In this document: positions 1-24,000 of the stretch, piece by piece
How positions within the stretch are numbered: position 1 is the first letter of the stretch
Layout: the number at the start of each line of letters is the position of its first letter
Assembly: GCA_964622195.1 (NCBI GenBank)
Contig: CAZUOQ010000007.1
Span: forward strand, 19,895-43,894
DNA: 24,000 nucleotides
Direction: 5' to 3'
From: an uncultured Methylotenera sp.
GTDB lineage: Bacteria; Pseudomonadota; Gammaproteobacteria; Burkholderiales; Methylophilaceae
Made by a program: the position numbers and the translations under genes
Notes under the pieces: model-generated
The model's input: only the letters and a program-made list of their open reading frames with translations
What the model was told of the DNA's origin: nothing
Databases searched by the model: none

Positions 1-3000
1 GAAGCCTGCAGTGGCGGTTACTGGGATTGGAATATCCAGACAGGAAAGGCGACCTTTAGCCCGGCCTATTCGCGGATGCTGGGTTACGAGCCCGAAGAGT
101 TTGCCAAGAATTACGAGGCATGGGGTGTCATTGTTCATCCTGATGATATTGCGATGGTGCGGCAGGCACATGCTGATCACTTCTCTTCAAATAAGGAATT
201 TTCCATTGAATTCCGTATGCGAAGGAAAGATGGCAGTTGGCATTGGGTACACAGCCGTGCACTCCTGATAGAACGTGATAGCCAAGGTAACCCGCTGAGA
301 ATGGTGGGCACGCATAATGACATTCAGGCACGCAAAATAGCCGAACTGGCACTGCGCGAGAATGAGATGAAGTATCGCACGCTGTTCGAGACTGCTGATG
401 ATGCAATTCTGCTGTTTAATATTAACCAGGTGACTGACTGCAATGCCTCTGCGTTGAGGGTTTACGGTTGCACCCGGGACCAGATTATCGGGGCACATCC
501 CAGCAGGTTCTCTCCCCCGACACAGCCCGATGGCCGGCCTTCAGTAGAATCAGCTAGCGAGAAAATCAGCCTTGCATTTGCAGGTAAGCCGCAAGCATTC
601 GAATGGGTACACAGTCGGCCCGATGGAACACTGTTTGACGCTGAAGTCCATCTGAACAAAATTGATCTGGGAGGCCAGCCGTTCATCCAGGCAATTGTCC
701 GCGACGTATCTTTCCGCAAGCATGCAGAAGAAGCGCTGAAGAAGAGTGAAGAACGCTTCAAGTTGAGTATGGAGGCCACCAACGATGGCTTGTGGGATTG
801 GAATGCAGAAACAAATGAGGTCTACTACAGTCCGTCGTGTTATCACATGCTGAACTATGAAGTTGGTGATTTTCCCGGCACCCTTAAAGGTTGGCAGGAC
901 CTGCTTCATCCTGATGATATTGAACATGCCATGCAAGTCAACATGGACTGCGTTGAAGGCCGCAGAGAAGCGTTTGCAGTTGAGTATCGCTTGAAAGCCA
1001 AGAGCGGGGAATGGCGCTGGATACTGGGTCGAGGTAAAAGTATTACACGTGACAAGCAGGGGCGCTCACTGCGGCTGGTCGGAACAAATGCTGACATTAC
1101 TGCGCGTAAGGAGGCACAGGCAAGAATCTTGAAATTGTCCCGGCTCTATGACACGCTCAGTCAGATCAACGCGACCATTGTGCACAGTACAAATCAGGAA
1201 GACCTCTTTCGTAATGTCTGCAAGGGAGTTGTAAAGCATGGGAAGTTTCTCATGGCATGGGTGGGTCTGGTGGACGAGGCAACGCATAGCGTTCAGCCTG
1301 TATTCCATGATGGTGCCGAGCAGGGTTACTTGACGAATATTTCCATCAGCGTGGATGATGTTCCGGTGGGTCGCGGGCCGACGGGTACTTCGATCCGCGA
1401 AAACCGTGTGGTCTATGTGAATGATTACGCCACCGAGGCGCGAGTAAAGCCTTGGCATGAAGCGGCCTTGAAGCGTGGCTTTTATGGAGCTGCAGCAATA
1501 CCGTTACGCTTCAGGGGTAAAACAATCGGGGCGCTGACCATGTATTCAGGGGAGCTGGATTTTTTTGATGCTGAGCTATTGGCATTGCTGGATGAAATGT
1601 CCACTGACATTTCCTTTGCGCTGGATAACTTTGCCCGCGAAGCCGAGCGTAAGCTCGCGGAAGAAAATCTGCGCGAGAGTGAATTGCGTTTCCGCATACT
1701 GATTGACCGGGCGCCAGTTGCTATTGGCGTTTCTAGAGACGGAAAGGCGATGTATGTAAATAAGGAATACCTGGATTTATTCGGGCTTGAATACACTGAG
1801 GAAGTTGTCGGGCGCTCCATAGGCGAGTTTTGGTCTCCCGAGAGTCGGGCGGTTATACTGGAGCGCGCCCGGCAACGTTCTCTTGGTATGCCTGTACCCA
1901 AGAATTACGAGGGAATCGCGCAACGCAAAGATGGTTCCTTTTTTCCTGCGCAGGTGACTGTCACGCAGTTGGAACTCCCTGATGGCCTCGCAACAATCGG
2001 CTTTATTACCGATATCACTGAGCGTATTAAATACGAAAATACGTTAACCAAGTATCAATATGAATTAGAGGAGCTTGTAGAGCAGCGTACTTCGGAGCTG
2101 GAGGCTGCAAGAATTCAGGCTGAGTTGGCAAGTCAAGCCAAAAGTATTTTTCTTTCCAATATGAGCCACGAATTGCGAACGCCTCTGAATTCGGTCATCG
2201 GGTATTCGCAACTGCTGATGCGGGACGCAGCTTTTGATAGTCATCAGAAGACGAATCTGGACACTATTTATAATTCGGCAAACCACCTTCTTAACCTGAT
2301 TAACTCTGTGCTGGAATTATCAAAAATCGAGGCCGGCGCCACATCGCTAAAACTGGAATATGCTGATGTCAGGTCTATCGTTGTTGATGTTGTTGAAATG
2401 ATGCGAGTGAGGTCTGATGAAAAAAATATTCAACTAGTACTCGATATCGATGCATTCCCCTCCATAGTGCTTATTGACGCATTTAAACTAAAACAAGTTT
2501 TACTGAATTTGTTAAGTAATGCCATTAAATTTACCAACGAGGGCAAGGTAACGCTTAGGGTGAATGCTAGACCACAAAAGAACCATAAAATAAATATAAG
2601 TTTTTATGTGATTGATACTGGAATAGGAATTCCAGCAGATGAATTAACCCGCATATTCAGTCCATTTGTTCAGCTTGATTCGCCAACCAATCACACCGGC
2701 ACCGGACTTGGTTTGTCGATCAGCAAGAAATTTATTGAGGCGATGGGAGGAGAGATCAAAGTTGAGTCCAATGAAAATGCAGGTTCGCAATTCTTTTTTT
2801 CGCTGAATCTGGCCGTTGGTGATAAAGAAGTTGAAGTTAGGGAAAATACGTTTTCCTGGGCCGAATTTGAAAATTCAGGTAAAGGACAGCGTATTCTGGT
2901 GGTTGATGATACAGAAGGGTCTCGCAGGTTATTAGCGCTATTACTTAACCCGCTGGGAGCTGATATTGTGGAGGCTAAAAGTGGGAATGAAGCTAAGCTG

Positions 3001-3504
3001 AGAATTGCAGAAGCAGTGCCGGATTTGATTTTTATGGATTGGCGCATGAGTGATGGTGATGGATTGTCCACAATTAAATGGCTGCGGGCACAGCCTGTTA
3101 AGCAACCTAAGGTTGTGATGATGACTGCCAACGCTTTTTCGGAGGATCAAGCCAAGGCATTCGAGGCAGGTGCCGATTACTTTTTAATCAAGCCTATCAA
3201 TGAAAACAGTTTGCATTTGATACTAGCAGACTTTCTGAACTTGAAACCCGCGAACGGCAAAACTGCCGCTTACGATCATGTTATTACTGACGACTCTTTA
3301 TATATTTCAATGCTTAAAGGATTAACGCAACATAAGCTGAATAATTTGACAGATGCAGCGATGCAGCTTGATATGAAAATGATAGGTCAGGCCATTAGTG
3401 ATATAGAAGATGAGCAGCCAGAGTTGGCAGATTATTTACATATGCTAAATAACTCTTTGCAATATAAGCGTCTATGGAATGTACTCGAAATATCAGGTTT
3501 TTAA
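1..3504 (+). CDS. Hybrid sensor histidine kinase/response regulator (PAS-PAS-PAS-GAF-PAS-HisKA-HATPase_c-REC plus an unassigned C-terminal helical tail); 5' partial
   Basis: Frame 1 is open to the window edge. Upstream of the listed Met it reads EACSGGYWDWNIQTGKATFSPAYSRMLGYEPEEF, a PAS core, so the gene starts off-window. PAS signatures recur (DGSWHWVHSRALL, SGEWRWILGRG, DGSFFPAQV). A GAF-like block contains GRGPTGTSIRE and GALTMYS. The H-box is SHELRTPLNSVIGYSQLL (His codon 2167-2169), with N-box LLSNAIKFT, G1 DTGIGIP and G2 GTGLGLS. The receiver shows ILVVDDTEGSRRLL, IFMDWRMSDGDG and VVMMTANA. Confidence 0.9.
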   Translation, partial: EACSGGYWDWNIQTGKATFSPAYSRMLGYEPEEFAKNYEAWGVIVHPDDIAMVRQAHADHFSSNKEFSIEFRMRRKDGSWHWVHSRALLIERDSQGNPLRMVGTHNDIQARKIAELALRENEMKYRTLFETADDAILLFNINQVTDCNASALRVYGCTRDQIIGAHPSRFSPPTQPDGRPSVESASEKISLAFAGKPQAFEWVHSRPDGTLFDAEVHLNKIDLGGQPFIQAIVRDVSFRKHAEEALKKSEERFKLSMEATNDGLWDWNAETNEVYYSPSCYHMLNYEVGDFPGTLKGWQDLLHPDDIEHAMQVNMDCVEGRREAFAVEYRLKAKSGEWRWILGRGKSITRDKQGRSLRLVGTNADITARKEAQARILKLSRLYDTLSQINATIVHSTNQEDLFRNVCKGVVKHGKFLMAWVGLVDEATHSVQPVFHDGAEQGYLTNISISVDDVPVGRGPTGTSIRENRVVYVNDYATEARVKPWHEAALKRGFYGAAAIPLRFRGKTIGALTMYSGELDFFDAELLALLDEMSTDISFALDNFAREAERKLAEENLRESELRFRILIDRAPVAIGVSRDGKAMYVNKEYLDLFGLEYTEEVVGRSIGEFWSPESRAVILERARQRSLGMPVPKNYEGIAQRKDGSFFPAQVTVTQLELPDGLATIGFITDITERIKYENTLTKYQYELEELVEQRTSELEAARIQAELASQAKSIFLSNMSHELRTPLNSVIGYSQLLMRDAAFDSHQKTNLDTIYNSANHLLNLINSVLELSKIEAGATSLKLEYADVRSIVVDVVEMMRVRSDEKNIQLVLDIDAFPSIVLIDAFKLKQVLLNLLSNAIKFTNEGKVTLRVNARPQKNHKINISFYVIDTGIGIPADELTRIFSPFVQLDSPTNHTGTGLGLSISKKFIEAMGGEIKVESNENAGSQFFFSLNLAVGDKEVEVRENTFSWAEFENSGKGQRILVVDDTEGSRRLLALLLNPLGADIVEAKSGNEAKLRIAEAVPDLIFMDWRMSDGDGLSTIKWLRAQPVKQPKVVMMTANAFSEDQAKAFEAGADYFLIKPINENSLHLILADFLNLKPANGKTAAYDHVITDDSLYISMLKGLTQHKLNNLTDAAMQLDMKMIGQAISDIEDEQPELADYLHMLNNSLQYKRLWNVLEISGF

Positions 3505-3508
3505 ATGA

Positions 3509-4681
3509 ATGACTAAAGGTATGGATTTGAATATTAATAATGATGCCAAAACGCTGGGTGAGATTCTTATTGTTGAGGATACGATTGAGTCATTGCAACT
3601 GCTGCAGCAAATCTTGTCAGATGCAGGCTACACTGTACGTTTGGCACAAGATGGTGCTATGGGCTTGCATTCAGTGCTCAGGAGTCAGCCGGATCTCATG
3701 TTGCTGGATATTAAAATGCCGGGTATTGATGGATATGAAGTTTGCCGACGCATGAAATCCAATCCCGAGACCGCCGGAATCCCCATTATTTTTCTTTCAG
3801 CTTTGCAAGACAAGTCATCTTTGCTGAAAGGGTTTGAGCTGGGCGCTGCAGACTATATTAATAAACCTTATCTGGCTGAAGAAGTGCTTGCTCGTGTTCA
3901 TACGCATATTGAACTTCAGCAATTACGCGTTGATTTAGAGGCTAAATTAAAAGCCAGAACCCAGAAATTGGAAACTGAGATCCTGGAGCGTGAAGAAATC
4001 GAAAATGCATTGCGCTTAAGTCAGACAAAACTGCGGAACCTGTCAGCACACCTTGAGGAGGTCCGTGAGAGTGAACGTGCCAGATTGGCGCGTGAGCTGC
4101 ATGATGAAATGGGGCAGGCTTTTACTGTGATGAAAATGGATATTGTTCGCTTATATGAAAGAAATGATCTGGATGGTGAATTTCTTAAAGACAGATTAAG
4201 CGTTTTACTTGGAGTTCTGGATCAAGTGGCAGATACTGCGCGTTCAATATCAGAAAACCTGCGGCCGGGAATGCTTGATGTGCTTGGTTTAAATGCCGCA
4301 GTCCAGTCCCACGTAGAAAAATTCATACTGTGTACAGGTATTAAGTGTTTATTAACGATGTCTCATGATGAATATGAATTTGATGACAAGCTTGCAACAG
4401 CTTTATTTCGTATTACTCAAGAGTCTTTAACCAATGTAGCAAAGCATGCAAAAGCGAAACAGGTTGAAATTCAGATTTTTAAGACGGACAATAGAGTGGC
4501 GCTGACCATACAAGATGATGGTATCGGTATGCTGGACTCGTACAGCAAGAATGGTTTTGGTCTGATTGGCATGCGTGAGCGTGTCAGAGCTTTTGGCGGC
4601 GAGTTTGTCCTCGACAGCAGGCCAGATTGCGGCACCCGTATTGAGGTGTATATTCCATTGCATGCAAAACTTGAACAATAA
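3509..4681 (+). CDS. Soluble receiver-fused histidine kinase (REC - coiled coil - HisKA_3 - HATPase_c; NarX/DegS-type kinase core)
   Basis: 390-aa ORF starting 4 nt after the upstream stop. The N-terminal receiver shows ILIVEDT, LMLLDIKMPGIDG and IIFLSA. A helical linker follows, then the HisKA_3 H-box ERARLARELHDEMGQ (His codon 4100-4102). The ATPase motifs are ESLTNVAKHA, DDGIGM and GFGLIGMRERV. I see no hydrophobic transmembrane segment. Confidence 0.88.
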   Translation: MTKGMDLNINNDAKTLGEILIVEDTIESLQLLQQILSDAGYTVRLAQDGAMGLHSVLRSQPDLMLLDIKMPGIDGYEVCRRMKSNPETAGIPIIFLSALQDKSSLLKGFELGAADYINKPYLAEEVLARVHTHIELQQLRVDLEAKLKARTQKLETEILEREEIENALRLSQTKLRNLSAHLEEVRESERARLARELHDEMGQAFTVMKMDIVRLYERNDLDGEFLKDRLSVLLGVLDQVADTARSISENLRPGMLDVLGLNAAVQSHVEKFILCTGIKCLLTMSHDEYEFDDKLATALFRITQESLTNVAKHAKAKQVEIQIFKTDNRVALTIQDDGIGMLDSYSKNGFGLIGMRERVRAFGGEFVLDSRPDCGTRIEVYIPLHAKLEQ

Positions 4682-4683
4682 AT

Positions 4684-5340
4684 ATGATTAAACGCATTAT
4701 CATCGCTGATGATCACCCCTTGGTACGTGAGGGGCTTAAGCATATATTATTGGCTAATCCAAATTATGTAGTAGCTGGAGAAGTTGGCGATGGACATCAG
4801 CTGCTTGCCGCTGTCATTGAAGACACATATGACATTGCCTTGGTTGATATGCTGATGCCGGGTAAGAATGGTATTGAATTAATCCAGCAGCTACGTCAGG
4901 AACGGCCTGAGTTAAGGATTCTGGTCATTAGTTCATACAAGGAAGATATTTACGCGGTTCGCACAATTCGCGCTGGTGCTTCCGGATATTTATGTAAAGA
5001 CCATGCCGCATCCGAATTGATCAGTGCCGTTAACAGGTTGGCTGCGGGCCGTATGTATATTACTGAGGATGTTGCAGAGCAGTTGGCGCTTGCCAGCATG
5101 CACACCGCACCGCTGAAGCAGCACAACTTATTATCAGATCGTGAATACCAGGTTTTCTTGAAGATCGCCTCAGGTAAAACCATGACCGCAATTGCAGAAG
5201 AGCTTAATTTAAGCCTCAAAACAGTGAGTACTTATAAAGCCCGTATCAATGAAAAAATGTCACTGCATAACTCGTTTGATATTGTCAGGTATGCTTTGGA
5301 ACATCATCTGCTTGTGAATGCCGAGAACGAAAGTAATTAA
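4684..5340 (+). CDS. NarL/FixJ (LuxR_C HTH) family two-component response regulator
   Basis: 218-aa ORF starting 2 nt after the upstream stop. The receiver shows IIIADDHPLVREGL, IALVDMLMPGKNG and ILVISS. The C-terminal LuxR-type HTH reads LSDREYQVFLKIASGKTMTAIAEELNLSLKTVSTYKARINEKM. Confidence 0.92.
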   Translation: MIKRIIIADDHPLVREGLKHILLANPNYVVAGEVGDGHQLLAAVIEDTYDIALVDMLMPGKNGIELIQQLRQERPELRILVISSYKEDIYAVRTIRAGASGYLCKDHAASELISAVNRLAAGRMYITEDVAEQLALASMHTAPLKQHNLLSDREYQVFLKIASGKTMTAIAEELNLSLKTVSTYKARINEKMSLHNSFDIVRYALEHHLLVNAENESN

Positions 5341-5473
5341 AAAAGCTGATCCCTTCATTTAGTAATGCATAACAGCGCTTCCTCGATTTAATCTCCAATT
5401 CTTAATAAATCCATCATATATTCGCTTAAAGCACTTGGTTACTTCGTACTTTAAGCGCAACCCTTCATCTGCG

Positions 5474-5503
5474 ATCAATTGTAGGAATATTCCTACAATT
5501 GAT
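5474..5503. promoter_or_regulatory. Perfect 30-bp palindrome (candidate operator) between the response-regulator gene and the adhesin gene
   Basis: atcaattgtaggaat|attcctacaattgat has 15+15 bp with no spacer and no mismatch. It lies 134 nt after the NarL-type regulator stop and 115 nt before the adhesin GTG. Confidence 0.6.
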
Positions 5504-5617
5504 AAGAGTGATCTTACAAATAAATCAGAATTTATCTGACTTCTTTGCTCTGAGTAAAAACAGATAATTAATTCAGGCTTGGTTAATTATTAAAAATAAT
5601 GAAAAGAGTGGATCAAA

Positions 5618-6307
5618 GTGAAAATTAATCCGAATAAAACAATTTATACGCTGGTTGCCGCAGCATTTGCGACTAACACAGGAGTTGCGAATGCTGCGCT
5701 AGTAAGTGCGTGTACCGGCGTCAGCTTACCAAAATCAGTGGTAACAGACATTGTTGGAACCGCTGTTACTCCTTTGGCCCAAACACTGGATACCGTGTTA
5801 TTCCCGATTACGGGGCTGCTTGGTTTAAGTACAAACCTGGGCACTACTTTAGGCACAATTGCAGCTGGCGATCCCATCGCATTGAATGTGCTGGATACCA
5901 GTGGTAACGTGGTTGACCCGACATTGGATCCAACATGCCAGACAACGGCTACCAGCTACCAGCTGGATACGCCCAAGGGCATTTCATTCGGTGGTAACCA
6001 GATTACCGGTCTGGGTGACGGCACCGTTGCCGATGCCGGCGAGATAAACTCGATTGCCATTGGTAATGCGGCAAGTACTGATGCTGCGGCATTGAATTCA
6101 ATTGCAATCGGCCCAAATGCAACCGTCGGTGCGGCTGGCACTGATTCGGTGGTGATTGGCAGCGGAGCCAGTGCCAACGTGGCAAACAGTGTGGTACTTG
6201 GTGCAGGCTCAACAGCTACCATCGGTGCCCAGACAGATTACAACGCTTATGGATTAACCGCGCCACAAACGTGTGGGCGAAGTTTCAGTAGGTTCCAGCG
6301 GGAATGA
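5618..6307 (+). CDS. Trimeric autotransporter adhesin (YadA/Hia family), N-terminal fragment: signal peptide plus first head. Interrupted by a frameshift and probably the same gene as 6273-7970
   Basis: GTG start. The signal-like N-terminus is KINPNKTIYTLVAAAFATNTGVANA. Hep_Hag-type head repeats are present (NSIAIGNAAS, NSIAIGPNATVG, DSVVIGSGASA, NSVVLGAGSTA). The ORF ends in out-of-frame junk (CGRSFSRFQRE*) exactly where the next frame picks up the expected neck motif. Confidence 0.85.
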   Translation: MKINPNKTIYTLVAAAFATNTGVANAALVSACTGVSLPKSVVTDIVGTAVTPLAQTLDTVLFPITGLLGLSTNLGTTLGTIAAGDPIALNVLDTSGNVVDPTLDPTCQTTATSYQLDTPKGISFGGNQITGLGDGTVADAGEINSIAIGNAASTDAAALNSIAIGPNATVGAAGTDSVVIGSGASANVANSVVLGAGSTATIGAQTDYNAYGLTAPQTCGRSFSRFQRE

Positions 6308-7970
6308 GCGTACCATTACCAATGTAGCAGCAGGCAGTGCCGGCACTGATGCCGTTAACGTGAATCAGTTGCAGGCGGTCAATGATGGTGCCGTGAAATA
6401 TGACACGGGCCTGCTTCTTGAAAAATCACTGATCACACTTGAGGGTGCGGCAACTACCGATGGCGGTACTACCAATGGCACCAGAATTACCAATCTGGCT
6501 AAAGGCGATATTAGCGTCAACAGCAGCGATGCCGTCAACGGCTCCCAGCTTTACAACATCACACAAGGCTTTACAACCAATATTGACAACCTGGGTAACA
6601 GTACCGCAACCAACCTCGGTGGCGGTGCGGTTTACGACCCCACTACCGGCATCATATCGGCACCGACTTATAATGTTTATGGCACCACACAAAATAATGT
6701 AGGTGATGCTATCACTGTTCTGCAAACGAATGCACCTTTGCAATATTCTGATTCTAACGGGGTAGCCACCCCTCTGGTGCCATCCAATGATGTGACTTTG
6801 GTTGGCGCTGCTGCCGGTCCGGTGCGCATTCATAATGTGGCAGATGGTGTTGATCCTAATGATGCTGTTAATATGAGTCAGCTCAGTGCGGTACAAACCG
6901 GTATTACTGATCTTGATGCACTCGCCGTCAAGTATGACAGCTCAACCAAAGATACCATCACTCTGGCAGGTCCAACGTCTACAGATGGCGGCGTGACTGG
7001 CGGCACGACGATAACCAATGTGCATCAGGGGGAGTTGAGCGCGACCAGTACCGATGCCGTGAATGGTGCGCAATTGTATGCAACCAATCAAACCATCCTC
7101 AATATTCAAAACGGCGGCGGTATTAAATATTTCCATGCTCATTCACCAGATTCGGTTGACTCTCAGGCCATAGGCAGCGGCAGTGTAGCAATAGGTTCAA
7201 CTTCAATGGCAACCGGAGCAGGAAGCATTGCTATGGGCTATAAAAGTCAAGCGACTAACACAGGGGCGATTGCGATTGGTGAAGACTCACTTTCCAGTGG
7301 TATCAATTCGATTGCTATCGGTACCGGAGCAGTTGCCACCGGTTCAGTCGCTGTTGGTGCTGGCGCGCAGGCTGGTAACGGTGGTGCCGCGTTTGGTGAC
7401 AACGCGATAGCGCTGACATCGCAACAGGGTACTGCATTAGGTAACGGTGCGACGGTCACTTCTGATACTGGTGTTGCCCTTGGTGCAGGTGCGCAGGCAA
7501 CGAGAGCCGGCATGAATGGCACTACAGAGAAGTACAGCAATGTTGCAGTTACCTCAACTGCGGGTGCGGTATCAGTAGGTTCGGCCGGTAATGAACGGCA
7601 AATCACTAACGTGGCTGGCGGTACTGCAGATACCGATGCCGTTAACGTGCGTCAGCTTGATGCTGCAATAGCGCAGACAAACCAGTACTACAGCAACCAG
7701 TTCTATAATCTGCGCTCCGAAATTGATAAAGTAGATAAAGATGCCAGTGCAGGTTCAGCGGCCTCAATGGCAATGGCCAGTATGCCGCAATCCGTGCTTC
7801 CCGGTAAGGCGATGTTGACTGCAGGTGTTGGACATTATGAAGGCCAGTCCGCCCTTGCTGTAGGTGTTTCTAACTTCTCGGAAAATGGGCGTTGGGTAGT
7901 CAATTTCAATGGTTCAGCCAATACACGGGGCAAGGTAGGGGCCGGTGTTGGTGTAGGTATTCACTGGTAG
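6273..7970 (+). CDS. Trimeric autotransporter adhesin, C-terminal fragment (neck/stalk, second head, YadA-type membrane anchor); continuation of 5618-6307 in a different frame
   Basis: It begins inside the neck motif VGEVSVGSSGNERTITNVAAGSAGTDAVNVNQL (6282-6371). A paralogous copy, VSVGSAGNERQITNVAGGTADTDAVNVRQL, lies at 7569-7658. DAVNG[SA]QLY stalk motifs and a second head (GSVAIG, GSIAMG, GAIAIG, NSIAIG) follow. The C-terminal anchor reads ASAGSAASMAMASMPQ...AGVGHYEGQSALAVGVS...GVGVGIHW. The fragment has no signal peptide of its own. Confidence 0.9.
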   Translation: MGEVSVGSSGNERTITNVAAGSAGTDAVNVNQLQAVNDGAVKYDTGLLLEKSLITLEGAATTDGGTTNGTRITNLAKGDISVNSSDAVNGSQLYNITQGFTTNIDNLGNSTATNLGGGAVYDPTTGIISAPTYNVYGTTQNNVGDAITVLQTNAPLQYSDSNGVATPLVPSNDVTLVGAAAGPVRIHNVADGVDPNDAVNMSQLSAVQTGITDLDALAVKYDSSTKDTITLAGPTSTDGGVTGGTTITNVHQGELSATSTDAVNGAQLYATNQTILNIQNGGGIKYFHAHSPDSVDSQAIGSGSVAIGSTSMATGAGSIAMGYKSQATNTGAIAIGEDSLSSGINSIAIGTGAVATGSVAVGAGAQAGNGGAAFGDNAIALTSQQGTALGNGATVTSDTGVALGAGAQATRAGMNGTTEKYSNVAVTSTAGAVSVGSAGNERQITNVAGGTADTDAVNVRQLDAAIAQTNQYYSNQFYNLRSEIDKVDKDASAGSAASMAMASMPQSVLPGKAMLTAGVGHYEGQSALAVGVSNFSENGRWVVNFNGSANTRGKVGAGVGVGIHW

Positions 7971-8015
7971 CCAGTTTTAAGCATCCGCAGATCAATAGCA
8001 TAGGAATTTTAATTC

Positions 8016-8891
8016 ATGAAAAATATCAATAATAAATTAAAGGGCAGTCTGATTGCGGCATTGGTTGTGGCCGCCGCTGTCATGCAGGGATGCGCCTCAA
8101 CTGGCAGCAAGCTATCCGCAGATGGTACTAACGACAAGATTGTGTTTCCCGACGCTAAAAGTGCGTGGCTGAAAGAAGCCGTGGATCCAAATATTGATAA
8201 TTTGCGCCGCGTAGCGCCTGGAATGACCAAGGATAATATTTACTCCCTGCTCGGGCGCCCTCATTTCAGTGAAGGCATCATAGGCGTTCGTGAATGGGAT
8301 TATGTATTTAATTTTCGTAAAACACCTGATAGTGCCGTGCAGACTTGCCAGTATAAAATCATTTATGCACCGGATATGCACTTGCGTAATACTTACTGGC
8401 AGCCTGAATCCTGCGCGGAGTTCCTGAAATTGGAACCGCTGCCAACCAAGACTGTAGTGGAGAGAGTGGTCGAGAAAACGGTATCGGTGCCAAGCCCTGA
8501 AGTGGTGCGCATCAGAGTTGCTGCAGATGGTATTTTTGAATTTGATAAATCAGACATTACTGAACTGCGACCAGGTGGCATTGAAAAACTGAACAAGGTA
8601 GCTGATCAGTTATTGTCAGGTGGAGAAATTACCCAGTTGCAGATTGTTGGACATACAGACCGATTAGGTGATGACGCTTATAATCAGCGGCTTTCTGAAG
8701 CACGTGCCAATGCAATTCGCCAGTACCTCATCAGAAAAAATATTGCGGCTGAATTGATTACTGCTAAAGGTGTAGGTCAATCACAGCCTTTGGTTGAATG
8801 CAGACAAACCAAGCGTGATGAAAACCTGATCCGTTGCCTTGAACCTAACCGTCGATTTGAAATTGAGGCATGGACCACTAACAAGAAGTAG
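8016..8891 (+). CDS. OmpA-family peptidoglycan-binding lipoprotein with an N-terminal BamE(SmpA/OmlA)-like domain (TpgA-like, adhesin-associated)
   Basis: Lipoprotein signal with lipobox (LIAALVVAAAVMQG|C). The SmpA/OmlA-like segment is VAPGMTKDNIYSLLGRPHF. The OmpA_C motifs are FEFDKSDI, IVGHTDRLGDDAYNQRLSEARANAIRQYL and NRRFEIE. It starts 45 nt after the adhesin stop, with no hairpin between them. Confidence 0.85.
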   Translation: MKNINNKLKGSLIAALVVAAAVMQGCASTGSKLSADGTNDKIVFPDAKSAWLKEAVDPNIDNLRRVAPGMTKDNIYSLLGRPHFSEGIIGVREWDYVFNFRKTPDSAVQTCQYKIIYAPDMHLRNTYWQPESCAEFLKLEPLPTKTVVERVVEKTVSVPSPEVVRIRVAADGIFEFDKSDITELRPGGIEKLNKVADQLLSGGEITQLQIVGHTDRLGDDAYNQRLSEARANAIRQYLIRKNIAAELITAKGVGQSQPLVECRQTKRDENLIRCLEPNRRFEIEAWTTNKK

Positions 8892-8896
8892 GTGGC

Positions 8897-8945
8897 ATTG
8901 CGTCATCTAAGTTTAGTTTTATGACGCAATCGCTAATTTAATTTC
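8897..8945 (+). terminator. Possible rho-independent terminator after the adhesin/OmpA-like pair
   Basis: A 10-bp inverted repeat, attgcgtcat (8897-8906) / atgacgcaat (8921-8930), has a 14-nt loop. It is followed by AT-rich cgctaatttaatttcc. The T-tract is weak. Confidence 0.35.
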
Positions 8946-9062
8946 CGAATCTAACTTTTCATAATTGCAAATACGTCTAATCCAAACCGAGTCTTTGTTA
9001 AGACTGAGGTCGCTAAAACTTAGTAATAAAGGTGTGTTAATTTATTCTTGAGAGGAATAATC

Positions 9063-9560
9063 ATGACTATAAAATCAAAATTTTTTTGTGCATTACTATT
9101 GCTAAGCGCAAGTACTGCACATGCTGCAGATGCTACTGGCAACCTAAGTGTTACAGCAACTGTTACTGGCGCATGTGTAGTGGCAACACTTCCTGTAGCG
9201 TTTGGCCTGTATGACCCTACTGCAGCGACAGATAATACAGCCGGAACCGGCACAGTAACCGTTACCTGTACGCTTGGCACCCCTTATACGGTTGCTCTTG
9301 ATGCCGGCGCTAATGAGAGTGTAGCAGGTGATTTTACTACGCGTCGTATGCTGGCTAACACAAGTGATTACCTTTCCTACCAGCTTTATAAGGAAGTTGG
9401 CCGTACTAGCGTGTGGGGAGATACGGGAACTGACAGAGTTACTGGTCAAAGTGGCCTTGGCCTCCCTCAAGCTATTACGGTTTATGGAACAATTCCTAAA
9501 AACCAAAACGTGGCAGCAGGGGCTTATCTTGATACGGTGCTCGTAACGGTTTCCTATTAG
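9063..9560 (+). CDS. Spore coat U (SCPU) domain pilin, Csu-type major subunit candidate
   Basis: I prefer the ATG at 9063 because it follows gagagga (an SD-like sequence); the ORF track starts at TTG 9048. The signal peptide is MTIKSKFFCALLLLSASTAHA. The mature part has the SCPU pattern: VTATVTGACVV, FGLYDP, TVTVTCT, the YxLY motif (LSYQLYK) and a C-terminal DTVLVTVSY. Confidence 0.85.
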   Translation: MTIKSKFFCALLLLSASTAHAADATGNLSVTATVTGACVVATLPVAFGLYDPTAATDNTAGTGTVTVTCTLGTPYTVALDAGANESVAGDFTTRRMLANTSDYLSYQLYKEVGRTSVWGDTGTDRVTGQSGLGLPQAITVYGTIPKNQNVAAGAYLDTVLVTVSY

Positions 9561-9584
9561 CAAGCAATTACCAGGTTATTTTAG

Positions 9585-10334
9585 GTGAATGTAATGTTAC
9601 GATTTCTTGCTTATACTGTATTTAGCCTGTTTTTGTGTGTTGCTAATGCTGCTGATCTCGCAGTATTGCCGGTAGGGCTGAGTCTTGGTGCCGTCAATAA
9701 TAAAGGCATGATTACAGTGAGTAATCGTGGGAAAGACAGCGTCATCATTCAGGCTGAAACTGTGTCCTGGATGCAGTCTGACGGTCAGAACCAATATGCG
9801 CCGACTCAGGAACTGCTCGTCAATCCACCCTTGTTTACAATTCCGGCGGGACGCTCGCAGGTGGTGCGTGTTGGCCTTCGGCAAGTACAGCCTCTCAAGC
9901 AGGAGATCGCTTACAGACTGTTGTTGCGTGAAGTGCCTAACGCTCCCTCTTTAAGTGAGCAAGTTGACGCAGCCAAGCAAGGGAATATTCGCGTGCTGCT
10001 GCAATTGAGCTTGCCGGTATATATTACGCCGGCAGTGCCGCGCAATCAGTCACAATGGCACGCGCGGTACGACACAAATGGCGCCGTTGCACTGCAACTC
10101 AACAACAATGGCAATGTGCATATACTCGTCAATGAACTCACACTCCGTAATGCAGATGCCGATCAAAATGCGGTGCCTCTTGCTGCTATCAAGGTGAATG
10201 ATGTGGTATTTCCAGGACAAGACCGCAGTTGGAAGATAACCCCTGAAACAAAGTTGCAGGGAAAACGTTTTGTCGTTGACGTGAAAACCGATAAAGGTCA
10301 CCAGAATGTTTCGCTCGACCTTGATCCAATGTAG
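9585..10334 (+). CDS. Periplasmic pilus chaperone (PapD-like / CsuC-type)
   Basis: It has a signal peptide (FLAYTVFSLFLCVANA). Chaperone hallmarks are ITVSNRGKDSVIIQAE, LVNPPLFTIPAGRSQVVRV and YRLLLREVP, in a two-domain protein of about 250 aa. It sits between an SCPU pilin and an usher. Confidence 0.88.
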   Translation: MNVMLRFLAYTVFSLFLCVANAADLAVLPVGLSLGAVNNKGMITVSNRGKDSVIIQAETVSWMQSDGQNQYAPTQELLVNPPLFTIPAGRSQVVRVGLRQVQPLKQEIAYRLLLREVPNAPSLSEQVDAAKQGNIRVLLQLSLPVYITPAVPRNQSQWHARYDTNGAVALQLNNNGNVHILVNELTLRNADADQNAVPLAAIKVNDVVFPGQDRSWKITPETKLQGKRFVVDVKTDKGHQNVSLDLDPM

Positions 10335-12981
10335 AAGAAAAAGCCCAGGTCTCTCAGTTAAAAAAGTTGTATTGGCGCTAGTGTTATTGGGGGTGATGAC
10401 CTCGACTGGCGACATTGACACTATAAGCAGATTGATCCATCGCAATGTTTCAACGGTGCAGAAACCTGTGATAGCCGACGTTAATATCACAGGTGCCCCC
10501 AATGCCGTTGAAGGCAGCCGAAATATGGCAGTTGCTAAGAGAGTGCCAATAGCTGCCGGTCTCAAAGATAAATCCGATAGCATTAATAGCAGTACAGTAA
10601 ATAGCCCCGTAATTGCTGCTGGCAACCAGGCTGATGGCATGAGCGCATCAGCGAACACGACAGGCTATGACCAATCCAGTAACCTCAAAATAAATAACCA
10701 AGCCGAGAGCAGTCATCATGCGAAAGTTGTCGAACCGAACCATACAAACGTGACCGGGGACTCTTTGCTGCTTGCGGTAAATATCAATGGGGTTGAAGTT
10801 GATGGTGTATTTACATTATTAAAAAAGAGTAATGGTGACCTCATGGTTGCCGAAAAAGACTTACTCGGTTGGCGCATAAATACATCAAGCTACAACAAAT
10901 CCTTGATTGAAGGTAAGCCCTATGTCCGAATTGATGACTTGTCTGGCGTCAAATACTATGTTGATGCAGGTACACAGACCCTGATGCTTCTGTTGCCCGC
11001 ATCTGCATTCATGGCAAATGAATTTGATGGTGATGTAAAAAGCCCTCTGGATCTTTATACAACGCAAGCAGGTGGTTTTTTAAATTATGATTTGAACTGG
11101 CAACGTATTCATCACCAGGAAACAGCCGGGGGTCTGTTTGAGATCGGCGCCTTTAATTCGAGTGGTAACGGCACAAATACTGCTATCTGGCGCAGTGGTG
11201 ACGCACAGCGTGGAATGGTGAGATTAGATACCACCTGGAACATAGATATGCCCGGCAAGATGCAGAGCCTGCGCTTTGGCGATGCGATCAGCCGTGGAAG
11301 TAGCTGGGGTCGTTCAGTTCGTTTCGGTGGTGTCCAATGGGGAACTAATTTTGCTACCAGGCCAGATTTCACTACATTCCCTATGCCCACATTACGCGGG
11401 GAGGCAGTGCTGCCATCTACAATTGACCTTTATGTAAATAATACTCGCCGTTTGCAAAGCAATGTGGAATCAGGACCGTTTGATCTTGCCAATGTTCCGG
11501 TAGTGACTGGTCAGGGTGAGCTGCAGCTGGTAGTGCGTGACTTGCTGGGTCGGCAGCAGATTATTACCCAGCCTTATTATGCAAGTCAGAGTTTGCTTCG
11601 CCCAGGCCTACATGATTTTTCGATTGAAGCTGGCGCAATACGAAATAACTACGGGATTGATAGTGCCAACTATGGAAATTTGATGTTAGGCGCAACCGAC
11701 AGATTGGGGCTTAGTCCTACATTCACGAGAGAACTTCGTGCAGAAGTATTAAGTGATCAACAGACTCTTGGTGCCAACGGTGTATGGTTGATGCCTCAGG
11801 TAGGAACATCCTATTTGGGTACACTCAATTTTGGCGCTGCAGTAAGTAATCACTCCGGAAAAGACGGACATTTTGTTGCGCTGGGTACAGAGAGGCAAAC
11901 TCGAAAAATCAGTTACAGCCTGCAGTCGCGGTATGCAGATCGAGATTTCGCCCAGATCGGGCAGCTGGCAAATTCCACTCCCCGCAACACGTTTACAGCC
12001 AGCGTCGGCCTTCCGTGGGCAGGTAACAGCCTTGGCCTCAATTATTTAAGCCAGTCTACCTGGGAGGGGGCTAAAAATCGCATGTTATCTTTAAACCTTA
12101 GTCGTGGACTAGGCAGCTTTGGCAACCTCAGCTTGAGTGCGTTGCGTAACTTTACCAACGAGCCGCACAATAGCGTCAGCCTCATACTCACTATCCCTTT
12201 GGATAGCCGTACCAGTATGAGTTTTGATGCCATTCGACAAGGTGATCTGGCAAGAAATGCCGTACTGGTACAGCGCAATCCGCCGCCGGGTAGTGGCCTC
12301 GGTTATCGAGTGCGTGCGTCAGACAATGATGAATACCTGGCTAGCGCTACAGTAAACACCAATTTTGCAAGTTTTAATGCCGAAACTGCTCAGGCAAATA
12401 GCCAAGAGGGCTATCGTGTCGGTGCCAGTGGTGGCATAGCCGTTGCCGGCGGCGGTATGTTCCTGAGCCGACGTATTGATGACAGCTTTGCCGTTGTCCG
12501 GGTTGATGATTATGCCAATGTACGTGTTTATCGTGAAAACCAGGAAGTCACCCGTACCGATCAATATGGACGCGCATTGATTCCGCATCTGCGTGGCTAT
12601 CAGAAGAATCTGGTCAGTATCGCACAGGAAGATTTGCCATTGGATGCTGAAGTGGATAAACTTGAACTGAGATTGACCCCGGCGCTACGTAGCGCGGTGG
12701 TTCTGGATTTTCCCGTGCGCCGCAGTAGAAGTGCAAGCTTCAGGTTGGTGGATGAAGACGGCAAAACTCCGGCACCAGGCACAATGGTGCAACTGGAGGC
12801 AGATAAACGTGAGTTCCCAGTCGGATATGACGGACGTGTTTTTATCAGCGGCCTTAATATAAATAACCGCTTGTTCAGTGTATGGTCCGGCCGTCGCTGC
12901 GGCCTGGAAATCATCCTTAGTGATACGAAAGAACTCCTGCCAGACCTTGGCACTTTAATCTGCAAAGGCGTGCCCCAATGA
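10306..12981 (+). CDS. Outer-membrane fimbrial usher (CsuD-type) with a long low-complexity N-terminal extension
   Basis: 891-aa ORF overlapping the chaperone by 29 nt. Usher-like blocks begin around LLLAVNINGVEVDGVFTLLKKSNGDLMVAEKDLLGWRI and continue with RLDTTWNIDMPGKMQSLRFGD, FGGVQWGTNF, STIDLYVNN and VVTGQGELQLVVRDLLGRQQ. The start codon is uncertain; the ATG at 10306 gives a basic n-region followed by VVLALVLLGVM. Confidence 0.88.
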   Translation: MFRSTLIQCRRKSPGLSVKKVVLALVLLGVMTSTGDIDTISRLIHRNVSTVQKPVIADVNITGAPNAVEGSRNMAVAKRVPIAAGLKDKSDSINSSTVNSPVIAAGNQADGMSASANTTGYDQSSNLKINNQAESSHHAKVVEPNHTNVTGDSLLLAVNINGVEVDGVFTLLKKSNGDLMVAEKDLLGWRINTSSYNKSLIEGKPYVRIDDLSGVKYYVDAGTQTLMLLLPASAFMANEFDGDVKSPLDLYTTQAGGFLNYDLNWQRIHHQETAGGLFEIGAFNSSGNGTNTAIWRSGDAQRGMVRLDTTWNIDMPGKMQSLRFGDAISRGSSWGRSVRFGGVQWGTNFATRPDFTTFPMPTLRGEAVLPSTIDLYVNNTRRLQSNVESGPFDLANVPVVTGQGELQLVVRDLLGRQQIITQPYYASQSLLRPGLHDFSIEAGAIRNNYGIDSANYGNLMLGATDRLGLSPTFTRELRAEVLSDQQTLGANGVWLMPQVGTSYLGTLNFGAAVSNHSGKDGHFVALGTERQTRKISYSLQSRYADRDFAQIGQLANSTPRNTFTASVGLPWAGNSLGLNYLSQSTWEGAKNRMLSLNLSRGLGSFGNLSLSALRNFTNEPHNSVSLILTIPLDSRTSMSFDAIRQGDLARNAVLVQRNPPPGSGLGYRVRASDNDEYLASATVNTNFASFNAETAQANSQEGYRVGASGGIAVAGGGMFLSRRIDDSFAVVRVDDYANVRVYRENQEVTRTDQYGRALIPHLRGYQKNLVSIAQEDLPLDAEVDKLELRLTPALRSAVVLDFPVRRSRSASFRLVDEDGKTPAPGTMVQLEADKREFPVGYDGRVFISGLNINNRLFSVWSGRRCGLEIILSDTKELLPDLGTLICKGVPQ

Positions 12982-13472
12982 AAAAAATTTTAGTTTCAGC
13001 ATTGGCAATGCTTGCACTGTGCTTGTCACAATCAGCATTTGCGGTTTGTACACTATTGTGTTCGTGTTCAGTAAGCACCAGCCCGGTATCCTTTGGTGTA
13101 TATAACCCGCTTTCATCATCTCCGCTCGACTCTGCCGGTAATGTTCGCGTAACATGTGGCGGGGTTCTAGGCCTGCTGGTCCCCTATAACATTGCCATTA
13201 ATAAGGGAAGTTTCAGCACGAACTTCAGTCCTCGCCAGATGGCCAGCGCCGGCAATAAACTGAATTATGACCTCTATACATCAAGCGCACACGCCGTCAT
13301 TTGGGGCGATGGCAGCGGAAGCACACAGTATGTTTCCGGCGCTATAACTATCGTGTTGTTAGGTGGCACTTCTAATGACCATGCTGTTTATGGACGTATA
13401 CCCGGTAGCCAGTTCACAGTTGTGCCCGGCAGCTATGGCGATACAGTTACGGTAACCGTGACCTACAACTAG
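12978..13472 (+). CDS. Spore coat U (SCPU) domain protein, second pilin or tip subunit of the Csu-type operon
   Basis: ATGA start/stop overlap with the usher (12978-12981). The signal peptide is MKKILVSALAMLALCLSQSAFA. The SCPU pattern includes SPVSFGVYNP, VRVTCGG, LNYDLYT and DTVTVTVTYN. Confidence 0.82.
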   Translation: MKKILVSALAMLALCLSQSAFAVCTLLCSCSVSTSPVSFGVYNPLSSSPLDSAGNVRVTCGGVLGLLVPYNIAINKGSFSTNFSPRQMASAGNKLNYDLYTSSAHAVIWGDGSGSTQYVSGAITIVLLGGTSNDHAVYGRIPGSQFTVVPGSYGDTVTVTVTYN

Positions 13473-13937
13473 ACCTGTCAATATCTGGAATCAGAACTCA
13501 TCCCTGGCTTGGATGCAGCTCAATTACTTGTAATGAATGGATTAGAAACATGATTGGGCAATCATGCGTTTTAATATTTCAACATTGATCACGCATTAAG
13601 CTGAATTTTGCAGAGCCATTTTCCTTTGATGTTTACTAAAAATTAAATAACCATTTGAATTTAATAGTATTTCAGAAGAATATGAATTTCCAGTCACGTT
13701 TAAATACCTGTGTCATACAGCCACGCTGACTATTTGTAAGACTAATCCTACAAAAACATCAGTCTTTATCTGATGTTGTCAATTTAACTATCAATACATA
13801 ATTCAGGCATCGTCTTTGATTCTAGCTCAGAGGTGTAAATTGATACGCACCTGTCTATATAAGGGTGGTCTTTGCAAGGATTGGATCATAAAGCATGAGT
13901 TTTTTTATAAAAACCAAATCGATAGGATGGCCTCAGC

Positions 13938-14324
13938 ATGTATAAGCTACAGAGTTCACTTGAAGCTGTGATTAAGGCAATCCCAGAATGTTTAGCTGTG
14001 GGCTGCATTAATATTTCCAATGGAGAACTGCTTGGTATCAAAACAGAAAAATCACAATTACCTACAGTGAACGCTTCACTGATTAAAACTTTGGCTGATT
14101 TGTTCAACGACTCAAATGCCTCGTTGGTCAAGGATATATTCGGTGCTTTAAGTTATGAAGGTAGTTTTTTTAAAAAACTCGTCATAAATTTCAATAATTT
14201 ATTTTATATTTTCATGAGCGTAAGAGAAGAGGAAGCAGTTAGCTTTTTTATTTGTCCGCTCTCAGTAGATCTCGATGCTGTTTTATTAAAAGCAACCAAT
14301 AGCATGGTTTTGATAAAAAAATAA
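13938..14324 (+). CDS. Hypothetical protein (128 aa), possible Roadblock/LC7 (MglB-like) fold
   Basis: This is the only sizeable ORF in an AT-rich gap, with AGGA about 10 nt upstream of the ATG. The pattern LEAVIKAIPECLAVGCINISNGELLGIK ... LVINFNNLFYIFMSV ... DLDAVLLKATN resembles the Roadblock/LC7 alpha-beta-alpha layout. That is pattern recognition only. Confidence 0.4.
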   Translation: MYKLQSSLEAVIKAIPECLAVGCINISNGELLGIKTEKSQLPTVNASLIKTLADLFNDSNASLVKDIFGALSYEGSFFKKLVINFNNLFYIFMSVREEEAVSFFICPLSVDLDAVLLKATNSMVLIKK

Positions 14325-14392
14325 ATTTAGCTGAATTGAATGGCTGCAATTTAACTGAACATTAACCGGATTTTGCAACCTCAAATGAACAT

Positions 14393-16018
14393 TCATTTTT
14401 CACCAGTACTTTTAAAATCCCGATTCTGGAACAGTACGTTTCTGCGCGTTTCACAGGTTTTAGAGTCCATCTCAAAGCCTACCAGCAGCATGCAGAACAA
14501 ATCATCGTGACTTAAGGGGTAGTCGCGATAAGGTTTGAGTTGATCTAATTTATAATCGAAACGTTCTCCCATCCATACGATAGCCGGAATGTGCGTCTGC
14601 TCTTCAGGTGCGACAATATAAGGGGCTGCATGCAGATAAATACCATGCTCCCCGAGTGATTCTCCATGATCGCTCACATAAAGCATCGCGGTTTCATATT
14701 GGCCGTCATATTTCTTCAGAAACTCGATAACTTGCGACAGGAAATGGTCAGTGTAGAGTATGGCATTGTCATAGGCGTTATCGATCTCCTCCTTGCTGCA
14801 GTTTTTGAGGTCACTGCTCTTGCAGGTGGGTGTGAACCTCTCAAATTCTTTTGGATATCGCCTATAGTATTCAGGCCCATGGTTACCCATCTGGTGCAGA
14901 ACGATCAGAATATCCTTACTGCCTTTGGAGGCAATGAATTTTTCCAGGCCACTCAGCATGCCGATATCCCGGCACTCTTCATCACAAGACGGATTAAGCG
15001 TAGGGCTTCTGAAATCTTCATACTGCATCCTGACCGCTACACCTTTTGAATCCGAGTTATTGTCACGCCAGAGAATCTGTACACCGTTTTCATAAAGTAC
15101 ATCCAGTGCGTTTTCGATATGCAGCGCTTCTTCGCGGTCAAAATGTTTTCGCTTCATTGCGGAGAACATGCAGGGCACAGACTCGCCCGTGGAGGTTCCG
15201 CAAGACGATACATTGCTCAGGCTCACTATATTTTGTTTACTAAGTTCAGGGTTTGTTTCCTTGTTATAACCATTCAAGGAGAAGCGGTCTGCCCTCGCCG
15301 TTTCTCCGACGACAAGAATAATAAGCTCATTTTTGAATTTGTTCCCAATTTCTACTGTGTCTGTGGCGGTTTGTTTCAATGTCACCACTTTGTTAGATTT
15401 GAATTTCTGGGCGACATACACAATGCCGGAATAAGTAAAAAAGGTCGGGTTGGCAAACATCCGTGTCATCTTGTGTTCTCTGATGAATGATGCATAGCCA
15501 GCCGTGAACGGTGCCACAACGGCAAACAGGGCGACGATTAGTAATAATAGCAATAAGCATCGTGATTTCAGTTCAGCTTTGAAACTTTGAATGGCCGGCA
15601 TGTAACGCAGCGCCAGCCATGCTGGAATCAGGCCCAGCAGGCATGTTCTAATCACAAGGTTCATGTTCAGCAACCCGGCAGCCTCTTGCGGGTTGGTCTG
15701 AACAATATTGTCGATCATGACAGTATCGATCACGACGCCATACTGATCCATGTAGTAGGCCGCCTGAGAAGACGCAAGCAGGAAAAAGGCAATCACCCAG
15801 CGCGTTGCTCTGCCGTAGCTGATCAGCAAAAGAAACAGCATGGTCGCCAAGGTGAAGAACATGGTCAGCGACAGTAAAAACGGCAAGTTGCCCAGGCTCA
15901 GTGGATAAATCTCCAAGAGTCTTTTAAACAGGGAAAGGTTACCTGTCAGCATGATAAACAGTGCCGCCAGAATGATGCTGCGATTTTGCGGGGTGATAAT
16001 GGTCTTCATATCTTTCAT
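14393..16018 (-). CDS. eptA: Phosphoethanolamine--lipid A transferase (EptA/PmrC/MCR family)
   Basis: 541 aa. The N-terminal part has about five hydrophobic helices. The periplasmic sulfatase-fold domain carries family motifs: GETARADRFSLNGY, SCGTSTGESVPCMFS (nucleophile Thr context), HQMGNHGPEYYRRYP, YDNAILYTDHFL and YVSDHGESLGEHGIYLH. Confidence 0.92.
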   Translation of the reverse strand: MKDMKTIITPQNRSIILAALFIMLTGNLSLFKRLLEIYPLSLGNLPFLLSLTMFFTLATMLFLLLISYGRATRWVIAFFLLASSQAAYYMDQYGVVIDTVMIDNIVQTNPQEAAGLLNMNLVIRTCLLGLIPAWLALRYMPAIQSFKAELKSRCLLLLLLIVALFAVVAPFTAGYASFIREHKMTRMFANPTFFTYSGIVYVAQKFKSNKVVTLKQTATDTVEIGNKFKNELIILVVGETARADRFSLNGYNKETNPELSKQNIVSLSNVSSCGTSTGESVPCMFSAMKRKHFDREEALHIENALDVLYENGVQILWRDNNSDSKGVAVRMQYEDFRSPTLNPSCDEECRDIGMLSGLEKFIASKGSKDILIVLHQMGNHGPEYYRRYPKEFERFTPTCKSSDLKNCSKEEIDNAYDNAILYTDHFLSQVIEFLKKYDGQYETAMLYVSDHGESLGEHGIYLHAAPYIVAPEEQTHIPAIVWMGERFDYKLDQLKPYRDYPLSHDDLFCMLLVGFEMDSKTCETRRNVLFQNRDFKSTGEK

Positions 16019-16113
16019 TTATTTTAAGTTCTGTTCTGCTTGGATTCTGCCGAGATTGTTTATAAAAACAGAGGTGGATGCAGTTTTTTTCTAACTTATT
16101 GATTTGTAATGGG

Positions 16114-16158
16114 ATCATCATTTCATCAGGCTCGCGATTAGCCTGGTGAAATGATGAT
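16114..16158 (-). promoter_or_regulatory. Strong intergenic stem-loop between the DUF2141 gene and eptA
   Basis: atcatcatttcatcaggct (16114-16132) and agcctggtgaaatgatgat (16140-16158) form 19-bp arms with one mismatch and a 7-nt loop. No U-tract follows on the transcribed (minus) strand. Confidence 0.5.
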
Positions 16159-16203
16159 TTCCTGAAGTCTAGCCATTTATGCAATGGCAGGTGTGGTAGA
16201 ACG

Positions 16204-16629
16204 TTATTTGTAATGGATGGGAATGCTTAGTTCTTTGTCTGTCAGCACTTCAAATGCGCTGTCCTTAAAAGCTGGCGGGCCAAATACCTCAGGGTCATTT
16301 GATAACGCATAACCTTCTGTGGGAATCATGCCGAAGCGCTTATTAAGCACGCCGTTTTCATCTTCATCATGGAAGGCTAAAACTGCATAAATCCCAGGCT
16401 TGATTCCTGAAAATTTAACGGTCACGGTGTCTTCTTTAGCCGCAACCTTGATAATATTTTGCGCTAAAGCACTTTTCCTGAAAGTTTTAGCTTCTGAATA
16501 CAGTTCTACCTGAATCTGCCCCTGGCTGCTTTTTATGCCATGAAGGTGTACCGTGAGATTGTATTCCTCGGCAACAGCCGAGCTGCATGAAATTATCCAG
16601 GCTAAAAAACCAAGTGCTATTATTTTCAT
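16204..16629 (-). CDS. DUF2141 domain-containing exported protein
   Basis: It has a signal peptide (MKIIALGFLAWIISCSSAVA). The characteristic DUF2141 core is GQIQVELYSEAKTF ... GIYAVLAFHDEDENGVLNKRFGMIPTEGYALSND ... GPPAFKDSAF. Confidence 0.8.
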   Translation of the reverse strand: MKIIALGFLAWIISCSSAVAEEYNLTVHLHGIKSSQGQIQVELYSEAKTFRKSALAQNIIKVAAKEDTVTVKFSGIKPGIYAVLAFHDEDENGVLNKRFGMIPTEGYALSNDPEVFGPPAFKDSAFEVLTDKELSIPIHYK

Positions 16630-16635
16630 TAAAAA

Positions 16636-17301
16636 TTACTTTTTCTCTGCAATTTTCTTCAGCAAATCGTTGATCTCTTTTTTGCGCCCTTCATCTGCAA
16701 TTTCACGACCTTCTCTAGCCGGTGCCTGCAATGCTTTTCTAAGTACTTTTTCAGCTTTGGATGCGTCACCGGTTTTGTAAAGATAGTCACCGTAAAAATA
16801 GTTCGAATCAATGCCGTCTGGATTAAGTTCCAGCCCTTTTGTCAGATATTCCTTGGCTTTGTCATTGTCACCAAAAGAGATTGGCCATGATGGCACTTGG
16901 TAATATAAAGAACCCAAGCTTGTATAAGCTGAACCATGTGCAGCATTTGGGTTGATTTTAATGGCTTCATCAAAACTCTTTTTTGCATTTTTAACTAGAG
17001 ATAATGCTGCCAATTGACCACTGATGCCGTTTCTTACCCCGGCAAATGTGGCTTCAATAATGCCTTGCCAAATCAGGGGTTCGGCTTTATCTGGATATTG
17101 TGCGGTTACTGATTTTGATTGTTCCAATAATTCTTCAAAGCCCTTCTCTTGTGAGGAGGCGGGTGTTTGATATTTGAGTTTTTCCCAGGATTTCTGTAAT
17201 TGAATAATATCTTCGTTCATGCCGGCAAATGCGGCATTTGAAAAAGATAAGAAAACAAGCATGAAGCTTAATAATGTTTTTCTGACAATATTCATGACCA
17301 T
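16636..17301 (-). CDS. Exported tetratricopeptide-repeat (TPR) protein
   Basis: I prefer the internal ATGs at 17301 or 17295 (M-V-MNIVRKTLLSFMLVFLSFSNAAFA signal peptide, preceded by aaagaga) over the TTG at 17346 used in the ORF track. TPR-like helices include AKKSFDEAIKINPNAAHG, AKEYLTKGLELNPDG and YFYGDYLYKTGDASKAEKVLRKAL. It ends 6 nt before the DUF2141 gene starts. Confidence 0.75.
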   Translation of the reverse strand: MVMNIVRKTLLSFMLVFLSFSNAAFAGMNEDIIQLQKSWEKLKYQTPASSQEKGFEELLEQSKSVTAQYPDKAEPLIWQGIIEATFAGVRNGISGQLAALSLVKNAKKSFDEAIKINPNAAHGSAYTSLGSLYYQVPSWPISFGDNDKAKEYLTKGLELNPDGIDSNYFYGDYLYKTGDASKAEKVLRKALQAPAREGREIADEGRKKEINDLLKKIAEKK

Positions 17302-17556
17302 CTCTTTAAATGATAAACAAAGTACATCAATCAAATAGCGTGCCAATCATCTGTAACGCCAATATCTAAAATAAGCGCTCTATTTATTTATTTAAAACAA
17401 TGGTTTATAGATATTTCGCGATAAAAATAATTTCAATTTAATTTTCTACCTTCGCATGTATACATTTTTTGCACGGTTGAGTGTGCAAACTTTGAAATGG
17501 AACCTGCTCCCAGGTTGCAAACTATAGCTTTGCAAACAATAAATTATCAGCAGGCT

Positions 17557-19038
17557 TTATGTACCGCAAAAAGTTTTGTAATCATTATCAAATCCCGGTT
17601 GCGGTGCCTGCATGAATTCGGCGTATTGTGCGGGCGGGCTAAAGGGTTTTGAAATGGCAGCTAGTAGTTTTTGCAGTGGCTGTAAATCATCGTGATCAAC
17701 GGCTGCGTTCAGTGCATCTTCAACCAAATGATTGCGCGGAATAATCGCCGGGTTGGTTTGTTCCATCAAGCCTATGCTTTGTTCAATCGTTTCAGCCTGT
17801 CTGGAAAGCCTTGCTTCCCATTGCTGCATCCAGTTTTTGAACCCGGCATCATGGTAAATTTCCATTGTTTTTAACGAGTCTTTTCCTAATGCCCTGAATG
17901 TATTGGTGTAATCAGCCTTGTGTTTCTGCATATACATTAACAGATCTTCTGCCAGCTTTAAATCATCTGCCTCTGTATTAAACAGGCCCATCTTTTTACG
18001 CATGCCCGTAAGCCAGTAATCTAAAAATTTGGCCGGAAATTTCCCAAGTAAATCTTCTGCAATAACAATAGATTGGCCTTCATCTGCGTGTAACAGCGGT
18101 AACAGTGCTTCAGCGAAGCGATATAAGTTCCAGTGCGCTATTGGCGCCTGATTGCCGAACGCATAGCGTCCCTTGCTATCAATCGAACTGAATACAGTAG
18201 CAGGGTCGTAACTGTTCATAAAAGCGCATGGGCCATAATCAATAGTTTCCCCACAAATACTCATGTTATCTGTATTCATTACGCCGTGGATAAAACCAAC
18301 CTGCATCCATTGGGATATAAGCGCTGCCTGTAAATCGATTACTTTTTCCAATAGTTGTGCATATTTATTTTCCGTCACAGCAATTTCCGGAAAATGTCGA
18401 TTTATCGTGTAATCGGCTAATTCGGTTAATGCCTCATGATTTTGAATGGCAGATGCAAACTGAAAAGTTCCAACTCTGATGTGGCTGGCTGCAACGCGGG
18501 TTAATATGGCTCCCGGATAAGCATCATCGCGATAGACAGTTTCACCTGTTTTTACAATCGCTAAACTCCTTGTGGTGGGAATGCCGAGTGCATACATCGC
18601 TTCGCTGATAATGTACTCTCGCAACATAGGGCCCAGCGCTGCGCGTCCATCGCCCGAACGAGAGTATGCGGTCCTTCCGGAACCTTTCAGTTGAATATCG
18701 ACGCGTTTGTTTTGCGGCGTGATGTGCTCACCCAGTAATATGGCGCGGCCATCTCCCAGAATATTGAAGCCACCGAATTGATGGCCGGCATAAGCCTGGG
18801 CAATTGGTTCTGCGGCTATATATACTGAATTGCCGCTGAGAAATTCGGCACCCTCTTTCTCAAGAATCTCTGGGTCTAATCCTAAAGTTTTGGCTAATGG
18901 CTTGTTGATTAACAATAGACTAGGATTTTTAACCTTTTCTGGCTGTTGCTTCTGGTAGAGAACTGATGGCAGTTGTGTATAGCTGTTATCGAACTTGAAG
19001 CCGGAATGTCCCGATTTGAATTGCGCAGGTGTTTTCAT
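17557..19038 (-). CDS. selO: Protein adenylyltransferase SelO (YdiU/UPF0061 family pseudokinase-fold AMPylase)
   Basis: 493 aa with strongly conserved family blocks: AQAYAGHQFGGF, LGDGRAILLGE, LKGSGRTAYSRSGDGRAALGPMLREYIISEAM, HIRVGTFQ, GFIHGVMNTDNMSICGETIDYGPCAFM and IIPRNHLVE. Confidence 0.93.
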   Translation of the reverse strand: MKTPAQFKSGHSGFKFDNSYTQLPSVLYQKQQPEKVKNPSLLLINKPLAKTLGLDPEILEKEGAEFLSGNSVYIAAEPIAQAYAGHQFGGFNILGDGRAILLGEHITPQNKRVDIQLKGSGRTAYSRSGDGRAALGPMLREYIISEAMYALGIPTTRSLAIVKTGETVYRDDAYPGAILTRVAASHIRVGTFQFASAIQNHEALTELADYTINRHFPEIAVTENKYAQLLEKVIDLQAALISQWMQVGFIHGVMNTDNMSICGETIDYGPCAFMNSYDPATVFSSIDSKGRYAFGNQAPIAHWNLYRFAEALLPLLHADEGQSIVIAEDLLGKFPAKFLDYWLTGMRKKMGLFNTEADDLKLAEDLLMYMQKHKADYTNTFRALGKDSLKTMEIYHDAGFKNWMQQWEARLSRQAETIEQSIGLMEQTNPAIIPRNHLVEDALNAAVDHDDLQPLQKLLAAISKPFSPPAQYAEFMQAPQPGFDNDYKTFCGT

Positions 19039-19183
19039 CTTTAAAATTGTTTACTAAATTAGTAGGATATTAAGCAAATAAAAACGTGCTAGCAACTAAA
19101 TTTATATCAAGGCGTTCAGGAAACTTATCAGCGTTGGTACGCGTTGAATGCATGAATGGTGGGCAAAATGATGATAACAACTG

Positions 19184-19245
19184 AAAAAATATGAAAACTA
19201 TAGGCGATGCAGGATTTCTAATTTCATCGTAAGCATCGCCTATAG
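19184..19245 (-). terminator. Probable rho-independent terminator downstream of the LuxR-type regulator gene
   Basis: The 13-bp stem is ctataggcgatgc (19198-19210) / gcatcgcctatag (19233-19245). On the minus strand it is followed by ttttcatatttttt, the complement of 19184-19197. The loop is long at 22 nt. Confidence 0.5.
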
Positions 19246-19298
19246 TAGTATAGGAAGCGATAGTATAGGAAACAACTCTGGAAAGCTGTAATTACCGG

Positions 19299-20018
19299 TT
19301 ACTGTGTTCTACGTTCATACATTATTGGAATAATATTTTTTCGTCTTTCCATACTGGGTGAATGTTCAAGCACCAGCTTTATCAGCTCAGCCTGACGACG
19401 CGTTCCGGTTTTCGCTAATATATCTTTAATCTGGCTATAAGCCGTGTTGATCGAAATGCCGTACTTGGCGGAGTATTCTGCTGCGGTCATACCATTGGTG
19501 ATTGCCAGCGTCAGGCGGGCCTCTGCTTTAGTTAATCCGAAAATTCGGGCTACATCAACTGATGATTGCTCATTATTCAAATTCGATTCAAAAATGAACA
19601 TGACGACTCCGGATGCATCTATGCCAAATGCGGATTTTTCGAGTCGCTGCAGCATCACACTATTTTTTTCGTCTCTGATAGTAACGTTAAGGTGAATTTC
19701 ATTGGCACCTTGGTTATTCAGTAACATATCTATTGCAGTTCGGAGTTCAGTTTGTGATTGCCAGCTAAAGCATTCTTCAATAAGGTCATCACCCATAAGA
19801 ATAAACTCTTCCGGCAGTTTCAGTTTAATTCTTGCGAGTTCGTTAAGATGGCTCAGATTGCTGTTGTTATCAAAAAAAACCAGCCCGACACCAAAAACAG
19901 AATAAGCATGATCCAGTGCAGAATTTAGCGCATAAACCTTACTGACTTCACTTACAGAACATTGCCCGCAAAAGCAGGTTCTGCACCTTTCTATAGGCAC
20001 AGCTTTCATCATATTCAT
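19299..20018 (-). CDS. LuxR/GerE-family transcriptional regulator with an uncharacterised N-terminal domain and a Cys4 motif
   Basis: The C-terminal HTH reads LTKAEARLTLAITNGMTAAEYSAKYGISINTAYSQIKDILAKTGTRRQAELIKLV. The N-terminus carries CRTCFCGQC (19959-19985). The middle 150 aa is PAS-like or unknown, and there is no receiver domain. Confidence 0.85.
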   Translation of the reverse strand: MNMMKAVPIERCRTCFCGQCSVSEVSKVYALNSALDHAYSVFGVGLVFFDNNSNLSHLNELARIKLKLPEEFILMGDDLIEECFSWQSQTELRTAIDMLLNNQGANEIHLNVTIRDEKNSVMLQRLEKSAFGIDASGVVMFIFESNLNNEQSSVDVARIFGLTKAEARLTLAITNGMTAAEYSAKYGISINTAYSQIKDILAKTGTRRQAELIKLVLEHSPSMERRKNIIPIMYERRTQ

Positions 20019-20226
20019 TTAGATTCTCCCCTAAGTTTTTATATATTTTTTTATTATTGACTATAACAATTTAGTCTTTTGTTTTTTTATGGAAACTAAC
20101 AGAGATAAACCCTCAAGACAATCACCCTTTTGGGGGTGTGGTATTGAGGGTGATGCAATTAATCTAAATAATGAAGGGTGTGATAATCGGGGTTGATGAT
20201 ATTTGGATCATAAATGTGATGCGGTG

Positions 20227-21213
20227 TTAAGGTGCGGAGCAAGTGCCGCCACCACTCGATATGACTGACTGTGTGCCATTGAGCATGACGTGACTGGATT
20301 CTCCGGCACGCAATCTTATGGTGCTGGTAGCGCTTTGTACGCTAACCTCACCTGAGATTACTTTTGTATAAGTACCAGCATCAAGTGCGCCTTCTTGTTG
20401 CAGCAGATGTGTTATCAAAAAGTCGGTGCCAATGACTCGAATGGTAGATGCTGGAGTACGGAAACTGTATTTTTGCGGATTAAGTTTTGATATTTTTCCG
20501 GATACAGAGCGAATATCACCTTTTTCCAGCGTAATTAAACTCCGGTTTGCATCTGGCTGCTGCGCTGAATAGTTGTAATCAAGCAGGCTTATTTGTGTGT
20601 CTTTGAGTACATATAGCATCGCGCCATCTGCAAACAGGATTTTTGCTTTAGCATCTTGTTTGGTGGTAATTTTATCGCCGGCACAAATTTCATCGCCACT
20701 TGCTAGTTGAATTTTTTGTTGGGAGCCGTCTTCTACGGTTACAACGCCATTTACATTGATTAGCGTACCGGCTGCCATGATACCTGTGCCGCCAATTCCA
20801 CCTTGATGGGTGGTGGATTCATGGCCGGTGCCACCAATACCTCCGGGGGGTATTGTCGGTTCGTGGCCGGTGCCAGCGATGCCGCTATTGTCACTGGTGC
20901 GGATTGAGTGGTTGTGTTCTGTGCCACCAATGCCCCCGGGCGGGATGGTTGTGTCATGGCCGGTGCCAGCGATGCCACTATTGTCACTGGTGCGGATTGC
21001 ATGGTCGTGTTCTGTGCCGCCGATGCCGCCTGGCGGTATGGTAGTTTCGTGCCCAGTGCCGCCGATTCCGCCAGTTGAGATGGGGTCTTGATTGAGAATA
21101 GACGATTTAACAGCACTGCAAGTGCGTGCGACGTGAGCGGCTGCAAACGATAAGCCAGGATAGCTCAGGATCAGTGAGAACGATATTGCCAGCGATAGGT
21201 GACGTAGGCGCAT
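20227..21213 (-). CDS. Exported FecR-domain protein with an N-terminal His/Gly-rich tandem-repeat array
   Basis: The signal peptide is MRLRHLSLAISFSLILSYPGLSFA. Residues 48-144 form a repeat array (GI[GA]GT[GE]H x6, with a 31-aa unit IPPGGIGGTEHDHAIRTSDNSGIAGTGHDTT). A FecR-like beta domain follows (GDEICAGDKITTKQDAKAKILFADGAMLYVLKDTQISL ... STIRVIGTDFLI). There is no transmembrane anchor. The start lies 6 nt after the upstream gene's stop. Confidence 0.75.
   Translation of the reverse strand: MRLRHLSLAISFSLILSYPGLSFAAAHVARTCSAVKSSILNQDPISTGGIGGTGHETTIPPGGIGGTEHDHAIRTSDNSGIAGTGHDTTIPPGGIGGTEHNHSIRTSDNSGIAGTGHEPTIPPGGIGGTGHESTTHQGGIGGTGIMAAGTLINVNGVVTVEDGSQQKIQLASGDEICAGDKITTKQDAKAKILFADGAMLYVLKDTQISLLDYNYSAQQPDANRSLITLEKGDIRSVSGKISKLNPQKYSFRTPASTIRVIGTDFLITHLLQQEGALDAGTYTKVISGEVSVQSATSTIRLRAGESSHVMLNGTQSVISSGGGTCSAP
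20782..21072 (-). repeat. Coding tandem repeat with a 93-bp period (about 3.3 copies) inside the FecR-domain gene
   Basis: ggccggtgccagcgatgcc[g/a]ctattgtcactggtgcggattg occurs at 20865 and again at 20958, an offset of exactly 93 bp. The two full units encode 31 aa and differ at 4 residues. Partial units flank them. Confidence 0.9.
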
Positions 21214-21219
21214 TAAAAT

Positions 21220-22062
21220 CTATCCGTTAGATTCGTCTTTTTTATCTTCAGTCTGGCTGCGGCTACTGTAGAAGAAAGTGCCGAAATGGACTCTGAACTC
21301 AGGCCTGCCAGCTTCGTTGTAATGCTTCTCTTTGTGCTGTATTGCTTGGTTGTTGATTTGTTTTAATGCATGCATGGCAGCTTTTCTGGCGGCAGCGGCA
21401 ATTGCCTTTACATCCTCTTCAGTCAAGCCTTCATGCCAGACAAAGCGGTCAAGGAAAGGTGGCTCACCACCATACAGATTGTGCTCTGCTGCCGAGATAT
21501 GGTCATGTATGTTTTGACCAAAGAAATGCGCCTTTTCATCCAGATCATCGGCCGGAATCAGAGATTCGACAATTAAATGCACCATGCCGTCATCTGTAAG
21601 TTTTACTATGCCGCGGTTTATGCATTCATCCATTAATGCCCGCGGGTGAATATCATTAGTTAAGCTTTCAGCCAATGAGAAAAATGAAATCTTATGATCC
21701 GAGTGAGGGTTTCTGGGAATAGGTTTAGGCTCACCGTGCTGATCGACCAAGTCCGGTGTGCCCAGCCATTGCGCAATCAAGTTTGCAATTAAACCTTGTT
21801 GCCGTCCCGCAGTTTTTTCTGGAGCTCGTCCTAACAGCCGACGCACATCCTTACGGTGAACTCCTGTGAGCAATGCAATTCTGCTGTCTGTTTGTGATTT
21901 TCCATTGACTTTGAATTCATCTTTTGCAACAGAAACAAAAGCAGCTTTAAGCATTTCCGACAGGTTGCGGTGATCGATCCCGAAGTGAATGCACAATCTG
22001 GCAATTGGCTTGAGGCAATGCTCAAGTGCGCTAACTATGGATGATGGAGTTTCTATTGACAT
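21220..22062 (-). CDS. Conserved hypothetical cytoplasmic protein with an N-terminal HTH-like segment (resembles the family I recall as DUF6502)
   Basis: 280-aa ORF with no signal peptide. The N-terminus LKPIARLCIHFGIDHRNLSEMLKAAFVSVAKDEF...DSRIALLTGVHRKDVRRLL looks like a helix-turn-helix module. It is co-oriented and nearly abutting with the FecR-domain gene. The family name comes from memory and is unverified. Confidence 0.6.
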   Translation of the reverse strand: MSIETPSSIVSALEHCLKPIARLCIHFGIDHRNLSEMLKAAFVSVAKDEFKVNGKSQTDSRIALLTGVHRKDVRRLLGRAPEKTAGRQQGLIANLIAQWLGTPDLVDQHGEPKPIPRNPHSDHKISFFSLAESLTNDIHPRALMDECINRGIVKLTDDGMVHLIVESLIPADDLDEKAHFFGQNIHDHISAAEHNLYGGEPPFLDRFVWHEGLTEEDVKAIAAAARKAAMHALKQINNQAIQHKEKHYNEAGRPEFRVHFGTFFYSSRSQTEDKKDESNG

Positions 22063-22233
22063 GGTGATTTGTAAGTCGTTCCGATATTTAGTTTAGCTCT
22101 TCAGTACATACAAATGTTCTTAAGAACATTATTACACAAAAAAATCAAATGCGGTATTTTTTCCCGTTATTTTTTAAATTAATTTTGGATCGATCATTTT
22201 AGTGTGCTTAACATTAATTTACAAAAAATAAAT

Positions 22234-22261
22234 TTGACAATGTAAATGGAGGTGCTACTAT
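22234..22261 (+). promoter_or_regulatory. Candidate sigma70 promoter for the 22325 ORF
   Basis: TTGACA (22234-22239), a 16-nt spacer, then tactat (22256-22261). It lies in the AT-rich divergent intergenic region about 65 nt upstream of the ATG. Confidence 0.4.
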
Positions 22262-22324
22262 TTTATTTAAGTGGGAAAAAATCCCGTTTAATTTAAAGAA
22301 ACCATTAAGTCATGGGGCGTCATT

Positions 22325-22660
22325 ATGAGAATCAAGTATCTGAATAATTTAGCAGAAATCATCGTCAGCATAGATGAGGGTAAAAATATTACTGATGCAA
22401 ATATCGTGAGCTTTACTGATAGGGGGCTTCGGTTAATCGGGCAAATGAAACGGTTGGGGCTGGATATTGGAACCTTGCAGGAAACTATGGCTGGCATGCA
22501 GATGATGTGTGGTAACCGGGCTGCACTGACTGAGTTGATCGATATGGCCCATGAAGAAATTTCGCGTCTTTTGGGAAGTGATGCCTGGCGTGTTTATGGT
22601 TGTGATGAGGGTGGTTGGTTTTATCAGGACTGTAAGGTTTGTGAAAGAGCAGCAGCTTAA
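22325..22660 (+). CDS. Hypothetical small protein (111 aa) with a C-terminal Cys cluster
   Basis: The ORF is transcribed divergently from the HTH-like/FecR operon. I recognise no family. The C-terminus has C-x9-C-x2-C (GCDEGGWFYQDCKVC). Coding status rests only on ORF length and position. Confidence 0.45.
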   Translation: MRIKYLNNLAEIIVSIDEGKNITDANIVSFTDRGLRLIGQMKRLGLDIGTLQETMAGMQMMCGNRAALTELIDMAHEEISRLLGSDAWRVYGCDEGGWFYQDCKVCERAAA

Positions 22661-22991
22661 CGCTTTTGCATATGAGCTTTAGGCTGGCGTCTATCGTTTA
22701 AGGTAAGTGCTTTTTTTATTTGATTGTTATCAGTTGCTTGGGAAGCTGAAATTGAAATTTAGTTGAATTTGTCACCAATATTGATGATGACGCTCAATAG
22801 TGTAAGCAATGATAATCAGCGTGTGAAATTTTTTGGATTAAATCTTACGGCTGTAGTTTAAATAGGCGGGTAACTAAAATGAAATTTGACCGTGATGGAT
22901 TTGTCGAGGCGCTTGCATCGTGGATGCGTTGGCGCGGACACTCTATACCGCATAACATGCTGTCACAGCGATTCCCCTTGCCTGGTGGTGA

Positions 22992-23957
22992 GGTTACCAG
23001 TTCGGCGTTTCGCTGAACATCAACAGCCCTTTGAAAATCGGTGATCAGCTCGCTATCCGTACCGTGGGCAGCAATGGTGATCTGTTATATGGGCGTCTTT
23101 CTTATCAGATGCCGGTAGGCGCTGACGGTTTGCGTATCGGCGCTGCCTATTCACATAATCATTACCAGTTAGGCCGCGAGTTCAAGTCGCTGGATGCGTA
23201 TGGCAGCAGCGAAACCGTCAGCCTGTTTGCGACTTATCCCTTGCTGTTAAGCCAGACCGGTACATTGTTTGGCACACTCGCCTATGAAAACAAAAAACTG
23301 CATGATCGCATGGACAGTGTATTAACTAATACGGAAAAACAGGTGCAGCTCATGAGCCTCGGTGTAAGCGGCGAGTCTCATGATATGGTCAATGGCGGTG
23401 GGCGAACCATGTTTGATGCATCGTTGTATGCCGGTCATCTGAATATGGATGCTACAGCGCGTATGCAGGATGATTCAAGTGCACGCAGCAGCGGCGACTT
23501 TGTTAAAGCGGCTTACATGGTCAACCGCCTGCAACGTATTACTGACCAGGATACGCTGTCGATGATACTTTCCGGTCAATGGGCGGCGAACAACCTTAAC
23601 TCTTCCGAAAAGTACAGCCTGGGGGGCGTCTATGGGATACGCGCTTACCCCCAGGGTGAGGCCAGTGGTGATATGGGCGCTATGCTTAAGCTTGAACTGG
23701 CTCACCATTTCACGCCGCAGCTGAGAGGAACAGTGTTTTATGATTATGGGCACATCAGAATTAATCAGGATGATTTTTCGGAAGCTGATAATACACGTAC
23801 CCTGTCCGGCGCAGGACTGGGGTTTAATGCGGCACTTGCGGGCTGGCAATTGGATAGTTATGTGGCATGGCCGCTGCAGGGCGGTGACCCATTATCTGAA
23901 CCGGAGTCATCAGTGCATACGCCGCGGCTATGGATGCAGATGTCCGGGGATTTTTGA
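22992..23957 (+). pseudogene. ShlB/FhaC/HecB-family two-partner-secretion outer-membrane transporter, 5'-truncated (beta-barrel part only)
   Basis: From a stop at 22989-22991 the frame reads GYQFGVSLNINSPLKIGDQLAIRTV..LLYGRLSYQMPVGADGLRIGAAYSHNHYQLG...KYSLGGVYGIRAYPQGEASGD...GAGLGFN, typical of the TpsB barrel. About 320 aa remain, whereas I recall full-length members being about 550 aa. There is no signal peptide or POTRA region. The first in-frame start is TTG 23031. Upstream sequence turns AT-rich and non-homologous. Confidence 0.8.
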
Positions 23958-24000
23958 GTGTATTTTGCGCTGGCCAGCGGTAAACCTTGCGCTGCGGGCA

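Follow-up and report, generated by a model that had tools for sequence, protein, structure and literature searches.

The window, that is the whole stretch of 24,000 nucleotides analysed here, carries two neighbouring genes, gene A and gene B, on its minus strand (Table 1). The junction between them reads TAG-ATTTTA-ATG: the stop codon of gene A (21220-21222) and the start codon of gene B (21211-21213) are separated by 6 nt, in agreement with the two co-oriented genes of the initial annotation. Comparison with the orthologues of the related locus L081 gave a dN/dS of 0.015 for gene A and 0.080 for gene B, indicating strong purifying selection on both; these are therefore real genes and not chance ORFs. 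They form a translationally coupled two-gene operon that is strongly conserved.

Table 1. Features of the locus. Positions are those of the window; handles of the L type refer to related loci.
Feature	Position	Strand	Description
239-aa protein	19299..20018	-	Cys4 motif, weak LuxR-type HTH; clade-specific companion; follows gene B in L081-L091
Terminator-like hairpin	20109..20151	-	3' of gene B; -22.7 kcal/mol, z -3.0, then UUUAUCUCUGUU; match of terminator scan
Gene B	20227..21213	-	328 aa; exported GIGGTG-repeat protein with FecR-type beta-sandwich
FecR/retention-module-like beta-sandwich	20254..20778	-	gene B residues 146-320; pLDDT >90, Foldseek, profile
Disordered Gly/Thr/His-rich repeats	20779..21093	-	gene B residues 41-145; GIGGTG/GIAGTG cores; pLDDT, composition
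Putative Sec-type signal peptide	21136..21213	-	about residues 1-26 of gene B; hydropathy, basic N-terminus, SFA/AAA end
Gene A	21220..22062	-	280 aa; cytoplasmic DUF6502 protein; probable HTH regulator of the operon
Helix-turn-helix motif	21832..21888	-	gene A residues 59-77 (DSRIALLTGVHRKDVRRL); classical HTH pattern and AF2 helices
Operator-like site 2 (degenerate)	22151..22167		minus strand AACGGGAAAAAATACCGC; inverted partner of site 1; 5 mismatches
Operator-like palindrome, site 1	22271..22287		GTGGGAAAAAATCCCGT; 3 mismatches to GTGGGAANNNTTCCCAC; kept in Methylotenera relatives
Divergent 111-aa gene	22325..22660	+	clade-specific companion; same position in L081, L084 and L088; dN/dS 0.06-0.10
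Deletion scar	22873..23015		about 1.4 kb of L081 replaced by about 140 nt (blastn, window against L081)
ShlB/FhaC-type (TpsB) barrel gene remnant	22995..23957	+	signal peptide and POTRA domains missing

The product of gene A matches the Pfam family DUF6502 (PF20112) over residues 11-267 (103.3 bits against a cutoff of 27, E 1.3e-29). Its highest 19-residue Kyte-Doolittle (KD) mean is only 1.04, so neither a signal peptide nor a transmembrane segment is present. The AlphaFold2 (AF2) model (pLDDT 75) consists of helices throughout, apart from a small unit at residues 127-163 that resembles a winged helix; two of the helices, H59-66 and H70-77 (pLDDT about 86-92), lie at the HTH motif. The earlier description of this product, without signal peptide and with an HTH-like N-terminus, is upheld by these data. 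It is also refined: the HTH protein belongs to DUF6502 and is now provided with a predicted operator. In alignment A1, residues S60, R61, T66, G67, V68, H69, R70, D72 and R75 are invariant. The family is sizeable (5048 clusters at 50% identity), and 270 homologues were found; short paralogues that consist of the N-terminal half only and are encoded without any partner also exist. No significant match was found when the DUF6502 model was compared with solved structures by Foldseek (weak matches to winged-helix regulators, best E 0.16), and nothing was found when the sequence profile was run against PDB sequences. A permissive Pfam scan of 19 members detected no family beyond DUF6502. Since no solved structure matches significantly, the proposed DNA binding is based on the motif pattern, footprinting and co-variation with the operator. 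DUF6502 was mentioned in no paper found by the literature search, which returned no published function.

The product of gene B was initially annotated as carrying a signal peptide, His/Gly-rich repeats and a FecR-like beta domain without a transmembrane helix, and hydropathy, composition, Pfam and pLDDT all agree with this. A single hydrophobic stretch is present (residues 8-26, KD 1.61); the N-terminus is basic and the end is of the SFA/AAA cleavage type. Past residue 26 no KD window exceeds 1.32, so no transmembrane helix is present. Residues 35-145 are predicted to be disordered (pLDDT <50), and of the 108 residues from 41 to 148, 29 are Gly, 17 are Thr and 9 are His. The G[IVLM]GGTG motif occurs in 3 strict copies plus variants. 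At the DNA level, the repeats correspond to a tandem array (TRF; period 93 nt, 2.6 copies, 20828-21071), the copy number of which differs among close relatives. Residues 180-290 match Pfam FecR (PF04773) with an E of 6.3e-11 (43 bits against a cutoff of 24). The significance of this match had been left to be checked; it is joined by Foldseek matches of the beta domain to 4m0n (E 1.4e-7) and to PupR (6ovk_R, E 2.3e-6). The protein ends 8 residues past the beta-sandwich.

A genome scan detected DUF6502 relatives in 560 species or more, cultured Bradyrhizobium among them. A frame encoding G[IVLM]GGTG lies directly downstream of the DUF6502 gene in 69 of 79 loci, and elsewhere in these loci the motif is nearly absent. 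Among the spacings of the two genes, an overlap of 4 nt (ATGA) is the most frequent (18 loci). The beta domain of the partner is DUF5666 in 47/64 cases and FecR in 12/64, and the type of partner is tracked by the DUF6502 tree. The module made of DUF6502 and a GIGGTG partner is defined within the present analysis. Its layout consists of a DUF6502 gene and, directly after it on the same strand, a gene whose product combines a signal peptide, G[IVLM]GGTG repeats and then a beta domain. The window shows this layout; its gene pair is one case of a module that is widespread in proteobacteria but unstudied. The FecR domain noted at first is indeed present in gene B, but the family-wide constant is the presence of GIGGTG repeats behind the signal peptide, mostly combined with DUF5666. 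The adjacency of the two genes, also put forward for verification, was found in 12/12 FecR-type genome loci and in all Methylophilaceae contigs with enough sequence. The literature search gave nothing relevant on GIGGTG, and DUF5666 only as incidental table entries; no NCBIfam model covers the DUF5666 partners or the MetA-like barrels mentioned below. P0209, a distant FecR homologue, was considered as a module member and rejected: it is found together with a CHASE2 cyclase and lacks GIGGTG repeats, and therefore belongs to a different system.

Canonical FecR proteins are inner-membrane anti-sigma factors encoded beside genes for an ECF sigma factor and a TonB-dependent receptor. It is extremely improbable that gene B encodes such a regulator of cell-surface signalling, with gene A as an unusual partner of the pathway. 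In favour of this explanation are the Pfam FecR match and a fold that resembles both the signalling domain of PupR and a putative anti-sigma factor. The periplasmic beta-sandwich is common to gene B and the FecR/PupR regulators (PF04773; 6ovk, 4m0n; Foldseek E 1e-7 to 2e-6, about 140 residues). Unlike these regulators, the gene B protein is soluble and exported and has an N-terminal repeat array. It lacks the cytoplasmic anti-sigma domain, the membrane helix and the FecR_C/STN-like C-terminal subdomain (no Pfam match beyond FecR). The missing canonical context had been pointed out for the window and extends further: no FecI-type ECF sigma factor or TonB-dependent receptor (transducer) gene was found in the window, in the 80 genome loci or in the Methylophilaceae contigs. 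On these grounds, membership of gene B among the FecR-type anti-sigma regulators is refuted; the replacement of FecR by DUF5666 in most family members also argues against it. In the secreted protein encoded by gene B, the FecR fold serves as an exchangeable beta module and does not mark an anti-sigma factor, and the annotation 'FecR family protein' can mislead.

A 17-bp palindrome, GTGGGAA-N3-TTCCCAC, was found upstream of DUF6502 genes in alpha-, beta- and gammaproteobacteria; the palindrome at this place and its co-variation with the protein are new here. As DNA, the canonical palindrome is written GTGGGAANNNTTCCCAC, GTGGGAAWWWTTCCCAC or GTGGGAATATTTCCCAC. The 7-mer GTGGGAA/TTCCCAC is present in 59/78 upstream regions versus 26/390 control segments. 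With at most 2 mismatches allowed, 104 copies of the palindrome were counted in 34.5 kb of upstream zones versus 24 in 835 kb elsewhere. When 120 metagenome contigs were chosen solely by an exact match to the palindrome, 43 were found to carry DUF6502, the site being typically located 40-150 nt upstream of the gene. Residue 71 of DUF6502 (Lys or Arg) co-varies with the sixth base of the operator half-site. A recognition helix with HRK goes with GTG[GT]GA-type sites in 42/43 loci, and the K-to-R variant goes with GTGTG[CT]-type sites in 7/7 loci, which belong to two separate clades, the only two independent ones in which the co-variation is seen.

The two copies of the window are degenerate (3 and 5 mismatches), yet conserved in the clade; the copy of the relative L087 has 1 mismatch. 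Sites 1 and 2 form the inverted repeat I4, whose 14-nt arms are 93% complementary and separated by 107 nt, and the columns of site 2 are conserved in alignment A4. The spacing of the copies to a putative -10 element is unlike that of canonical loci. A sigma-70 promoter scan of 19000-23100 gave 6 sites versus 8.7 expected from shuffled sequence; as such sites are no commoner than in shuffled sequence, the promoter calls of the window are no evidence. An ECF-type promoter (GGAAC...CGTC) was also considered for the palindrome and rejected, the spacing being much too short.

The palindrome upstream and its co-variation with the recognition helix suggest that DUF6502 is most likely the operon's own regulator. 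The protein is most likely a dimeric helix-turn-helix transcription factor; it would bind the GTGGGAA-N3-TTCCCAC-type palindrome in its own promoter region and thereby control the operon. In the Methylotenera clade, it would probably also control the divergent 111-aa gene. Autoregulation is read here from sequence features. DUF6502 could instead be a cytoplasmic chaperone or enzyme acting on the exported partner, the palindrome being bound by another transcription factor. The tight translational coupling of the pair, the conserved His/Asp in the C-terminal half of DUF6502 and the lack of significant matches to known DNA-binding families would fit such a role, which is nevertheless distinctly improbable: the operator co-varies with the recognition helix of DUF6502, the palindrome is specific to DUF6502 loci, and the paralogues restricted to the N-terminal half have no partner to serve. 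Moreover, Sec substrates do not usually need a dedicated 280-aa cytoplasmic factor. With DUF6502 as a candidate autoregulator, this family is provided with a testable hypothesis that comprises a 17-bp operator, a residue-to-base co-variation and a defined regulon; the proposed regulon consists of exported glycine-repeat proteins and small outer-membrane barrels.

The regulator could also be metal-responsive, in a module where the Gly/His repeats bind metal in the periplasm and the barrel serves as a channel. Several features are compatible with this: the His content of the repeats, the GTGH[ED] sequence kept within the Methylotenera clade, the 18 His of DUF6502 with its invariant D187-H188 and N195, and the presence of the same palindrome ahead of genes for secreted Gly/His-rich proteins in 7 soil contigs. 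Metal handling is unlikely, since His after GIGGTG is not conserved family-wide (the following residue is mostly I, A or N, giving GIGGTGI, GIGGTGA and GIGGTGN), a consistent linkage of the loci to a metal transporter, an efflux pump or a known metal regulator was not seen, and no match to a metal-binding family was found.

The neighbours of the pair are as first described, namely a LuxR-type/Cys4 regulator, a divergent small protein and a decayed ShlB-type gene. The 239-aa protein has a CxxCxCxxC motif, and its LuxR-family matches are weak (E about 1e-3). No family match was found for the 111-aa protein with Pfam and further profile searches. The ShlB remnant covers only positions 72-310 of the Pfam ShlB profile and aligns (tblastn) only to residues 98-417 of the L003 protein; the L081 orthologue is intact (572 aa, with POTRA_2). 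According to L081, the sequence lost at the scar comprised a 186-aa gene and the 5' 770 nt of shlB. The ShlB-type barrel gene of the window was thus destroyed by a 1.4-kb deletion, and the pair is still under strong selection. No intact outer-membrane barrel gene is found beside the pair in the window, where the truncated remnant is the only one.

A barrel gene is present in 43/80 genome loci and in 14/16 metagenome contigs with at least 2.5 kb downstream. Only in the Methylotenera clade is ShlB found next to the pair; the gene is intact in L081 and L087 and has decayed in the window and in L001 and L003. Outside Methylotenera, the barrels are MetA-like (PF13557) or of the TPR-plus-barrel type (Slam-like; TPR plus SlipAM/barrel models). 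The Slam-like TPR-barrels accompany long FecR-type partners (L017, L018, L027, L080, L204). The barrel partners belong to three unrelated families and are absent from many loci. A recurrent association with ShlB-type transporters and CHAT-domain proteins had been mentioned in the initial annotation: the ShlB adjacency is real, although restricted to Methylotenera, but no CHAT protein was found in any of about 130 loci. The literature search gave nothing on a combination of FecR, CHAT and ShlB.

It is rather unlikely that gene B encodes a cargo or an accessory of a two-partner-secretion-like ShlB/TpsB transporter, the window being then a dying system from which the transporter was deleted. In favour of it, L081 and L087 carry an intact ShlB gene with POTRA in divergent orientation to the pair, and remnants of this gene persist in the window, L001 and L003. 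Several observations speak against it. Gene B has no TPS (haemagglutination-activity) domain according to Pfam, and the window has no intact TpsB with POTRA. The ShlB type is replaced by other barrels in other clades, and in L087 and L088 the pair is separated from ShlB by a type 1 secretion system. The remnant differs in history from its neighbours (dS 1.96 versus 0.44-0.69), and purifying selection on the pair persists despite the dead barrel. Because the barrel families vary, are often missing and are represented here by a pseudogene while the pair is under selection, the pair has no strict need of a ShlB-type barrel.

The preferred reading of the whole, to which a probability of about 60% is given, is that a DUF6502 autoregulator is combined with a Sec-exported repeat protein that acts at or with an outer-membrane beta-barrel. 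The gene B protein would be exported by Sec and would join a flexible GIGGTG stretch to a folded FecR-type (retention-module-like) beta-sandwich. It is placed at the outer membrane because a MetA-like, TPR-barrel or ShlB-type gene usually accompanies the pair; this link, which is more tentative than autoregulation, suggests that the protein most likely works at or with the barrel.

In LapA/MpIBP-type RTX adhesins, a retention module serves as anchor of the adhesin within the outer-membrane pore LapE (bioRxiv 10.1101/198937). The first half of the beta domain of gene B shows a possible resemblance to this module (NF033682; 5ix9), with a profile E of 9.7e-8 (profile of alignment A3 against 5ix9_A) and a TM of 0.85 over 74 residues. 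The Foldseek match to 5ix9_A has an E of 6.7e-4 (TM normalised to target), and the score against NF033682 is 26.4 bits, under the cutoff of 50. In both cases, a plug-like domain with a stable fold adjoins a flexible stretch rich in glycine, and outer-membrane channel genes are nearby; type 1 secretion genes are found beside the pair in the relatives L087 and L088. Unlike these adhesins, the gene B protein is Sec-exported and no giant, and its flexible part is N-terminal rather than C-terminal to the domain. No RTX, LapG or LapD was found in the window. A conserved LapG-type di-alanine site in gene B was considered and rejected, as only the AG of IMAAG is conserved.

A bolder version of the preferred reading is conceivable but doubtful. 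DUF6502 would be a new family of transcription factors with a phylum-wide operator, controlling an unrecognised envelope system in which the GIGGTG repeats are threaded or tethered through a small barrel and the FecR/DUF5666 domain serves as a periplasmic plug or anchor, a Sec-dependent counterpart of LapA retention. Display or plugging of the partner in a barrel, if true, would be a new way to organise outer-membrane proteins of Gram-negative bacteria.

Other exported proteins share some traits with gene B. Slam (SlipAM PF04575) with surface lipoproteins and TpsB/ShlB with TpsA have a similar gene order, in which the gene for an exported or lipidated protein adjoins that for a specialised barrel. 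In contrast, gene B of the window has neither a TPS domain nor a lipobox, the barrel family of the module is not constant, and the Slam and TpsB systems have no cytoplasmic HTH protein in the same operon. The Leptospira proteins LipL45 and Lsa33 (NF033165, NF047849) are, like gene B, exported with a FecR domain outside an anti-sigma context. They belong to a different phylum, without GIGGTG repeats or a DUF6502 partner, and gene B matches their models weakly (E 2e-10, 40 bits versus a cutoff of 420, and E 2e-6, 27 bits versus a cutoff of 350, respectively).

The two genes are co-oriented and separated by 6 nt (junction TAG-ATTTTA-ATG), as the initial annotation had described them. Compared with the orthologues in L081 (a metagenome relative, 93% identical), gene A has a dN/dS of 0.015 and gene B one of 0.080; on sequence grounds, both are functional genes. 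They are already named in public annotation ('DUF6502 family protein' and 'FecR family protein'). The two-gene transcript probably ends at a hairpin downstream of gene B (-22.7 kcal/mol, z -3.0) that has a U-rich stretch after it.

Coordinates of the gene pair and of other features of the window
Feature	Position	Strand	Product or note
Gene A, DUF6502 protein	21220-22062	-	280 aa
Gene B, exported GIGGTG-repeat protein	20227-21213	-	328 aa
Hairpin	20109-20151		putative terminator
Predicted operator site	22271-22287		3 mismatches
Predicted operator site	22151-22167		5 mismatches
Cys4/LuxR-like gene	19299-20018	-	239 aa
ShlB remnant	22995-23957		truncated
YadA-type adhesin gene	6273-7970	+	trimeric autotransporter
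Chaperone-usher pilus cluster	9048-13472	+	several genes
L followed by a number: genome locus or metagenome contig. P followed by a number: homologous protein. Partner: protein encoded directly downstream of the DUF6502 gene (counterpart of gene B).

Gene A matches Pfam DUF6502 with 103 bits (cutoff 27). Its product had been read as a protein without signal peptide and with an HTH-like N-terminus, and both points hold. No hydrophobic segment is found (top 19-residue Kyte-Doolittle mean 1.04), and DSRIALLTGVHRKDVRRL matches the classical helix-turn-helix pattern (Ala at 5, Gly at 9, hydrophobic residues at 4, 10, 15 and 18). This segment is near-invariant in an alignment of 19 DUF6502 members whose overall identity is only 35-73%. 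The AlphaFold2 model is helical (mean pLDDT 75, pTM 0.48), with helices 59-66 and 70-77 inside a confident N-terminal bundle and a small helix-helix-strand-strand unit at residues 127-163. Foldseek returned no significant solved relative of this model, the best matches being winged-helix regulators (E 0.16 or worse). Short DUF6502 paralogues of 168-185 aa (L005:5986-6498; P0079-P0105, e.g. in Methylotenera sp. G11) retain only the N-terminal HTH-containing half, with ~61-65% identity, and are not followed by a GIGGTG partner. In the MAG 'Methylotenera sp. AG31', one such paralogue (L005) occurs alongside a full pair (L001).

The signal peptide, repeat array and FecR-like beta domain attributed to gene B, and its lack of a transmembrane helix, were all recovered. 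The protein is hydrophobic only N-terminally (residues 8-26, signal-peptide type), with no membrane helix after this segment. The Gly/Thr/His-rich repeat region corresponds to a tandem array in the DNA (period 93 nt, 2.6 copies), and residues 180-290 match Pfam FecR (E 6.3e-11). Residues 35-145 are modelled as disordered (pLDDT < 50) and residues 146-320 as a very confident beta-sandwich (pLDDT > 90). The beta-sandwich matches the structures 4m0n, a putative anti-sigma factor (E 1.4e-7), and 6ovk_R, the PupR signalling domain (E 2.3e-6); 5ix9, the cell-surface anchoring domain of the MpIBP adhesin, is matched more locally. The family sequence profile of gene B also matches 5ix9 (E 9.7e-8), and the NCBIfam model of the LapA retention module gives a sub-threshold match. 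In an alignment of Methylotenera-type partners, three cysteines are kept: C32, directly behind the signal peptide, C177 (in GDxIC) and C325 (in the C-terminal GGTCxxP). The two ends of the protein could be linked by a disulfide, which would make the repeats a closed loop. The number of repeats differs among close relatives (289-357 aa).

The fold is shared with FecR/PupR, the local sequence with the LapA/MpIBP retention module, and the general gene layout with Slam and TpsB systems, but by the defining tests of each the pair belongs to none of them. Gene B has no cytoplasmic anti-sigma domain, membrane helix or FecR_C subdomain according to Pfam, model and hydropathy. The window encodes neither an ECF sigma factor nor a TonB-dependent receptor, an absence already reported from the first reading. 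As judged from these gene contents, the pair is not a FecR signalling system. Elsewhere the window encodes a hybrid histidine kinase, a second kinase and a LuxR-type response regulator; further genes encode an OmpA/BamE protein, EptA, DUF2141, a TPR protein and SelO. The pair is built from known parts. DUF6502 is not mentioned in the searched literature. Neither this literature nor curated models yielded the conserved pairing, the GIGGTG signature, the barrel association, or the operator and its co-variation with DUF6502.

The nearest homologues of both genes are from Methylotenera. A genome scan with a DUF6502 alignment found relatives in at least 560 species; 80 loci were kept, mostly from alpha-, beta- and gammaproteobacteria, including cultured Bradyrhizobium. 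In a full-library profile search, the family comprises 5048 clusters at 50% identity, all of ~280 aa and single-domain. G[IVLM]GGTG motifs occur in the reading frame directly downstream of DUF6502 in 69 of the 79 loci with enough sequence and are nearly absent from the rest of these loci. The most frequent gap between the two genes is a 4-nt overlap (18 loci). Partners begin with a signal peptide or lipobox (lipobox-like in 23/62), carry a Cys at most 40 residues before the first repeat in 48/62 cases, and have 1-7 repeats followed by beta domains, assigned by Pfam to DUF5666 (47/64) or FecR (12/64). In both types the last GIGGTG leads into 'I.G.I..(F)....VNG', and this common junction suggests a shared N-terminal module with exchangeable beta domains. 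FecR-type loci are confined in the DUF6502 tree to the Methylotenera clade, a Gallionellaceae/Sulfuricella clade and one singleton; regulator and partner have therefore been inherited together. A metal-related role is conceivable: D187-H188, with N195, is invariant in the C-terminal half of aligned DUF6502 proteins and the repeats are His-rich in the Methylotenera clade, but the repeat His is not conserved family-wide.

A predicted operator lies upstream of the DUF6502 gene, outside the coordinates given in the initial annotation. When Methylotenera relatives are aligned, two GGGAAAAAAT-type elements, inverted relative to each other, prove conserved in the divergent intergenic region. Among all loci, the 7-mer GTGGGAA/TTCCCAC is present in 59/78 upstream regions versus 26/390 control segments. 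The aligned sites form a perfect 7-3-7 palindrome, GTGGGAA-WWW-TTCCCAC, commonly in two copies ~65 bp apart. With up to 2 mismatches, 104 sites are found in 34.5 kb of upstream zones versus 24 in 835 kb elsewhere (~100-fold enrichment). In an independent search of metagenome contigs with the exact palindrome, 43 of the 120 contigs returned encode DUF6502, the sites lying typically 40-150 nt upstream of the gene in the expected orientation. In gammaproteobacterial loci, a degenerate proximal copy ends 6-8 nt ahead of a TATACT/TATAAT element, and a perfect distal copy sits between the two elements of a TTGACG...TAnnnT promoter of opposite orientation, where it takes up the whole 17-bp spacer; this predicted placement suits a factor acting on core promoters. 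The recognition helix GVHRKDV is associated with GTG[GT]GA-type sites (42/43 loci), and its Lys-to-Arg variant G[VI][HNQ]RR[DE]V with GTGTG[CT]-type sites (7/7 loci, two separate clades). This co-variation points to DUF6502 itself as the palindrome-binding protein. In the window, the helix is of the HRK type and the predicted sites are of the GGGAA type; L087, from a Methylophilaceae relative, carries a copy with 1 mismatch. From footprint and co-variation, DUF6502 is most likely a dimeric HTH regulator of its own operon and, in the window, also of the divergent 111-aa gene (probability about 0.7).

Seven metagenome contigs without DUF6502 (L126, L127, L142, L144, L167, L176, L200; e.g. L176:2546-3562) also have the exact palindrome. 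It lies there 170-190 nt ahead of genes whose secreted products contain long Gly/His runs (GGGGHGGGGSGG...) and, after these, DAARDAA repeats. These proteins may be further regulon members. In a gammaproteobacterial clade whose DUF6502 has no GIGGTG partner, a second perfect palindrome lies ~190 nt past the DUF6502 stop; the gene behind it encodes a lipoprotein in which a Gly-rich linker forms the N-terminal part, next to a beta-rich domain (L006:7124-7612, L007:7110-7775, L020:7046-7717). In six gammaproteobacterial loci (L095, L125, L128, L159, L169, L204), the distance from a strong -10 element (TATACT or TATAAT) to the predicted DUF6502 ATG is only ~7 nt, which suggests leaderless transcripts.

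At least 31 genome loci have a nearby gene for a ~275-aa protein with an aromatic C-terminal residue; several of these proteins exceed the Pfam threshold for the outer-membrane barrel family Phenol_MetA_deg (PF13557). Ad-hoc HMMs detect a barrel or TPR-barrel gene in 43/80 genome loci and in 14/16 independently obtained metagenome contigs with at least 2.5 kb downstream. The gene after long FecR-type partners (L017, L018, L027, L080, L212) encodes a TPR-plus-barrel protein that matches SlipAM. In L106, L117, L159 and L204, the order is DUF6502, short GIGGTG protein, MetA-like barrel, TPR-barrel and giant N-terminal-FecR protein. The nearby barrel of the Methylotenera clade is of ShlB/TpsB type, intact and with POTRA in L081 (572 aa) and L087 (512 aa), decayed in L001 and L003. 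Compared with L081, the window lacks ~1.4 kb that comprise a 186-aa gene and the first 770 nt of shlB; the alignment of its remnant to the L003 protein is limited to residues 98-417. Gene B is exported. Going by gene neighbourhood, it would act with a barrel at the outer membrane, a tentative assignment that falls somewhat short of even odds. A more speculative and rather unlikely extension would make the glycine repeats a tether or thread and the beta domain a periplasmic plug, by analogy with LapA, an adhesin held in the LapE pore by its retention module (bioRxiv 10.1101/198937).

The ShlB remnant has dS 1.96 and 74% nt identity to L081:3977-5695, versus dS 0.44-0.69 and 88% for the flanking genes. 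This excess divergence, with a dN/dS of only 0.07, points to another evolutionary history (e.g. recombination) followed by recent truncation. Two Methylophilaceae relatives carry a type 1 secretion set divergent to the pair (L087:161-6525, L088:645-5396), composed of a TolC-like OEP, a 708-aa ABC exporter and an AprE-type membrane-fusion protein; in L087 it is followed by the ShlB gene. The resemblance of gene B to the retention module of a type-1 adhesin makes this set notable.

The conserved block of Methylophilaceae consists of a divergent 107-111-aa gene, DUF6502, the FecR-repeat gene, a 239-242-aa Cys4/LuxR-like gene and SelO. The 239-aa protein starts with CxxCxCxxC (C12, C15, C17, C20), has marginal LuxR-type HTH matches (E ~1e-3) and no Pfam GerE match. 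It is conserved only within Methylophilaceae, and in L003 a transposase takes its place. A distant FecR homologue without GIGGTG repeats (L213:4677-9733), located between a TPR protein and a CHASE2-guanylate cyclase, belongs to a different FecR-domain context, not related to DUF6502. The window is rich in surface-structure genes: upstream in it lie the YadA-type adhesin gene, encoding head, stalk and anchor domains, and the pilus cluster, encoding a PapD-like chaperone, an usher and SCPU-type subunits.
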